Assembly (NCBI GenBank): GCA_034521595.1
Contig: JAXHMG010000003.1
Coordinates: forward strand, 2,976,001-3,040,000
Reading direction: 5' to 3'
DNA length: 64,000 bases
Source: Gemmatimonadota bacterium
GTDB lineage: Bacteria; Gemmatimonadota; Gemmatimonadetes; Longimicrobiales; Gaopeijiaceae
Part shown: positions 1 through 64,000 of the stretch, one piece after another
Numbering within the stretch: position 1 is the stretch's first letter
How the letters are laid out: every line of letters starts with the position of its first letter
Notes under the pieces: generated by a model
Told to the model about the DNA's origin: nothing
The model's database searches: none
What the model saw: the letters and a program-made list of their open reading frames with translations, nothing else
Program-made: the position numbers and the translations under genes

Positions 1-4
1 GCGC

Positions 5-1162
5 ATGAACCGCATCCTGTCCATCGATCCCGAGAATCGGCTGGCCCGGGTGCAGCCGGGGGTCGTGAACGGTCGGCTGACCGAGGCGACCCGGCCGCAC
101 GGGCTGTACTATGCGCCCGACCCGTCATCACAGAGCACGTGCACGCTGGGCGGCAACGTGGCCGAGAACTCCGGGGGGCCCCATTGCCTCAAATACGGCG
201 TCACCGGGCGGTACGTCACGGGACTCACGGTGGTCCTCGGCGACGGTGAGGTGCTGCGGTTGGGGGGCGCGGGGCGGGCGCCGGACGATGCGCTCGATCT
301 GGTCGGACTCTTCGTGGGCTCGGAGGGCTGCTTCGGTATCGCGGCGGAGATCGAAGTGTCCCTGCTTCCGGTCAGCGAAGGGGTGCGGACCCTGCTCGGC
401 ATCTTCGAAACCATGGAGGACGCCGGGCACGCCGTGACCGCGATCATCGGAGCCGGGATGCTGCCGGCCGCCCTCGAGATCGTCGACGCTGCCACCATCC
501 GTGCGGTGGAGGCGAGCGTCTTCGCAGCCGGCTATCCGACCGACGCCGGTGCCGCGCTCGTCGTGGAGTTCGACGGGACCGAAGCCGGCCTCGATGCCGA
601 CGTGGAGCGAGCGGCGACCTGCTGCCGCGAAGCGGGGGCTCGGGACGTGCAACGGGCGACGGACGAGGCGCACAGGCTAGCCCTCTGGAAGGGCCGAAAG
701 AAGGCGTTCGGCGCCATGGGTCGGATCGCACCCGATCTCCTCGTGCAGGACGCGACGGTGCCCCGGACCCGCTTGCCGCAGGTGCTCGCGGGCGTTGCCG
801 AGATCGGCCGGCGATACGGGCTCGAGATCGCGAACGTCTTCCACGCGGGAGACGGGAACCTACACCCGAACATCATCTTCGACCGGCAGGATCCGGACCA
901 GCTTTCACGGGTCGAGGCGGCGTCGAAGGAGATCATGGCGCTCTGTGTCGAGGCGGGCGGAACGATCACGGGCGAGCACGGGGTGGGCGTCGACAAGCGA
1001 CAGTACATGCACCTCGTGCACGGGTCGGACGAGCTCGAAGCGATGGCCGACGTGAAGGCGGCGTTCGACCCGATGGGCCTCTTCAACCCCGGCAAGGTCC
1101 TGCCGGACGCCGAGCCACGCTCGAGCGGAGAGTCGGCGATGGTGACCGAGAGCGTCTCGTGA
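5..1162 (+). CDS. glcD: FAD-linked oxidase, glycolate oxidase subunit GlcD (5'-truncated by window edge)
   Basis: Motifs YAPDPSS..CTLGGNVAENSGGPHCLKYGVT, HAGDGNLHP, ITGEHGVG, FDP.GLFNPGK. The N-terminal part is missing. Followed by glcE/glcF. Confidence 0.9.
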   Translation: MNRILSIDPENRLARVQPGVVNGRLTEATRPHGLYYAPDPSSQSTCTLGGNVAENSGGPHCLKYGVTGRYVTGLTVVLGDGEVLRLGGAGRAPDDALDLVGLFVGSEGCFGIAAEIEVSLLPVSEGVRTLLGIFETMEDAGHAVTAIIGAGMLPAALEIVDAATIRAVEASVFAAGYPTDAGAALVVEFDGTEAGLDADVERAATCCREAGARDVQRATDEAHRLALWKGRKKAFGAMGRIAPDLLVQDATVPRTRLPQVLAGVAEIGRRYGLEIANVFHAGDGNLHPNIIFDRQDPDQLSRVEAASKEIMALCVEAGGTITGEHGVGVDKRQYMHLVHGSDELEAMADVKAAFDPMGLFNPGKVLPDAEPRSSGESAMVTESVS

Positions 1163-2421
1163 GCACGCTCGCGGACGTGCTTCCCGTGGAGGCCCTCGAG
1201 GACGTCGGGAGCGCACCGGAGCTTCCGGGCGCCGACGCCACCGTCGACGCCTTCGTTCGGCCGCTCGACGTGGCCGAGGTGGCACGGGCCGTTCGCTGGG
1301 CTCTGGAGGACGGTCGGTGCGTGGTGCCCGTCGGCACGGGCCGACATTTGCACCGTATGGCCGTCCCTCGGCGCTGCGTGGTCCTATCGACATCACGCAT
1401 GCGCGGGGTCGAGACCTACGAGCCCGCGGATCTCACGCTCACGGCCGGGGCGGGCACGCCGATCGCCGAGCTCACCGAGGCCCTCGCACCGCACGACCAG
1501 TGGCTCCCGTTCGATCCGCCGGACGCGGAATCGCGCACCCTGGGTGGGCTCGTCGCTTCGGGGCTGTCCGGGCCGCTCGGCACGGGGTACGGAACGCTCC
1601 GCAACCACGTGCTGGGCGCGACGGTCGTGCGCGGGGACGGTCGCGCGCTGCGGCTCGGTGGCCGCGTGGTCAAGAACGTGGCGGGTTTCGACCTGTTGCG
1701 GCCGATGGTCGGGAGCCGGGGTGGATTGGGCGTGCTCACGTCGGTGTGTGTGCGGGTCTTTCCGGTGCCGCAGGCCGACCGCCTTCTCGTCGCCCGCGCG
1801 GATGATCCCGAGCAGCTCGTCGCGGCGGCACGTGCGGTCGCCACGGCTCCGCTCCTCCCGGCTTCCCTCGTGCTCGTCGCCGGTGTCGAGGGGCATGGTG
1901 GCGCGGCCGCCCTCCTCGTGCGACTGCACGGTGCTCGCGCGACGGTCGACGCGGATCAGGCGACCTTGGAGCGGTGCATCGGATCCGGGTTGGAGGTTCT
2001 CGAGGGAGAAGACGCGCGCGTTTTGGTCCGTGCGGCCAGGGACCACCCTGCCGCTTCCGGGATCGGGTTGGCCTCCGTCCTGCCGGCATGCCTGGGGCCG
2101 GCCCTCGAAGCCGTCCGTGCCTCCGTGGGCTCGGTGGACCTCGCGGCCGACGCGAGCGCGGGGTCGATCCGTTTCGCGTTTCCGGCGGAGGCTGCATCCG
2201 GGCTGGCTGGGCTTCGTGAGGCTCTCGAAGGGCTCGGCGGTTCCCTGGGCCTCGAACGCTTCCCGGCCGACCTCGAGCTTCGGCGTGAGGACGTGGTGAC
2301 GCCGCCGGGGCCGGGAGAGGTGGCGCTGGCCGAACGGGTGCGCGCGGCGTTCGATCCGTCCGGTGTGTACTGGCCGAGCACGTCGCGAGCCGCGAAGTCT
2401 TCCGTGGTGGGGGTCGGCTGA
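1159..2421 (+). CDS. glcE: Glycolate oxidase FAD-binding subunit GlcE-like
   Basis: Motifs YEPADLTLTAGAGT and GGRVVKNVAGFDL..GSRG.LG. GTGA overlap with glcD. Confidence 0.8.
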   Translation: MSTLADVLPVEALEDVGSAPELPGADATVDAFVRPLDVAEVARAVRWALEDGRCVVPVGTGRHLHRMAVPRRCVVLSTSRMRGVETYEPADLTLTAGAGTPIAELTEALAPHDQWLPFDPPDAESRTLGGLVASGLSGPLGTGYGTLRNHVLGATVVRGDGRALRLGGRVVKNVAGFDLLRPMVGSRGGLGVLTSVCVRVFPVPQADRLLVARADDPEQLVAAARAVATAPLLPASLVLVAGVEGHGGAAALLVRLHGARATVDADQATLERCIGSGLEVLEGEDARVLVRAARDHPAASGIGLASVLPACLGPALEAVRASVGSVDLAADASAGSIRFAFPAEAASGLAGLREALEGLGGSLGLERFPADLELRREDVVTPPGPGEVALAERVRAAFDPSGVYWPSTSRAAKSSVVGVG

Positions 2422-2423
2422 CC

Positions 2424-3767
2424 GTGGCGCCCGCGACGCCCGCCCGCGATCCGGTGCAGACGCTCGAGACCGCGCTCTCGGCGCAACAGGACCGGCTGCT
2501 CCCCTGCGTCCACTGCGGCTTCTGTCTCCCGGCGTGTCCGACCTACACGCGGCTCGGCGACGAAGCGGATTCTCCGCGGGGCCGGCTGCACCTGATGCAA
2601 GCCGTCGTGGATGGTCGGTTGGATCCCGGAAGCGATGCGTTCCGGACGCATATCGATCGGTGTCTGGGTTGCCGCGCGTGTGAGCCCGTGTGCCCGTCCG
2701 GTGTCGAGTACGGAATCCTCCTCGAGCACGCCCGGGAGGCCTCGATCGCCGCGACGCCGCCGGATCTGCTCACACGGGGACTGCTCGCGATCATGGAGTC
2801 GCGCGTCCTGCGCGCCCTCTTCTTCACGGGGGGACGGGTGATGCGGGCGACGCGGCTCGCCGCGCTCGGTGCCCGTCTGCTCCCCGGTCGAGGCGTGTTG
2901 GGGAGCGCGCGGAGGGGCTTGGCGATGCTGGCCGGAAGCGTGCCGTGGCGCGTCCCGCGCTCCTCGCGCGGGCAGCCGGGGCGGGAGGCCGGGAGCAGCG
3001 AGGACGCCGGCGCCCGTCGAGGCACACGGGTCGGGGTCCTCACGGGGTGCGTGCAGGAGGGGCTCTACAAACGGGTGAACGACGCTACCGTGCGGGTCTT
3101 GGAGGCGAACGGGTTCGAGGTCGTGCAGGTCTCGGGGCAGTCCTGCTGTGGCGCCTTGCACGCGCACGCGGGCGGGCTGGGTGGCGCCAAGGAGCTGGCT
3201 CGGGAGAACATCGAAGCGTTCGAGCGGGCCGGTGTGGATGCCGTCGTGGTGAATGCGGCCGGGTGCGGGGCGAGCATGAAACAGTACGGTGTGCTGCTCG
3301 AAGACGATCCGGCTCATGCGGAGACCGCGGCCCGCTTCGCGGAGAAGGTCCGGGACGTGGACGAGCTCCTGGCCCTGGTGGGACCGCGTCGCGGAGCCGA
3401 GGTGCGCTGTCGCGTGGCGTACGACCATCCGTGTCACCTCCTGCACGCCCAGGGGATCCGCGATGCGCCCCTGCAGGTGTTGGCCGCGGTACCGGGATTG
3501 GAGGTGCAGCCGGTGGAGAACGCGGACGAGTGCTGTGGTGGCGCGGGCATCTACGGCATTACCCATCCCGACCTCGGAGGGCGCATCGGGGACGACAAAG
3601 TCCGGGCGGTCCAGGCCGCCGAGGCGGATGTGGTCGCCACTCCGAACCCGGGTTGCATGATGCAGATCGCCGCCGGGCTCCGCCTGAGCGGATCCTCGAC
3701 CGGAGTCGTGCACCCCGTCGAGCTACTGGACGAAAGCTACCGCAGAGCGGAGTACTACGAGCGATGA
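2424..3767 (+). CDS. glcF: Glycolate oxidase Fe-S subunit GlcF
   Basis: Two 4Fe-4S motifs (CVHCGFCLPACP, CLGCRACEPVCP) and two CCG domains. Confidence 0.88.
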   Translation: MAPATPARDPVQTLETALSAQQDRLLPCVHCGFCLPACPTYTRLGDEADSPRGRLHLMQAVVDGRLDPGSDAFRTHIDRCLGCRACEPVCPSGVEYGILLEHAREASIAATPPDLLTRGLLAIMESRVLRALFFTGGRVMRATRLAALGARLLPGRGVLGSARRGLAMLAGSVPWRVPRSSRGQPGREAGSSEDAGARRGTRVGVLTGCVQEGLYKRVNDATVRVLEANGFEVVQVSGQSCCGALHAHAGGLGGAKELARENIEAFERAGVDAVVVNAAGCGASMKQYGVLLEDDPAHAETAARFAEKVRDVDELLALVGPRRGAEVRCRVAYDHPCHLLHAQGIRDAPLQVLAAVPGLEVQPVENADECCGGAGIYGITHPDLGGRIGDDKVRAVQAAEADVVATPNPGCMMQIAAGLRLSGSSTGVVHPVELLDESYRRAEYYER

Positions 3768-4387
3768 CCGAATCGAACCGAGAGACCCCGGGCCCCTCCG
3801 ATCTCGTATCCCTGGGAGTGGACCATCCGATTTGGAACCGGTTCTTCCATGTCGCGCCACTCATCGTCGTGGCGACCAAGGAACCGGACGGCACCTACGA
3901 CCTGGCGCCCAAGCACATGGCGGCGCCCATGGGTTGGGGCAATTTCTTCGGATTCGTCTGTACGCCCGCTCACGGCACGTACCGCAATATCGAGCGGGAA
4001 GGGGTGTTCACCGTCAGCTTCCCGCGCCCGTCCCAGGTGGTGACCGCCAGTCTCGCGGCGGCTCCGCGCTGCGAGGACGACGAGAAGCCCAGCCTGAGTC
4101 AGCTCCGGACTTTCCCCGCTCGCGAGGTCGAGGGGGTGCTCCTGGAGGACGCGTACCTCCATCTCGAGTGCGAGACGTTCCGTGTCATCGATGGCTTCGA
4201 CGAGAACAGCCTGATCACGGGACGGATCGTGGAGGCACATGTCTCCGAAAACGCGATTCGGCGAGCCGACGTGGACGACCGGGACACCGTCCTGCATGCC
4301 CCGCTCCTGGCATACCTCGCCCCGGGGCGCTACGCGGAGGTGGCCGAGACGTTCGCGTTCCCGTTCCACGCCGGAACGACCCGATGA
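3764..4387 (+). CDS. Flavin reductase-like (FMN-binding split barrel) protein
   Basis: ATG 3764 overlaps the glcF stop (ATGA). Motifs APLIVVATKEPDG..DLAP, TYRNIEREGVFTVS, LECE..GRIV. Confidence 0.72.
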   Translation: MTESNRETPGPSDLVSLGVDHPIWNRFFHVAPLIVVATKEPDGTYDLAPKHMAAPMGWGNFFGFVCTPAHGTYRNIEREGVFTVSFPRPSQVVTASLAAAPRCEDDEKPSLSQLRTFPAREVEGVLLEDAYLHLECETFRVIDGFDENSLITGRIVEAHVSENAIRRADVDDRDTVLHAPLLAYLAPGRYAEVAETFAFPFHAGTTR

Positions 4388-5586
4388 CTCGGGCCGAACG
4401 GACGAGGCCTCCGGAGCAAGAGGTGGTCGAGCCGGGGCGTATGCTCGAGCACGTGCGAGGCTTGCGGAGCGAGTTCGTGGATTTCCTGAGCCGAATGGCG
4501 AGTCTGGAGTCGCCCACCGACGAGCCCGAGCGCCAGCGCCCGGTCCAGCGACTGATCGCGTCCGCCCTCGAAGATCTGGGCTACGAGATCCGCATGGTCC
4601 CGGGCCGGGGGACGGGAGGTCACCTCTACGCCCGACCTCGAGAGCGCGAGCACGGGAAGCACGCGCAGCTTCTCGTGGGACACACCGACACCGTCTGGCC
4701 CGTCGGCACGCTGGAAACCATGCCCGTGAGGGTGGACGGCGATCGGCTCCACGGACCGGGAACACTCGACATGAAGGGGGGGCTCACCCAGATCGTCTTC
4801 GCGCTGCGAGCGTTGCGGGAGCTCGGGATCCGCCCCGAGGTGACGCCGGTGGTGTTCGTGAACTCCGACGAAGAGGTCGGAAGCCCGGATTCGCGGCATC
4901 ACGTTCGCATGCTGGCGCGGCGCGCCTGTCGCGCCTTCGTGCTCGAGCCTGCGCTCGGCCCCGACGCCCGGGTGAAGACCGCCCGGAAAGGGATCGGCCG
5001 GTTCGAGGTGGCGATTCGAGGGCGCGCTTCGCATGCCGGGCTCGATCCGGGGGCCGGAGCCAGCGCGATCCTCGAGCTCTCGCACGTGATTCAACGGCTC
5101 CACGAGCTGAACGATCCGGAGCGGGGCACCACCGTGAACGTCGGCGTGATCGACGGGGGCATCCGACCGAACGTCGTGGCGGCCGCGGCCAAGGCCAGTG
5201 TCGATGCCCGGGTCCGCACCATGGAAGACGCGCGCGCTCTCGAAAGGGCCGTGAACGAGATCCGTGCGGCGACACCGGGCGTCGAGCTCGAGATCACGGG
5301 CGGGATCGCCGTTCCCCCGCTCGAACGGACCCCCCGGAACCGCGCTCTGTGGACCACGGCGCGGGCCGTAGGGGCGGAGCTGGGGTTCGACCTCGACGAG
5401 GGGATGGCCGGGGGTGGCTCGGACGGGAACACCACGAGCCAGTTCACGGCTACGCTCGACGGGCTCGGATGCGTGGGAGACGGCCCCCACGCGGTCCACG
5501 AGCACATCGAGATCGACCCCTCTCTGGAGCGCTGCGCCCTGTTGGCGCGGCTGCTGCTCACGCCGGCATCCGAGGAGAATGTATGA
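4384..5586 (+). CDS. M20 family metallopeptidase / deacylase (glutamate carboxypeptidase-like)
   Basis: Motifs GHTDTV, GPGTLDMKGG, SDEEVGS, VLEP, GGGSDGN, H..HE. ATGA overlap with the previous gene. Confidence 0.88.
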   Translation: MTRAERTRPPEQEVVEPGRMLEHVRGLRSEFVDFLSRMASLESPTDEPERQRPVQRLIASALEDLGYEIRMVPGRGTGGHLYARPREREHGKHAQLLVGHTDTVWPVGTLETMPVRVDGDRLHGPGTLDMKGGLTQIVFALRALRELGIRPEVTPVVFVNSDEEVGSPDSRHHVRMLARRACRAFVLEPALGPDARVKTARKGIGRFEVAIRGRASHAGLDPGAGASAILELSHVIQRLHELNDPERGTTVNVGVIDGGIRPNVVAAAAKASVDARVRTMEDARALERAVNEIRAATPGVELEITGGIAVPPLERTPRNRALWTTARAVGAELGFDLDEGMAGGGSDGNTTSQFTATLDGLGCVGDGPHAVHEHIEIDPSLERCALLARLLLTPASEENV

Positions 5587-6620
5587 CTATGACGGAGCGG
5601 ATGACGCTCGGTTCCGTGACGCGTATCGCCGACCTGGGGACGCCCCCGCTCGACATGGACCGGCTGCCCGTCGACGAGTGGCGCTTCGGCGACTACGTGG
5701 TCGCCGAGGTGCGTGCGGTGCCGCACGGCTCGGTGGGCGGCTTCGAGCTTCCGAATGGGCGTGGCGTCACGCCGATGAAGGGAGACCTGCTCGTCGGGGC
5801 TCTTTCGAGACGGTTCGCCACGCTCGAAGCGACGGGCTCCTTCGAGGCCGTGGGGGACGACGGGGTGATGCACCTACTCACCGACGCCGGATGCTTCGGC
5901 GCGCTCACGTCACGATCTCGGTTCTCTCCTCAGCTCCTCGAGGTCGAGTACCGGGGCCACGTGCTGGTCGACGGCCGGCGGACCACCATGCGGGACTGGG
6001 CCCGAGACCATTCCGGTGAGGACTTCGAGCTACCGGTGGTTCTCATCGTCGGGACGTCGATGTCGGCGGGCAAGACGCACGCGGGGCGGCTCGCGGTGCG
6101 GGCGCTCGCGGGGTCGGGGCACACCGTGGTGGCGGCCAAGCTGACGGGCGCGGGCCGACGGAAAGACGTCCTCGCGTTCGAAGACGCCGGAGCCGCGCAC
6201 GTGTTCGACTTCATGGACGCCGGGTTGCCCACGACGGTATGCCCGCCGGACGAATATCGGGACGCGACGGACGCGCTGCTCTCGAACATGGCCGTGCCCG
6301 GCGCGACCGTGGCGGTCATCGAGGCTGGGGCTTCCCCACTCGAGCCGTACAACGGGGCCACCCTGGTCGACCTGCTCGGGGACCGCGTCGTCTACACGAT
6401 CCTCTGCGCTTCCGACCCGTATGCCGTGGAGGGGATTCGGGTGGGCTGGGGGCGCGACTTCGACCTCGTGTCGGGGCCCGCGGCCAACACCGCCGCCGGG
6501 ATCCAGCTGGTCCGGAGCCTCACCTCCCTGCACGCCCTGGATCTCACCGACGAGGCGTCCGAGGACGAGCTGCGGCGACGGTTGGTGGATGCGTGCGGCT
6601 CCGGGCACGGGCCGGGATGA
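5583..6620 (+). CDS. DUF1611-like P-loop protein
   Basis: ATG 5583 overlaps the M20 stop. P-loop VGTSMSAGKT, plus AAKLTGAG and FDF.DAGLPTT. Confidence 0.65.
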   Translation: MTMTERMTLGSVTRIADLGTPPLDMDRLPVDEWRFGDYVVAEVRAVPHGSVGGFELPNGRGVTPMKGDLLVGALSRRFATLEATGSFEAVGDDGVMHLLTDAGCFGALTSRSRFSPQLLEVEYRGHVLVDGRRTTMRDWARDHSGEDFELPVVLIVGTSMSAGKTHAGRLAVRALAGSGHTVVAAKLTGAGRRKDVLAFEDAGAAHVFDFMDAGLPTTVCPPDEYRDATDALLSNMAVPGATVAVIEAGASPLEPYNGATLVDLLGDRVVYTILCASDPYAVEGIRVGWGRDFDLVSGPAANTAAGIQLVRSLTSLHALDLTDEASEDELRRRLVDACGSGHGPG

Positions 6621-7537
6621 CGGAGGAGCACACCCTTCGCCACTTCGAGACGCTGGCGGACTACCGCGCGTGCGTCGCGCTCCAGGAGGAGATATGGGGC
6701 GCCGGGTTCTCGGAGCGGGTGCCGCTGGCCATCCTGAAAGTGGGCCAGTCCCTGGCCGGGGTCAGCGCCGGCGCGTTCACGCCTTCCGGTCGACTCGACG
6801 GCTTCGTTTTCGGACTCACGGGACTGGATGAAGACGGCGCGCCGGTGCACTGGTCGGATATGCTCGCGGTCCGACCGGGCGTGGCCGGCTCGGGGCTCGG
6901 CACCCGGTTGAAGGCATTCCAGCGCGACGCCCTGCTCGCGCGAGGAGTGTCCCGGATGCTCTGGACGTTCGACCCGCTGCGAGCCCGGAACGCCTACCTG
7001 AACCTCGGGAAGTTGGGAGCCGTCGTGCGCGAGTACCGCCGTGACATGTACGGCGACACGGACTCGGTGCTCCACCGTGGGATCGGAACGGACCGGTTCG
7101 TCACCAGTTGGGATCTCGATCACGAGCGCACCCGGGCGCGGCTCGCCCGGACGTTGGGTGAGGACGTGGGCGCCTCGGATGCGTCCGCGACGTTCCTGCC
7201 CGCTGCCGAGGCCGTGCCGCCCGCGCTGTCCGCGACCACCGACGGTGAGTTGCCTCGGCCGGGGTCACCGCGATTCGACCTGGACGGAACGCACGACCGG
7301 GTGGGCGTCGCGATCCCCGCGGACCTCGGCATGATTCTGGAGCGGGACCCGGACCTGGCCGCGAGCTGGCGAGAAGCCACGCGGTCCGTGTTCGTGCACT
7401 ATCTCGGGCGGCGGTTCGAAGTCCGAGAGCTGCTTCGCGGCCCGGTCGTCGCCACCTATGTGCTCGCACGGCGGAGCGCGCCGGACGAGCCGGGCGAAGG
7501 TGCGAAGCCCGCCACGGCTCCGGAAGACCGATTTTGA
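6617..7537 (+). CDS. GNAT-family N-acyl (succinyl/acetyl) transferase
   Basis: Motifs CVALQEEIWG, HWSDMLAV..G.G..LK..QR, WTFDPLRARNAYLNLGKLG, TDRF. This type typically lies next to OSBS/NSAR. Confidence 0.8.
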   Translation: MTEEHTLRHFETLADYRACVALQEEIWGAGFSERVPLAILKVGQSLAGVSAGAFTPSGRLDGFVFGLTGLDEDGAPVHWSDMLAVRPGVAGSGLGTRLKAFQRDALLARGVSRMLWTFDPLRARNAYLNLGKLGAVVREYRRDMYGDTDSVLHRGIGTDRFVTSWDLDHERTRARLARTLGEDVGASDASATFLPAAEAVPPALSATTDGELPRPGSPRFDLDGTHDRVGVAIPADLGMILERDPDLAASWREATRSVFVHYLGRRFEVRELLRGPVVATYVLARRSAPDEPGEGAKPATAPEDRF

Positions 7538-7565
7538 CCTCCACCATGACGGGAGCGCGACCTTC

Positions 7566-8675
7566 ATGAGAATCGAGCGTGCGGTGCTGCGGGAGCTTTC
7601 CATGCGGCTGCGCCAGAAGTTCGAGATCAGCAGTGGCGTGACCGACCAGCGAAGGGTCGTGTTGCTGACGCTTCAGGGCGAGGGGCTGGAGGGGTGGGGC
7701 GAATGTGTCGCGGGGGAGACGCCCGCGTACGCTTACGAAACGACCGACACGGCCTGGCACGTCCTCACCGAGCACATTCTGCCCGCGGTGGTGGGGCGGG
7801 ACGCCGCCGACCCGGAAGACATCCTCACCCCGGCCAGGTGGATCCGCGGCCATCGCATGGCGAAGGCGGCCGTCGAGATGGCGGGATGGGACCTCGCCGC
7901 GCGCGCCCTCGGCAGCTCTCTCGCGAGCGTGCTGGGTGGAAGCCGCGACGCGGTTCCCGTGGGGGTGAGCGTCGGTCTCCAGGAGACGGACGAGGCATTG
8001 ATCGAGCAGGTCGCCGAGTACGTCGGCGAGGGGTATGCCCGCGTGAAGGTGAAGATCAAGCCCGGGCGCGACGTGGAAATGCTCCGCGCCCTCCGTGCGC
8101 GTTTCCCGGAGCTGCCGGTGATGGCCGATGCGAACTCCGCCTACACGCTCGCGGATTCCGCGCGCCTCGAGGAGCTGGACGGGCTGGAGCTCACCATGAT
8201 CGAGCAGCCGCTCGGCTACGACGACTTCCTCCACCACGCGCGGCTTCAACGTGTGATCGAGACGCCGATCTGCCTCGATGAGTCCGTGTGCTCCGAAGGA
8301 GACCTGGAGCTCGCGCTGGAGCTCGGCAGCTGCCGGATCGTGAACATCAAGCCGGGCCGGGTCGGTGGGCTGGGCGTGAGCCGCCGGATCCACGACGCCA
8401 TGCGGGAACGGGGGCTGCCGGTGTGGTGCGGCGGCATGCTCGAGAGTGGTGTCGGTCGCGCGCACAACGTCGCCCTCGCCTCGCTCCCGGGCTTCACGCT
8501 CCCCGGCGACATCTCCGCGAGCCGGCGGTACTGGGAGCAAGACATCGTCCGTCCGGAGTTCGAGGTGCGGAGCGATGGGCACATGGCGGTGCCCACGGGT
8601 CCGGGCATCGGCGTGGAAGTCGACCTCGACCGGGTGAAAGCACTCACGGTGCGAGAAGCCGTGGTCGGCGGTTGA
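7566..8675 (+). CDS. menC: o-succinylbenzoate synthase / N-acylamino acid racemase (enolase superfamily, NSAR/OSBS)
   Basis: KxK motif (VKVKIKPG), metal ligands DANS, EQP and DES, plus NIKPGRVGG, WCGGMLE and LPGDIS. Confidence 0.87.
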   Translation: MRIERAVLRELSMRLRQKFEISSGVTDQRRVVLLTLQGEGLEGWGECVAGETPAYAYETTDTAWHVLTEHILPAVVGRDAADPEDILTPARWIRGHRMAKAAVEMAGWDLAARALGSSLASVLGGSRDAVPVGVSVGLQETDEALIEQVAEYVGEGYARVKVKIKPGRDVEMLRALRARFPELPVMADANSAYTLADSARLEELDGLELTMIEQPLGYDDFLHHARLQRVIETPICLDESVCSEGDLELALELGSCRIVNIKPGRVGGLGVSRRIHDAMRERGLPVWCGGMLESGVGRAHNVALASLPGFTLPGDISASRRYWEQDIVRPEFEVRSDGHMAVPTGPGIGVEVDLDRVKALTVREAVVGG

Positions 8676-8711
8676 CCGGAGCGCTGGTCGGTGTGCCGCC
8701 AAAACGGTGGC

Positions 8712-10478
8712 TCACCGGCCGAGCGGCCCGGTCGGCCGAATGCACCATGGGCAGTACCGCCAACCGGGCTCCAGGCGCTCCCCGCATGCGCAAGCTCTCG
8801 CGGTGCGCCCGCCACACTGCGGGCATGCGAGGGCCCCGACGGGCACGGCGCCGTCACAGGTCGCGCACGAGCGAGTGGCTCCATCCGCGGCGCCAATCAA
8901 CCGTGTGATTTCGTGGGGCGTCGTCAGACCCGACGCCACCGCCCGGCGTGCATCGGCATCCATGCCCACCATGCCTCCTTCGCGGGCAAGGTGTCGGACA
9001 CGGGCGGACGAGCCGTTTCCCGAGATTTCGTCCCGGAGCGGATCGGTGATGGAGAGGACCTGAAACACCCCGGTGCGTCCCGCGTGTCCGTCGCCACATT
9101 CGTCGCAGCCGACGGCACGACAACGGGGGCATGACCGTCGCACGAGGCGTTGCGCCACCACGCCGGACAAGCCCCCCGAAACCAGGAACGGAGGCACGCC
9201 CATGTCCAGCAGTCGGGTGACGGCTCCGGGCGCGTCGGTCGTGTGAATGGTCGAGAGCACCAGGTGGCCGGTTACCGCCGCCGTCATCGCGATCTCGGCG
9301 GTCTCCCGATCGCGAATCTCGCCGACCATGACGACATCCGGGTCCTGCCGGAGCACGGCTCGGAGCGCCTCGGGAAAGCCCAAGCCCGAACGCCGGTCGA
9401 CCTGGATCTGGCTGGAGCCCGGAAGCCGATATTCCACCGGGTCTTCGAGGGTGACGACGTTCAAGGTGTCCCGGTCGAGCTCCGACAGGGCGGCGAAGAG
9501 CGTGGTGCTCTTCCCGCTGCCGGTGGGGCCGGCCGACAACACGACCCCCTCACCGCGCGCGACCAATCTGCGGAGCTCCTTCAGATCCGCGGGACGCATG
9601 CCGAGCTCGTCCAGGCTGCACGGCGCCGCATCGGAGTCGAGGATGCGAACCACCGCCTTTTCGCCTCCATTGACCGGCAAGGTGCTGATGCGAAGCGTGA
9701 GGCGGCGGCCCCCGTGCGTCAGGGGGATCCGGCCGTCCTGGGCACGCCTCCGCACCGAGATGTCCATGCCCCCGAGCACCTTCACGCGCGAGAGCACCGC
9801 ACGACGCGCGGCGGCGGGAAGCTCGAGGGCCTGCCGCAGGATACCGTCGATTCGGAAGCGCACGCGGACGTCGTCGCCCATCTCCTCGATGTGGATGTCG
9901 CTCGCCCCGGCGTCCGCGGCGTCACGCAGTAGGCGGTCCACGAGGCGCACCACCGGCGCGGTGCGGGTGGCTCGCTCCAACTCCCCGTCCGGCACGACCG
10001 GTCGGTCCTTGAGCTCGTCGGGGAGCGATTCGACGAGCTCGGCGAGCCCGCCCCCGTACGCCGCTTCGATCCCGTCGAGCACGGCGTCCGCGGACGCCGC
10101 GACGGGCTGCACGCGGCGGCCGGTCTGGAACTGCAGGTCGTCGATGGCCGTGAGGTCGAGGGGATCGGCCATGCAGACGTCGAGCGTACGCGGCTGCGCC
10201 GCGACGGGGAGCACGCAGTGAGCACGAGCCAGAGCGGGACGGACCGCGCGCACCGCGTCGGGATCGGGGGACAGCGGGGGCGGACGGTAGGGGATGGCGA
10301 GCTGGGCGGCCAGGGCGCGGGCCACGTCTTCCGCGGTGACGAAGCCGGCTCCCACCAGAGCCTCACCGATACGCTCGCCCCGTTGCCGAGCCCCCTCTAG
10401 CGCCTCTTCGAGCTGCGCTTGCGTCAGGCGGCCGGTCTCCACGAGGAGCTGCCCCAGAATCTTCGGTCTCGTGCCCAT
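8712..10478 (-). CDS. GspE/PulE/PilB-family secretion ATPase with MshEN-like N-terminus and C-terminal double zinc ribbon
   Basis: Walker A GPTGSGKSTT, TLEDPVEY, LRQDPDVVMVGEIRD, TGHLVLSTIHT. C-terminal CxxC pairs. Confidence 0.9.
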   Translation of the reverse strand: MGTRPKILGQLLVETGRLTQAQLEEALEGARQRGERIGEALVGAGFVTAEDVARALAAQLAIPYRPPPLSPDPDAVRAVRPALARAHCVLPVAAQPRTLDVCMADPLDLTAIDDLQFQTGRRVQPVAASADAVLDGIEAAYGGGLAELVESLPDELKDRPVVPDGELERATRTAPVVRLVDRLLRDAADAGASDIHIEEMGDDVRVRFRIDGILRQALELPAAARRAVLSRVKVLGGMDISVRRRAQDGRIPLTHGGRRLTLRISTLPVNGGEKAVVRILDSDAAPCSLDELGMRPADLKELRRLVARGEGVVLSAGPTGSGKSTTLFAALSELDRDTLNVVTLEDPVEYRLPGSSQIQVDRRSGLGFPEALRAVLRQDPDVVMVGEIRDRETAEIAMTAAVTGHLVLSTIHTTDAPGAVTRLLDMGVPPFLVSGGLSGVVAQRLVRRSCPRCRAVGCDECGDGHAGRTGVFQVLSITDPLRDEISGNGSSARVRHLAREGGMVGMDADARRAVASGLTTPHEITRLIGAADGATRSCATCDGAVPVGALACPQCGGRTARACACGERLEPGWRYCPWCIRPTGPLGR

Positions 10479-10539
10479 GCGTGAGGATGGCCCGGCGCAT
10501 TGGGCGGGCGGATGGCCGTTCGAGCCGGAAGCAGGGCGC

Positions 10540-11448
10540 TCAGGCTCCGAGGCATCTCCGCAGATACGGCGCTACGTCGCGCAGGTCGCGAAGCGCCGTC
10601 GCCTCTTCCCACCCCGGACCGGTCGCGAGGCCCAGCGCCGGGTTCCTCGTATGGCCCGCCCACACGTCCTCGAGATTCCCATGGTCGCTGGCAATGAAGA
10701 GAAGCGTGCCCCCAGCGAGGCTCTCCAGAACACCTTGAACGAATCGGTCGACCCGTTCGATCGCGGTCACCGCCGCGCTCATCTCGCGCGTGTGCCCGGC
10801 GGTATCCGTTCCGTAGTGGGCGTACAGGGTCAGGTCGTGATGGTTGGCGATCGCCGCGAGGTTGCGCCCCGCGTGCTCCGGCGTGACATCCGGTATTCCC
10901 GCACGGCCCAGGCGTTGCCGCCAGCCGTCGTTCACGATCTCGCTCGACACGGCCCGCCCCTGCTCCAGGGCTTCCTCGTGGCGATCGAGCAGGCCCGCGC
11001 CCCGCGCGGCGAGTGGCGGACCCGCGATCCGTCGGCTTCCGTTCGGTCCGGGCCATCCCCTGGGATACGCGTTCGCGAAGGCGGCGGCGCCTCCAGCCGT
11101 CGTCACCGCCCGAAGCACGCTTCGCTCCTCGACCAACGGTCTGAGCCGCACCGGGACCCACGGCCCGAAATGCCCACCGAAGAGCGTGCCCGCTTCGAGT
11201 CCGGTCAAAAGAGCGCTCTGCCCGGTCCCACTCTGCGGTGTTCCGTTCACCCCGAGTCCCGCGTCCAGCGGGAAGGCCGCTCCGTCGGGGCCGTGCCGGA
11301 CCGGTTCTTCCAGGTCGGGCGGCTCGCCGCCGAACAGGTGCGTGAGCGCGGGAGCACGCGCGCGCAGGAAGGGATTCCGCTCGGGATCGGAGGTGCCGAT
11401 TCCGACACCATCGAGGAATACGAAGAGGATGCGGGCGGGCCGTGCCAT
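10540..11448 (-). CDS. Alkaline phosphatase superfamily metalloenzyme (iPGM/phosphopentomutase-like)
   Basis: Motifs FLDGVGIG, PQSGTGQ, D.AGH, IASDHGNLED, HTRNP. Confidence 0.78.
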   Translation of the reverse strand: MARPARILFVFLDGVGIGTSDPERNPFLRARAPALTHLFGGEPPDLEEPVRHGPDGAAFPLDAGLGVNGTPQSGTGQSALLTGLEAGTLFGGHFGPWVPVRLRPLVEERSVLRAVTTAGGAAAFANAYPRGWPGPNGSRRIAGPPLAARGAGLLDRHEEALEQGRAVSSEIVNDGWRQRLGRAGIPDVTPEHAGRNLAAIANHHDLTLYAHYGTDTAGHTREMSAAVTAIERVDRFVQGVLESLAGGTLLFIASDHGNLEDVWAGHTRNPALGLATGPGWEEATALRDLRDVAPYLRRCLGA

Positions 11449-11488
11449 GGCGCGTGGGCCGGACCTCGCCGCGGAGCGGCGCTCCGGC

Positions 11489-12049
11489 CTACTCTCCCGG
11501 ACGGAGGTCCATGGTGATCTGGACCTGGATATGGCCCATGTCCGCGCGGTCTCTGAGCGCGTCCCGGATCCTGGGCTCCACCTTCTGGTACGCCGAGCGC
11601 ACGCCTTCCCTCAGCTCCTTGCGGAGCACCCGGAGCGCGTTCACGTCCGCGCGGCTGGTCTTGGTTTCCTTGCGGGCCTCGGCGATCTGGTAGGGGCGGA
11701 TCTCGAACGGCGTGACTCCGACGTCGTCGTGCCGGTCGTGATCCATGTAGTGGACCGAGATGCTCACGTCACCGCGGGCGTGATGGTGATGGATGTCGCC
11801 CACGGCCTGGAAACGCGATGCCAGCCGCCCGAGCTCGTTTCGTTGCGCGGCGTTGGTGTACGCCCGCTCGATGGTCGCGAAGACCCGCTTCATCCGTTCG
11901 GTGGTGGTCGCGTCGACATCGGGAATGTCCGTGTCGAGCTCACGACCGAGGGCCTGCCGGTCGGCGCTGTACTGGGCGCTTTCGGCGTCACGGTTCCTGG
12001 TCCGGTCGATGTTGTCGAGAATTCGGTCCGGGTTGGTTCGATAGCTCAT
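11489..12049 (-). CDS. Hypothetical protein (186 aa, MSYRTNPDRILDNID...)
   Basis: Host-like codon usage and a charged globular composition from ATG 12049. The upstream extension in the ORF track looks non-coding. Confidence 0.65.
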   Translation of the reverse strand: MSYRTNPDRILDNIDRTRNRDAESAQYSADRQALGRELDTDIPDVDATTTERMKRVFATIERAYTNAAQRNELGRLASRFQAVGDIHHHHARGDVSISVHYMDHDRHDDVGVTPFEIRPYQIAEARKETKTSRADVNALRVLRKELREGVRSAYQKVEPRIRDALRDRADMGHIQVQITMDLRPGE

Positions 12050-12367
12050 GGATCGCGGCGGCGCTGCGGGCTCGAGGAGCGGCCGAACTCGAGGCTCGAC
12101 CTCGCCCTTGACGATACACGGTCGGCATTCCTCGGCCAAGGGTGCTCCCTGTCCCACCGCCCACTCCCGTCCGGGCGCTCCGGCGCGCGCGAACGCCTCC
12201 GGGCCGTTGTTCTCGTGAGCGTTTTCCCTTGCGGAGGCGCCGTCCCCGTGATTCATTCCTTGGCTCCCGGGCTGCCGGAAGGCCTGCATTGTCGTCATCT
12301 TTCGACGCTTCCGCCGGGGCACACCGGGTCGCCCCCGTAAACCACACCATGCGCTGGAGAACTCCGC

Positions 12368-14245
12368 TTGAGCTCCGCCCGAGGTAAAATCACCGGGTTC
12401 GTGGTGGCCACGACGTCCGTGATCGCGGGTGTCTTCCATATGTACTCGGCCGGCGTTTCACCCTTCACTGCGTTGGTACAGCGACCCGTTCACCTCGGGT
12501 TGATGGCCATTCTCGGCTTCCTGGGCGTGGGGGTCCAGAAAGCCGTGACGAGCGACGAGAAGGCGACCCGCTTCACGCGAGCCGAGGCCGCTCTGGGCTG
12601 GGTGCTGGCGGGGCTCTCGGTGCTGGCGTGTGCGTACCTCGCGATCGAGAATAGGGAGCTCGTCGCCCGGTCGGGCAATCCGACGACGGCGGACCTCGCC
12701 TTCGGGGCTCTCCTCGTCGTGCTCGTTCTCGAGCTGACCCGCAGGGCGACCGGGTGGGGATTGGTGACCGTCTGTCTGCTGGCGCTCGGGTATAGCGCCG
12801 CCGGGCCGTACCTGCCGGGGATGCTCGCGCACCGGGGTTATCCGGCGACGCGGGTCGTCGAGCACCTCTACCTTTCCACGGAAGGGATTTGGGGCATTCC
12901 GTTGGGAGTGTCCGCCGATTTCGTCTACCTCTTCGTGCTGTTCGGCGCCGTGCTGGACGTGGCCGGCGGGGGGGCATTGCTCATCGCCCTGGCGAACAAG
13001 ATCGCGGGCCGCACCCGGGGCGGTCCGGCGAAGACGGCCGCCGTGGCGAGCGCGCTCATGGGTTCGCTCTCGGGGAGCGCGGTCGCGAACGTGGTGACCA
13101 CCGGCACGTTCACCATCCCGTTGATGAAGCGCGCCGGGTTCCGGCCCTTTTTCGCCGGAGCCATCGAGAGCGCCGCGAGCACCGGCGGACAGCTCATGCC
13201 GCCGGTCATGGGGGCGGGAGCGTTCATCCTCGCCACGTGGACGAACGTCCCGTATCTCGAAGTGGCCCTCGCGGCCGTGATCCCGGCGCTCCTCTACTAC
13301 GGAGCGCTGCTGGCGGCCATTCACTTCCGCGCGGCCCGGATGGGCATCGAGCCCGACAGGGAGCTCAACTCAGAGCGCGTGGTCGACCGGCTACACCTCC
13401 TTCTCCCGCTCGCCATCATCGTCCTGTTGCTCGGGATGGGCCGCTCACCGATGCGCGCGGCGTTCTGGGGCGTTGCCTCCGCGCTGATCATGGCCATCCT
13501 CCGTCCCGCCACGCGCCCGTCCAAGGGTGAGATGATCGAGATCATGGAGCGGGCGGGACGCGGTGCCGTCCAGGTCGCCGCGGCGTGTGCGGCGGCCGGC
13601 ATCGTGGTGGGGGTCGCGTCCCTCACCGGGATCGGGCTCCGCATGTCGGAGCTGATCATCACGCTGTCGGGTGGACACCTGCTCCCCGCGCTCGTATTGA
13701 CGGCGCTCGGCTCGGTCGTGCTGGGCATGGGGCTTCCGACCACGGCCGCGTACGTGGTTTTGGCCGCGCTGGGCGCTCCGGCGCTCGTCGAGTTGGGCGT
13801 GCCGATCCTCGCGGCGCACATGTTCATTTTCTACTTCGGCTGCATCTCCAACGTGACGCCGCCGGTATCCCTGGCGGCGTTCGCGGCGGCGGGCATCGCG
13901 GGCTCACCTCCCATCCGGACGGCGTTCACCGCGGCCGGGCTCGCCGGCGCCGGCTTCATCGTCCCGTTCATGTTCGTCTACGGGCCGGAGATCCTGCTCA
14001 TCGGTGAGCCGGTGGATATCGTGCACGCCGTCGTGACGGCATCGGTCGGTGTCCTCCTTCTCGCCACTTCGGTGGTCGGCTATGCACGTCGGCCGCTGGC
14101 GTGGTGGGAGCGGATCATTTCGTTCGGCGGTGCCATCTCACTCGTATATCCCCATCTTTTGACGGACGGGGTCGGCCTCGTGGTCGTTACGTATATCTTT
14201 CTCAAGTCCGAACGCGCTCGCCCGACGGAGGCAACAGCAACATGA
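12368..14245 (+). CDS. TRAP transporter fused permease (4TM/12TM)
   Basis: Highly hydrophobic. Motifs GGPAK, SGSAVANVVTTGTFTIPLMK, ASTGGQLMPPVMGAGAF, LGMGLPTTAAY, TPPV. Confidence 0.92.
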   Translation: MSSARGKITGFVVATTSVIAGVFHMYSAGVSPFTALVQRPVHLGLMAILGFLGVGVQKAVTSDEKATRFTRAEAALGWVLAGLSVLACAYLAIENRELVARSGNPTTADLAFGALLVVLVLELTRRATGWGLVTVCLLALGYSAAGPYLPGMLAHRGYPATRVVEHLYLSTEGIWGIPLGVSADFVYLFVLFGAVLDVAGGGALLIALANKIAGRTRGGPAKTAAVASALMGSLSGSAVANVVTTGTFTIPLMKRAGFRPFFAGAIESAASTGGQLMPPVMGAGAFILATWTNVPYLEVALAAVIPALLYYGALLAAIHFRAARMGIEPDRELNSERVVDRLHLLLPLAIIVLLLGMGRSPMRAAFWGVASALIMAILRPATRPSKGEMIEIMERAGRGAVQVAAACAAAGIVVGVASLTGIGLRMSELIITLSGGHLLPALVLTALGSVVLGMGLPTTAAYVVLAALGAPALVELGVPILAAHMFIFYFGCISNVTPPVSLAAFAAAGIAGSPPIRTAFTAAGLAGAGFIVPFMFVYGPEILLIGEPVDIVHAVVTASVGVLLLATSVVGYARRPLAWWERIISFGGAISLVYPHLLTDGVGLVVVTYIFLKSERARPTEATAT

Positions 14246-15180
14246 AGTTTACATCGAGATTCCTGGTCGCCGCGCTCGCTCTCGCTACGCTGACGGGATG
14301 TGGAGACGGCGGAGAACGCCGTTTCTTCTCACTCGGCACGGCAGGCACGGGCGGCATCTACTATCCCCTCGGCGGCGCGATCGCGAGCCAGCTCTCGGTC
14401 GCCGACTCCGTGCGGCAGTACACGGCGGAGGTGAGCGGCGGCTCGGAAGAGAACGTCAGCCGGCTCGCCCAGGGGCAGATCGACCTGGCCATGACCATCG
14501 GCATGACGGCGTACCAGGGGTACCACGGGGAAGGCAGCTTCGAGACCCCGGTGGAGGATCTGCGCGCGTTGGCGCCACTCTACCCGAATGTGACGCACAT
14601 TCTGGTGCCGAGGGACTCTCCCGCGCAGACGGTGGCGGATTTCGAGGGCATGCGCGTTTCGGTCGGATCGGCCGGAAGCGGCACGGAGACCCTGTCCCAA
14701 CACGTCCTGGCGGCGCACGGCCTGACCTATGACGACATCAACGAACGCTTCCTCTCGTTCGCGGAGTCGTCCGCGGCGTTGCAGGACGGCGCGATCGACG
14801 CCGCGATCATCTCCGTGGGCTACCCCGCCGCCGCAGTGCTCGAGGTGACCACCACCACGCCCATCCGTCTCCTCCCCGTCGAGGAGGACGTGATCGACGC
14901 GATGCTCGAGGAGCATCCGTACTACAGCCACGGCGAGATACCGTCCGGGGCGTACCGCGGGATGGAAGAGACGATCAGCACGCTCGCGGTCATGAACTGG
15001 ATCGTGGGAAGGGAATCACTGGACCCCGAGATCGTCGAGATCCTGCTCGACATCATGGAGAACGATCGTGCCGCGCTGGAAGACGTGCACGACATGGCGA
15101 GCCAGATCGACCTGAGCCTGATGGGCAGCCCTCCGATTCCCCTTCATTCCGCCGCCCAGGCGTGGTTCGACGCTCGCTGA
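14242..15180 (+). CDS. TAXI-family TRAP solute-binding lipoprotein
   Basis: ATG 14242 overlaps the permease stop. Lipobox LTGC, GTAGTGGIYYPLGG, VSVGSAGSGT, PIPLH. Confidence 0.9.
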   Translation: MKFTSRFLVAALALATLTGCGDGGERRFFSLGTAGTGGIYYPLGGAIASQLSVADSVRQYTAEVSGGSEENVSRLAQGQIDLAMTIGMTAYQGYHGEGSFETPVEDLRALAPLYPNVTHILVPRDSPAQTVADFEGMRVSVGSAGSGTETLSQHVLAAHGLTYDDINERFLSFAESSAALQDGAIDAAIISVGYPAAAVLEVTTTTPIRLLPVEEDVIDAMLEEHPYYSHGEIPSGAYRGMEETISTLAVMNWIVGRESLDPEIVEILLDIMENDRAALEDVHDMASQIDLSLMGSPPIPLHSAAQAWFDAR

Positions 15181-15218
15181 GCGACACGAGCGCACGCCTG
15201 CCGGCTACTGGACGAAAC

Positions 15219-18032
15219 GTGGCGAGCACAATACGTGAACAATGCGGGCGGCGAGCGGCTCTCGGGCTGCTCGCCGCCTCGATTCTCTGGCCCGCCGGGG
15301 CGGTCGCTCAGGACAAAGCCTCGCCCGACGACCACGCACCCGTGGCCGATACCGTGTCCGAAAAAGGTGCTCGCGTGGCGTCCGGCGGAGTCCAGCGGCG
15401 GACACCGGCGGACGCGCTCCACGCGGCCGCGCCGATGCCGGAGAGCTTGCGGATCGACGGGGTCATCGACGAGCCCGCGTGGGAGAACGCACGGGTCTTC
15501 ACGGACTTCGTTCAGGAGCAGCCCGTCGAGGGGGCACCGGTCGAGCACGAGACCGAAGTGCGCGTCCTCTTCGGCGACGGCGCGATCTGGGTCGCCGCGC
15601 GCATGTGGGACTCGGAGCCGGACCGCATCGTCGCGCAGCTCGACCGCCGGGACGACCGCGGCCAGTCCGACACGTTCAGCATGCACCTCGATCCCAACCT
15701 CGATGGGCTGACCGGCTACATGTTCGGCATCAGCGCTGCCAACGTGCAGCGTGACATGTACATGTACGATGACGACCAGCTCGACGGAGCTTGGGACGCG
15801 GTGTGGACGTCCAGCGTGCGGATCGACGATCAGGGCTGGACCGCCGAGTTCCGCATTCCCCTCTCCCAGATCCGCTACGAGGCTTCCGAGGAGCCTCAGG
15901 CGTGGGGAATCAATTTCTTTCGCGAGCGGAGCGCGAGCGCCGAGCGCAGCTACTACTCGCTGGTCTCCCAGCTTCGCCGGGGCCGGGTCAGCCAGATGGG
16001 CCGAATGGAAGGGGTCCGCGTCACGCGGCCTTCGCGCCGGCTCGAGGTGCTCCCCTACGCGGTGGCCAGCATGCACCGGGGGCCGGCCGAGCCGGGCGAT
16101 CCGTTCTTTTCCGGAAGCGCCGCGACGAGCCGTGTCGGTGCCGACGTGAGTTACGGGTTGGGGGCGGCCTTCACGCTCGACGCGACGGTCAATCCGGATT
16201 TCGGTCAGGTGGAGGCGGATCCCGCGGTGATCAACCTCTCCGCTTTCGAGACGTTCTTCGACGAGCAGCGTCCGTTCTTCGTGGAGGACGCCCGGATCTT
16301 CGACTTCGGGCTCTCGGGCGGGCGTAATCAGCTCTTCTACAGCCGACGCATCGGCCGTTCACCGAGCGGCGACGCGCCGGGTGACCCCACCTTCACGGAT
16401 ATCCCGGACAATACGTCCATCCTGGGTGCCGCCAAGCTCGCGGGCCGCACCTCGAGCGGGCTGTCCGTCGGAGTGCTCGGCGCGGTGACGGGTGCGGAAA
16501 CCGGTCGCTCGGCCTTCGAAGACGGCGCGCGGGAGGAGTTCCTCGTGGAGCCGCGTGCCGAGTACGGTGTGCTGAGCCTCGCGCAGGACTTCAACGGCGG
16601 AACCACGCAGATCCGAGGGATGGGGACGGCGATGCGCCGTGACCTGCCCGGGGACGGGGCGTTCGACTGGCTTCCGTCTTCCGCGTTCAACGGTGGGCTC
16701 CGCTTCGAGCATCAATGGAACGACCGGGAGTGGGCCCTCTGGGGATTCCTGGCCGGAAGCCACGTGCGTGGCGACGAGGAGGCCATCACCCGGATCCAGC
16801 GCGCGAGCAACCACTACTTCCAGAGGCCCGACGCCACGCGCTTCGCCCTCGACCCGACGGCCCGCTCGATGTCGGGCGCCGAGTGGCGTCTCCAGTTCGA
16901 GCGCCGGACTGGAGACCACTGGACGGGTGCGATCTGGGCGGCGGAGGTGACGAAAGGCTTCGAAATCAACGAAACCGGCTTCTCTGGCACCGCCGAGCGT
17001 GTGGATGGTGGTTTCCGCGTCGGCTATCGCGAGATCCAGCCCGGAGACCTCTTCCGGAACTACAACGTCACGTTCAGCACCTTCCACAACTGGAGCCACG
17101 AGGCGTTCGACGATACCTGGTCCCTCGATTCCTGGAAGAACGCACGCACCGGCGGCTCGTACAACGTGCGCGGGCACGCCGAGCTGCTGAACTACTGGGG
17201 GCTGCGCGCCAACGCCTCCTACCGTCCCCGGCAGATGAGCCGGTCGCGCACGCGGGGCGGACCCATGATGGTCGTGCCCGCCTCCACGAGCTTGCGCGTG
17301 AACGTCGACAGTGACCGCCGTAAGGCGGTGAGCTTCGGTACGAACATGGAGGTGAGCTCCGACCGCCGCGGCGACGGGGGGAGCTACCAGATCGGGGGCA
17401 ACCTGCGCGTCCGCCCGTCGAACAACGTCGAGGTATCGGTGAGCCCGCGGTTCGAGAGCTCGCGCTCGACGGACCAGTACGTCACCACCGTCCGGTCGGG
17501 CGATTTCGAGCCGACCTACGGGAACCGTTACCTCTTCGCCGACTTGGAGCGGCGCAGCTTCTCCATGGAAGGGCGCGTCAACTGGACGTTCACGCCCGAC
17601 GTCTCGCTCCAGGTGTTCGCGCAGCCGCTCCTCTCCTCGGGTGACTACGTACGGTACAAGCAGCTCGGGCGCGCCGAATCGTTCGACTTCGACGCCTTCG
17701 TGCCGGGCACCGGGCACGAAGTGGGCGGGGACGTACGCTGTGATGCCTCCATCTGTGAGCTCGACGGCACCCAGCACGTGGACTTCGACGGGGATGGCAC
17801 CGCGGACCATGCCTTCACCGATCGGGACTTCAACTTCCGGTCCCTCATCGGCAATGCGGTCTTGCGTTGGGAATACCGACCCGGGTCGACGGTCTTCTTC
17901 GTCTGGCAGCGCCAGCAATCTCAGCGAGCCGCGGTGGGCGACTTCGATCTTCGGCGCGATACCGATGCGCTCTTCGGCTTGCCCGCGGACAACCGATTCA
18001 TCATCAAGGTGAACTACTGGCTGGGGATCTAG
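15219..18032 (+). CDS. DUF5916 / CBM9-like domain outer-membrane protein
   Basis: Signal peptide, IDG.IDE..W, WTAEFRIP.SQ.RY, TVNPDFGQVEAD, E.RPFF.E, FYSRRIG. Start (GTG 15219) uncertain. Confidence 0.8.
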   Translation: MASTIREQCGRRAALGLLAASILWPAGAVAQDKASPDDHAPVADTVSEKGARVASGGVQRRTPADALHAAAPMPESLRIDGVIDEPAWENARVFTDFVQEQPVEGAPVEHETEVRVLFGDGAIWVAARMWDSEPDRIVAQLDRRDDRGQSDTFSMHLDPNLDGLTGYMFGISAANVQRDMYMYDDDQLDGAWDAVWTSSVRIDDQGWTAEFRIPLSQIRYEASEEPQAWGINFFRERSASAERSYYSLVSQLRRGRVSQMGRMEGVRVTRPSRRLEVLPYAVASMHRGPAEPGDPFFSGSAATSRVGADVSYGLGAAFTLDATVNPDFGQVEADPAVINLSAFETFFDEQRPFFVEDARIFDFGLSGGRNQLFYSRRIGRSPSGDAPGDPTFTDIPDNTSILGAAKLAGRTSSGLSVGVLGAVTGAETGRSAFEDGAREEFLVEPRAEYGVLSLAQDFNGGTTQIRGMGTAMRRDLPGDGAFDWLPSSAFNGGLRFEHQWNDREWALWGFLAGSHVRGDEEAITRIQRASNHYFQRPDATRFALDPTARSMSGAEWRLQFERRTGDHWTGAIWAAEVTKGFEINETGFSGTAERVDGGFRVGYREIQPGDLFRNYNVTFSTFHNWSHEAFDDTWSLDSWKNARTGGSYNVRGHAELLNYWGLRANASYRPRQMSRSRTRGGPMMVVPASTSLRVNVDSDRRKAVSFGTNMEVSSDRRGDGGSYQIGGNLRVRPSNNVEVSVSPRFESSRSTDQYVTTVRSGDFEPTYGNRYLFADLERRSFSMEGRVNWTFTPDVSLQVFAQPLLSSGDYVRYKQLGRAESFDFDAFVPGTGHEVGGDVRCDASICELDGTQHVDFDGDGTADHAFTDRDFNFRSLIGNAVLRWEYRPGSTVFFVWQRQQSQRAAVGDFDLRRDTDALFGLPADNRFIIKVNYWLGI

Positions 18033-18066
18033 TTCTCCAGAGCACACCCCGCATTGGATTCCGATC

Positions 18067-18165
18067 ATGGAAACCTTCGAGATCGTCGTGTTGGTCGTCG
18101 TCTTCTTCGGGTTCCTGGGGCTGATCGCCTATGCGGCGCGCCATGCGCGTTCCGGCGATGAGTGA
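18067..18165 (+). CDS. Small single-TM protein (32 aa, METFEIVVLVVVFFGFLGLIAYAARHARSGDE)
   Basis: Read by hand (below the ORF-track cutoff). One hydrophobic helix followed by a basic tail. Fills the gap and overlaps the next ATG. Confidence 0.5.
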   Translation: METFEIVVLVVVFFGFLGLIAYAARHARSGDE

Positions 18166-19330
18166 CGCGGGACCCCTCACCTGCCGAAAGCCCGACTTCC
18201 GGCTCCGTCCGGGCGCACCGTACCTGAACTGCGCCTACATGGGACCGCTTCCCCGGGTCTCGGAAGAGGCGGGCGTCGGGGCGCTGGCTCGCAAGCGCCA
18301 CCCCACCGACATCACGCCCCCCGACGCCTTCTGGGAGAGCGATCGGGTCCGGGAGCGGTTCGCGGCATTGGTCGGCGTACACGACCCGATGCGCATCGCG
18401 ATCCACCCGGGCGTGTCCTACGGCGTGGCCACGGCCGCCCGGAACATCCCGGTCGAGCCCGGCCAGAACCTCGTGCTCACGCACGAGCAGTTTCCGGGCA
18501 ACGTCTATGCCTGGAGGCGGGTGGCGGCAGAGCGAGAGGCCGAGCTACGTGCGGTCGGGCCGGATGCGCCGGGCTCGCGCGGCGCCCGCTGGAACGAGCG
18601 GCTTCTGGAAGCCATCGACTCGGGCACGGCCGTCGTGGCCGTGCCCCACGTGCACTGGACGGATGGCACCCGCTTCGACCTGGAAGCGATCGGCCGGCGG
18701 TGCCGTGAAGTCGGCGCGGCGCTCGTCGTCGACGGCACGCAATCGGTGGGCGCGTTGCCCTTCGATGTCGCCGCGGTGCGACCCGACGCGCTCGTCTGCG
18801 CGGCGTACAAGTGGCTGCTGGGGCCGTACTCCGTCGCCTTCTCCTACTTCGGTCCCCGCTTCGACGACGGAACGCCGCTCGAGGAGACATGGATCGCCCG
18901 TGAGGACAGCCACGAGTTCCAACGCCTGGTGGAGTATCGTGACGGGTACGCGCCCGGGGCCGTTCGCTACGACGTGGCCGAGCGCTCGAACTTCTTTCTG
19001 CTCCCCATCGCCGAAGCCAGTCTGGATCTGCTGCACACGTGGAAGCCCGAGCGGATACAGGAGTACTGTTCGGCGCTCGTCACCCCGCTCGTCGACGAGG
19101 CCCGCGCGCTCGGGTTCGGCGTCGAGGAGCCGCGTTGGCGTGCGAGCCATCTGTTCGGATTGCGGATGCCTCCGGCCGTCGACCTCGGTGAGCTCCGGGA
19201 CCTGCTGGCCGCGCGGGACATCGCGGTGTCGCTTCGCGGCACCGCGCTCCGCGTCTCGCCGAACGTCTACAACGACGGGGGCGACGTGGAGGCGCTGTTG
19301 GAGGTGCTTCGGGAGGCGACGCGCGGCTGA
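18158..19330 (+). CDS. PLP-dependent aminotransferase class V (cysteine desulfurase/selenocysteine lyase-like)
   Basis: Motifs YLNCAYMGP, VVDGTQSVG, AYKWLLGP (PLP Lys), LRVSPNVYN. Confidence 0.87.
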   Translation: MSDAGPLTCRKPDFRLRPGAPYLNCAYMGPLPRVSEEAGVGALARKRHPTDITPPDAFWESDRVRERFAALVGVHDPMRIAIHPGVSYGVATAARNIPVEPGQNLVLTHEQFPGNVYAWRRVAAEREAELRAVGPDAPGSRGARWNERLLEAIDSGTAVVAVPHVHWTDGTRFDLEAIGRRCREVGAALVVDGTQSVGALPFDVAAVRPDALVCAAYKWLLGPYSVAFSYFGPRFDDGTPLEETWIAREDSHEFQRLVEYRDGYAPGAVRYDVAERSNFFLLPIAEASLDLLHTWKPERIQEYCSALVTPLVDEARALGFGVEEPRWRASHLFGLRMPPAVDLGELRDLLAARDIAVSLRGTALRVSPNVYNDGGDVEALLEVLREATRG

Positions 19331-19386
19331 GGCGCTTTCTCGTGTTTGCGAGCGTGGCCATCCCGGCCAGCTCTACGCAAGAAGAA

Positions 19387-19971
19387 CTACCGCCCCACCC
19401 CCGAGCCGAACACGATCTCGGCCTGGTCCCCCTCACCGATGCCCCGCTCTTCGAACCAGCCCTGGCGCACTTCGAGCGCGAACATCGCGGGCGCGTTGCT
19501 CGGATAGGTCTCGGTCACCATGGGCTCCATCTGCACGATGTCGACGATCCTGTAGGACGGGTCCATGTAGGCGATATCGAGAGGTACGTAGGTGTTGGCC
19601 ATCCAGAAGGCCCGGACGTCGTTGTTCTGGAACACGAAGAGCATGCCGGTGCCGTCCGGAACTTCCTCCCGGTACATGAGGCCCTCCGAGCGTTCTTCCT
19701 CGGTGGCGGCGATCTCGGCCACGACCGTGTCGGCTCCGAAGATCACCCAGGCGCGTCCCGCGGGCGGCCGGCCACCGGCCGCGGGCGTGTCCGGGGCGGC
19801 ATCCGTCCCGGTGGTGGCTTCGGGCTCGTCCGTCGCCACCCGCGCGCCGTCGTTGACGGCGCCGTCGTCAGGCGCGGGACACCCCAGGATGAACGCCAGA
19901 AGCCCGATAACAAGCACCGAATGGTGCGATCGGCGCCTTCGCCCTCGTGTGGACCACTTGCTTTGGGTCAT
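19387..19971 (-). CDS. DUF192 domain lipoprotein
   Basis: Motifs AEIA.T..ER..GLMYR, GMLFVF, FWM.NT..PLDIAY, ALEV..G. Lipobox ILGC. Confidence 0.85.
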   Translation of the reverse strand: MTQSKWSTRGRRRRSHHSVLVIGLLAFILGCPAPDDGAVNDGARVATDEPEATTGTDAAPDTPAAGGRPPAGRAWVIFGADTVVAEIAATEEERSEGLMYREEVPDGTGMLFVFQNNDVRAFWMANTYVPLDIAYMDPSYRIVDIVQMEPMVTETYPSNAPAMFALEVRQGWFEERGIGEGDQAEIVFGSGVGR

Positions 19972-20115
19972 GCTCACCCTCCCATTCGTGTACGGACGTG
20001 TGTAAGTTACGCCGCTTCGTGTCGGTTCCCAGGCCTTCGACTCGGGACCGTACGGTTGGACGAGGACGCGCCGCCGGACGGCTCGGGGTCGGAGATGGAG
20101 TTCGAGTACAGAACG

Positions 20116-20373
20116 ATGGTCGATCAGCAGCTCCTGGACATCCTCGTATGTCCCGAGACGAAGCAAGCCCTCCACATGGCGGACGCCGAGGTCCTCGAGC
20201 GTCTCAACGCGGCGATCCGTGAAGGGTCGGTAGCCGACCGCGGCGGCCGCAAGCTGGACGCGCCGGTGACCGAGGGGCTGATTCGCGAAGCCGGGGACGT
20301 GCTATATCCGATTCGGGACGACATCCCGATCATGCTCGTCGACCAAGCCATTCCACTACCTCAGAAGCCATGA
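20116..20373 (+). CDS. Trm112/YcaR-like protein
   Basis: Motifs LLDILVCPETK and YPIRDDIPIMLVD.A. Stop overlaps the cytochrome c start. Confidence 0.82.
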   Translation: MVDQQLLDILVCPETKQALHMADAEVLERLNAAIREGSVADRGGRKLDAPVTEGLIREAGDVLYPIRDDIPIMLVDQAIPLPQKP

Positions 20374-21011
20374 TGGGACGATTTCGCACCTTCCGCCTTT
20401 CGGCGCTCGCGGCCATGACAGGCGCCTTCGCCGCATGCGACGCCACGCCGCCGCCGGTGGGCATGGAACGGGGTGAGGAGCTCTACGAAACCTGCGTGCC
20501 GTGTCACGGAGAGATGGGTGACGGCAACGTCGACATCGCGGCTCCGACCATTGCCGGGCTCCCACAGTGGTACATCGAACAGCAACTCCTGAGCTTCCAG
20601 GAAGGCTGGCGCGGGGATCACCACGAGGATCTTCCCGGCCTCCGGATGCGGCCCATGGCGGTGTCCCTCACCCGGGACGGTGACATCGAGTCGGTCGCGG
20701 AGTACGTGGCGTCGCTGCCGGCGAACTACCCCGAGAGCACGCTCGACGGGAACGCCGGAGCGGGAGCCGAGCGGTACGAAGTGTGCGTAGCCTGTCACGG
20801 CGACGACGGCCGGGGCGATCAGTCGGTGATGTCGCCGCCCATCGTTCAGATGCACGACTGGTACATGCTGAATCAGATGCGCAACTTCAAGTCGGGCGCG
20901 CGCGGGGCCCACCCCGACGATACGTGGGGACAGACCATGCGCGTGAACACCGTGGCGCTCACGGAACAGGCGATGCGGGACGTGATCGCCTATGTGCAGA
21001 CGCTCAGGTAG
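20370..21011 (+). CDS. Diheme cytochrome c4-like lipoprotein
   Basis: Two CxxCH motifs (CVPCH, CVACH), P.IAG..WY..QL, lipobox FAAC. Confidence 0.87.
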   Translation: MMGRFRTFRLSALAAMTGAFAACDATPPPVGMERGEELYETCVPCHGEMGDGNVDIAAPTIAGLPQWYIEQQLLSFQEGWRGDHHEDLPGLRMRPMAVSLTRDGDIESVAEYVASLPANYPESTLDGNAGAGAERYEVCVACHGDDGRGDQSVMSPPIVQMHDWYMLNQMRNFKSGARGAHPDDTWGQTMRVNTVALTEQAMRDVIAYVQTLR

Positions 21012-21022
21012 CCGGAGACCCC

Positions 21023-21202
21023 ATGACCGACCATTCCATGCCCGAGACGGCTCCCAAGCTCACTCCCGAAGAGGAGGCGGCGTTCGCGCCGCCTTCGGAT
21101 GACGACAACCCGGCGATCGTGGACGCGAAGAAGGCGTTCGTGATCACGATCTGGAGCAGCCTGCTCTTCGTCGGGGTCGTCGTGGTGTTCGTCCTCCTGT
21201 GA
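21023..21202 (+). CDS. Small membrane protein (59 aa, C-terminal TM helix) in oxidase operon
   Basis: GGAG upstream of ATG 21023. Acidic N-terminus and hydrophobic C-terminus. Fills the gap between the cytochrome c and coxB genes. Confidence 0.6.
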   Translation: MTDHSMPETAPKLTPEEEAAFAPPSDDDNPAIVDAKKAFVITIWSSLLFVGVVVVFVLL

Positions 21203-21223
21203 TCCCGACACCCGCCTAGCAGA

Positions 21224-21901
21224 ATGATCGAGCGTTTCGTAGTACAGGCTTCGACCTACGCCAGCAGCATCGACGGCATCATCATGCTCGTCTTCGTGCT
21301 CGTCGGCTTCTGGTTCCTGGTCGCGGAGGGGGTCTTCTTCTGGCTCATCTGGAAGTTTCGGGAGCGTCCGGGGCAGAAGTCCCAGTACCTGACCGGTAAG
21401 GAGAAGCACGTAAAGCGATGGGTGACGATCCCCCACGCGCTCGTCCTCGTCTGCGACGTCTTCATCATCATCGGATCGGTCCGGGTGTGGTACGACGTGA
21501 AGCAGCAACTCCCGGAAGCGGACTCGACCGTCCGCGTCATCGGCCAGCAATGGGCGTGGACCTTCCAACACCCGGGTCCGGACAACACGCTCGACACGAG
21601 CGACGACATCTTCACCGTCGGGGATCTGCACGTCGAGGTCGACAAGACGTACCACTTCCGGCTCGAGTCACGGGACGTGGTGCACTCGTTCTCCGTGCCC
21701 GTGTTCCGGCTCAAGCAGGACGCGGTGCCCGGACGTGCCATCACGGGTTGGTTCCGACCCACGGAGACCGGCGAGTACGACGTCCAGTGCGCGGAGATCT
21801 GCGGCATCGGCCACGGGGTGATGGCCGCGCGCATCCACATCCAAGACGAGAATCAACACGCCGAGTGGGTCGCGGAGAACTCCACCTCCGCGGAACAGTA
21901 G
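21224..21901 (+). CDS. coxB: Heme-copper oxidase subunit II (CuA)
   Basis: Two TM helices, GQQWAW, DVVHSF, CuA motif CAEICGIGHGVM. Confidence 0.92.
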   Translation: MIERFVVQASTYASSIDGIIMLVFVLVGFWFLVAEGVFFWLIWKFRERPGQKSQYLTGKEKHVKRWVTIPHALVLVCDVFIIIGSVRVWYDVKQQLPEADSTVRVIGQQWAWTFQHPGPDNTLDTSDDIFTVGDLHVEVDKTYHFRLESRDVVHSFSVPVFRLKQDAVPGRAITGWFRPTETGEYDVQCAEICGIGHGVMAARIHIQDENQHAEWVAENSTSAEQ

Positions 21902-21915
21902 GCTAGGGGAAGCAG

Positions 21916-23631
21916 ATGGCTGACACCGCTGTCACGATCGAACAGGAACAGCACGAAGCCGGGGAGCACCACGGGCCCAGCGGCATCCTGAAGTACATCT
22001 GGTCCACGGACCACAAGATCATCGGGATGCAGTACATGTTCACGGGCATGTTCATGGCCGTGATCGGCGGCTTCATGGCGTACGTGTTCCGCATGCAGCT
22101 CGCCTTTCCCGGCATCGAGGTGCCGGGCTTCGGGCAGGTCTCACCCGGCGAGTACAACGCGCTGATCACGAACCACGGCTCGATCATGATCTTCTGGGTG
22201 GCGATGCCCGTGCTCATCGCCGCCTTCGGGAATTTCTTGATTCCGCTCATGATCGGCGCGGACGACATGGTGTTCCCGCGCATCAACCGCCTGTCGTATC
22301 AGATCTTCCTGTTGAGCGCGCTGATCTTGCTCGCCTCTCTGTTCGTGGAGGGCGGCGGCTTTGGCGGCGCGTGGACGGCGTACCCGCCGCTCTCGGCGTC
22401 GGGCGACTTCAATCAGACCAACATCGGGGCCACGATGTGGCTCATCGCGGTGGCGTTGGAGTTCGTCGCCTTCCTCCTCGGCGGCATCAACTTCATCGTC
22501 ACACTGATGAACTCGCGAGCGCCCGGGATGAAGGCTTACGACATCCCGCTCACGGCGTGGATGATCGTCGTCGCCAGCGTGCTCTTCATGCTCTCGGTCG
22601 GTCCCCTCATGGCCGGCGCGGTCATGCTCCTGTTCGACCAGACCATCGGCACCGGCTTCTTCGATCCCGCACGGGGCGGGGATCCGATTCTCTGGCAGCA
22701 CCTCTTCTGGTTCTTCGGGCACCCCGAGGTCTACGTGGTGCTCCTGCCGGCCATCGGCTTCGTGATCGACATCACCGCGACCTTCGCCCGGAAGAAGGTC
22801 TTCGGCTACAAGATCATGCTGTACACCGCGGTCGCGACGGCCGTGCTGAGCTTCTTCGTCTGGGCCCACCACCAGTTCGTGGCGGGCATCGACCCCCGCA
22901 TGGGGAACGTCTTCACCATCACGACCCTACTCATCTCCGTGCCCGTCGCGGAGCTGTTGTTCGTGATGATCGCGACACTCTACGGAGGCTCGATCAGGCT
23001 CACGGTGCCCATGCTCTGGGCGCTCGGCTTCATCGCCACGTTCCTCCTGGGCGGCGTGACCGGAATCTTCCTGGGCGCGAGTAGCGCGGACATCTACTTC
23101 CACGACACCTACTTCGTGTTGGCGCACTTCCACTACACGTTCTTCCCGATCGCCATCATCGGGACGTTCGCGGCGTTCACGTACTGGTTCCCGAAGATGT
23201 TCGGGAAGATGCTCGACGAGCGGATCGGCAAGATCCATTTCTGGGGCACCATCATCCCCTTCAACTTCATCTTCATCCCGCTCTTCATGTTGGGCGGGAT
23301 CGGCCAGCATCGCCGCATCTACAACTACCAGCACTTCCCCGACCTGGCCGAGCCGTACATGTACGCGCTTCGCCAGATCGCGACGATCTCGCTGGTGATC
23401 ATGCTCCTCTTCCAGGCATTCTTCTTCTACAACGTGATCAAGTCCTGGATCTCGGGTGAGAAGGCCGGAAAGAATCCGTGGAAGGCGAACACGCTCGAGT
23501 GGACGGCTCCCTCTCCGCCGCCGCACGGCAACTGGCCGCCGGAAGCGCTGCCCAAGGTCTACCGGGGCCCGTACGAGTACGGCCATCCGGATCGCGAAGA
23601 AGACTACTGGCCCCAGAACGAACCAGCCTGA
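21916..23631 (+). CDS. coxA: Heme-copper oxidase subunit I, A1-like, with atypical helix VIII
   Basis: Motifs STDHK.IG, HG, DMVFPRIN, WFFGHPEVY, WAHH, HDTY..AHFHY, RR. Confidence 0.93.
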   Translation: MADTAVTIEQEQHEAGEHHGPSGILKYIWSTDHKIIGMQYMFTGMFMAVIGGFMAYVFRMQLAFPGIEVPGFGQVSPGEYNALITNHGSIMIFWVAMPVLIAAFGNFLIPLMIGADDMVFPRINRLSYQIFLLSALILLASLFVEGGGFGGAWTAYPPLSASGDFNQTNIGATMWLIAVALEFVAFLLGGINFIVTLMNSRAPGMKAYDIPLTAWMIVVASVLFMLSVGPLMAGAVMLLFDQTIGTGFFDPARGGDPILWQHLFWFFGHPEVYVVLLPAIGFVIDITATFARKKVFGYKIMLYTAVATAVLSFFVWAHHQFVAGIDPRMGNVFTITTLLISVPVAELLFVMIATLYGGSIRLTVPMLWALGFIATFLLGGVTGIFLGASSADIYFHDTYFVLAHFHYTFFPIAIIGTFAAFTYWFPKMFGKMLDERIGKIHFWGTIIPFNFIFIPLFMLGGIGQHRRIYNYQHFPDLAEPYMYALRQIATISLVIMLLFQAFFFYNVIKSWISGEKAGKNPWKANTLEWTAPSPPPHGNWPPEALPKVYRGPYEYGHPDREEDYWPQNEPA

Positions 23632-24209
23632 TGTCACACGCCAAGCCTATCGCCACGCTTCGTTCCGCCACGGGCATCCCCACCGGGCGCCTTGCGGTCT
23701 GGTGGGTCCTCGCCTCCGAAGTCGTTATCTTCGGAGGGCTCCTCGGAGCCTACCTGATGCACCGACTCGGGCATCCGGAGTGGGCGGACGCCGCTTCCCA
23801 CACCAACACCATGATTGGCACGATCAACACCTTCGTGCTGCTCACGTCCAGCTTCACCGCGGTCCTCGCGCACCAAGCCGCAGAGCGCGGCGACGGGAAG
23901 AAGGCTGCGAAGTTCCTGCTCCTCACCATCGGCGGCGCGCTCACTTTCGTGGCTGTAAAGAGCTACGAGTGGTGGTACGAGATCAGCAACGGGTACACGA
24001 TCACCGCCAACACCTTCTGGTCGTTCTACTACACGGTGGCGGGCCTGCACGCGCTGCACGTCATCGCCGGCGCTATCATCATGGGCGTGGTGGCGTTGGA
24101 TGCGTTTCGCGGCCGTGAGCTCCAGAGGGTCGAGCTCATCGGTATCTACTGGCACTTCGTCGACGTGGTCTGGATCTTCCTGTTCCCATTGCTCTACATC
24201 GCGAAGTAG
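23631..24209 (+). CDS. coxC: Heme-copper oxidase subunit III (short form)
   Basis: Motifs LASEVVIFGG, NTFVLLTSS, FYY..GLHALHV, YWHFVDVVW. Confidence 0.88.
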   Translation: MSHAKPIATLRSATGIPTGRLAVWWVLASEVVIFGGLLGAYLMHRLGHPEWADAASHTNTMIGTINTFVLLTSSFTAVLAHQAAERGDGKKAAKFLLLTIGGALTFVAVKSYEWWYEISNGYTITANTFWSFYYTVAGLHALHVIAGAIIMGVVALDAFRGRELQRVELIGIYWHFVDVVWIFLFPLLYIAK

Positions 24210-24230
24210 ACCGAGGGTCGAGAGAGATAG

Positions 24231-24899
24231 ATGTCCGAACATCACGATGTGAACTACAAGAAGATCTACTTCACGCTGCTCGGCTTGCTGGTCGTGAGCG
24301 TGATCGGCCCGGAGTTCGGAATTCTCTGGGTCACCCTCGTGACGGCGTTCGGCGTGGCGATCGTCAAGGCGTACCTCGTCATCGAAAACTTCATGCATCT
24401 TCGGTGGGAGAAGAAGCTCATGAAGTGGATGCTGACGTCGTCCCTGGCGGTCATGGCCCTCATGTTCGTTGGCATCTCGCCCGACGTGATGAAGCACGAA
24501 GGGCGGAATTGGGTGAACGAGGCCGCGATCGCGGCGGTGGACAGGGGCATCGGAGGCGCGGCCGAAGAGGAGCCGACGGCCGTCGCCGAGGCCGAAGCCG
24601 AGCCCGGAGAGTTCAGCGCCGCTTCGACGTTCAACCAGGCGTGCGCCGCGTGCCACGGACAGGCAGGCGACGGGAACGGACCGGCGGGCGCCTCGCTCGA
24701 TCCCGCTCCCGCCGACTTCACGGATCCCGAGTTCTGGGCGGCGGAGGACCGCGACGAGGAGCGCATCCTCACGGTCATCCGTGACGGAGCCGCAGCCGTA
24801 GGGGGCTCGCCGCTCATGGTGGCATGGGGCAACAGCTACAACGAAGAGCAACTCCAGGCCCTCACCGACTACGTGATGGAGTTCCAGCCGGAGCAGTGA
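24231..24899 (+). CDS. Oxidase subunit IV-like domain fused to monoheme cytochrome c
   Basis: N-terminal 3-TM region with KA.LV..FMHL.WE, acidic linker, then CAACHG..G.GP and M.AW. Confidence 0.8.
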   Translation: MSEHHDVNYKKIYFTLLGLLVVSVIGPEFGILWVTLVTAFGVAIVKAYLVIENFMHLRWEKKLMKWMLTSSLAVMALMFVGISPDVMKHEGRNWVNEAAIAAVDRGIGGAAEEEPTAVAEAEAEPGEFSAASTFNQACAACHGQAGDGNGPAGASLDPAPADFTDPEFWAAEDRDEERILTVIRDGAAAVGGSPLMVAWGNSYNEEQLQALTDYVMEFQPEQ

Positions 24900-24952
24900 G
24901 TTCGGACCGGTCGGGGTCACGCGCCCCGCCACCGGTCCCACGAGGAGAGAAG

Positions 24953-25555
24953 ATGTCCGCACAGAGCGCCACCGCCGAATTCGATCGACGTCCGGAGCCG
25001 GTTCGAAGGGAGAAGGCCGTTTCCAACGGCGTGCTCGGGATGATCATGTTCATCTTCACCGAGGTCATGTTCTTCTCCGGGCTCATCTCGGCGCACACGA
25101 TCGTGCGCTCCCAGTCGGCCGGACAGATGTGGCCACCGTTCGGTCAGCCGCGGCTCCCGGTCGAGGAGACGGCCGTGAATACGGCCGCGCTCATGGCGAG
25201 CGGCCTCGTGCTCGTGCTTACCTGGCTCGCGTTCCGGCGGGACCCACAGCGGGCGCGCATACCGCTCCTCCTCGCGATCGGTCTGGGTGCCTTTTTCGTG
25301 CTCTTTCAGGGAGCCGAGTGGGTCGCGTTGCTCGGTGAAGGGCTCACCATAAGGTCGAGCACGTACGGCGCCTTTTTCTACCTGATCGTCGGGGCGCACG
25401 GCCTGCACGCGGTGGGGGCGCTCCTCGCCCTGGGCTGGACGTGGACGAGGCTCGACCGCGGCCGGCTTACCGCCGAGCAACTCGCCACCGTGTCCGCGTT
25501 CTGGTATTTTGTAGTACTGGTGTGGCCCGTGTTGTACTGGAGAGTATATCTATGA
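24953..25555 (+). CDS. Second heme-copper oxidase subunit III-like protein
   Basis: RBS GAGGAG. Motifs LGM..FIFTEVMFF.G, NTA.L.ASG, FFY..G.HGLH, WYFVVLVW. Confidence 0.83.
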   Translation: MSAQSATAEFDRRPEPVRREKAVSNGVLGMIMFIFTEVMFFSGLISAHTIVRSQSAGQMWPPFGQPRLPVEETAVNTAALMASGLVLVLTWLAFRRDPQRARIPLLLAIGLGAFFVLFQGAEWVALLGEGLTIRSSTYGAFFYLIVGAHGLHAVGALLALGWTWTRLDRGRLTAEQLATVSAFWYFVVLVWPVLYWRVYL

Positions 25556-25797
25556 GCAAGCTGACACCGATCTTCGCGCTCGCGCTCCTGCTTCTGGCGA
25601 TCTGGCCGGACGTGGCGCAGGCCTGTGCGGTCTGCTTCGACGCCACGGATGAAAACCGTCAGGCCTTCCTGGGCACGACGATCTTCCTGTCGCTCTTCCC
25701 GCTCGGCATGGTGGCGGGCGCCGGGCTCTGGGTGCGGAAGCGGTCGCAGGAGCTTAACGGGGAGGACGGGACCGTCTTCCGCGAGGACGCGGAGTAG
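25552..25797 (+). CDS. Small exported CxxC membrane protein (81 aa)
   Basis: ATGA overlap. Signal peptide ending AQA, then CAVCF and one TM helix. Confidence 0.65.
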   Translation: MSKLTPIFALALLLLAIWPDVAQACAVCFDATDENRQAFLGTTIFLSLFPLGMVAGAGLWVRKRSQELNGEDGTVFREDAE

Positions 25798-25818
25798 GGC
25801 GCACGTTCGGGACGGGAC

Positions 25819-25912
25819 TGGCGCGGAGCGCTCGCCGCCGCGCTGGGGTCGCCTGCCCACCCGCGCCACGCTCTCCGTGACCAACGGCGCTCCGGGCGAG
25901 CGCTCCGCGCCA
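25819..25912. repeat. 18-bp perfect inverted repeat (REP-like or terminator-region hairpin)
   Basis: tggcgcggagcgctcgcc (25819-25836) and ggcgagcgctccgcgcca (25895-25912), downstream of the oxidase operon. Confidence 0.6.
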
Positions 25913-25959
25913 CCTCACGCTCTGCGGGGTCGCTGCTCGAGGCGCCTGGGCCTACCTCC

Positions 25960-26340
25960 ATGACGTCGACCGGAACGAACCCAGACCGGGACGTGCTAGT
26001 CGTTGTTCAGGGCCGGTGAGAAGACGACGATCGGACCTCCAGCGCCGCCGCGTCCATCTGTGGGTGGCCGGAAGTGTGGGCGATCCTCTTGTCGCACGGG
26101 TCCGCGTGTCCCGTGAACCACGACGACGACGCCTCCGATCCCCGCGTCACGAAGATTCGGTGGATAGTGCTCGCCGATCAGGCGCGAGAGCTCCGACCGG
26201 TTGCGGATCTTGGGCGCCACGGTGAACGGGCTGAACGTGGGACGTCGTTCCGCGCCTTGCCGTCACCCCTGGAGCCCGAGCGTTCGGTGGGCGGCGGTGG
26301 AAGCTCGTCCACGGGATAATCCGCGACCGAGGCGATGATG
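25960..26340 (-). pseudogene. Degenerate energy transducer TonB (frameshifted fragments)
   Basis: Fragments in different frames: DELPPPP, APKIRNRSEL.RLI..HYPPNLRDAGIGGVV, TSGHPQMDAAAL, VFSPALNND*HVPVWV. Boundaries approximate. Confidence 0.6.
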
Positions 26341-26530
26341 CCTCCCCATAGAACCGTCGCGTACGTGGCCTTGACCCGAGCTTGCGCGATGGGCTCGTTG
26401 AGGCGCTGCCACTGCCGGGCGAGGCGCCCGCTGCAGTGCGGAGCGGTAACGGAACGGGACGCCCCAAGGGAGCGAAGGGCAGCTGCGCCACCCACTCACC
26501 CGCCCCCACCCCAAAAGCCCACGCCCGCGC

Positions 26531-27823
26531 TCAGCCCGCCCGCTTCCGCTTGTTCCGCAGAAAATCCATCATGATGTGCTGCCCCAACGTCATCGTGCTG
26601 GTGAAGTACGCCTTCCCGCGCGCGATCTCCGAGACTTTCTGGACGAACTGCACCAGGTAGGGGTCCTGGGCCAGCATGAACGTGTTGATGAGGATGTCGG
26701 CCTTTCGGCATGCCCCGACTTCCTGGAAGGTGCGATTCAGGATGTGCGGGTCGAGTCCTCCCGAGTTCGTGTAGACTCGTCCGTCGGGCATCGTCATCGC
26801 GCTCGGCTTCCCGTCGGTGATCATGATGATCTGGCGCATGTCCTTCTTCTGCGCCATCAGGAGCCGCCGCGCCACTTCCAGCCCTTCCGCCGTGTTCGTG
26901 TGGTACGGACCGACCTGGGCCTTCGCGAGGTGCGAGAGCGGGATCTCTTCGGCTCGGTCTCCGAAGGTGACCACCTGGAGGGAGTCGCCCGGAAACTGGG
27001 TCCGGATCATGTGCGACATCGCGAGCGCGACCTTCTTGGCCGGCGCGAACCGATCCTCTCCGTACAGGACCATCGAGTGCGAGATGTCGAGCATCAGCAC
27101 CGTGGCGCAGGACGACCGGTACTCGGCCTGGTGCACCATGAGATCCCCGTAGTCGAGGTCGAGCGGCACCTCGAGGCCTTCGCGCGCGATCGCGTTCTTG
27201 AGCGTGGCGGGGATGTCGAGGTTCATGGTGTCGCCGAACTCGTAGGGACGGGACGCCGCCTCGGCCTCGATTCCCGTCGACAGGTGCGGCGTGTCGTGCT
27301 GGCCCGCGCTCGACTTCCCGATCGCCGACATCAGCTCTTTGAGGGAGCTGTGGCCCAGGAAGTCCATGCCCTTGCGGGTCAGGTTGAACTGGACGTTCTG
27401 CGCGGCCTCCTTGGCCTCGTCGATCTGGCCCTGGCCCGTGACATCGTACGTTTGACCGGGCATTTGGGGATTGCCCGTCTCCAGGTCGATGTAGCCTTCC
27501 TCGACCATCCGCTCCACGAGCTGGTCCAGAAGGTCGGCGATCTCCTTCTGGACGTCGGCGTCACCCTCGCCCTCTCCCCGGAGCTCGTCGATCATCTCAT
27601 CGGTGAGCTGCCCGCTCTCCATCAGGGCCTTCAGGAGCGCGTCCTTCAGAGAGTCGGTGGAGCTGGTGTCCTCCGTGCCCGACCAGCCCCAGAAGGGATG
27701 GAAGTGGGGCCCCCCGGCGAAGCCTCCGTCCATGAGGAAATCGGAGAGATGCTCGAGGAGCGACTCGAGGTTCAGGGCGTCGAGCCAGCGGCCCTTGTAC
27801 TTGGAGTACGTCGTGAAGCGCAT
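26531..27823 (-). CDS. vWA domain protein (partner type of chelatase-like AAA ATPase)
   Basis: MIDAS motif DISHS, plus TNT..GL, IMITDGKP, RPYEFGD..NLD..T. Confidence 0.85.
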   Translation of the reverse strand: MRFTTYSKYKGRWLDALNLESLLEHLSDFLMDGGFAGGPHFHPFWGWSGTEDTSSTDSLKDALLKALMESGQLTDEMIDELRGEGEGDADVQKEIADLLDQLVERMVEEGYIDLETGNPQMPGQTYDVTGQGQIDEAKEAAQNVQFNLTRKGMDFLGHSSLKELMSAIGKSSAGQHDTPHLSTGIEAEAASRPYEFGDTMNLDIPATLKNAIAREGLEVPLDLDYGDLMVHQAEYRSSCATVLMLDISHSMVLYGEDRFAPAKKVALAMSHMIRTQFPGDSLQVVTFGDRAEEIPLSHLAKAQVGPYHTNTAEGLEVARRLLMAQKKDMRQIIMITDGKPSAMTMPDGRVYTNSGGLDPHILNRTFQEVGACRKADILINTFMLAQDPYLVQFVQKVSEIARGKAYFTSTMTLGQHIMMDFLRNKRKRAG

Positions 27824-27857
27824 GACACCATGCTACGTCTGTGGGTACCTTGCCATC

Positions 27858-28952
27858 ATGAATCCCGACCCCGACCGCCTGCGGGCGGACGTGCTCACGT
27901 TCTACGATCGCCGGAAGAGGGATCTCCCCTGGCGCGGAGAAGAAGACCCGTACCGGATCCTCGTCTCCGAGATCATGCTTCAGCAGACGCGGGTCGACAC
28001 CGTGCGTGGGTACTACGAGTCATGGCTCCAGCGGTTCCCCGACGTGGACGCGCTCGCCGCCGCGGACGAGGACGTCGTGCTCAAGGCCTGGGAGGGACTC
28101 GGCTACTATCGGCGGGCACGGAACCTCCATGCCGCGGCGCGCGTGGTCCGGGAGCGCTCGGGGGGTGAGTTGCCGGCGTCGGCGGCGGAGTTGCGCGCCC
28201 TGCCGGGCATAGGGGAGTACACGGCGGGGGCCGTGGCGAGCATCGCGTTCGGCGAAGCGGTTCCGGCGGTGGACGGGAATGTTCGCAGGGTGCTCTCGCG
28301 GTGGCACGACGTGGCCGAGCCCTCGCCGCGGTGGTTGCGGGACCGCGCCGCCGAGCTCGTCGATCGCGACCGCCCGGGCGACTGGAACCAGGCGCTCATG
28401 GAGCTCGGGGCGACCGTGTGCACCCCGAGGGAGCCGCGTTGTGGCGAGTGTCCGGTGGCTTGGGCCTGCGGGGCCCACGAGGCAGGGACGGTGCATGAGC
28501 GGCCGGCCCCCACCAAGAAGCAGGCTCCGCGCGAGGCCATCTTCGCCCTTTGCGTGCTCCGGACCACGGGTGGAGCGGTGCTCCTGCAGCGTCGTCCGGC
28601 CGGTGGCCTCCTCGGCGGGATGTGGACGCTCCCCGAGCGGGAAGTCGACGCGGCGGCCGACGCCGAGCAGGCCGCGTGCTCTCTGGGGCACGAGCTCCTC
28701 GGCGGGATGCGTGAGCCGTCGGACGGCGCTCTCCCGGGCGGCGTGTCGCTCACCGGTCCGACGCCCCTTCCTGAAGTCCGCCACCGATTCAGTCATATCG
28801 ACGCGACCTACGTGCCCTGGCGCATCGACGTGGAGCCCGGAGAGAATCCACTTTCCGCGCCCGGAGACCCGCCGTTCCACTGGGCTTCGCCCGCCGAGGT
28901 CGACGCGCTGGCCCTTCCCGTGGCGCAGCGCTCCGTGCTCGAACACCTCTGA
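27858..28952 (+). CDS. mutY: A/G-specific adenine glycosylase MutY
   Basis: Motifs [30 protein letters not shown], HhH LPGIG.YTA, VDGNV.RV, 4Fe-4S C-x6-C-x2-C-x5-C. Confidence 0.93.
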
Positions 28953-28972
28953 TATCAACCCGAGACCGTCCC

Positions 28973-29986
28973 ATGCGCATCGCCGTGTTCAGCACCAAGC
29001 CCTACGACCGCCGTGCCCTCGAGGAGGCGAACCTCGCCCACGGTCACGAGCTGGCGTTCTTCGAAACACGGCTCACGGCGGACACAGTCGCTCTCGCCGT
29101 CGGGTACGAGGCGATCTGTCCCTTCGTCAACGACCAAGTGACCGCGGAGGTCGTGGAAGAGCTGGCCCCCGAAGGGCTTCGTCTCATCACGCTTCGTTCG
29201 GCGGGCTTCAACCACGTCGATCTCGACGCCGCGGAGCGCCACGGCGTGACGGTGGCCAGGGTGCCTGCGTACTCGCCGCATGCCGTGGCGGAGCACGCCA
29301 TGGGTCTCGTGCTCACGCTGAGCCGTCACCTCCACCGTGCCCACGCCCGCGTCCGGGAGGGGAACTTCGCCCTCGACGGGCTCCTGGGCACGGACATTCA
29401 CGGGAAGGCCGTCGGCGTGGTGGGCACCGGGCGCATCGGGACCGTGTTCTGTCGCATCGTGGACGGTTTCGGATGTCGGGTGCTCGCCCACGATCCCTAT
29501 CCCAACGAGGCGGTGCGGGCTCTCGGAGCGGAGTACGTGTCGCTCGACCGGCTCCTCGAGGAGTCCGACATCGTGGCCCTCCACCTTCCGCTGACCCCGG
29601 AGACGCATCACCTCATCGACGGGCGGGCCATCGAACGCATGAAAGACGGGGTGACGCTGATCAACACCAGCCGTGGCGGGCTGGTGGACACGCCGGCCGT
29701 CATCAACGGCCTCAAGAGCGGGAAGATCGGGGCGTTGGGGCTGGACGTGTACGAGGAGGAGGCGGACCTCTTTTTCGAGGACCTCTCGGATACCGTCATC
29801 CAGGACGATGTCTTCGCTCGTCTGCTCACCTTCCCGAACGTCTTGGTGACGGGGCATCAGGGCTTCTTCACTGCGGAGGCTCTGGCCAACATCGCCGAGA
29901 CCACCCTCGCCAACGCATCCGCCTTCGTCTCGGGGGCGGCCGAGCTCCACCGTGTCACCCTCGCCGAGGTACAGGGCGAGCGTTAG
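28973..29986 (+). CDS. ldhA: D-lactate dehydrogenase (D-2-hydroxyacid dehydrogenase)
   Basis: Motifs [51 protein letters not shown]. Confidence 0.88.
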
Positions 29987-30156
29987 CCGAACCGGCCCAC
30001 TGCGTGGTCCCCTCGTCCTTCGATGGAGCGGATCGCATCAGTCCGGACGCTCCCCGAAACGGAATGGCGGCGCTCCGGCCTTCGAGCCACCTTTCGTCGG
30101 GTGAGGTGGTCGCTCGGGCCGCCCGAGAGCGCACTCCGCAAAACCAGGAGCCCAGC

Positions 30157-32568
30157 ATGACGACACCAGACGCCGCGTCCACCGGATCACGGCCCGAGGA
30201 GTCCGAGTGGGTTCGACCCTTCACCGATCTCGGCATGGCGGACGTGCCCGAGGTCGGGGGGAAGAACGCTTCTCTCGGAGAAATGATCAGCGAGCTGGCC
30301 GAGGCGGGCATCCGGGTCCCGGAAGGATTCGCCACGACCGCCGCGGCCTATCGCGCCTTTCTGGAGCACAACGACCTGGGCCCGCGCCTTCGTGAGCTGC
30401 TCGCGAAGCTGGACGACGGCAGCGCGACGCTGGAGGACACGGGCCGGTCGGTTCGAGAAGCCATCCTCGGGGGAGAGCTGCAGCCGGAGCTGGTGCACGC
30501 CCTTCGCACGGCATACCGGACCCTCGAAGAGGAGACGCCCGGCGATGCGCCCGCCGTCGCGGTGCGGAGCAGCGCCACGGCCGAGGATCTCCCGGAGGCC
30601 AGCTTCGCCGGCCAGCAGGAGAGCTTCCTGAACGTGGTAGGGGAAGAGGCTCTGCTCGAAGCCTGCCTCCGGTGTTATGCGTCGCTCTTCACCGACCGCG
30701 CCATCTCGTACCGCGCGGGGCGCGACTTCGACCACCTCGACGTCGCCCTTTCGGTGGGCGTGCAGCGCATGATCCGCTCGGACCTCGCGGGAGCCGGCGT
30801 CCTCTTCACCCTCGATCCCGACAGCGGCTTCCCGCGCGTCATCGTCCTCAACGCCGCTTGGGGGTTGGGGGAGAGCGTGGTCAAGGGCACGGTGAATCCG
30901 GACCAGCACACGGTCTTCAAGCCGTTGCTCGATGACGGAGACGCACGGCCCATCCTCGAGCGCGTGGCGGGATCGAAAGAAGAAAAGGTGATCTACCGGT
31001 CCGGGGGCGGGTCGGAGAGCGTGCCTACCACGGAAGAGGAGCGCCGATCACTGGTGCTCGACGACGACGAGGTGCTCACCCTCGCGCGGTGGGGCGTGGA
31101 GATCGAACGTCACTACGGGCGCCCGATGGATATCGAATGGGCGAAGGACGGCGAGGACGGCCTGCTCTACATCGTCCAGGCACGACCGGAGACGGTCGAG
31201 GCCCGCAAGAAGCTGGGGGTGGTGGAGACTTTCACGCTGAAGGAGCGGCCCGATCCGCTCATCTCCGGGGTCGCGGTCGGCAATTCCATCGTCACGGCGA
31301 CCGCGTATCGGATCGAGAGTCCGTCCGAGCTCGCCAACTTCCCCGAAGGGGGCGTGCTCGTCGCGTCCCGCACCGACCCCGACTGGGGGCCCGGGTTGGC
31401 CCGGGCCGCGGGGGTCGTGACCGACCAGGGCGGCAGAACCAGCCACGCGGCCATCGTGAGCCGCGAGCTGGGGATCCCCGCCGTGGTCGGAACGGGAAGC
31501 GCGACGGAGGTCGTGCCACACGGGGAGGAAGTCACCCTCTCCTGCGCGGAGGGCGACCGGGGGCACGTGTATCCGGGCGCGCTGGACTTCGAGCGAACCG
31601 AGGTGGACCTCGAGAACATGCCCGAGCCCCGGACCCGGATCATGCTCAACGTGGGCAATCCGGAGGCCGCCTTCCGCTGGTGGCGCCTCCCCGCCCGGGG
31701 CATCGGCCTCGCTCGCATCGAGTTCGTGATCGGCGAGGTCATCCGCATCCATCCGCTCGCGCTCGTGCACCCCGAGCAGGTTCCGGAGGGCGCGGAGCGA
31801 GACGAGATCGAGCGGCTCCTCGCGGGTTGGGACGACCGGAGGGAGTACTTCGTGGACCTCCTGGCCCGTGGCATCGCTCGCCTCGCGGCGGCCGCCCACC
31901 CGCACCCGGCGGTCGTCCGCACCAGCGACTTCAAGTCGAACGAGTACGCTACGCTGCTCGGGGGCAGCGCGTTCGAGCCGGTCGAGGAAAACCCGATGAT
32001 CGGGCTGCGTGGCGCGTCGCGCTACTACTCGGAGCTGTATCGCGAAGCGTTCCTGCTCGAGTGCGAGGCGTTGCGAAGGGTTCGAGCCGATGTCGGGTTG
32101 AAGAACGTCGTTCCGATGATCCCGTTCTGCCGGACGCCCGCCGAGGCCGATCGAGTCCTGGACCTCATGGCCGGGGCGGGGCTGAAGCGAGGGGAGGACG
32201 ACCTCAAGATCTTCATCATGTGCGAGATTCCTTCGAACGTGGTCGTGGCCGAAGCGTTCGCGGAGCGTTTCGACGGCTTCTCCATCGGGAGCAACGACCT
32301 GACGCAGCTGGTGCTCGGCGTGGACCGTGACTCGGCCGAGCTGGCGCACCTGTTCGACGAAGACGACGAAGCGGTGAAGTCGATGATCTCCGACGTCATC
32401 GGCCGATGCGCCGAGGCCGGCATCTCGATCGGCATCTGCGGGCAGGCCCCGAGCGATCGAAAGGGATTCGCGGAGTTCCTCGTGAACGAAGGCATAGACT
32501 CGATGTCCCTGAATCCCGACAGCATCGTGGACGTCGTGCGGCGGGTGGCTGCATTGGAAGGCGCATGA
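30157..32568 (+). CDS. ppsA: Phosphoenolpyruvate synthase
   Basis: RBS AGGAG. Motifs VGGKNASLGEM, AVRSSATAEDLP, GGRTSHAAIVSRE (phospho-His), SDFKSNEY, FSIGSNDLTQ. Confidence 0.95.
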   Translation: MTTPDAASTGSRPEESEWVRPFTDLGMADVPEVGGKNASLGEMISELAEAGIRVPEGFATTAAAYRAFLEHNDLGPRLRELLAKLDDGSATLEDTGRSVREAILGGELQPELVHALRTAYRTLEEETPGDAPAVAVRSSATAEDLPEASFAGQQESFLNVVGEEALLEACLRCYASLFTDRAISYRAGRDFDHLDVALSVGVQRMIRSDLAGAGVLFTLDPDSGFPRVIVLNAAWGLGESVVKGTVNPDQHTVFKPLLDDGDARPILERVAGSKEEKVIYRSGGGSESVPTTEEERRSLVLDDDEVLTLARWGVEIERHYGRPMDIEWAKDGEDGLLYIVQARPETVEARKKLGVVETFTLKERPDPLISGVAVGNSIVTATAYRIESPSELANFPEGGVLVASRTDPDWGPGLARAAGVVTDQGGRTSHAAIVSRELGIPAVVGTGSATEVVPHGEEVTLSCAEGDRGHVYPGALDFERTEVDLENMPEPRTRIMLNVGNPEAAFRWWRLPARGIGLARIEFVIGEVIRIHPLALVHPEQVPEGAERDEIERLLAGWDDRREYFVDLLARGIARLAAAAHPHPAVVRTSDFKSNEYATLLGGSAFEPVEENPMIGLRGASRYYSELYREAFLLECEALRRVRADVGLKNVVPMIPFCRTPAEADRVLDLMAGAGLKRGEDDLKIFIMCEIPSNVVVAEAFAERFDGFSIGSNDLTQLVLGVDRDSAELAHLFDEDDEAVKSMISDVIGRCAEAGISIGICGQAPSDRKGFAEFLVNEGIDSMSLNPDSIVDVVRRVAALEGA

Positions 32569-34367
32569 ATCCACCCCCGGTTACGCCCGATATCCTCATC
32601 ACGGCGGCGATCACGCTGGGGGCGCTCGTCCTCTTCGTGCTCGATCGCCTTCCGATCGAGGTGGTCGGGCTGATGGTCATGGTCGCGCTCGTGCTGACCG
32701 GTGTCGTCACGCCCGCCGAAGGCGTGAGCGGCTTCGCGAGCGAAGCGATCGTCACGATCGCGGCCATGTTCGTCCTGTCGGCCGCGCTCGTGCGCACCGG
32801 TGGGGTGGACGTGCTGGGGCGCTTCATCTCGAAGCTGGCGGGCGATAGCGAGTTCCGCTTGTTGGCGATGTCGTTGGCCGTGGTGGTCCCGGCGAGCGCG
32901 TTCGTGAACAACACGCCGGTCGTCGTGGTGATGGTTCCGGTGTTGCTCGGTCTGGCGCGGGAACGGGGCGTGCCGGCGTCCCGACTCTTCATGCCGATGT
33001 CGTTCGCCAGCCAAATGGGCGGAACGCTGACCCTCATAGGAACGAGCACGAACCTGCTCGTGGCGGGGCTCGTGCTGGACCTCGGACTTCCCCGTATCGA
33101 GCTTTTCGACATCACGCCTCCGGCCTTGGTGCTCACTGCGCTGGGCGTGCTGTACCTGCTCACGGTGGGTCGAAAGCTCGTTCCGGATCGCGACGGCGAG
33201 GAAGATCTCGAAGAGCGTTACGAGCTCGGAGAGTACCTGTCCGGACTCGAGGTCGGCGAGGAGTCCGACCTCGCGGGGCGGTCGCTCGAGGAGAGCGGTC
33301 TCCGTGAGAAGCACGGGCTCGACGTGCTTGCGATCGAGCGCGACGAAGAACGCATCTTCTTGCCCGACGGATTCGTCGAGATCCGGGAAGGTGACCGACT
33401 CGTGGTGCGTGGCAAGATCACGGGGATCGCCGACGCCGAGTCGGGCGCCGGCCTCCGGATCTCGGGTACCGGATCGACGTTTTCCTCGCCCGAGCTGGAC
33501 GCCGACGAGGGTGAGTCGAGGTACAGCGAGCTCCTCGTTCCTCCTCGGTCACGGGTGGTGGGGGCCTCCCTCGAGGAGCTCAGGTTCCGCGGCCGCTACG
33601 GGGTGCCCGTCGTCGGGATCCGTCGCCACGGAGAGGCGGTGCACGAACCGATGCGGTCGGTGTCGCTGCATGCCGGCGACATCCTGCTGGTGCGCGCGAC
33701 TCCGAGGGATCTGGAACGGATCCGCGATGTGGGCGACCTGGCGCTATTGGGGCCCCTCGACCTGCCCCCCCGGCGGAAGCACAAGCTGCCCCATTCCGTC
33801 GCCGTGATCCTGACGGTCGTCCTGCTCGCCGCTCTCGGCGTCACGACCATCCTCGTCGCTGCCCTGGCCGGTGTCGTGGCGGTGTTCCTCGCAGGATGTC
33901 TCACGCCCGAGGAAGCGTACGAGGACATCGACTGGAAGCCGCTCGTGCTCCTGGGCTCGATCCTGCCACTGGGCATCGCCATGCAGCAGACGGGAGCCGC
34001 CGAGCTCTCGGCGGCCCATTTCTTGACGTTGACCCGGACGTTGGGGCCGACGGGGGTGCTGGTCGCGTTCTACGTGTTCACCAGCCTGCTCACCGAGCTC
34101 ATCAGCAACGCCGCCTCGGCGGTGGTGCTCACGCCGCTCGCGGTCGCGATGGGCCAGAGCCTCGACGTCTCGCCGATGCCCTTCGTCGTCGCCGTCATCC
34201 TGGCGGCATCGAACAGCTTCATCACGCCGGTGGGCTACCAGACCAACACGTTCATCTTCGGGCCCGGCGGCTACCGGTTTTCGGACTTCCTGCGTGTCGG
34301 GGGGCCTCTCTCTCTGCTCTTCGCCGCCGCGGCGGGATTCGTGATCCCGGCCTTCTTCCCGTTCTAG
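32565..34367 (+). CDS. SLC13/CitMHS-type permease with TrkA-C domains
   Basis: Motifs SAFVNNTPVV, GG.LTLIGTSTNL, two soluble RCK-C-like repeats, ISNAAS, TPVGYQTN. ATGA overlap with ppsA. Confidence 0.88.
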   Translation: MNPPPVTPDILITAAITLGALVLFVLDRLPIEVVGLMVMVALVLTGVVTPAEGVSGFASEAIVTIAAMFVLSAALVRTGGVDVLGRFISKLAGDSEFRLLAMSLAVVVPASAFVNNTPVVVVMVPVLLGLARERGVPASRLFMPMSFASQMGGTLTLIGTSTNLLVAGLVLDLGLPRIELFDITPPALVLTALGVLYLLTVGRKLVPDRDGEEDLEERYELGEYLSGLEVGEESDLAGRSLEESGLREKHGLDVLAIERDEERIFLPDGFVEIREGDRLVVRGKITGIADAESGAGLRISGTGSTFSSPELDADEGESRYSELLVPPRSRVVGASLEELRFRGRYGVPVVGIRRHGEAVHEPMRSVSLHAGDILLVRATPRDLERIRDVGDLALLGPLDLPPRRKHKLPHSVAVILTVVLLAALGVTTILVAALAGVVAVFLAGCLTPEEAYEDIDWKPLVLLGSILPLGIAMQQTGAAELSAAHFLTLTRTLGPTGVLVAFYVFTSLLTELISNAASAVVLTPLAVAMGQSLDVSPMPFVVAVILAASNSFITPVGYQTNTFIFGPGGYRFSDFLRVGGPLSLLFAAAAGFVIPAFFPF

Positions 34368-34529
34368 CCGCTCGGCCGAGCCTGGTGGTCGAGCTGCTGC
34401 TCGATGGTGCGTGCATGCTCGACGATCTCCGGTTCCTCAGACGGCGGTGTGCCCGGCGAAGATCCCGAAGAACCAGGTCGCGATCCGCAGTCGGGGCACC
34501 GGTGCCTCCACGTGCTATCTCTCCTCCCC

Positions 34530-34573
34530 GGACCCATCTCGAGACGTTGTAACCTCGTCCGCGGCCCTCAGGC
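34530..34573 (+). repeat. Direct repeat, left copy (44 bp identical; 51 bp with one mismatch from 34523)
   Basis: ggacccatctcgagacgttgtaacctcgtccgcggccctcaggc, identical to 38340-38383. Confidence 0.95.
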
Positions 34574-34825
34574 CGCCTACGCTGCCCGAGATCCTGTGGC
34601 TTCATGCCGGCTCGCCCTTCGCCAGATCCCCGGTCTGGGTTGACGATACCTCGCTAGCCGGTGGACAACCTGCTCGCCGTGACTAAGCCTCTGCTTGTCT
34701 GAGCGTGCACGGAACCATCTGCTCTGAACATTCGATTCTTCTGGTCAGTAGGCGACAATTGGAGCGTACTTGACGTAATAGCTGCTGGTTTCAGTGGCGT
34801 GAGGCCGAGAGTCGTGGAGGTGAAC

Positions 34826-35245
34826 GTGGACCAGTTACTCAGGGCCGCCCGCGTGGCGTCTTCGCTTCTTTTGATGGCGATACCAGTAGCTGCAGTTGGG
34901 CAGGAGACCGGACGCTGTAATCCCAACGGTCCTCCGGATGTGGACTCCTTAGCTTTGTCTGTTCCACCTCGTCTCCTAAACGGGGCCGAAGCTAGGGAGG
35001 CGGTGAGGCGCCTGCACCCTGTTGAGTTGCGTCGTTCGGGAAGAGGCGGCAGCACCTGGGTGTCGGTGCTGATCAGCAAGACCGGCGCGGTTCAGGGGGC
35101 ACAAATCCGAGAACGCTCTCAACTCCCCGCCATCGACTCGGCGGCCCTAGCGCTTACCACCGTTCTTGAGTTCGCGCCTGCATATTCAGGTCGTGATCCA
35201 GTGTGCACTTGGTTCGAGTTCCCGGTCCGGTTTCCCGACGGCTAG
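34826..35245 (+). CDS. Exported TonB C-terminal domain protein
   Basis: GGAGG then GTG 34826. Signal-like N-terminus. PPRLLN..HPVELRRSGRGG.TWVSVLI..G.V..IDSAAL..FAPA..PV..W..FPVRF. No long Pro-rich spacer. Confidence 0.72.
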   Translation: MDQLLRAARVASSLLLMAIPVAAVGQETGRCNPNGPPDVDSLALSVPPRLLNGAEAREAVRRLHPVELRRSGRGGSTWVSVLISKTGAVQGAQIRERSQLPAIDSAALALTTVLEFAPAYSGRDPVCTWFEFPVRFPDG

Positions 35246-35329
35246 ATCCAGACCGTCCCGCGTTGCCAGAGTGGCGGCGCTTCCATCGCCCTCTTGAGAG
35301 GGCAGTCCAACAACCACAGGAGGTACAAG

Positions 35330-35521
35330 ATGCGCAGGGTTCTCTTCTTCCTCGGGGTCGCGCTTTTGGGCGCGAACGCAGCTGTCGCCGCCGAGAGCCT
35401 GTCCGTTGACTCTCCGTTCACCTACAAGCAGTGCGGGTATCAGGTGGGTGAAACCCAGGGCTACTGCACCAGTCTCGTCGATGACGACTGTCAGAACGAC
35501 AGCGAGTGCGTCCGCGAGTAG
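35330..35521 (+). CDS. Small secreted four-cysteine peptide (63 aa)
   Basis: Strong RBS AGGAGG. Signal peptide MRRVLFFLGVALLGANAAVAA, then ESLSVDSPFTYKQCGYQVGETQGYCTSLVDDDCQNDSECVRE. Confidence 0.75.
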   Translation: MRRVLFFLGVALLGANAAVAAESLSVDSPFTYKQCGYQVGETQGYCTSLVDDDCQNDSECVRE

Positions 35522-35539
35522 CACTACCGCTTCCCAACT

Positions 35540-35571
35540 GCGGTGCGCCGCTGATTTCAGCGGCGCACCGC
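35540..35571 (+). terminator. Strong hairpin after the peptide gene (mRNA stabiliser or leaky terminator)
   Basis: gcggtgcgccgctg-attt-cagcggcgcaccgc, a perfect 14-bp stem with only a weak U-tract after it. Confidence 0.65.
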
Positions 35572-35630
35572 CTTGCCTTCTCGTGAGACGCGGCAATTGT
35601 CTCGGCCAGCCTACGGAGGTACGAAACGTC

Positions 35631-36140
35631 GTGAAATTCTGGATCGGAGCTTGTCTTATCTTGCTCGGGACCCTGCTTGGACAACTATGGTTGCGTGAAC
35701 TGCGCACCAGAGCTCAGCGGACGTTGGCCGAGAATCCGGCGTTGCCGGGAGACCTGATGCGACATGAGTTTCGCACCTTGGATGGTGATCGCATTCCCTA
35801 CCCTAACCGATGCTGGCATGCGTACATCGCGTCTGTGGCGTGCGGTGCGTGTGCCGACCTTGCGGCGGAATGGATCCGTACTCCTGACCGTGCGTCGGCG
35901 TTTTGGGTGTTTCCGATCAGTGAGAGCGGTAGAGTATCCGAGTTCGCCCAAGAGCACAGGATTGCACGTGACTCGATACGCTTGCTTCCCGTTGAGAGCC
36001 TAGCCGAGGCTGGCTTCTTTGCGACGCCAACGCTTGTAGCAGGTGAAGGCCCAACGATCCGACACTTGACCATCGCTCTGAGTCTGGTCCGACGCAACGC
36101 GGCGGCCGGGGCCTGCAGACCGGGGCCCTCCAGACCATGA
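35631..36140 (+). CDS. Membrane-anchored thioredoxin/peroxiredoxin-like CxxC protein
   Basis: RBS GGAGGT, GTG start, N-terminal TM, F.TLDG, CGAC, cis-Pro-loop-like ATPTLV. ATGA overlap with the next gene. Confidence 0.6.
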   Translation: MKFWIGACLILLGTLLGQLWLRELRTRAQRTLAENPALPGDLMRHEFRTLDGDRIPYPNRCWHAYIASVACGACADLAAEWIRTPDRASAFWVFPISESGRVSEFAQEHRIARDSIRLLPVESLAEAGFFATPTLVAGEGPTIRHLTIALSLVRRNAAAGACRPGPSRP

Positions 36141-37396
36141 GGTTTGTCGGATGCTGCGCCCTGCTATGCGGGGCTTGCTTGTTCGTCGCTTGCCGGTACT
36201 CCGACAGCGCCGAGCCTGGTTTCTGGGTTGAGAATGGCAATCCGAATACGATCCACAACGCTCGACCGGTACATCAGGATACGCTCCTCGCCGAACGGAA
36301 GCTTCGGATTGGATCGCTTGACGGGGACCCCGATCTGACCTTTGGAGAAATCACCTCTCTCGCGGTCCATCCAGACGGTCGCATTTTCGTGTTCGAAGAC
36401 GGGCGAGGCGTCCGGTCTTTTGATCGACACGGCACGTTCGTCGGTTCGGTCGCGGGTTCGGGGGAAGGACCCCGTGAGGTTGATTTCGTACCGTCAATGC
36501 ATGCTACGTCGGTAGGGGGACTGGTCCTCCACGACCTCGGCAACGCGCGCCTAGCGCGCTTCAGGGGGCCAGCGCCCACGTTGATCCCGTTGCGGCGTGT
36601 CATTCGGCAGAGCTACCAAGAGGATGCGATCGCCTCGCATGAGGACGGATCCTTATGGCTCGGTTTCCACCCTCTGCTGGGACCCGACGGAGTCGTAGAA
36701 TACCCTCGCCCGATATACGCGCGGGTAACCGACGAAGGAGAGCTCCGCGACACCATCTACGCCCCGGAATATTTTACAGATGACTGCCCGATATTGAGCG
36801 AGGCTCAGTATCGACGCGGCTTCTGGGACGACCGCCGAGAGCCTTACGTGCCGAAGGTCAAATGGGCATTGGGGCCGCGCGGTACACTCGTCGTAGGCTG
36901 CCCGGCTGAATACACCTTCGACATTTTATCCCCCGATGATGAGGTGCTCCGAGTCACGAGGCCGTATCGGTCCGTAGCCATCTCTGATGAAGAAAAAGAC
37001 TTCCTTGCCGCTCATGCGGGCATTGGAAGCCTTCCCGATGAGAAGCCGGCCTACGCGAGGTTGATTATTCCCGGTGACGGTCGAATTTGGGTTCGGCCGA
37101 GCTTCCCCAGCCGCCGGGTTCCGTTGCCACAGGAGACCTTCGACGCTACGGGCGTGTCGCACACGTGGGTGCCGTCTTCTGCTGGATCACTCGACGTCTT
37201 TTCATCGGACGGCAGATGGCTGGCTGTGGTCAAACTACCCCAGGGGATCGCTTACAGCGGGTTTCCGAACGAGCCCTCGATGGTCATCCGGGGCGACACG
37301 ATTTGGGCCGTGGCTCGAGATTCGTTTGATGTGGAATATGTTGATCGATACGAAGTGCCGCGGTTGAGCGATTTGGATGGTGGATCTGCCAACTGA
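36137..37396 (+). CDS. Six-bladed beta-propeller (NHL/TolB-like) lipoprotein
   Basis: Lipobox-like FVAC. Blade motifs RIGSLDG..FG.I..LAV..DGRIFV, FD..G.FV..G.GEGPRE, DGRIWV, DVFS.DGRWL. Confidence 0.72.
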   Translation: MRFVGCCALLCGACLFVACRYSDSAEPGFWVENGNPNTIHNARPVHQDTLLAERKLRIGSLDGDPDLTFGEITSLAVHPDGRIFVFEDGRGVRSFDRHGTFVGSVAGSGEGPREVDFVPSMHATSVGGLVLHDLGNARLARFRGPAPTLIPLRRVIRQSYQEDAIASHEDGSLWLGFHPLLGPDGVVEYPRPIYARVTDEGELRDTIYAPEYFTDDCPILSEAQYRRGFWDDRREPYVPKVKWALGPRGTLVVGCPAEYTFDILSPDDEVLRVTRPYRSVAISDEEKDFLAAHAGIGSLPDEKPAYARLIIPGDGRIWVRPSFPSRRVPLPQETFDATGVSHTWVPSSAGSLDVFSSDGRWLAVVKLPQGIAYSGFPNEPSMVIRGDTIWAVARDSFDVEYVDRYEVPRLSDLDGGSAN

Positions 37397-37485
37397 TGGC
37401 TAGGCTGCTTGCTTGCATACCCGGCGACGTCCACTCTACTATATTATTAGTAGCGTGGCCCGACCCGTACGCCGCAGGGTGGTAA

Positions 37486-38241
37486 ATGGAAGCAAATCTG
37501 ACCCACCGGACACCCTCCCTCGCGCATGTGAGTCTTCAACTCAGTGGACCGGGGTACGATGGCTGGCCAGTCGTTCAGCGCATGCCAGATCGCGTGGCGG
37601 ACGGGACCGTCTTGATCGCGACCCTTGAAGATCGCCCACCATGGCCCCACAGTCTCCAGTCGACGGTTGGTCTTGTTCGCGAGTTTCGTCGGGCTTTTCC
37701 GGCTCTAGTTATCGGCGCGAAGGTGAATTTCGACGGTAACGAGGAGGCGTTGGAGGCGTTTCGTGTGCTCCAGGCTTCAGGAGTGCGCCTCATGGTGCCA
37801 GGTCAGGTTTCGGAGGCTTCTGTGAGAGGCGCGAACGCGCAAGCCGGCCTATCGGTGTTCGATCTTGAAACATGGCTTATGTCGACCCTTTCGCCTCACG
37901 GTATCCGTGAGACCGGATTGGTGAAGTTGCTGGCACAATTGACCGCCGGGCACAATATCCGCGGAGGCACGGTCGACCGATGTCGTAGGTGGACGAGGAA
38001 GCTGGGCCTTCCTCCGTGGGGCGCTTGGCGAACGGTCGGGAGGCTGGTGCGCGCAGTTGTGCGACTCCAAGTGGGTCCGGGCCCGTTGGCGTACGAGGTG
38101 GGGCAGGACGAGGGGTTCGCTGACGGTCCAACCTTTTCAAGGGCGTGCAGCAGAGTTTTTGGTGAACCTCCTACGCAGCTGCGAACAATGATCGGATGGG
38201 AGTGGCTGTTACATCGGTTCCTGACGCGCCATATGAAATAG
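37486..38241 (+). CDS. AraC-like helix-turn-helix regulator
   Basis: C-terminal EVG..EGFADGPTFSRACSRVFGEPPTQLR resembles the AraC second HTH. AT-rich promoter-like stretch at about 37435-37452. Confidence 0.6.
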   Translation: MEANLTHRTPSLAHVSLQLSGPGYDGWPVVQRMPDRVADGTVLIATLEDRPPWPHSLQSTVGLVREFRRAFPALVIGAKVNFDGNEEALEAFRVLQASGVRLMVPGQVSEASVRGANAQAGLSVFDLETWLMSTLSPHGIRETGLVKLLAQLTAGHNIRGGTVDRCRRWTRKLGLPPWGAWRTVGRLVRAVVRLQVGPGPLAYEVGQDEGFADGPTFSRACSRVFGEPPTQLRTMIGWEWLLHRFLTRHMK

Positions 38242-38339
38242 GCTCCCCTCCCAAGCTCCGGCTTCCCATAGGCTGCGCTCATCCCGGATCCTGCATTGCG
38301 AGCATTATGGAGGTGTGATAAACACCGTCGCCCCTCCCG

Positions 38340-38383
38340 GGACCCATCTCGAGACGTTGTAACCTCGTCCGCGGCCCTCAGGC
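38340..38383 (+). repeat. Direct repeat, right copy; includes the last codon and stop of the AAA ATPase gene
   Basis: Identical to 34530-34573. tca at 38378-38380 is the ATPase stop on the minus strand. Confidence 0.95.
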
Positions 38384-39853
38384 GTTCCCCATGCCCCCCA
38401 TCGGATCGAATCCCTGGTATCCCTTGCCTTGCTGGGGATTCTGATGGATGGCCTTGCTGTAGCCGCCGGAGGTGCTGCGGCTGATCCGGCGCTGAGCCAC
38501 GAGCGCTTCGAGCACGAGCTCGCACGCCGCCGCGCGTACGCCGTCGCTGGCTCCGGAAGGCGCCAACCCGACGCTCTCGACGAGGTTGAGGAGGCCCGGC
38601 ACGGTGCTGAACCCCTTCACGCACGCTTTCGAGGCCGAATCCTCGCCGACCTGGATCGCGCCGCCGCCCTCGAAGTACTCGACGATGGAGTCCACGTCGG
38701 CTCCGGCCGCCCGCACGTCGAACGCCTGGGACGAGCCGAGCTGAATGAGCTCACGGGCGATCTTGTCCGCGCCGTGAAGCTCGCCCTCGTACTCGAGCTC
38801 CATCTTGCCCGTGATCGCCGGGATCGCGGCGTAGAGGTCGGTCATGCGCGGGATCGCCGCGTCTTCGCCATGGCGCAGCGCCCGCCGCTCCGCGTTGGAG
38901 ACGACCGTCTCCATGACGGTGATCGGTAGGCGCTGGCTCACGCCCGAGCGCTGGTCGATCCTCTTGTCCTTCCGCGCGAGGAACGCGATCCGCTCCACCG
39001 TCTCCTGCACGAAGTCGGGGATCTCGACCGGTAGGCCGTCGCGGTCCGTCCACGCTTCCTGCTCGGTGATGGAGGTGCCGGTCTCGAGCTCTTCGGGGTA
39101 GTGCGTCCGGATCTCGGCGCCGATCCGGTCCTTGAGCGGTGTGATGATCTTGCCCCGGGCCGTGTAGTCTTCGGGGTTGGCGGTGAACACCATCAGGAGG
39201 TCGAGCGCCAGCCGGATGGGGTATCCCTTCACCTGCACGTCCCCCTCCTGGAGGATGTTGAAGAGGCCCACCTGGATCTTGCCCGCGAGATCGGGCAGCT
39301 CGTTGATGGCGAACACGCCCCGATTGGCGCGCGGGAGCAGTCCGTAGTGGATGGTGAGCTCGTCCGCCAGGATGTGCCCACCCCGGGCCGCCTTGATGGG
39401 GTCGACGTCGCCGATGACGTCGGCGATGGTCACGTCCGGCGTGGCGAGCTTCTCCACGTAGCGGTGCTCGCGGTCGACCCATTCGATGGGCGCGTCGTCA
39501 CCGTGCTCCTCGACCAGAAGCTTCCCGTGCTTCGAGATCGGCGCCAGCGGATCGTCGTTCACCTCGCTGCCGGCCAGGATCGGGATCCGCTCGTCGAGGA
39601 GCGAGACGAGCTGCCGCAGGATCCGGCTCTTCGCCTGGCCCCGTAGGCCGAGAAGGATGAAATCGTGCCGCGCGAGCACCGCGTTGACGATCTCCGGAAC
39701 CACCGAATCATCGTATCCCTGGATGCCCGGAAAGAGCGGCTCCCCCGCTTGCAGCTTCCGAACGAGGTTCTGGCGCATCTCGTCCTTGACCGTGCGGCTC
39801 GCGTAGCCCGACGCCTTCAGCGCGCCGAGGGTGGTGGGGTGTGATTCGCTCAT
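38378..39853 (-). CDS. Magnesium chelatase-like AAA+ ATPase
   Basis: Walker A variant GLRGQAKS, YVEKLATPD, NRG.FAINELPDL, TANPEDYT.RG.IITPLKDR. Confidence 0.87.
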   Translation of the reverse strand: MSESHPTTLGALKASGYASRTVKDEMRQNLVRKLQAGEPLFPGIQGYDDSVVPEIVNAVLARHDFILLGLRGQAKSRILRQLVSLLDERIPILAGSEVNDDPLAPISKHGKLLVEEHGDDAPIEWVDREHRYVEKLATPDVTIADVIGDVDPIKAARGGHILADELTIHYGLLPRANRGVFAINELPDLAGKIQVGLFNILQEGDVQVKGYPIRLALDLLMVFTANPEDYTARGKIITPLKDRIGAEIRTHYPEELETGTSITEQEAWTDRDGLPVEIPDFVQETVERIAFLARKDKRIDQRSGVSQRLPITVMETVVSNAERRALRHGEDAAIPRMTDLYAAIPAITGKMELEYEGELHGADKIARELIQLGSSQAFDVRAAGADVDSIVEYFEGGGAIQVGEDSASKACVKGFSTVPGLLNLVESVGLAPSGASDGVRAAACELVLEALVAQRRISRSTSGGYSKAIHQNPQQGKGYQGFDPMGGMGNA

Positions 39854-40053
39854 GCCTGAGTCGTCTCCGGGGCGGCTGGTGGTCCGGCATCATGACGAAG
39901 GGTAGAGCCGTCGCCGCGAGTTGGCGATGTTATGTGCCGGTTACGACGACTGAGTCCCCCCGACGTCTGGACGTCGAATCGGTACACATGGTCGGCCGTG
40001 CGGATCCGCCCACGAACGACGTCGGGAAGTCCACCACAACACCCGGAGCCATT

Positions 40054-41739
40054 ATGTCCGAGGGCACGAGCGCCCTGCGCAACTCCGTCCGTCCACTCGA
40101 CGCCCAGCCTTCGCTTCCCCGTGAGCGCCTCATCGTCGAGGACACGCCCGATGACGAAGCGGTCCCCATGGATGTCGTCTTCGTGGGCGGTGGCCCCGCC
40201 GGACTCGCGGGCGCCATCGAGCTGGCGCGGTTGGTGCAGAAGGACAACGAAGAAGGCGACGGTCTCGGAGAGATCGAGATCGGCGTGCTGGAGAAGGCCG
40301 GAGAGCTCGGAGAGCACAGCCTCTCCGGCGCCGTGGTCGATCCCAGCGCCTTCCACGAGCTGTTCCCGGAGATGGGCGTCGAAGACTTCCCCTTCCGCCG
40401 GCCGGTCGACAAGGAAGCCGTCTATTACCTGACCGATTCCAAGTCGGTGCGGATGCCGACGCCCCCGACGATGAAGAACCACGGGAACCACATCGCCTCG
40501 ATCTGCGAGATCGTGCGCTGGCTCGGCGAGCAGGCGGAAGGGCTGGGCGTGAACGTCTTTCCGGGCTTCCCGGTGGACTCGCTCCTCGTGGAGGGCGACA
40601 ACGTGATCGGGGTGCGGACGGCCCCCGCCGGGCTGAACCGCGAGGGCGAGCCCTCCGGACCGGACGCGATGCCGCCCATGGATCTCACCGCCCGGGCGAC
40701 CGTGCTCTCGGAGGGGACGCGCGGCCCGCTCTCGCAGGCGTGGCTCGACTGGCAGGGCGTGACGTCGAAGAACCCCCAGATCTACGCGCTCGGCGTGAAG
40801 GAGATCTGGGAGGTGAAGAAGCCGCTCGACCGGATCATCCACACCATGGGGTGGCCTCTGCACGGGAGCATGTTCGGTGGGAGCTTCATGTACCCGATGG
40901 CGGACGACCTCGTGGCCGTCGGCCTCGTCGTCGGGATGGACTACGAAGACGCCCGGTTCGACGTGCACGAGGCGCTGCAGCGCATGAAGCTCCACCCGCT
41001 CTTCCGGCCCTATCTCGAGGGCGGGGAGATGGTCGAGTGGGGTGCGAAGACGATTCCCGAAGGAGGCTACTACTCGGTGCCGGAGCGCCGTCACGGCGAC
41101 GGTCTCTGCATCGTCGGAGACGCGGCGGGCTACGTCGAAGTCTCCTCGCTCAAGGGGATCCACTACGCGATGCATTCGGGCATCATGGCCGCCCGCCAGA
41201 TCTTCGAGGCGCTCAAGAAGGACGACACCTCCGCCGACGCGCTCGCGGGCTACACGGCCGCGGTGAATGAGAGCGTGATCATGAAGGACCTGAAGGAGCG
41301 CCGGAACATGCGGCTCGCCTTCAAGGGAGGCTTCACGGCCGGAAGCGCCAAGGCCGGGCTCATGACGCTCACCAAGGGCGCGTTCCCGGGCGGGCAGATC
41401 AGCGTCGAGGAGGACGCGGCCGAGACGAAGTCGCTCTCCGGGGACGGCGAGAAGTTCGTGCCTGACGGGAAGCTGACCTTCTCCAAGGTCGACGCGGTCT
41501 ACAAGGCGGGGAACCAGACCCGCGACGACATCCCGACCCACCTCATCGTCGGCGAGGACGTGAGCGCCGAGCTCGCCGAGCTCTACGAGCACATGTGCCC
41601 GGCCGGCGTCTACGAACGGGACGGGGAGAAGCTCGTGGTCAACCCGCCCAACTGCGTCGACTGCAAGGCGACCGACGTGCTCGGACCCCGGTGGACGCCA
41701 CGCGAGGGCGGGAGCGGGCCGTCCTACCGCAAGATGTGA
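40054..41739 (+). CDS. Electron transfer flavoprotein-quinone oxidoreductase
   Basis: Motifs VGGGPAGL, HSLSGA, ALGVKEIWE, GAKTIPEGG, KGIHYAM.SG. C-terminal CPAGVY..NCVDCK Fe-S domain. Confidence 0.9.
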   Translation: MSEGTSALRNSVRPLDAQPSLPRERLIVEDTPDDEAVPMDVVFVGGGPAGLAGAIELARLVQKDNEEGDGLGEIEIGVLEKAGELGEHSLSGAVVDPSAFHELFPEMGVEDFPFRRPVDKEAVYYLTDSKSVRMPTPPTMKNHGNHIASICEIVRWLGEQAEGLGVNVFPGFPVDSLLVEGDNVIGVRTAPAGLNREGEPSGPDAMPPMDLTARATVLSEGTRGPLSQAWLDWQGVTSKNPQIYALGVKEIWEVKKPLDRIIHTMGWPLHGSMFGGSFMYPMADDLVAVGLVVGMDYEDARFDVHEALQRMKLHPLFRPYLEGGEMVEWGAKTIPEGGYYSVPERRHGDGLCIVGDAAGYVEVSSLKGIHYAMHSGIMAARQIFEALKKDDTSADALAGYTAAVNESVIMKDLKERRNMRLAFKGGFTAGSAKAGLMTLTKGAFPGGQISVEEDAAETKSLSGDGEKFVPDGKLTFSKVDAVYKAGNQTRDDIPTHLIVGEDVSAELAELYEHMCPAGVYERDGEKLVVNPPNCVDCKATDVLGPRWTPREGGSGPSYRKM

Positions 41740-41761
41740 CGCGGGCTGCTTCTGCGGACCG

Positions 41762-42169
41762 TCAGGCTTCGTGCCCTTCGATCATCGGCGGATCACTCGA
41801 CAGCGGCTCGTCGACGAGGTCCCATGCCAGATCGATGTACTCGATCTCGAACCACTGCTCGAAGGTGCTCCAGCTCCGGTCCTCGGGCCAGTGCGCGGAG
41901 TCCATGACCCAGTCGTTGAGCATGACCTCGAACACGATCTCCACGTTGGCATGTACCCAGCCGAGCGTTTCGCCGGGATCCTCGAACTCGGGGACCAGGA
42001 ACGAGTTGACCGACTCCCACACGTCTTCGGCCTCGACCGACCCCTCGTCGTCCAGGGACAGCACCCAGTCGACGAACGGTTGGAGCGGACGGACGACGAG
42101 CACGCTCCGATTCAGGAACCAGACCGGACGTCCTTCAGAGGGTGCTGATGGCGACGGATTCTTCGTCAT
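41762..42169 (-). CDS. Hypothetical acidic protein
   Basis: LNRS.LVVRP.QPF.DW..IFE..L..W..D..WP..R..F..WF pattern and host-like codon usage. Confidence 0.7.
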   Translation of the reverse strand: MTKNPSPSAPSEGRPVWFLNRSVLVVRPLQPFVDWVLSLDDEGSVEAEDVWESVNSFLVPEFEDPGETLGWVHANVEIVFEVMLNDWVMDSAHWPEDRSWSTFEQWFEIEYIDLAWDLVDEPLSSDPPMIEGHEA

Positions 42170-42351
42170 TGGATAAACCACTTCCCGATGTAGTGCCTGG
42201 TGCCCCTGCCGGACCGATCGCCAGAGGCGTAGGGCCGGAAACATAATGCCGGTGGCCTCGTGGACCGTATCTCCTCGAACCGTTGCTCGGGGTGGGCCCG
42301 AGGCGTACCGTGTCCCTGGACGATCACACTACAGGCAACAGGAAGGGGTGC

Positions 42352-43341
42352 ATGCGCGCGACGACGAGAGTGGGTTTGACCGGGTTCGCGATCCTGGCGT
42401 TCGCGGGATGTCAAACCGAGGAGGCGCCCGGCTCCGCCGCGGGCGACACGGCTGCAGCGGATCGACTCAATCCCATGATCTCGCTTCACGAGGCGGACGC
42501 TCCGGTGTTCGGACTCTATGCGCCGCGGCCCACGGCCTCCGGGGGGAGTGAGGCGAGCCCGCCCGAGGCCAGGACGCCGGCCGAGCGTGCGGCGGAAACC
42601 ATTGAGTACACGCAGAGTGACTACGTCTTCCACAGCGCGATGGAAGGAGGGGTGGACGAGGCGCTTCCCGACTTCCGGGAGTTCGTGGGCGCGATGCACG
42701 AAGGTGGCGCGAGCGCCCGGACACACCCGTTCGTCGTGAAGATGGAGAAGATTTCCGAGGATCCCGACGCGGCCGAGCACGTCCACCAGCAGCTCAATGC
42801 GGGTGTGAGCGGCGTGATGTTCGTACACGTGGAGAGCGCCGAGGAGCTTCGCACGGGCCTCGACGCGATGCGCTTCACCTCGAACGGGGGGACCCGCCCC
42901 GAGGATGACCTGGGCATGGCGCCCGACTACTGGGGAGTGTCCGCCGAGGAGTACCGTGCGAAGGCGGATCTGTGGCCGCTGAATCCCGACGGTGAGCTCC
43001 TGTCGTGGGTCATCATCGAGAGTCGCGAAGGCCTCGAGAACATCCGCGAGATCGCGGCGGTTCCCGGTATCGGCGTGCTCTGGCCAGGGGCCGGCACGCT
43101 CCGGGGTGTGTTCTCCACGACCGGTCCGGACGGCTCCCGCGTGGTCGACGAAGAGGCGTGGGAAGGCGCGATTCAGACCGTCCTGGACGCCTGCGAGGAG
43201 TTCGACCTGTTGTGCGGCTTTCCGGCGGGTCCGGACGACATCGAATCGCGCATGGCCCAGGGCTTCGACGTGTTCGTCATGGGCTGGGGTGACGCCGGCT
43301 TCGAGACCGTCGAGATGGGACACGCGATCGCGGGCCGGTGA
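42352..43341 (+). CDS. HpcH/HpaI aldolase/citrate lyase-fold lipoprotein
   Basis: Lipobox FAGC. Motifs L.AG..GVMF.HVESAEE and IIESREGLENIREIAAVPGIG. Confidence 0.75.
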   Translation: MRATTRVGLTGFAILAFAGCQTEEAPGSAAGDTAAADRLNPMISLHEADAPVFGLYAPRPTASGGSEASPPEARTPAERAAETIEYTQSDYVFHSAMEGGVDEALPDFREFVGAMHEGGASARTHPFVVKMEKISEDPDAAEHVHQQLNAGVSGVMFVHVESAEELRTGLDAMRFTSNGGTRPEDDLGMAPDYWGVSAEEYRAKADLWPLNPDGELLSWVIIESREGLENIREIAAVPGIGVLWPGAGTLRGVFSTTGPDGSRVVDEEAWEGAIQTVLDACEEFDLLCGFPAGPDDIESRMAQGFDVFVMGWGDAGFETVEMGHAIAGR

Positions 43342-43391
43342 GGGCGGAGCGCGCTTCGGCGCGTGCGTCCGGGAAGTGAGGACCGGGGCCC

Positions 43392-44750
43392 TCAGCGCGA
43401 CCCCGTGACCCGGTAACGGACCGCGTTCTTCCAGACTTCCCGGGCGGTTCGGAGGTTGCCGATGTCCTCGGTCGGATCCGCTTCGAGGAGCACGAACGTG
43501 GCTTCGGCACCGCGCTGGAGCGTGCCGGTCCGGCCTTCCAGACCGATCGCGGCCGCCGCCACCCGTGTGGCGGCCGCGATCGCGTCCATGGGGTCGAGGC
43601 CGGCGTGCTCGACGAGGGCCTCGAGCTCGAGGAAAAGCGCCGGTCCCTCGTCACCGTCGGCGGTGAAGTCGGTGCCGGCCGCGATGGGGACGCCCAGCTC
43701 GTGGGCCCGACGCACGAGCGTGCGGGCGAACCTCCGGTCACACACGGAGGGGGCCTCCGCGGGCGCGGGGCCTTCACCTTCCGGAGGGCCGCCCTCGACG
43801 GAGGTGTGCATCGCGAGGGTCGCGTCCAGGATGGTGCCGCGCGCGGCCATCTCGCCGAGCAGCTCATCGAAGACGGGAGCGCCGGCGGAAACGCGCGCGT
43901 ACCCGGGCCGGTCGTCGTGGTGGTACCGGTCGGGCGCCTCGGCCATGGCCTCCCACGCCATCGGGCAGGCGTGAGAGATCACGTCCACGCCCGCCCGGAC
44001 CACGTCGAGTGGCCGCGCGGGATAGACCGTGGCGTGCGCCCACACCACCATGCCCTGCCGGTGCGCCTCGGCCGTGATGTTCCGCACGAGGCCGGAATCG
44101 AGGTCCGCGTAGATCTTGAGCCCTCGCGCGGACGTTCCGCGCGCGCGAGCGACCGCCAACGGCAGGTCCGTGTCGGGCCCGACGGCTTGCATCCAAGGGG
44201 CCTCGCCGGGAGGGAATCCTTCGGCGGCGGCTCGCGAGCGCGGATCGTGGAAAAAGCTTCGGCCGGCGAACAGGGCCGCGTGGTGGATGTCGGGAGCCTG
44301 GATGCGTCCCGTGCGCGCCTCCCAGGCGAGCGCGGCCAACAAGCGGGCGTCCCCGGCCATGTCCCGGACCGTCGTGATGCCCGAGCGGAGCAGGCGCTCG
44401 AGCGCGGACACGGCCGCGGCTCGGTCGGGCTGGGTCGCGAGATGCACGTGGGCGTCGATCAGCCCCGGGACGACGTAGCCCCCACCGAGGTCCAGGCGCA
44501 GCGCCGCCCCGGGATCCTCGAGGCGGGAGAGCACGGCGTCGAGCGGCCCGGCGTCCACGATCGTCGCGCCCCGGACGGCCAAGGCGCCGTCAGTGACCGG
44601 GGGACCTCCCAGCCCGTCGATGAGCGTGAAGCCGTGCAGGATCTCGACCGGGGCCGTGGGCGGCGTCGCGTCCTGGGCTCGGAGCTCGCCGGGCGTCGCG
44701 AGAAACGGTGCGAGCAGTCCGACCGTGACGAGGAAAGGGATGCGCAGCAC
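43392..44750 (-). CDS. Secreted amidohydrolase family protein
   Basis: Motifs PGLIDAHVH, GITTVRD, LKIY, VWAH, ISH, AGTD, ADP..DI.NL. Probable GTG start at 44750 with a signal peptide. The longer ORF runs into the MITE. Confidence 0.85.
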   Translation of the reverse strand: MLRIPFLVTVGLLAPFLATPGELRAQDATPPTAPVEILHGFTLIDGLGGPPVTDGALAVRGATIVDAGPLDAVLSRLEDPGAALRLDLGGGYVVPGLIDAHVHLATQPDRAAAVSALERLLRSGITTVRDMAGDARLLAALAWEARTGRIQAPDIHHAALFAGRSFFHDPRSRAAAEGFPPGEAPWMQAVGPDTDLPLAVARARGTSARGLKIYADLDSGLVRNITAEAHRQGMVVWAHATVYPARPLDVVRAGVDVISHACPMAWEAMAEAPDRYHHDDRPGYARVSAGAPVFDELLGEMAARGTILDATLAMHTSVEGGPPEGEGPAPAEAPSVCDRRFARTLVRRAHELGVPIAAGTDFTADGDEGPALFLELEALVEHAGLDPMDAIAAATRVAAAAIGLEGRTGTLQRGAEATFVLLEADPTEDIGNLRTAREVWKNAVRYRVTGSR

Positions 44751-44768
44751 GGGCCGTACCCGGTAGCT

Positions 44769-45047
44769 TAGCAGCCCGTGGCAGAAGTCTGGTGGTCCGC
44801 GCACGAGGGTCTTGCGTGTCGCAGGCAAGGCGGCTTCTTGAAGGCGATGCCGTAGCATCGGCGAAAGGAGCCAACGCCGCATGCGGCCGCAATCCCCTCG
44901 TGCCCTTCGGGCTGCGGCGGCACGGCCCCAGCTCCGTCGTCGTGAGCCCCTCGACGTGCGCTGATGGCTATGCCTTCGGGGTCCGCCATGGAGCACGGGC
45001 CGTGGCGCTCCCAACGCGGGCCACCAGACTTCTGCCACGGGCTGCTA
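44769..45047. mobile_element. MITE-like non-autonomous element with terminal inverted repeats
   Basis: tagcagcccgtggcagaagtctggtgg (44769-44795) is the exact reverse complement of 45021-45047 (33 bp with one mismatch). TA/TAG at both ends. No transposase. Confidence 0.75.
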
Positions 45048-45058
45048 GCCGCTTCAGG

Positions 45059-45913
45059 TCACTCCTCCTCGTCGAGCTCCAACCCGACACCCGTGGGCGT
45101 GATGACCAAGCTCGGCAGAATGGTACGGACGGGCGCGGCGCCCATGCGCTCGAGGGCGGTCGCGGCGTCCGGGTGGGTGGAGAGCTCCTCGAGCGTCTTG
45201 ATGGTCGGGAACACCATGGGGAGCTCACCGCCTCGGTACCGCTCGAGCGCCTCGTCCGGCCCGAGCCAGAGCGCGTCGGTCATCTCTCGGGGGTCGATGA
45301 TGGGCTCCGCGCCGTCCGGGACGCGGGCCGCGAAAAAGCGCGTGTCGTAGCGCTTCGGCTCGGCGATCGGCGTGATCCAGTGGGCGAGGTACTCCACGGA
45401 GCGGCCCTCGATCCGGCATTCGAGCCTGGAGAGCGCCTCCGCGAAGTCGATGCGGTGCTCCATGACGTCGTCCCGGATACGGTCGACACGGGGCTCCGCC
45501 GCCGCGGTCGGCACGGGCGAGCCGTCGGGGCGGTGTGCGATCAGGATCCCCGTCTCCTCGAATGCCTCGCGCAACGCCGCCAGATAGTAGGCGATGGCCG
45601 GGGGCTCCGCCGAAGGAAGCTCGAGGCGGGACGCGGCGTCTTCGGGGGCGAGGCCGTCGATGCGCTCCAGGACCTGTGCGGTGGCGTCGGTCCCGTCCAC
45701 CCGTCCTCCCGGAAACACATAGGCACCGGGCACGAATCCCGCGTTCCGGTTCCGACGCATGAGGAGAACCTCCAAGCCCCCGCCGCCGTCCCTCATGAGC
45801 ACGATCGTCGCCGCGGGGCGGGGGAGCGCGGGGTCGGCCGGAGGGTGCTCGATCTTCTCGGCGAACCGGTCGGGAAGGCGGTCGAATGGGATTATGAACT
45901 CGGATTTACTCAT
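45059..45913 (-). CDS. NUDIX hydrolase (NUDT19-like)
   Basis: Motifs PRPAAT..L.R, YVFPGGRVD, AALREAFEETG, HWITP..KRYDTRFF, FPT. Confidence 0.85.
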   Translation of the reverse strand: MSKSEFIIPFDRLPDRFAEKIEHPPADPALPRPAATIVLMRDGGGGLEVLLMRRNRNAGFVPGAYVFPGGRVDGTDATAQVLERIDGLAPEDAASRLELPSAEPPAIAYYLAALREAFEETGILIAHRPDGSPVPTAAAEPRVDRIRDDVMEHRIDFAEALSRLECRIEGRSVEYLAHWITPIAEPKRYDTRFFAARVPDGAEPIIDPREMTDALWLGPDEALERYRGGELPMVFPTIKTLEELSTHPDAATALERMGAAPVRTILPSLVITPTGVGLELDEEE

Positions 45914-45931
45914 AATATACTCATGTTATAC

Positions 45932-47512
45932 TCATCCACCGACCGCCATGCCGTCTTTTCGGGGGTCGGACGCCGCGGCCCATCCGCGGGTGAGTCTTAC
46001 AATGGCCTGAGCGCCGCCGAACGCGAAATCCTCGGGGTCGAGGAGCTCGTGGCCGAGTCGTCCGAGCTCCGTCGCCGTCGGCTCACGCAGCTCCTCCACG
46101 GCGACGCGCCGGCCGTCGAGGTGCCGGAAGCGTGGCGCGTCGAGCGCCTCCTGCGGATCCATGCCGAAGTGGAGGAGGTTGAGCAACACCTGCACGTGGC
46201 CCTGGGGTTGCATCGGGCCGCCCATGACGCCGAACGACATCCAGGGCTGGCCGTCCCGGCTGACGAAGGCCGGGATGATGGTATGGAACGGCCGTTTGCC
46301 GGGCGCGAGGCGGTTCGGGTGTCCGGGCGCCAGGGAGAAGCCGGCACCCCGGTTCTGCAACGCGAATCCGGTGCCGGGCACGACGACACCCGATCCGAAC
46401 GGCCGATAGATCGAGTTGATGAACGAGACCATGCTCCCCTGCTCGTCGGCCGCCGTCAGGTACACCGTGTCCGACCCCGCGGCCGGCGCTCCGGGAGCGA
46501 CGCTCTCCGCCGCGGACGAAGCGTCGATGCGTGCGGCCCGCTCCCGTACGTACTCGGGCGCGAGCAGCGCGGCCGTCGATACCGGCATGTGCTCGGGGTC
46601 CGCGACGAAGCGCTCGAGGTCCGCGTACGCGAGCTTCTTGGCCTCGATCAACGTGTGCAGGTACTTCGACGAATTGTGTCCCATCGATCCCAAGTCACGG
46701 TCCTCCAGCAACTTGAGCATCTGCAGGGCCGCGATGCCCTGTCCGGCCGGGGGCAGCTCGTGCAGCCTCACCCCGTGGTAGTCGACGGCCAGAGGCTCCA
46801 CCCAGCGCACCTCGTGGCGGGCGAGGTCGTCGAGGGTGAGCGAGCCGCCGAGCCGGTCGAGTCCGTCGACGAGCCGTTCGCCGAGCGGACCGCCGTAGAG
46901 GGTTCCGACCCCGAGCCGGCCGATGTCCCGGAACGTGCCGGCGAGGTCCGGGTTCGTGAACCATCCGCCGGGTGACGGGACGCGCCCGCCGGGAAGGAAG
47001 GTCGCCGCCGCGCCCGGATCAGCCCGCAGGACCGGGGCGAGGCTCGCCCATTCGTGCGCGATGATCGGCGTCACCGGAAAGCCTCCTTCGGCGATCCGGA
47101 CGGCGGGTGCCAGAGCCCGCTCCAGGGGGATCGAGCCGTAGCGGTCCAGGAGGGCCGCCCAGCCCGCGAGCGCTCCGGGCACGGTCACGGCGCGAGCGTC
47201 CCGCTCGGGCACGGAGGCATGCCCCTCCGCGAGCAGAGCCTCGGCGTCCGCGCGACTTCCGGCCGTTCCGCTCGCGTCGAGCCCGATCAGCGTCCGGTCC
47301 GGCGCGGACCACAGGAGCGCGAACATGTCGCCGCCCGGGCCCGTCATATGGGGCTCGGTCACGCTGAGGACCGCAGCCGCGGTGACGGCGGCGTCCACGG
47401 CGTTTCCTCCTTCCTCCAGCACGGTCAGGCCCGCCCCGCTCGCCAGCGGCTGGCTCGTGGCCACCGCGTGGCGCGGAGCGTACACCGTGGAGCGCCCCGA
47501 CCGTCCGGTCAC
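45932..47512 (-). CDS. ggt: Gamma-glutamyltransferase family protein (no signal peptide)
   Basis: Motifs GGNAVDAAV, GGDMF, DTVYL (Thr nucleophile), FGSG, LQNRG, KRPFHTIIP, MGGPMQPQG, SDPRKDG. Confidence 0.9.
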   Translation of the reverse strand: MTGRSGRSTVYAPRHAVATSQPLASGAGLTVLEEGGNAVDAAVTAAAVLSVTEPHMTGPGGDMFALLWSAPDRTLIGLDASGTAGSRADAEALLAEGHASVPERDARAVTVPGALAGWAALLDRYGSIPLERALAPAVRIAEGGFPVTPIIAHEWASLAPVLRADPGAAATFLPGGRVPSPGGWFTNPDLAGTFRDIGRLGVGTLYGGPLGERLVDGLDRLGGSLTLDDLARHEVRWVEPLAVDYHGVRLHELPPAGQGIAALQMLKLLEDRDLGSMGHNSSKYLHTLIEAKKLAYADLERFVADPEHMPVSTAALLAPEYVRERAARIDASSAAESVAPGAPAAGSDTVYLTAADEQGSMVSFINSIYRPFGSGVVVPGTGFALQNRGAGFSLAPGHPNRLAPGKRPFHTIIPAFVSRDGQPWMSFGVMGGPMQPQGHVQVLLNLLHFGMDPQEALDAPRFRHLDGRRVAVEELREPTATELGRLGHELLDPEDFAFGGAQAIVRLTRGWAAASDPRKDGMAVGG

Positions 47513-48168
47513 CTGGTACCGTCCGGCTCCTTGCGCACGCCTTGCCGCTCGAGCACCACGACGGCTCGAGGAAAGAGTGCTTCCAGCCGCTCGATGTCGG
47601 CGCGCGTTCCGTGGGGCTCGCCCCAGCGGATGGGCACCACGACTTCCGCCCCGCAGGCCTCGCCCGCGCGGGCCGCGTCTTCCACCGACATGGTGTAGTG
47701 CCCGTCGCAGGGAAGGAACGCGATGTCACATCGGACACCGTCCATGGATGGGAGGTAGTCGGTATCACCCGCGTGGTAGAAGGTCGTGCCCCCCACCGTG
47801 AACACGTAACCGAGCCAACCGTCGTCGGGTGCGTGGAACTTCTTGCCGACGTTGTGGGCCGGCACGGCGAGGACGTCGAAGCCGTCGAGCTGGAGCAGGT
47901 CCCCGGCCCTCACGAAATGATCCGCGTCGGCCATCTGCTTCTTCATGGTGACGGGGGCGATGACGACCGTGTCGGGCCCCCGCACGCGGGCGATATCCTC
48001 CTCCGAGAAGTTGTCGAAGTGCGGGTGCGTGAGGAGGATCATGTCCGCGCGCGCGCTTTCGGTCACGCCCGACGGATCGACGTGGACCTCGCAGCCCCTT
48101 CCTCGAACCCGGACGGAGGAGCCGCGGAACCACGTGATGCCATCGAGCCATTCGTGCATTGAAGCCAT
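47509..48168 (-). CDS. MBL-fold metallo-hydrolase
   Basis: THPHFDN (Asn in place of the usual last His), PAHN..FH, YHAGDTD. Confidence 0.8.
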   Translation of the reverse strand: MASMHEWLDGITWFRGSSVRVRGRGCEVHVDPSGVTESARADMILLTHPHFDNFSEEDIARVRGPDTVVIAPVTMKKQMADADHFVRAGDLLQLDGFDVLAVPAHNVGKKFHAPDDGWLGYVFTVGGTTFYHAGDTDYLPSMDGVRCDIAFLPCDGHYTMSVEDAARAGEACGAEVVVPIRWGEPHGTRADIERLEALFPRAVVVLERQGVRKEPDGTR

Positions 48169-48385
48169 GCGTGTGGCGCGGGAAGGTGGAACGTGCCAAG
48201 CTAACCGTCGGGAGTAGCCCGAAAAAGTGGCGGATCTCGCCTCCGCGGCGCGCCAGAATGACAGGGTTCATGCGATTCGGGCATGAATTCGAGCCGCGCC
48301 GGCTGGCAGGGATCCTGCACCTGAGGCTCCCGGCGCGCTCCGCGTGCCGACGACGACCGAGGTCCCGAACGAGACCCGAGGCAAG

Positions 48386-51121
48386 ATGACCGCAGAAGAG
48401 TTGAAGACATCCCCGGCGATAGTCGAGGGCGAAGAGGGCCAGGATACGAAGGGTGAGCGGTTCACGCTCCCCGTCCTACCGCTACGTGACACCGTCGTTT
48501 ATCCAGGGGTGGCCGTGCCGATCTCCGCCGGCCGTGCCGGAACCGTCGAAGCTGTCCAGGACGCCCTGGACGGTGATCGTCGGCTCTTCGCCGTGGCGCA
48601 ACGGGAGAACGTCGACGACGCGCAAGCCGAGTACCTGTACGACGTCGGGACGATCGTCCGGATCATCCAGACGCACCGCGTTCGTGGGGGCGTGCAGCTC
48701 CTCGTGCAGGGTGAGGGCCGTGCGCAGGCGCTCTCCTACAGCAGCGAAGGTGAAGCGATGCTGAGCGCCGTCCTGCTGGAGATGGTGCCGCAGGAACCGC
48801 AGAACCCGTCCGACCCCGCCTTCCAGGCGCTCGACCGGGAGCTCAGGGAACGGGCGGCCGAGCTCGGCACCCGTCGCGGCGTTCCCGCCGAGGCCCTGAA
48901 TCAGCTCATCCGGGGCGTCGACGACCCGGGGCCGTTCGCGGATCTCGTGGCGTTCTACCTCGAGCTCGAGACGGCGGACAAGCAGCGCCTGCTGGAGATG
49001 CTCGACGACGAGGAACGGATGCGCCAGTGCCTGGTCGCCGTCGAGCGGGAGCTCGCTCGGATCGACGCCCAGGAGGACATCCAGGCGAAAGTCCAGTCCG
49101 AGCTGGGTGAGCGCCAGCGCGAGATGCTTCTGCGCGAACAGCTCAAGGCCATCCAGAAGGAGCTCGGGGAAGAGGAAGAGCGCGACGACGTCGAGGAGAT
49201 GCGAAAGCGCGTCGAAGAGCTCGAGCTCGACGAGGAACAGCGGACCGAGGTGGACCGGGAGCTGCGGCGTCTGGAGCGCACCAGCCCGCAGTCAGCGGAA
49301 TATCAGGTCATCCGGACGTTCCTCGAATGGGTTACCGAGCTCCCGTGGCGGGAACGCACCCAGGAGAAGATCGACCTCCATCGGGCCGAGCGAATCATGG
49401 AGGCCGACCACCACGGTCTCGATGACGTGAAGGACCGCATCCTCGAGTTCCTCGCCGTACGCAAGCTTCAGGTCGAGCGTGCCGCCGAAGAGGCCGAAGA
49501 GGCAGAGGCCGCCGCCGAGGCGGAATCCGTGGCGGACGGCTCCTCGGATGAAGCGTCCGCGTCCGGAGGAAACGGTGGCGACACGGGTGGCGGCGCGCCG
49601 CCGTCGAGTGGCAACGGCCACGCCACCGACGAAGGAACGGTGGCCGAGATCGGTGGCCCGGAAGGGAACGGCGAGGATGACGTCGACCCGGACGAAGTCG
49701 ACGAAGACGAGCTCACGGGCCGCGGCCCGATCCTTTTGTTCGTAGGGCCTCCGGGCGTGGGCAAGACGTCCATCGCGCAGTCCATCGCGCGCTCGCTGGG
49801 ACGGAAATACGTTCGGATCTCGCTCGGTGGGGCGCGGGACGAAGCGGACATCCGTGGGCACCGCCGCACCTACGTCGGCGCCATGCCGGGACGTATCATC
49901 CAGGGCATGCGGCAGGCCAAGTCCAAGAATCCGGTCTTCCTGCTCGACGAGGTCGACAAGCTCGGCGTGTCGTTCCAGGGGGACCCCAGCTCGGCGCTGC
50001 TCGAGGTGCTCGATCCCGCGCAGAACTCCACGTTCGTGGATCACTACCTCGGCATTCCGTTCGACCTTTCCGAAGTCCTGTTCATCGCGACCGCGAACTA
50101 CCTCGACCGGATCCCCGGGCCCCTGCTCGACCGCATGGAGCGGGTGGACTTCGCCGGGTACACGGAGCGTGAGAAGCTCGAGATCGCCAAGAAGTACCTG
50201 CTGCCGCGTCAGCGGAAGGGCGCCAGCCTCGGGGAGCACGAGCTCGAGATGAGCGACGATGCGATCTTGACGGTCGTGCAGAGCTACACGCGGGAGGCCG
50301 GCGTGCGCCAGCTCGAGCGTGAGATCGGGAAGTTCGCCCGAAAGGTCGCCCGCCAGATCGCCGCGGGAAGCATCGAGAGCATGAACGCGACCGCCGACGA
50401 GGTTCGCGAGTTCCTGGGCCGGCCCCGGGTGCATCCGGAGCGCATGGCCGAGCAGGACATCGTCGGTGTGGCCACGGGCATGTTCTACACCCCGATGGGC
50501 GGTGACATCATGTTCGTCGAGGCGAGCGTCATGCCCGGCGAGAGCGGCTTCGTGCTCACGGGACAGCTCGGTGACGTCATGAAGGAGTCGGCTCGCGCCG
50601 CGCTCACGTATGCGAAGGCGAACTGGAAAAGCCTCGGGATCGCCGAGGACGCGCTCCAGGACCGAGAGGTACATATCCACGTCCCCGCCGGCGCGGTTCC
50701 GAAGGACGGGCCGTCGGCGGGCATCACCATGGCGGTGGCGCTGATCTCCAGCGTCTCCGGACGGCCGGTACGGCGCGACGTGGCGATGACCGGAGAGCTG
50801 ACGCTCACGGGCCGGGTCCTGCCCATCGGAGGTGTGAAGGAGAAGGTGCTCGGCGCGGTGCGCGCCGGCATCAAACAGATCGTCTTGCCCGCGGATAACG
50901 AGGAGGACCTCGAAGATCTGCCGGACGACGTGCGCGAGCAGCTCGAGTTCCACCCGGCGGAGACCCTCGACGACGTGATCGCGGTCGCGCTGGGCCCGGA
51001 CGACGGTCCCCCAACGGATCCGGGCGCCGACCGGGAAGCCTCTCAGCCCAAGAAGAAGGCGTCGGGGGCGAAGAAGAAGCCGGCCGTGAAGAAGGAGCGA
51101 AAAAAGGAAAAGGACGCGTGA
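48386..51121 (+). CDS. lon: ATP-dependent protease Lon
   Basis: Motifs LPVLPLRD.V.YP, GPPGVGKTS, DEADIRGHRRTY, LLDEVDK, KDGPSAG (Ser), IGGVKEK (Lys). Confidence 0.96.
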   Translation: MTAEELKTSPAIVEGEEGQDTKGERFTLPVLPLRDTVVYPGVAVPISAGRAGTVEAVQDALDGDRRLFAVAQRENVDDAQAEYLYDVGTIVRIIQTHRVRGGVQLLVQGEGRAQALSYSSEGEAMLSAVLLEMVPQEPQNPSDPAFQALDRELRERAAELGTRRGVPAEALNQLIRGVDDPGPFADLVAFYLELETADKQRLLEMLDDEERMRQCLVAVERELARIDAQEDIQAKVQSELGERQREMLLREQLKAIQKELGEEEERDDVEEMRKRVEELELDEEQRTEVDRELRRLERTSPQSAEYQVIRTFLEWVTELPWRERTQEKIDLHRAERIMEADHHGLDDVKDRILEFLAVRKLQVERAAEEAEEAEAAAEAESVADGSSDEASASGGNGGDTGGGAPPSSGNGHATDEGTVAEIGGPEGNGEDDVDPDEVDEDELTGRGPILLFVGPPGVGKTSIAQSIARSLGRKYVRISLGGARDEADIRGHRRTYVGAMPGRIIQGMRQAKSKNPVFLLDEVDKLGVSFQGDPSSALLEVLDPAQNSTFVDHYLGIPFDLSEVLFIATANYLDRIPGPLLDRMERVDFAGYTEREKLEIAKKYLLPRQRKGASLGEHELEMSDDAILTVVQSYTREAGVRQLEREIGKFARKVARQIAAGSIESMNATADEVREFLGRPRVHPERMAEQDIVGVATGMFYTPMGGDIMFVEASVMPGESGFVLTGQLGDVMKESARAALTYAKANWKSLGIAEDALQDREVHIHVPAGAVPKDGPSAGITMAVALISSVSGRPVRRDVAMTGELTLTGRVLPIGGVKEKVLGAVRAGIKQIVLPADNEEDLEDLPDDVREQLEFHPAETLDDVIAVALGPDDGPPTDPGADREASQPKKKASGAKKKPAVKKERKKEKDA

Positions 51122-51142
51122 GCGGGCGGGAGCCGGGCGCGC

Positions 51143-52201
51143 TCACTCCACGGTGACGAGCCCGGCTCCGCCTTCCTCCACGGTCCCGATCACGGCGGCC
51201 GCCGGCGCTCGTCCTTCGAGCGCCTCGAGCAGCGCCTCGACACGGTCGGGCGCCACCGCGATGAGCAAACCGCCCGACGTTTGGGCGTCCGCCAGCAGCG
51301 TCCGGTCGGTTCCTTCGACGGCGGCGGAGAACGTTACGTCCGCCTCGAGGTCGGTCAGGTTCCGCTCCGTGCCCCCCGGCACGTGTCCGGCCTCGATGAG
51401 CTTCCGGGCGCCGTCGAGCGCGGGCACGTCGGTGACGCGGATGCGGCCGGCCGACCCGGAGGCGCGCAACAGGTTGCGCAGATGGCCGAGCAACCCGAAC
51501 CCGGTGACGTCGGTGGCGGCTCGCACGCCGACCTCCATCATCGCTTCCGCCGCCCCTTTGTTCAGCGTGGCCATGCATTCCACCGCTCCGGAGATCACCT
51601 TCGCGGGCGCGCTGCCCGCCTTGATGGCCGTGGCCACGATTCCCGAGCCCAGGGGCTTGGTCAGCACCAGCACGTCGCCCGCACGGGCACCGACGTTCGT
51701 GACCATCTCGGCCGGGTCCACCTCGCCGACGGCGACCATCCCGTATTTGGGCTCGGCGTCGTCGATCGTGTGCCCGCCCAGAACCGGGATCCCCGCGCTC
51801 CGGGCCACGTCCGCGCCCCCGCGCAGGATCTCTTCCAGGATCCCTTCCGGAAGGAGCTTTCGGGGGAACCCCACGAGATTGAGCGCGAAGAGGGGCCTCG
51901 CGCCCATGGCGTAGACGTCGGAGAGCGCGTTCGCGGCGGCAATCCGCCCGAAGTCGTACCCGCTGTCGACGATGGGCGTGAAGAAGTCGGCCGTCACCAC
52001 GAGGGCACGGTCCGCGGATATGCGGTAGACGGCGGCGTCGTCCCCCGTGGCATGGCCCACGAGGGCGTTCGGGTCGTCGATCGGGAGCAGGTGACGCAAC
52101 ACGTGCGCCAGCTCGGACATGCCGAGCTTACACGCTCACCCGGCGCCGTGGCTGAGCTGGGACAGCCGGATCTCCGGCCTCCGGTCCCTCGGCTCGTCCA
52201 T
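51143..52201 (-). CDS. selD: Selenide, water dikinase SelD, selenocysteine-containing (UGA at 52138-52136)
   Basis: MDEPRDRRPEIRLSQLSHGAG-U-ACKLG reads in frame into DDAAVY, DFFTPIVD, ANALSDVYAMG, TDVTGFGLLGH, DAQTSGGLL. Confidence 0.95.
52093..52128 (-). promoter_or_regulatory. Candidate SECIS hairpins of selD
   Basis: After the UGA: AGCUCGG-CAUGU-CCGAGCU, then GGCGCA-CGUGU-UGCGUC. Which one is functional cannot be determined here. Confidence 0.5.
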
Positions 52202-52515
52202 CGTGGCCTCCTCTGGGTGGGGGAGCGACGTGTCTCCTGCTTCGTTCGGAACGCCCGAGTCCACCGGTGGGTTCCGCCGGTGTGCCCGTTCGCGCCCGGA
52301 AAGTGGCGACGGAGCGGGAGCCGGCAAAGACCGTGGGCTCTCGAGCCGCGAGCCGTCGAGCCGCCCGTTCCCCTGTCGACCGCCCGTCGTGCTCCCGACG
52401 ACCACCGGACTGCCGCCACGGGCCGGGCAGGAAACCCGTGGGTGGAATGGTGTACCCGACGCGACAAGACGTGCCGGGACGCCCGGCACCCTACGTTCGA
52501 CCGGGAGACAAGGTC

Positions 52516-53370
52516 GTGAATCAGAAGGGAGACTCGCCCAGGGGCCTGCTGGCCGATGAGCTTTCGCTGGCCGAGCCGGACATCGATCTGGCTCGGGCGG
52601 CGCTCCTCATCGCCAAGGAGGAGTACCCGCAGCTTTCGGTCGAGCTCTATCTGGCCCGTTTCGATCAGATCGCCGAGGAGGTGAAGGATCGCCTCTCCGA
52701 CGAGTCGGCACCCCTTCTCGTGCTCCAGGAGATGCTGGAGACCCTCTACGAGCGGCGGAGCTTCGGCGCGAACCGGCAAGCTTACTACGATCCGCGCAAC
52801 TCGTTCTTGAACGACGTGCTCGACCGGGGCGTGGGCATCCCGCTCACGCTCGGCATGGTAGTGCTGGAGGTCGGCTGGCGTCTGGGGCTCCCGCTCGAAG
52901 GCGTCAACTTCCCGGGGCACTTCCTCGTGCGTTACCGGGGCGAAGTCATGGACCTCCTGGTCGATCCGTTCGACGGCGGCAAGATCCGCTTCGAGGATCA
53001 GGCGCAGGAGCTCCTCGACCGTGCCTACGGCGGGGTGGTGCGACTCCAGCCGTCCTTCCTGCGCGTGGCGAGCCGGCGTGACATGCTCGTGCGCATGCTC
53101 ACGAATTTGAAAGGCGTCTACATGCGCGTGGGTGACGACGAACGGGCGCTGGCCGCCGTCGAGCGCATCCTCATGCTCACCCCGACGGCACCGGCCGAGA
53201 ACCGGTCGCGCGGCCTGCTCCTGGTGCGACTCGGGCGCAGGAACGAGGCCGCCAAGCAGCTCGAAAAGTACCTCCGGGTGGCTCCGGGGGCGTCGGACGC
53301 GGACCGCGTCGAGGACATGTTGCGAGATCTGAAAGCCGGCCGGGATCCGGCCGATGTGGAGGGATTGTGA
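52516..53370 (+). CDS. SirB1/transglutaminase-like protein with TPR
   Basis: Motifs YYDPRNSFLNDVLDR..GIP.TL, GVNFPGHFLV, VDPFDGG, RML.NLK, C-terminal TPR. Start approximate. Confidence 0.85.
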   Translation: MNQKGDSPRGLLADELSLAEPDIDLARAALLIAKEEYPQLSVELYLARFDQIAEEVKDRLSDESAPLLVLQEMLETLYERRSFGANRQAYYDPRNSFLNDVLDRGVGIPLTLGMVVLEVGWRLGLPLEGVNFPGHFLVRYRGEVMDLLVDPFDGGKIRFEDQAQELLDRAYGGVVRLQPSFLRVASRRDMLVRMLTNLKGVYMRVGDDERALAAVERILMLTPTAPAENRSRGLLLVRLGRRNEAAKQLEKYLRVAPGASDADRVEDMLRDLKAGRDPADVEGL

Positions 53371-54368
53371 GCACTGACGCGTACCGAGCCGCGGTGGAGC
53401 ACGCCGCCGTGTTCGACCATGACGACCGCCTGCGCTTGCGCGTGTACGGCCGCGCGCCGCGCCAGATGTTGAACGGGATCCTCACCGGTACGCTCCCCGC
53501 CGCCCCCGAAGCGACCGAGGACGGCGTTCTCGGTGGAACCGGCACGTACCACGCCGTGCTCACCCCCAAGGGGAAGATGGTCACCGACCTGTGGGCGTAT
53601 CTCGCGGACGATGAAGAGGAGCGCGGGTTCCTGCTCGACGTTCCCGCCGCCGGGCGCGGGGCCTTCCTCGAGCATCTCGAAAAAGTCCTCCCCCCGAGGT
53701 TCGCGCGTCGGGAGGACGTGAGCGAGACGACGTCCATGCTCGCGGTCACCGGTCCGGAGGCGGCGGCGCTGTTGTCCCGGATCGCGTTCGGGCTCCGCGT
53801 CGAGGCGGAGACGTTGGCCGCCCTCCCTGAAGGGGGATGGCTCATGGCGGGCGCCGCTCCGGACGGGATGATCGTGGCGCGCACGCTCGACGTGCGTCCC
53901 GAGGCATACCAGGTGCTCGGAGAGGCGGAGGCCGTACGTGCCCTTCGGAGCCGACTCGTGGAGGCCGGCGCGGTCGAAGCGGATCCCGATACCTGGGAGA
54001 TCCTGCGCGTCGAGGCCGGTCGGCCCGCATTCGGCACGGACATGACGGATGCGACGATTCCGGTCGAGGCGGGCATCCACGATCGGGCGATCGACTACCA
54101 GAAAGGGTGCTATACGGGCCAGGAAGTGATCGTTCGCATCCGCGACCGGGGGCGGGTGAACCGGAACCTCCGGCGGCTCGTGCTCGGCGACGTTCCGGTG
54201 CCGTCGTCCGGCACCGAGATCTTCGCTCCGGACGACGACCAAAAGGCGGCCGGATGGATCACCTCGGCGGTCCTGTCTCCCGCGGAGGACGCCGTGGTGG
54301 CGCTGGCCTATGTGCGCAGGGGGGTGGACCGGATTCGCTTCGCCGAGCGTGAGATTCCGGTCGGCTGA
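53367..54368 (+). CDS. ygfZ: YgfZ/GcvT folate-binding protein
   Basis: Motifs LTPKGKM, LRVEAG.P, KGCYTGQEV. Confidence 0.85.
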   Translation: MSTDAYRAAVEHAAVFDHDDRLRLRVYGRAPRQMLNGILTGTLPAAPEATEDGVLGGTGTYHAVLTPKGKMVTDLWAYLADDEEERGFLLDVPAAGRGAFLEHLEKVLPPRFARREDVSETTSMLAVTGPEAAALLSRIAFGLRVEAETLAALPEGGWLMAGAAPDGMIVARTLDVRPEAYQVLGEAEAVRALRSRLVEAGAVEADPDTWEILRVEAGRPAFGTDMTDATIPVEAGIHDRAIDYQKGCYTGQEVIVRIRDRGRVNRNLRRLVLGDVPVPSSGTEIFAPDDDQKAAGWITSAVLSPAEDAVVALAYVRRGVDRIRFAEREIPVG

Positions 54369-54385
54369 GCGGGCTCCGGGCCGGC

Positions 54386-55057
54386 TCAGCGTTCGCGGAG
54401 CTCTTCGAGGGCCGCCCGGATATCTTCGTTCTCGGGCCGGATCCGGTAGTTCACCTCGGTCATCTTCCACCGCACGACCCCCTCGCGGTCGATGACGTAC
54501 GTCGTGGGGTGGGGGATCAGCCGGTCCGGTGCCGCGTCTTCGTTCAGCAAGCCGTAGCGTCGGATGACGGCGGCCCCGGGATCGGAGAGCAGCATGTACT
54601 CGATCGTGCGGCCGTCGGTCTCCTCTCGGACCCGATCCACCATGCGTTGCAGATCTTCGGCTCCGTCGGAAGCGACGGCCATCAGCTCGGTCGTCTGGTT
54701 GAGCTCGTCACTCAGCAGGTCTCGCAGCTCCCCGAGCTGCCGCGCGCAGTACGGTCACCAGTGGCCGCGAAAGAAGACCAACACGACGTCCTTCGCCCCG
54801 CGGAAATCCGAGAGCGTGACGGTGCCGTTCCGGAGCGACTCGAGCCGGAAATCCGGCGCCGTGTCGCCGACCGCGACGCGCTCGAGGTCCGCCGGGGGAA
54901 GCTCCCGCCCGTCCGACGGACCGAGCGCGGCCGGCGTGCTGCGCTCCGACGGGGCGTCCCGGCTCGTCCTCGCGTCGGACGTGCAGGCCGTGATCAGCAA
55001 AGCCACGATCGCGATGAACAGAGGGCGGGGAGCGCTTCGCACGGGATCGTCTCGCAT
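54386..55057 (-). CDS. Peroxiredoxin-like (AhpC/TSA) lipoprotein, selenoprotein with UxxC (UGA at 54757-54755)
   Basis: Lipobox ITAC, then VGDTAPDFRL..TLSDFRG.K.VVLVFFRGHW-U-PYCARQL, continuing in frame to LLSDP..YG..P.TYVIDREGVVRW. Start 55057 or 55042. Confidence 0.9.
54724..54740 (-). promoter_or_regulatory. Candidate SECIS of the peroxiredoxin-like gene
   Basis: GCAGCUC-GGG-GAGCUGC hairpin starting 15 nt after the UGA, with G in the apical loop. Confidence 0.65.
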
Positions 55058-55417
55058 CCGAGAAAGGTACGATGGGCGGGTACGAGCCGTACAATCCCCG
55101 GTGCCGGACAGGGGTTCCTCCCGGCCCGTCGTACCGCGCCCGTAAACGGGGCCCGGCAGCCTCAACAGTCGGGAGGGCCGGCCGGGTTGGCGGATTCCGG
55201 GGAACCCGCAGCGTTTCTTACTTTAGTAGGTAGTGGCCGGTCACGGCCATTCGGTCGTCCGCACGGCCCCCGGCCCGAGCTTCCGTCGAAGTGGACGCCC
55301 GTCGAGTGAGCGATGCCTCGACGGGTGTTTTCACGCCCGGTGGTCGCACATCCGTGTCGTGACGCGTCGGAATCAGAATCTGCAAACGAGACAAGGGCGG
55401 TTTCAGTGAGGATAGAG

Positions 55418-56761
55418 ATGTCGAAGGTGGGTTCATGGTATCGCGGGATTACCACGGTACTGCTGGTGGGCGGATTGAGCGTGGGCTTCTGGTCGTTCGC
55501 CCCCGACCCGTTGACGGCGCAGATCCCGACGGGCTTCGAGAACGGGTCTCCTCCAAGGCCCGCCGTGTTCCTGGATTGCCAGGGGGGCCCGAACTGCAAC
55601 CGTTCCCAGTTCCGCACGGAGATCACCTTCGTCAACTGGGTCCGTGACCGGGAGGACAGCGACATCCACCTGATCTTCACGAGCCAGGGAATGAGCGGCG
55701 GCAACCGCCAGTACACCCTGGACTTCGTCGGACGTGGCGAGTTCGCGGGACTCGACGAGCACCTCACCTTTCAGTCGAGCGGCCAGGACGTTCAGGCCGA
55801 GACGATGGACGGTCTCGCGCGCACGATGCGGCTCGGCTTGGTCCGCTACGCTCTGGCCGCGGGCCTCGGGCCCGACCTCGATGTGCGGTTCACCGGCGAC
55901 GCGGCCCGGGTCGAAGACGAGTCCGAGGGCAACGGCGATACCTTCTACGATCCGTGGAACTCCTGGACCTTTCGGGTCGCGGTCTCCGGCGATATGGACT
56001 TCGAGGAGACCCAGACGTCTTCCCGGCTGAACCCGCAGTTCAACGCGGACCGAGTCACCGAAGCGTGGAAGCTCAACCTGAGCTCACGCCTCGATATCCA
56101 GCGAGAGCGCCGTGACCTGGCCGACGGCCGGGAGGTCCGCGACGACCGGAACGACTGGCGCTTCTCGGCCCTCATCGTGCACAGCATAGGGGGGCACATG
56201 GGCATCGGAATAGACACGGATTTACGCAACTCCGTGCGGCGTAACCAGACCGCGCGCATCCGCTTGAGTCCGGCGATCGAGTACAACTACTACCCGTACT
56301 CCGAGGCGACCCGCCGGCAGTTCATCGCGCACTATTCGGTCGGCGTCGAACACTCGAATTACATGGAGGAGACCGTGTTCGGCGTGGACCGGGAGACGCT
56401 TCCGGTCCACCGGGTGGGTGTGCAGTACCGGGCCCGTGAGCAGTGGGGCAACGCCGGTGTCGGCGTCGATGCCAACCAGTACCTGCATTCGGGCGGAGAG
56501 TTCTACAGCTTCGGAGTCAGCGGGAATCTGAGCTACCGCATCCTCCGTGGCCTCGAGTTGAACTTCTCGGCCGGAGCGTCGCGGGTGAACGACAACCTCT
56601 ATACGCCCGCGGGCGAAATCTCCGACGAGGACATCCTCCTCGGACGGCAGAGGCTGCCGTCGGGCTACGAGTACGATGCTTCGCTCGGCTTGAGCTACCG
56701 CTGGGGGTCCTCGTTCGCGAACATCGTGAACAACCGCTTCCCGCGCTCGGTGCGCTGGTAG
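55418..56761 (+). CDS. Putative outer-membrane beta-barrel protein
   Basis: Signal-like N-terminus, VFLDC..C..FRTEI.FVNWVRDR, amphipathic beta strands, Y.WGS...NIVN.RF end. Confidence 0.68.
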   Translation: MSKVGSWYRGITTVLLVGGLSVGFWSFAPDPLTAQIPTGFENGSPPRPAVFLDCQGGPNCNRSQFRTEITFVNWVRDREDSDIHLIFTSQGMSGGNRQYTLDFVGRGEFAGLDEHLTFQSSGQDVQAETMDGLARTMRLGLVRYALAAGLGPDLDVRFTGDAARVEDESEGNGDTFYDPWNSWTFRVAVSGDMDFEETQTSSRLNPQFNADRVTEAWKLNLSSRLDIQRERRDLADGREVRDDRNDWRFSALIVHSIGGHMGIGIDTDLRNSVRRNQTARIRLSPAIEYNYYPYSEATRRQFIAHYSVGVEHSNYMEETVFGVDRETLPVHRVGVQYRAREQWGNAGVGVDANQYLHSGGEFYSFGVSGNLSYRILRGLELNFSAGASRVNDNLYTPAGEISDEDILLGRQRLPSGYEYDASLGLSYRWGSSFANIVNNRFPRSVRW

Positions 56762-56776
56762 GTCTGGTCTGGTAGG

Positions 56777-57778
56777 CTAGGAGGCCTTCCGCGCGGCGCG
56801 TGAGACCCGGTCGGCCACGATGAGGGAGCCGTGCTCGCGGCCGTTCTCGATGAAGATCTTGTTGGCATCGTTGCCGGCCGCGATCACTCCCGCGATGTAG
56901 ACGCCGGGTACGTTCGTCTCCATCGTCGCGGGATCGTGCGCGGGAACGTTCGTCGTCTCGTCCACGTCCACGCCCAGCGCCCGGAGCGGCGCGGGATCCG
57001 CCCGCCACCCGGTCATCGCGACGACGAAGTCGTTGACGACCGTGGTTTCCTCGCCGGTGTCCACGTGATGGAGCACTACCGAGTCCTGACGGATCTCCTT
57101 CACCCGGTGCTTCCAATAGGGCGTGATCTCACCCCGCTCCAGCCGGTTCGTGATATCGGGCACGACCCACGGCTTCACGCCCCGGTCGATCTCGTCCAGG
57201 AAGTGCGCGAGGGAAACCCGCGCGCCGTTGCGGTACATCTCGAGCGCCGCTTCCACCGCCGAGTTCCCGGCTCCGACGACGAGAACGTCCTGGTCGTAGT
57301 ACGGATAGGGCTCGTGGTAGTAGTGGCGCACCTTCTCGAGGTCCTCGCCCGGCACGTCGAGCATGTTCGGCCGGTCGAACCCGCCGGTCGCCACGACGAC
57401 GGCTCTGGCCTCTTGGACGTGCTCGGAGCCGTCCCGTCCGCGGGTGCGGACCGTGAACGCCCCTTCGCTGCCCGCGATCTCGACGACCTCCTCGTACTGG
57501 CGGACGTCGATCTCCCAGTGCTCGACCACCCGGCGGTAGTAGGCGAGCGCTTCTCGTCGCGTGGGCTTGGACTCGGGGATGGTGAACGGGACGTCCCCGA
57601 CCTCCAGCATCACCGCGGTGCTGAAGAAGGTCATGTAGTAGGGGTAGTCGATCAGGGAGTTCGCCACGCATCCCTTGTCGTACAAGCGACACGAGAGGCC
57701 CTTCGCCTGCGCGGCGGCTCCTACGGCGATGCCGCACGGTCCCGCCCCCACCACGATCAGATCTAATCGGTTCGACAT
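56777..57778 (-). CDS. ypdA: YpdA-family putative bacillithiol disulfide reductase
   Basis: Motifs VGAGPCG, KGC..NS...YP..M.FFST, KPTR.EAL.YY, GAGNSA, VKPWV.PDI.NR, IFIENGREH. Confidence 0.88.
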   Translation of the reverse strand: MSNRLDLIVVGAGPCGIAVGAAAQAKGLSCRLYDKGCVANSLIDYPYYMTFFSTAVMLEVGDVPFTIPESKPTRREALAYYRRVVEHWEIDVRQYEEVVEIAGSEGAFTVRTRGRDGSEHVQEARAVVVATGGFDRPNMLDVPGEDLEKVRHYYHEPYPYYDQDVLVVGAGNSAVEAALEMYRNGARVSLAHFLDEIDRGVKPWVVPDITNRLERGEITPYWKHRVKEIRQDSVVLHHVDTGEETTVVNDFVVAMTGWRADPAPLRALGVDVDETTNVPAHDPATMETNVPGVYIAGVIAAGNDANKIFIENGREHGSLIVADRVSRAARKAS

Positions 57779-57853
57779 AGCCGACCGATAACCCTATCGG
57801 AACGGACTGTTCCACCATTGCCGCGGGCGTCTCCCTCGGCCAAACTGAATCCC

Positions 57854-58111
57854 ATGGAATCTGCGGAATCCGAAGCACGGAAAGCGTTGAACCGCCTCCG
57901 GCGCGCGGCCGAGAAGGCCGACCGCGAGCTCGAGACGCTCACGGGTGCCCTTCGTCACGCCGAAGGGGACGATTTCCCCTCCGATCGGTACGAGGAGCTC
58001 GCCCGGTCGGTCCGGTCTCTCCTCGATTTCACCGAGGAGGAAGGCGACCGCCTGCGGGAGAAGCTTCTACACGCGGGTGGGCTCGAAGCAGGGAGGGTCC
58101 GGCGGGGCTGA
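57854..58111 (+). CDS. Small helical hypothetical protein (85 aa)
   Basis: Coiled-coil-like charged ORF that fills the gap, with host-like codons. Confidence 0.55.
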   Translation: MESAESEARKALNRLRRAAEKADRELETLTGALRHAEGDDFPSDRYEELARSVRSLLDFTEEEGDRLREKLLHAGGLEAGRVRRG

Positions 58112-58125
58112 CGACGGGTGCCAGA

Positions 58126-60417
58126 CTAGAACCGGTAGGTATAGCTCAGCTTGACCGAGGCGCCGCGTGAGAGCGTGACGAGGTCGGGATTGTCGAGCAG
58201 CCCCGCGCCGAAGTTCTGCCAGTTCTGCGTGTACACCAGGAAGAGGTCGCTTCCCGGGGTCACGATCCACCGGAGACGGGCGAACAACCCTACGAGCTCC
58301 GTCTGGTCGTCGTACTGGAGCTGCGTGGTCGTGCTCACCCACGGCGACGGGTTCCATTCTCCCTCGAGCTCGTACACGTCCGCCGTGAAGCTCCCCTGCG
58401 GCAGGGTCACGTCGTTGTGCTCGAAGTTCGTGGAGATGCTCAGTCCGGGCGCCGGCCGGAACGTGACGCGCGCGTTGTAACCGAGCTGGTCGCCGTTCCA
58501 GAAGCCGCCCCAACCGAAGCCGCCCCAGAGCGAGACCTTCCGCCGGCCCGCCGTGCGACCGAAGACCCTGTAGTCCCAGTTCGTGTATCCACCGGGCTGG
58601 ATCGGCACGTCGAAGATCGCGAACGATCGGTCCAGGAACTCATAGGTGCGGGTCGCCTGGAGGTTGAACCCGTCTCCGCTCTCGAAATTGACCCCGAGCG
58701 GTTGGAACTGCCACTGGCGTTCTTCGAGCACCCCGGTGTCGAGCTGCGTCAGGTTGCGGAACTGCGCCGACCAGTCGATCTCCCGAATCCACGGGATGCT
58801 CTCGGGGCGGTGTGTATAGCCGATTCGGGGCTCGACACGCCGGAAGTTCCTCCGGGTCACGAACCCCACGGCCGGCCGGTAATCCTCGCCGAACTCCCGG
58901 TACGAGAGGTGTCCGCTCCATTCGGGGTTCGGAAAGTTCAGGCGGAAACCACGCGCGGAGAGGTCGCCGAAGGAGCGCTCGACGGACGGCTCGGGGTTCG
59001 AATTCCAGACGACGAATGCTTCGAGCTCGGCGTTGTGGTCCCCCATGAAGTTACGGGTCCCGAGGTCGAGGTCGATGCCGGCCGTGTGGGCGTCGTTGGG
59101 CGCGAATCCGGTCTCGTCCGGGGCGGTCGCCCGCCGGGTGTAGATCGCTCCGATCGCCGACTGCTCGAAGATCCGACGCTTCACGCGAGCGACCGTGAAG
59201 TCCTCGCTGGGGATCTCGACGGCCTCGCCGTCTTCGTCGAGGAACCGCTCGCGTCCCGTGCCGATCTGGTAGAACCCGAGCTCGTAGCGGTCGGCCTGTC
59301 CGGTGAGGCGGGCCCCGTAGTCGATGGGGATCGCCCGTCCCGACGTGAGGCCGATGCGGCGGGAGAAGAAGGGTTGGGGGTTGCTCCGGGGCGCGAACGA
59401 GAAGACGCTGGAGCCTTCGAGGAAGAAGTCGCGCTGCTCGGGGAAGCGCTGCGGGAAGCGGGTCAGGTTCACCTGTCGCTGGTCGCTCTCCACCTCGGCG
59501 AAGTCCGTGTTCAGGCTCACGGAGGCCCGAAGGCTCGAGGTCAGGCTGTAGTTGAGGTCCAGGCTGACGTCCCGGGGATAGGTGTTCGGCTCGCTCACGT
59601 TCGCGGGTGTGTTCCGCCAGCTCGCGACCGCCGAGGGGACGGCCTCGAGCCCGATGCCCTGCGAAAGGTTCTCGAGCCCCTCGAGCCGCCCCGCGAAGAT
59701 CGGGCTGAACAGACCCTCCCCGCGACGCCATCCCCGCCAGAGGATTTCCTCGTTCCGGCGTCGGATGGTCCGCTGGAAGTTGATGCCCCAGCTGTCGATG
59801 CTCGGATTGAAGTTGAGCGTCCGGAACGGAATCCGGATCTCGGCCGACCACCCGTCGGGACGCATCGCGGTGCGGGCCTCCCAGATGCCGTCCCACGCCT
59901 TGTTGATGCCGCCCCCGCCACCCGGGCCGCGCCCGCCCCCTCCGCCGGTGAGGATGCCGTCGCCCATCAGCCCGGCGGCGTTGATCTCGAAGAAGTATCC
60001 GGTCCGTCCGTCCCGGAACGTGTCCAGAATCCACATGAACCGGTCGTCGGTGCCCAGACGGGCGTCCCTCTGACGCTGATACGCCAGCACGCGGTCGGGG
60101 TCGTCGTAGATGACGGCGCCGATGTACAGGTGGTCCTCGTCGAACAGCACCCGGACCTCGGTGGGTTGCGATGGGGCCGCTCCTTCCACCGGCTCCTGCT
60201 GCGTGAAGTCCGTGATGGGCCGGGCTCGCTCCCACAGCTCCTCGTCGAGCCGGCCGTCCACGTCGAGCTCGGCTCCGTCGGGCAACGGCTCCGCGATCAG
60301 CGCGATCTCCTCGTCTCCATCGTCCGAGGGCTCCGTTGGCGTTTGAGCCGAGACGGTCGAGAGGGAGGTGAGCACGACCATCAGCGCGAGGAGGGTCGAA
60401 TGGATCACGGGTGTCAT
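58126..60417 (-). CDS. Second DUF5916 / CBM9-like domain protein
   Basis: Signal peptide, VDGRLDE..W, WSAEIRIPFRTL, NTDFAEVESD, FPEQRDFFLE, FFSRRIG. Confidence 0.82.
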   Translation of the reverse strand: MTPVIHSTLLALMVVLTSLSTVSAQTPTEPSDDGDEEIALIAEPLPDGAELDVDGRLDEELWERARPITDFTQQEPVEGAAPSQPTEVRVLFDEDHLYIGAVIYDDPDRVLAYQRQRDARLGTDDRFMWILDTFRDGRTGYFFEINAAGLMGDGILTGGGGGRGPGGGGGINKAWDGIWEARTAMRPDGWSAEIRIPFRTLNFNPSIDSWGINFQRTIRRRNEEILWRGWRRGEGLFSPIFAGRLEGLENLSQGIGLEAVPSAVASWRNTPANVSEPNTYPRDVSLDLNYSLTSSLRASVSLNTDFAEVESDQRQVNLTRFPQRFPEQRDFFLEGSSVFSFAPRSNPQPFFSRRIGLTSGRAIPIDYGARLTGQADRYELGFYQIGTGRERFLDEDGEAVEIPSEDFTVARVKRRIFEQSAIGAIYTRRATAPDETGFAPNDAHTAGIDLDLGTRNFMGDHNAELEAFVVWNSNPEPSVERSFGDLSARGFRLNFPNPEWSGHLSYREFGEDYRPAVGFVTRRNFRRVEPRIGYTHRPESIPWIREIDWSAQFRNLTQLDTGVLEERQWQFQPLGVNFESGDGFNLQATRTYEFLDRSFAIFDVPIQPGGYTNWDYRVFGRTAGRRKVSLWGGFGWGGFWNGDQLGYNARVTFRPAPGLSISTNFEHNDVTLPQGSFTADVYELEGEWNPSPWVSTTTQLQYDDQTELVGLFARLRWIVTPGSDLFLVYTQNWQNFGAGLLDNPDLVTLSRGASVKLSYTYRF

Positions 60418-60578
60418 CGATGCGTCTTGGGGTGGATGTCGTCGGGTCGTCGGGATGGGTGGTTGACTGTCCGCAGAGCCCGGGCGAGCTACAGAAGTGT
60501 GATGTACATTGTTTCGTCCTCCAGGGTCCGCGGCTTCCGTTCCGGCCGACCCGACCCGACACGCCCGAACCGACCGGC

Positions 60579-61691
60579 ATGACCACCAACGGCCCCACGG
60601 ACCACGCGTCCGCAGCGCTGATCCGAGACCTCCTCGCCGTTCTGGCCGAGGGGGTCGAGACCTGGCCGCGAGAGCGCTTCGAGGGGTTGGCCTTACGAGT
60701 GTTCCGCCACCAGTACGAGAGGAACGCCACGTACCGGCGCTTCTGCGAGGGACGGGGGCGGCGGCCGGACACCGTGACGTCGTGGACGGACGTGCCCGCG
60801 GTCCCGGTGAGCGCGTTCAAGGCGCTCGACCTGGCGTGCGGTGAGGCGGATCGGGCCGAGGCGGTGTTCCGGACGAGCGGCACCACGGGGGGAGCGGAGT
60901 CCCGGGGGCGTCACTTCGTGCCGTATCTCGACCTCTACCGGGCTTCACTGGAGCCTCCGTTCCGCTCCTACGTCGTGCCGGACGTGGAACGCATCCGCTT
61001 CGTGTCGCTCGTGCCTCGTGCGTCGGACCTCCCCGATTCGTCGCTCTCGTTCATGGTCACCGCGGCCGCGGCGCGGTGGGCTTCGGACGCGAGCTGGGTC
61101 GTGGACGCCGAGGGACGGCTCGACGAGGAGGCGTTGGCCCGAGCGCTCGCGGAGGCGGCCGAAGCCCGCGAGCCCGTGCTCCTTTTGGGCACGGCCTTCG
61201 CCTTCGTGCACGCGCTCGATCGGCATCCCTCGCCCCTGCGCGCGCTTCCGCCGGGGAGCCGGATCATGGAGACCGGAGGCTTCAAGGGCCGCTCGCGCGA
61301 GCTGACGAAGGACGAGCTCCACACGCTCCTCTCCGACCGGACGGGCGTGCCCCGTGCGCGCATCGTGAACGAGTACGGCATGACCGAGCTCCTTTCGCAA
61401 CTCTACGAGCCGGTCCTCGTGGAGGGAGCGGGCGCGGCCGGCACGCACCGTCCGCCCCCGTGGCTGGCCGTGCGGGCTCTGGATCCCGTCACCTTGGACC
61501 CCGTCACCGCCGGCGAGGAGGGCCTTTTGGCGTTCTTCGACCTGGCGAACGCGGGATCGGTGAGCCACGTGCTCACGGAGGATGTCGGCTCGGTCGTCGA
61601 CGGTCGCGTGAAGCTGGTCGGGCGCCTCGAAGGAGCGGAGCCCCGGGGATGCTCGCGGGCGATGGACGAGCTCATGTCGGCGGGGCGGTGA
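60579..61691 (+). CDS. LuxE-like acyl-protein synthetase
   Basis: Motifs F..QY..N..YRRFC, FRTSGTT, SSLSFM, METGGFKGR, NEYGMTELLSQ, TED.G, GR...AE.RGCS. Confidence 0.82.
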   Translation: MTTNGPTDHASAALIRDLLAVLAEGVETWPRERFEGLALRVFRHQYERNATYRRFCEGRGRRPDTVTSWTDVPAVPVSAFKALDLACGEADRAEAVFRTSGTTGGAESRGRHFVPYLDLYRASLEPPFRSYVVPDVERIRFVSLVPRASDLPDSSLSFMVTAAAARWASDASWVVDAEGRLDEEALARALAEAAEAREPVLLLGTAFAFVHALDRHPSPLRALPPGSRIMETGGFKGRSRELTKDELHTLLSDRTGVPRARIVNEYGMTELLSQLYEPVLVEGAGAAGTHRPPPWLAVRALDPVTLDPVTAGEEGLLAFFDLANAGSVSHVLTEDVGSVVDGRVKLVGRLEGAEPRGCSRAMDELMSAGR

Positions 61692-61692
61692 C

Positions 61693-63153
61693 ATGAGCCC
61701 GTCGTCTTCGTTCGACGCGTGGGCGGTTCCGGACGGCGTTCCGACGCTGCCCGGTACGCGCGAGGTGACCGCCTCGCCCGACCTGCAGGTCCGGTGTCCC
61801 ACCGCCGATCCGGACTGGATGCGCGCGGTCGTGCGGAGCCTGGGGGAGGGGCCGGCCGGAGCGGGAGCCGAGGACGAGCACGCCGTGACGGCGCGCGTCG
61901 AAGCGCTGGGCGCGGTCGGACGCCGCTTCCTGGACCCGGACGATCGGCTCCGGCGGGAGGCGCTCGCGCTGCTGCCGCCGACGTCCGGGCTTTCCGAGGC
62001 CATGGCGGAGGTGGTCCTGGACGGCATGGCGCGGGACTGGCTCCCCGAGCGACTGGCGCGCCTCGTGCGCGAGGAGCTGGGCGAGCGCCCCGCGCTCGGC
62101 CGTTTCGTGCCGAGCGGGGACCGCGCCGTCATGGCGGTCGCGCCCCGGCTCTGCGTGCAGTTGGTGGCGGGTAGCGTGCCCGGCGTCGCCGTGAACGCGT
62201 TGATCCGAAGCCTGCTGTTGGGCGCGCCGACGCTGCTGAAGCCCGGCTTCGGGGACGTGACGCTGCCCGTCCTGTTCGCGCGGGCGCTCCGCGAAGAGTC
62301 TCCCGACCTCGCGCGGCGGCTCGCGGTCGTCTACTGGCCGGGAGGCGAGGAAGAGCTGGAAGACGCGGTGCTGGCCGAAGCCGAGGTGGTCACGGTCTAC
62401 GGAAGCGACGCGACGGTGGCTTCGATCCGGTCGCGCGCGCCCGTGAGCGCCCGTGTCATCGGATACCATCACCGCAGCGGCGTGGGCGTCGTGGGGTCCG
62501 GTGTTCTGACTTCGCCCGGGGCGGCCGCCGAGGCCGCCCGGGCGGTCGCGCGCGCCGTGGCCGTATTCGACCAGCGCGGGTGCGTCTCACCGAGGGTCGT
62601 GTACGTGGAGGATGCCGGAGCGGATGTCGCGCCGCCCGGCTTCGCGCGGGAGCTCGCGCGCGCGCTGGACGGGCTGGAAGCGAAGCTGCCGTCCGGTGCG
62701 CTCGGCCGGCTCGAGCGGTCGGCCGTGCATCAGCTCAGGGGAACCGCGGAGATGCTCGCGGCGGGGTGGGGCGATGAGGCCGATGACCGGCCGCGGGTGA
62801 TGCACGGCGGAGACGCCGCGCCCTGGACCGTCTTCTACGATCCGTACCGGGCCCTCGAAACGAGCTGCGTTGGGCGGGTCGTCGTGGTGCGGCCGTTCCG
62901 CACCCCGGAGGAGCTCCATGCGCGGCTGGCCCCGGTGGGCCCGCACCTACAGACGGTGGGCGTGACCGGACTCGGCGACCGCCTCGAGGCGGTCGCCGAA
63001 GCGTTGGGCCGCATCGGGGTCGCGCGCGTCGCGCCCTTCGAGACGGTTCCTTTTCCGCCGCCGTGGTGGCATCATGACGGACGAGGACCGCTCAACGACC
63101 TCGTTCGCTGGGTCGATCTCGAAGGGGGCGGAGTCGGATTCGATGGCGATTAA
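61693..63153 (+). CDS. LuxC-like acyl-CoA reductase
   Basis: Motifs AG.VP, YW.GG, YGSD.T, FDQRGCVSP (catalytic Cys), HDGR.PL. Confidence 0.82.
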   Translation: MSPSSSFDAWAVPDGVPTLPGTREVTASPDLQVRCPTADPDWMRAVVRSLGEGPAGAGAEDEHAVTARVEALGAVGRRFLDPDDRLRREALALLPPTSGLSEAMAEVVLDGMARDWLPERLARLVREELGERPALGRFVPSGDRAVMAVAPRLCVQLVAGSVPGVAVNALIRSLLLGAPTLLKPGFGDVTLPVLFARALREESPDLARRLAVVYWPGGEEELEDAVLAEAEVVTVYGSDATVASIRSRAPVSARVIGYHHRSGVGVVGSGVLTSPGAAAEAARAVARAVAVFDQRGCVSPRVVYVEDAGADVAPPGFARELARALDGLEAKLPSGALGRLERSAVHQLRGTAEMLAAGWGDEADDRPRVMHGGDAAPWTVFYDPYRALETSCVGRVVVVRPFRTPEELHARLAPVGPHLQTVGVTGLGDRLEAVAEALGRIGVARVAPFETVPFPPPWWHHDGRGPLNDLVRWVDLEGGGVGFDGD

Positions 63154-63344
63154 TCCTCTTCGGGTTGCTGCTCCGCCCTCCACACGACCATCTGCCGGCC
63201 ACCGTTCGGGTTTTCCTCGACTCGGACCGTAAGTGAGTCCCCTTCATCGATTCCCAGGTCGTCGCGCATATCCAGTGGAATCGTGATCCGGCCGCCCACG
63301 CCGACAGTAACGTCCGTGTAGTAGAGCGTCCGATAGATTGCCAT
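63150..63344 (-). CDS. AbrB/MazE/SpoVT-family DNA-binding protein
   Basis: RBS GAGGAGG. Motif VGVGGRITIP.DMRDDLGIDEGD.L. Confidence 0.8.
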   Translation of the reverse strand: MAIYRTLYYTDVTVGVGGRITIPLDMRDDLGIDEGDSLTVRVEENPNGGRQMVVWRAEQQPEED

Positions 63345-63460
63345 CGAGCCTCCTCGTGTTCGCAACAGAGCCGAGTAATCTAAACAAAGTCGCATGCCTC
63401 GGGTACGGACGCCGCGCGTCCCACGCTACACGGAGCATCCCACCACACCATGACCCGTTG

Positions 63461-64000
63461 ATGACCGACTACGAGCTCGCCGTGCGCATGCAGGGGGTGA
63501 CCAAGCGCTTCGGGTCCCATAATGCCGTGTCGGACTTGGATCTGGATGTTCCGGCGGGGTCCATCTACGGCCTTCTCGGACCCAACGGATCCGGCAAGAC
63601 GACGGCGATCCGGATGATCATGGGGATCCTGCATCCGGATGTCGGGACCGTGAGCCTGTTCGGAAGTAACCCGGATCTCTCGCGGCGGGAACGGGTCGGC
63701 TACTTACCCGAAGAGCGGGGCGTCTATCGGAAGATGAAGGTCATGGATCTGCTCCTCTTTCTGGCCGAGATCCGTGGCATCTCCCGGGCCGAGGGACGCA
63801 GGCGCGCCTCGGCGTGGTTGGACCGGCTCGATCTCGGGCCGTGGGCCGAGCGGCGGGTCGAGGATCTCTCCAAGGGTATGCAGCAGAAGGTCCAGTTCGT
63901 GGGCACCGTCATACACGAGCCGCGCCTCCTGATTCTCGACGAGCCCTTCAGCGGGCTCGACCCGATCAACCAGGACGTGCTCGAAGGCATCGTGCGGGAG
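63461..64000 (+). CDS. ABC transporter ATP-binding protein (3'-truncated)
   Basis: Read by hand: MTDYELAVRMQGVTKRFG, Walker A GPNGSGKTT, GYLPEERG, LSKGMQQK, LILDEPFSGLDP. Confidence 0.9.
   Translation, partial: MTDYELAVRMQGVTKRFGSHNAVSDLDLDVPAGSIYGLLGPNGSGKTTAIRMIMGILHPDVGTVSLFGSNPDLSRRERVGYLPEERGVYRKMKVMDLLLFLAEIRGISRAEGRRRASAWLDRLDLGPWAERRVEDLSKGMQQKVQFVGTVIHEPRLLILDEPFSGLDPINQDVLEGIVRE

What the first reader, a model, noticed from the sequence alone, without database searches (positions are those of the whole stretch)
21916..23631. A-family heme-copper oxidase that appears to lack the entire K proton channel and has a new Glu in helix VIII
Seen: the six His ligands, GHPEVY (Glu and cross-link Tyr), the D-channel Asp/Asn positions and the RR pair are intact. 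Helix VIII reads TLLISVPVAELLFVM (22924-22968), against canonical TMxIAVPTGIKIFSW. By manual alignment to R. sphaeroides numbering this gives T359->V, K362->L, S365->V and I361->E, and the S299 position is Ile (LPAIGFVIDI). Subunit II also shows no obvious K-channel entry Glu before its second helix. Known: K362 is needed for O2 turnover in model A-type oxidases, and NO reductases carry membrane Glu residues near the active site. Inference: an unusual clade with altered proton delivery or substrate (for example NO or peroxide).
Basis: partly seen in the sequence, partly recalled or inferred. Interest (0 to 1): 0.72.

Follow-up and report, generated by a model that had tools for sequence, protein, structure and literature searches.

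The report
Cytochrome oxidase without its K-channel lysine
A respiratory oxygen-reducing enzyme from a group of environmental bacteria has lost the lysine-based proton channel thought to be essential in its family. It carries new buried acidic, histidine and threonine residues nearby, a natural variant of a kind already partly noted in the literature.

Summary
CoxA (21916-23631, 571 aa) is an A1-type heme-copper oxidase with all six His ligands, GHPEVY, and the D-channel Asp and Asn residues. Alignment to R. sphaeroides gives K362→L347, T359→V344, S365→V350, S299→I284 and I361→E346. In subunit II, E101→V63.

The protein belongs to a tight clade (at least 70% identity) found in Gemmatimonadota, Myxococcota and other phyla, always in the same operon. 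Glu346 is kept in 137 of 137 members counted. One nested member has Ile there and has also lost its partner Thr residues.

- A Thr304/Thr308/Ser312 stripe on helix VII.
- His71 and Asp78 on TM2 of subunit II.
- A second new Glu, E182, among replaced D-channel serines.

In several closed genomes this enzyme is the only heme-copper or bd oxidase. The window's own genome has a separate cNOR. It is therefore most likely an O2 reductase, not an NO reductase.

My best reading (0.5) is a rebuilt, lysine-free proton path to the active site. No coordinates were available, so the geometry is inferred.

K-less A-family oxidases are already in print (Degli Esposti 2020/2021). This residue pattern did not turn up in my searches. 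Verdict: a new variant of a known kind.

The parts
20370..21011 (+). Diheme c-type cytochrome (c4-like), the first gene of the operon and the likely electron donor.
   Evidence: PF00034 matches in two stretches. The gene sits upstream of coxB in 18 of 18 clade loci that hold that flank (L003-L019 and L021).
21023..21202 (+). Small ORF (59 aa) with a C-terminal hydrophobic helix, lying between the cytochrome c gene and coxB. It may be a small subunit.
   Evidence: Translation. Its conservation was not tested.
21224..21901 (+). CoxB, subunit II (225 aa). It has a CuA site and no fused cytochrome c. V63 stands at the K-channel entry Glu position. TM2 carries new His71 (21434-21436) and Asp78 (21455-21457).
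   Evidence: PF00116. Alignment to 1M56_B. In 120 close homologs, D78, H71 and the CuA ligands are each 120 of 120, and none has a Glu at position 63. D78 is in 20 of 20 clade loci and in 2 of 2 sister loci. H71 is in 20 of 20 clade loci. Neither residue is in the 6 K-containing outgroups.
21916..23631 (+). CoxA, subunit I (571 aa). An A1-type heme-copper O2 reductase that lacks K362, T359, S299 and S365.
   Evidence: AF2 model: pLDDT 89.6, pTM 0.90. TM-score 0.91 and rmsd 1.8-2.1 to 3OM3_A and 1M56_A.
22459..22461 (+). Glu182 codon in helix IV, at the R. sphaeroides S197 position. Its neighbours are F183, A185 and F186, which replace G198, S200 and S201.
   Evidence: alignment. 120 of 120 in the clade, against S, A, L or V in K-containing proteins. 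The sisters L022 and L023 have D and E.
22825..22851 (+). Hydroxyl stripe on helix VII: Thr304, Thr308 and Ser312, spaced i, i+4, i+8. These lie 14, 10 and 6 residues before CuB ligand H318.
   Evidence: Clade counts are T304 137/137, T308 136/137 and S312 137/137. The K-containing set has A or S, Ile 134/135, and Gly 107/135 at these positions.
22924..22968 (+). Helix VIII segment T337-M351. It holds Ser341, V344 (T359 position), Glu346 (22951-22953), L347 (K362 position) and V350 (S365 position).
23631..24209 (+). COX3a, subunit III. Its ATG overlaps the coxA stop codon.
   Evidence: PF00510. Overlap seen. Conserved in the clade loci.
24231..24899 (+). Subunit IV fused to a C-terminal cytochrome c domain.
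   Evidence: PF03626 plus PF13442/PF00034. TIGR02229.
24953..25555 (+). COX3b, a second subunit III-like gene. Its start is uncertain.
   Evidence: PF00510. Present in the clade loci that reach this far.
25552..25797 (+). Small membrane protein (81 aa) with a signal-like N-terminus, a CxxC motif and one TM helix. Its start overlaps the end of COX3b.
   Evidence: No Pfam or NCBIfam match. tblastn hits in 12 clade loci. The CxxC aligns in 11 of those 12.

Best explanation
This is the catalytic core of a working aa3-type cytochrome c oxidase, an O2 reductase. An ancestor of this lineage lost the lysine-based K pathway, and I think the lineage replaced it with a lysine-free one.

Shown:
- The redox sites are complete.
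- Every canonical K-pathway side chain except the cross-link Tyr is hydrophobic.
- A set of new buried polar residues is strictly conserved. In subunit I these are Glu346 and Ser341 (helix VIII) and Thr304/Thr308/Ser312 (helix VII). In subunit II they are His71 and Asp78, seven residues apart on TM2.

Inferred:
- These residues, with bound water, carry the chemical protons from the cytoplasmic side to Tyr273 and the heme a3-CuB site. They would run along the two flanks of the old channel lumen. This resembles the B and C families, which also work without a Lys.
- Glu346 and His71 would serve as the ionisable relay at about the depth of K362.

Glu346 is the youngest element and is not the only one needed, since close relatives manage without it. 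The D channel keeps its entry (D117 and the Asn residues) and E271. Its serines are replaced and a second Glu (E182) sits near the top, so proton pumping may also differ.
For: O2-reductase identity:
- PF00115 445 bits and PF00116.
- E 9e-122 to 1M56_A.
- Six invariant His, plus Y273.
- CuA ligands in 120 of 120 homologs.
- Model TM-score 0.91 to solved A-type oxidases.
- Heme A synthase is present in the genome.

Physiological role:
- The window's genome (93% complete) has only this CoxA and a NorB as PF00115 hits, and no cytochrome bd.
- In G060, G067, G076 and G126 (1-2 contigs, 98-99% complete) this CoxA type is the only PF00115 hit.
- G113 (96% complete, 83% identical CoxA) also has a single PF00115 hit.
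- G113, G129, G126 and G060 have no bd.

Loss of the canonical path (unless stated):
- Position 347 is L or M in 137 of 137.
- Position 344 is I, V or L in 137 of 137.
- Position 350 is V, L or I in 135 of 137.
- Position 284 is I, V or A in 120 of 120.
- Subunit II position 63 has no Glu in 120 of 120.

New polar set:
- E346, T304, S312 and S341 are each 137 of 137. T308 is 136 of 137.
- H71 and D78 are each 120 of 120 and 20 of 20 loci.

Coupling between these sites:
- L017 is nested inside the clade. It has I346 together with S304 and L308.
- Of the best 150 cluster representatives, 144 cover these sites. Position 308 is Ile in 92 of 92 with the Lys, but in only 16 of 52 without it (Thr in 19). 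Position 312 is Ser in 16 of 92 versus 39 of 52. Position 341 is Ser or Thr in 1 of 92 versus 29 of 52.

Place in the structure:
- A passage in PMC6115622 names helices VIII, IX and X of subunit I and helix II of subunit II as surrounding the K channel.
- Counting residues at 1.5 A rise per residue puts T304, E346 and H71 near the depth of K362. This is inference.
Against: - No coordinates could be read from the model, so no contact or water path was measured. Which way E346, H71 and D78 face is inferred from helix periodicity and covariation only.
- E346 is dispensable in relatives. L017 (I346), the sisters L022 and L023 (V and M), and the fragments P0121 and P0160 (V and I) all lack both the Lys and the Glu. 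P0121 has T308 with V346, so the 308-346 coupling is not strict.
- The helix IV acid (E or D182) arose together with the loss of the Lys. It also occurs in two unrelated K-less representatives, P0244 and P0268. This fits a D-channel takeover equally well.
- A carboxylate has the opposite charge to the Lys it would stand in for.
- The covariation counts are over related sequences and overstate independence.
- No biochemical data exist for any member.
Confidence: 0.5

Rival explanations
1. There is no replacement K pathway. All chemical and pumped protons enter through the remodelled D channel. The new helix IV Glu182 next to E271 would provide the extra branch to the active site. Glu346, His71 and Asp78 would be structural or tune redox potentials.
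For: - D117, N106, N124, N192 and E271 are conserved.
- E or D182 appears at the same node as the loss of the Lys. It is shared with sisters L022 and L023, which lack E346 and H71.
- E182 is found only among K-less representatives, in 4 of 52 against 0 of 92.
- L017 does without E346.
Against: - S200 and S201 are replaced by Ala and Phe. From recall, this should remove water ligands in the upper D channel rather than improve it.
- It does not explain why seven new polar residues around the old K lumen are conserved at 99-100%.
- From recall, in model A-type enzymes the D channel cannot stand in for a K362 mutant.
Confidence: 0.28
2. The enzyme is a low-efficiency O2 scavenger that pumps little or nothing. 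It tolerates slow proton delivery because its job is detoxification or micro-oxic respiration.
For: - Both canonical pathways are altered.
- The window's genome also has a cNOR, which suggests a denitrifying or low-oxygen lifestyle.
Against: - In four closed or nearly closed genomes it is the only PF00115 hit. Two of these (G060, G126) were also searched for bd and had none. It is therefore probably their main respiratory oxidase.
- E271 and the D-channel entry, which pumping requires, are invariant.
- The seven-gene operon is conserved across phyla.
Confidence: 0.12
3. This is the first reader's alternative: the enzyme has changed substrate and reduces NO or peroxide, with the membrane Glu residues playing the role they have in NO reductases.
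For: - There are two new membrane Glu residues, E182 and E346.
- sNOR is described as having a conserved Glu in the K-channel region (passage in PMC11214002).
Against: - The His-Tyr cross-link motif and all CuB ligands are intact. According to passages in PMC11214002, NO reductases lack the tyrosine and O2 reduction requires it.
- The genome already encodes norC, norB, a norQ-like ATPase gene and a further ORF that I took to be norD without a family search.
- It is the sole oxidase in several genomes.
Confidence: 0.04

Closest known systems
Canonical A1-type aa3 cytochrome c oxidases (R. sphaeroides 1M56, P. denitrificans 1AR1)
   Same: - Same fold: TM-score 0.90-0.92, about 39% identity.
- All metal ligands, GHPEVY, the D-channel Asp and Asn residues, the Arg pair and CuA in subunit II.
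   Different: - K362, T359, S299, S365 and W366, and subunit II E101, are all replaced by hydrophobic residues.
- S197, S200 and S201 are replaced by Glu, Ala and Phe.
- Invariant I323 becomes Thr.
- New His and Asp on subunit II TM2.

K-less A1 subclades tabulated by Degli Esposti et al. 2021 (PMC8239418, Table_3): the 'KC channel' group (Elusimicrobia, Calescamantes HR19, Methylacidiphilum) and Oligoflexia
   Same: - A1 type with a non-ionisable residue at the Lys position and no subunit II Glu (whole table read).
- The sister loci L022 and L023 join this clade with support 1.0. L023 is a Calescibacterium MAG whose pattern nearly matches the HR19 row.
   Different: - No row of that table has this clade's pattern: I/V/A, L/M, I/V, V at the four subunit I columns.
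- The table has no column for position 361, so the Glu is not recorded there.
- H71(II) and T304/T308 are specific to this clade.
Acidithiobacillus rus-operon CoxA and related 'modified K-channel' oxidases (Degli Esposti 2020 preprint), and the Ferrigenium straubiae COX (2026 preprint)
   Same: - These are A-family oxidases reported to lack the Lys and the subunit II Glu (passages).
- The preprint mentions Gemmatimonadetes MAGs with related clusters and a duplicated COX3. This operon also has two COX3 genes.
   Different: - Those are listed as A2 type with T at the T351 column. This protein is A1 with I or V there.
- Relatedness to them was not tested here, because no named sequence of theirs was in hand.
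K-pathway analogues of B-family (ba3) and C-family (cbb3) oxidases
   Same: - Both are lysine-free paths built from Ser, Thr, Tyr and His (and Glu).
- From the column headings of Table_3, the C-family channel uses helix VII positions. By my count, one of these (V. cholerae H247, 14 residues before the CuB His) aligns with T304.
   Different: - By sequence this protein is clearly A-family.
- It keeps the D-channel entry and the helix VI Glu.
- Its stripe sits at -14, -10 and -6 from H318, not at -21, -17 and -14.

Membership tests
A-family heme-copper O2 reductase, type A1 | Six His ligands for heme a, heme a3 and CuB | tested here: met
   H87, H269, H318, H319, H404 and H406 are invariant in the 59-sequence alignment.
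A-family heme-copper O2 reductase, type A1 | Helix VI motif with the Glu and the cross-link Tyr (HPEVY) | tested here: met
   GHPEVY lies at 268-273. The motif is present in 120 of 120 homologs.
A-family heme-copper O2 reductase, type A1 | D channel: entry Asp, three Asn residues, and helix IV serines | tested here: inconclusive
   D117, N106, N124 and N192 are present. S197, S200 and S201 are replaced by E182, A185 and F186.
A-family heme-copper O2 reductase, type A1 | K channel: Lys362, Thr359, Ser299 and subunit II Glu101 | tested here: not met
   The residues at these positions are L347, V344, I284 and V63(II), and this holds throughout the clade.
A-family heme-copper O2 reductase, type A1 | CuA-bearing subunit II encoded next to subunit I | tested here: met
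   PF00116. The H154, C189, E191, C193, H197 and M200 positions are kept in 120 of 120 homologs.
NCBIfam equivalogs CtaD_CoxA (TIGR02891) and CoxB (TIGR02866) | Score above the curated cut-off | tested here: not met
   CoxA scores 586.3 against a cut-off of 670.75. CoxB scores 143.9 against 147.7.
K-less A1 'KC channel' subclade of Degli Esposti et al. 2021 | A non-ionisable residue at the Lys position, no subunit II Glu, and protonatable residues at the helix VII positions of the C-family channel | tested here: inconclusive
   The first two features are met. At the four helix VII positions this protein has G297, M301, T304 and S312, so two of four are hydroxyls (the mapping is my own count). 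A Calescibacterium locus is its sister.
Nitric oxide reductases of the heme-copper superfamily (cNOR, qNOR and newer families) | No cross-link Tyr, and an altered active site (FeB with a Glu ligand or other changes) | tested here: not met
   Y273 and all three CuB His are present. The defining features are taken from passages in PMC11214002. The genome's true NorB is a different gene.

The most novel reading that the evidence does not exclude
This clade may be a distinct subfamily of A-type oxidases with a third solution to proton delivery. The Lys-based K pathway would be replaced partly in trans by a His/Asp pair on subunit II TM2, and partly by a Glu/Thr/Ser ladder on helices VII and VIII. 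A second Glu at the top of a serine-poor D channel would reshape pumping. If so, it is a natural proof that the 'essential' Lys is dispensable on the A-type scaffold. It would also give a ready-made set of substitutions to test in model enzymes.
Probability: 0.35. Interest if true: 0.75.

Novelty: new variant of a known kind. Interest (0 to 1): 0.55.

Why it matters
Lys362 is a textbook requirement for reducing the active site of A-type oxidases, the family that includes the mitochondrial enzyme. This clade lacks it, yet the enzyme is the only terminal oxidase found in several complete genomes. The residues that changed along with the loss are few and sharply defined: E346, T304, T308, S312, S341 and E182 in subunit I, and H71 and D78 in subunit II.

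That makes the question testable: what must an A-type oxidase have instead of the Lys? Transplanting these residues into R. sphaeroides or P. denitrificans K362 mutants would test it, as would purifying the enzyme from a member of the clade.

The work also shows that Lys loss in the A family goes with hydroxyl gains at three specific sites across several lineages. I did not find that pattern stated in the papers I could search.

Tried and rejected
- Compensating Lys. I listed all residues conserved in at least 90% of the clade and rare in K-containing proteins. The only new basic residues are R125, K294 and R328, which I place in loops or at helix ends from their sequence positions. No Lys lies in the membrane near the channel.
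- Strict pairing of E346 with T308. Rejected, because fragment P0121 has T308 with V346.
- Placing Glu346 in a model. The AF2 model is confident and matches solved oxidases. The tools return no coordinates, so no distances could be measured.
- Expression. The one RNA run offered (X1, share 0.08) gave only contigs of about 100 nt, mostly 90-95% alike, on conserved stretches. This is not specific to this organism and is no evidence either way.
- Whether the pattern is in print. Four full-text searches and a full read of Table_3 of PMC8239418 found K-less A-family oxidases but not this residue pattern. The supplements of the 2020 bioRxiv preprint list its Gemmatimonadetes MAGs.
- Relatedness to the Acidithiobacillus rus-type CoxA could not be tested.
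- The idea that loss of the Lys is rare. Rejected, because 52 of 144 representatives lack it.
Full report
**What is there.** The finding lies in a seven- or eight-gene operon on the + strand:
- a diheme c-type cytochrome (20370-21011)
- a 59-aa ORF with one hydrophobic helix (21023-21202)
- coxB (21224-21901)
- coxA (21916-23631)
- a subunit III gene whose ATG overlaps the coxA stop (23631-24209)
- a subunit IV fused to a cytochrome c domain (24231-24899)
- a second subunit III-like gene (24953-25555)
- an 81-aa membrane protein with a CxxC motif (25552-25797)

Homolog names place the organism in Gemmatimonadota. The window is G000:C3:2976001-3040000 in a 3.49-Mb genome of 3 contigs, 93% complete.

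**Checking the observation.** HMMER aligns CoxA to R. sphaeroides subunit I (1M56_A, E 9e-122) without gaps from helix VI through helix VIII. Counting along the printed chain reproduces the literature numbering (S299, H333/H334, T359, K362). The substitutions are:
- S299→I284 and H300→D285
- T359→V344, I361→E346, K362→L347 and S365→V350
- W366→M351

GHPEVY is at 268-273. In a 59-sequence alignment the six His ligands are invariant. The D-channel Asp and Asn positions and the Arg pair are invariant or nearly so.

In subunit II, the Glu at the start of TM2 of 1M56_B aligns with V63. The numbering E101 is recalled.

One point needs correction. The same alignment shows that the upper D channel is not canonical: S197→E182, G198→F183, S200→A185 and S201→F186. 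All four are present in 120 of 120 close homologs.

**It is a clade, not a one-off.**
- The 120 best homologs (80-100% identical, out of 8000 scored) all have Glu at 346 and L or M at 347.
- Clusters at 50% identity show a gap. After one representative at 80%, full-length neighbours drop to 46% or less.
- A scan of one genome per species found the same protein at 70-84% identity in Gemmatimonadota, Myxococcota (Polyangiales, Archangiaceae), Bradymonadia, Bdellovibrionaceae, Eisenbacteria and a Puniceicoccaceae isolate.
- The operon order cytochrome c, coxB, coxA, COX3a, COX4, COX3b is kept in the 15 loci that hold all of these genes, and the small CxxC gene follows in 12 loci. L018 and L020 are cut off within the operon and hold only part of it.
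- Pooling the 120 homologs with 17 of these loci gives E346, T304, S312 and S341 at 137 of 137 and T308 at 136 of 137. I left out L017 (treated below), L020 (truncated, though it also has the Glu) and L039 (broken frame).

**Tree.** I built a FastTree (LG+gamma) tree from 181 sequences and 520 columns, midpoint-rooted, dropping rows with more than 12% gaps.
- The clade is monophyletic (support 0.98-0.99).
- An aberrant representative, P0263, whose helix VI motif has Asn in place of the CuB His, branches next to the clade. Two K-less loci at 51% identity follow (L022 and L023; L023 is a Calescibacterium MAG; support 1.0).
- The next group out consists of 33 proteins, 31 of which have the Lys (support only 0.64).
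- On this rooting, loss of the Lys is derived.

I compared the clade with K-containing proteins column by column.
- The former channel face of helix VIII (344, 347, 350, 351) is entirely hydrophobic.
- New polar residues appear on both of its flanks.
  - Glu346 sits about 100 degrees to one side of the old face.
  - Ser341 sits about 120 degrees to the other side.
  - On helix VII, Thr304, Thr308 and Ser312 form an i, i+4, i+8 stripe. They replace Ala/Ser, an Ile that is 134 of 135 in K-containing proteins, and Gly.
- In subunit II, TM2 carries His71 and Asp78, seven residues apart and so on one helix face.
  - Both are 120 of 120 in close homologs and 20 of 20 in clade loci.
  - Asp78 is also in both sister loci.
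  - Neither residue is in six K-containing outgroups, and all eight non-clade sequences in the alignment (the six outgroups and both sister loci) lack four residues just after this point.

So the order of events appears to be:
1. Loss of the Lys, Thr, Ser and subunit II Glu, together with gain of Asp78(II), Ser341, Ser312 and an acid at 182. This state is shared with the sisters.
2. Gain of Glu346, Thr304, Thr308 and His71(II) in this clade.

**Evidence that these sites are coupled to the Lys site.**
- L017 (Puniceicoccaceae bacterium K14) is nested inside the clade. It has Ile at 346 and, at the same time, Ser304 and Leu308. It keeps E182, S312, S341, H71 and D78.
- Of the best 150 cluster representatives, 144 cover these sites. 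The Lys is present in 92 and absent in 52.

| Position | With the Lys (92) | Without the Lys (52) |
|---|---|---|
| 308 is Ile | 92 | 16 (Thr in 19) |
| 312 is Ser | 16 | 39 |
| 341 is Ser or Thr | 1 | 29 |

- These sequences are related, so the counts overstate independence. Still, the K-less proteins include visibly different helix VIII types (Q, L, I, M, V and acids at other positions).
- A passage in PMC6115622 names helices VIII, IX and X of subunit I and helix II of subunit II as the helices around the K channel. This makes a role for subunit II TM2 residues plausible.
- Counting residues at 1.5 A per residue puts T304 (14 residues before CuB ligand H318), E346 and H71(II) (8 residues after V63) near the depth of K362. 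It puts T308, S341 and D78(II) one to two turns higher. This is inference, not measurement.

**What it does.** The active site is that of an O2 reductase.
- The genome has a separate cNOR. I read its operon as norC, norB, norQ and norD. NorB scores 382 bits to 3O0R_B. The norQ call rests only on weak AAA-ATPase matches, and norD was named from gene order without any family search.
- The genome also has a heme A synthase, one COX2 gene and no cytochrome bd.
- In a sample of 151 Gemmatimonadota genomes, this CoxA type (76-83% identity) was found in 9 genomes besides G000, all of the same family. Each had a single match at E of 1e-10 or better, so none has a second A-type paralog. That sample includes two unpublished genomes, G053 and G093, which count only among the genomes without this type.
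- In G060, G067, G076 and G126 (1-2 contigs, 98-99% complete) it is the only PF00115 hit in the genome. G113, G129, G126 and G060 have no bd oxidase, while G165 has one.

An enzyme that is the only known terminal oxidase of several complete genomes is most simply their respiratory O2 reductase. That these organisms respire oxygen is my assumption.

**Mechanism.**
- Best reading (0.5): the Lys-based path was replaced by a lysine-free path of carboxylate, imidazole and hydroxyl groups plus water. It would use the helix VII/VIII seam (T304, E346, T308, S312) and the subunit I/II seam (H71, D78, S341). This is comparable in principle to the B- and C-family channels.
- Main rival (0.28): the D channel, with its new Glu182, now supplies all protons. 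In its favour, the acid at 182 arose with the loss of the Lys, and E346 can be lost.
- A low-efficiency scavenger role (0.12) and a change of substrate to NO or peroxide (0.04) are less likely, for the reasons above.

**Comparison with what is known.** K-less A-family oxidases are already in print.
- Passages of the 2020 preprint 10.1101/2020.03.01.968255 describe COX1 of acidophilic iron oxidisers and relatives without the Lys and the COX2 Glu. They mention Gemmatimonadetes MAGs with related clusters and a duplicated COX3.
- Table_3 of PMC8239418, which I read in full, lists K-less A1 proteins from Elusimicrobia, Calescamantes HR19, Methylacidiphilum, Halobacteriovorax and Bacteriovorax.
- A 2026 preprint notes a K-less COX in Ferrigenium and calls its significance unclear.

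None of the table's rows has this clade's pattern, and it has no column for position 361. Four full-text searches found no mention of this Glu, the helix VII threonines or the subunit II His/Asp.

The protein falls below NCBI's curated cut-offs for CtaD_CoxA (586 against 671) and CoxB (144 against 148). I therefore file it as a new variant of a known kind.

**Limits.**
- No coordinates were available. The AF2 model is confident (pLDDT 89.6, pTM 0.90) and superposes on solved A-type oxidases (TM-score 0.91, rmsd about 2 A). Only summary figures are returned, so every statement about which way a side chain faces is inference.
- The RNA data were uninformative.
- Residue roles in the model enzymes (K362, S197/S200/S201, E101) are recalled from the literature, except where a passage is cited.

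Noticed in passing
window 24231-24899: Subunit IV is fused to a C-terminal cytochrome c domain (PF03626 plus PF13442). tblastn covers the whole protein only in the Gemmatimonadota loci L003 and L004. In most other clade loci it covers only about the first 90-130 residues, and up to about 165 in L011. The fusion may therefore be lineage-specific.
   Followed up: partly
window 25552-25797: An 81-aa protein with a signal-like N-terminus, a CxxC motif and one TM helix. It has no Pfam or NCBIfam match. It sits last in the operon in 12 clade loci, and the CxxC aligns in 11 of those 12. It may be a copper-handling or assembly factor, or an extra subunit.
   Followed up: partly
window 21023-21202: A 59-aa ORF with an acidic N-terminal part and one hydrophobic helix, lying between the cytochrome c gene and coxB. 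Its conservation was not checked.
   Followed up: no
L002 (G000:C3:1630644-1634870): A cNOR gene cluster that I read as norC, norB, norQ and norD, about 1.37 Mb from the window. NorB scores 382 bits to P. aeruginosa NorB. The norC-like protein is 271 aa and matches two kinds of heme-binding domain. The norQ call rests on weak AAA-ATPase matches, and norD was not put through a family search.
   Followed up: partly
Cluster representatives P0121-P0269: 52 of 144 representatives lack the helix VIII Lys. 17 of these have Gln in its place. Others carry an acid elsewhere on helix VIII: two residues after the Pro, at the Lys position itself (P0244), or about nine residues earlier. This diversity deserves its own survey.
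   Followed up: partly
P0244 and P0268: Two K-less representatives lack the helix VI Glu (A2-like motif). They carry a Glu at the helix IV position that corresponds to E182. This suggests that this site can host the D-channel Glu in some lineages.
   Followed up: no
L007 (CAMASI010000044.1): A locus with a 70% identical CoxA and the full operon comes from a MAG labelled Klebsiella pneumoniae. This is most likely a binning or labelling error.
   Followed up: no
L039 and P0195: In L039 the clade-type coxA matches only in pieces (72%, 54% and 71% identity). P0195 reads out of frame through helix VIII. These are either frameshifts or assembly errors.
   Followed up: no
window 19387-20175 (- strand): A DUF192 protein is encoded divergently upstream of the operon. 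It is also present at that place in the Gemmatimonadota loci L003 and L004, but not in the other phyla.
   Followed up: no
CoxB residue 35 (window 21326-21328): A Glu lies in TM1 of subunit II, about nine residues in from the cytoplasmic end. It is present in 120 of 120 close homologs but in only 13 of 20 clade loci. Some K-containing outgroups have it too, so it is not specific to loss of the Lys.
   Followed up: partly
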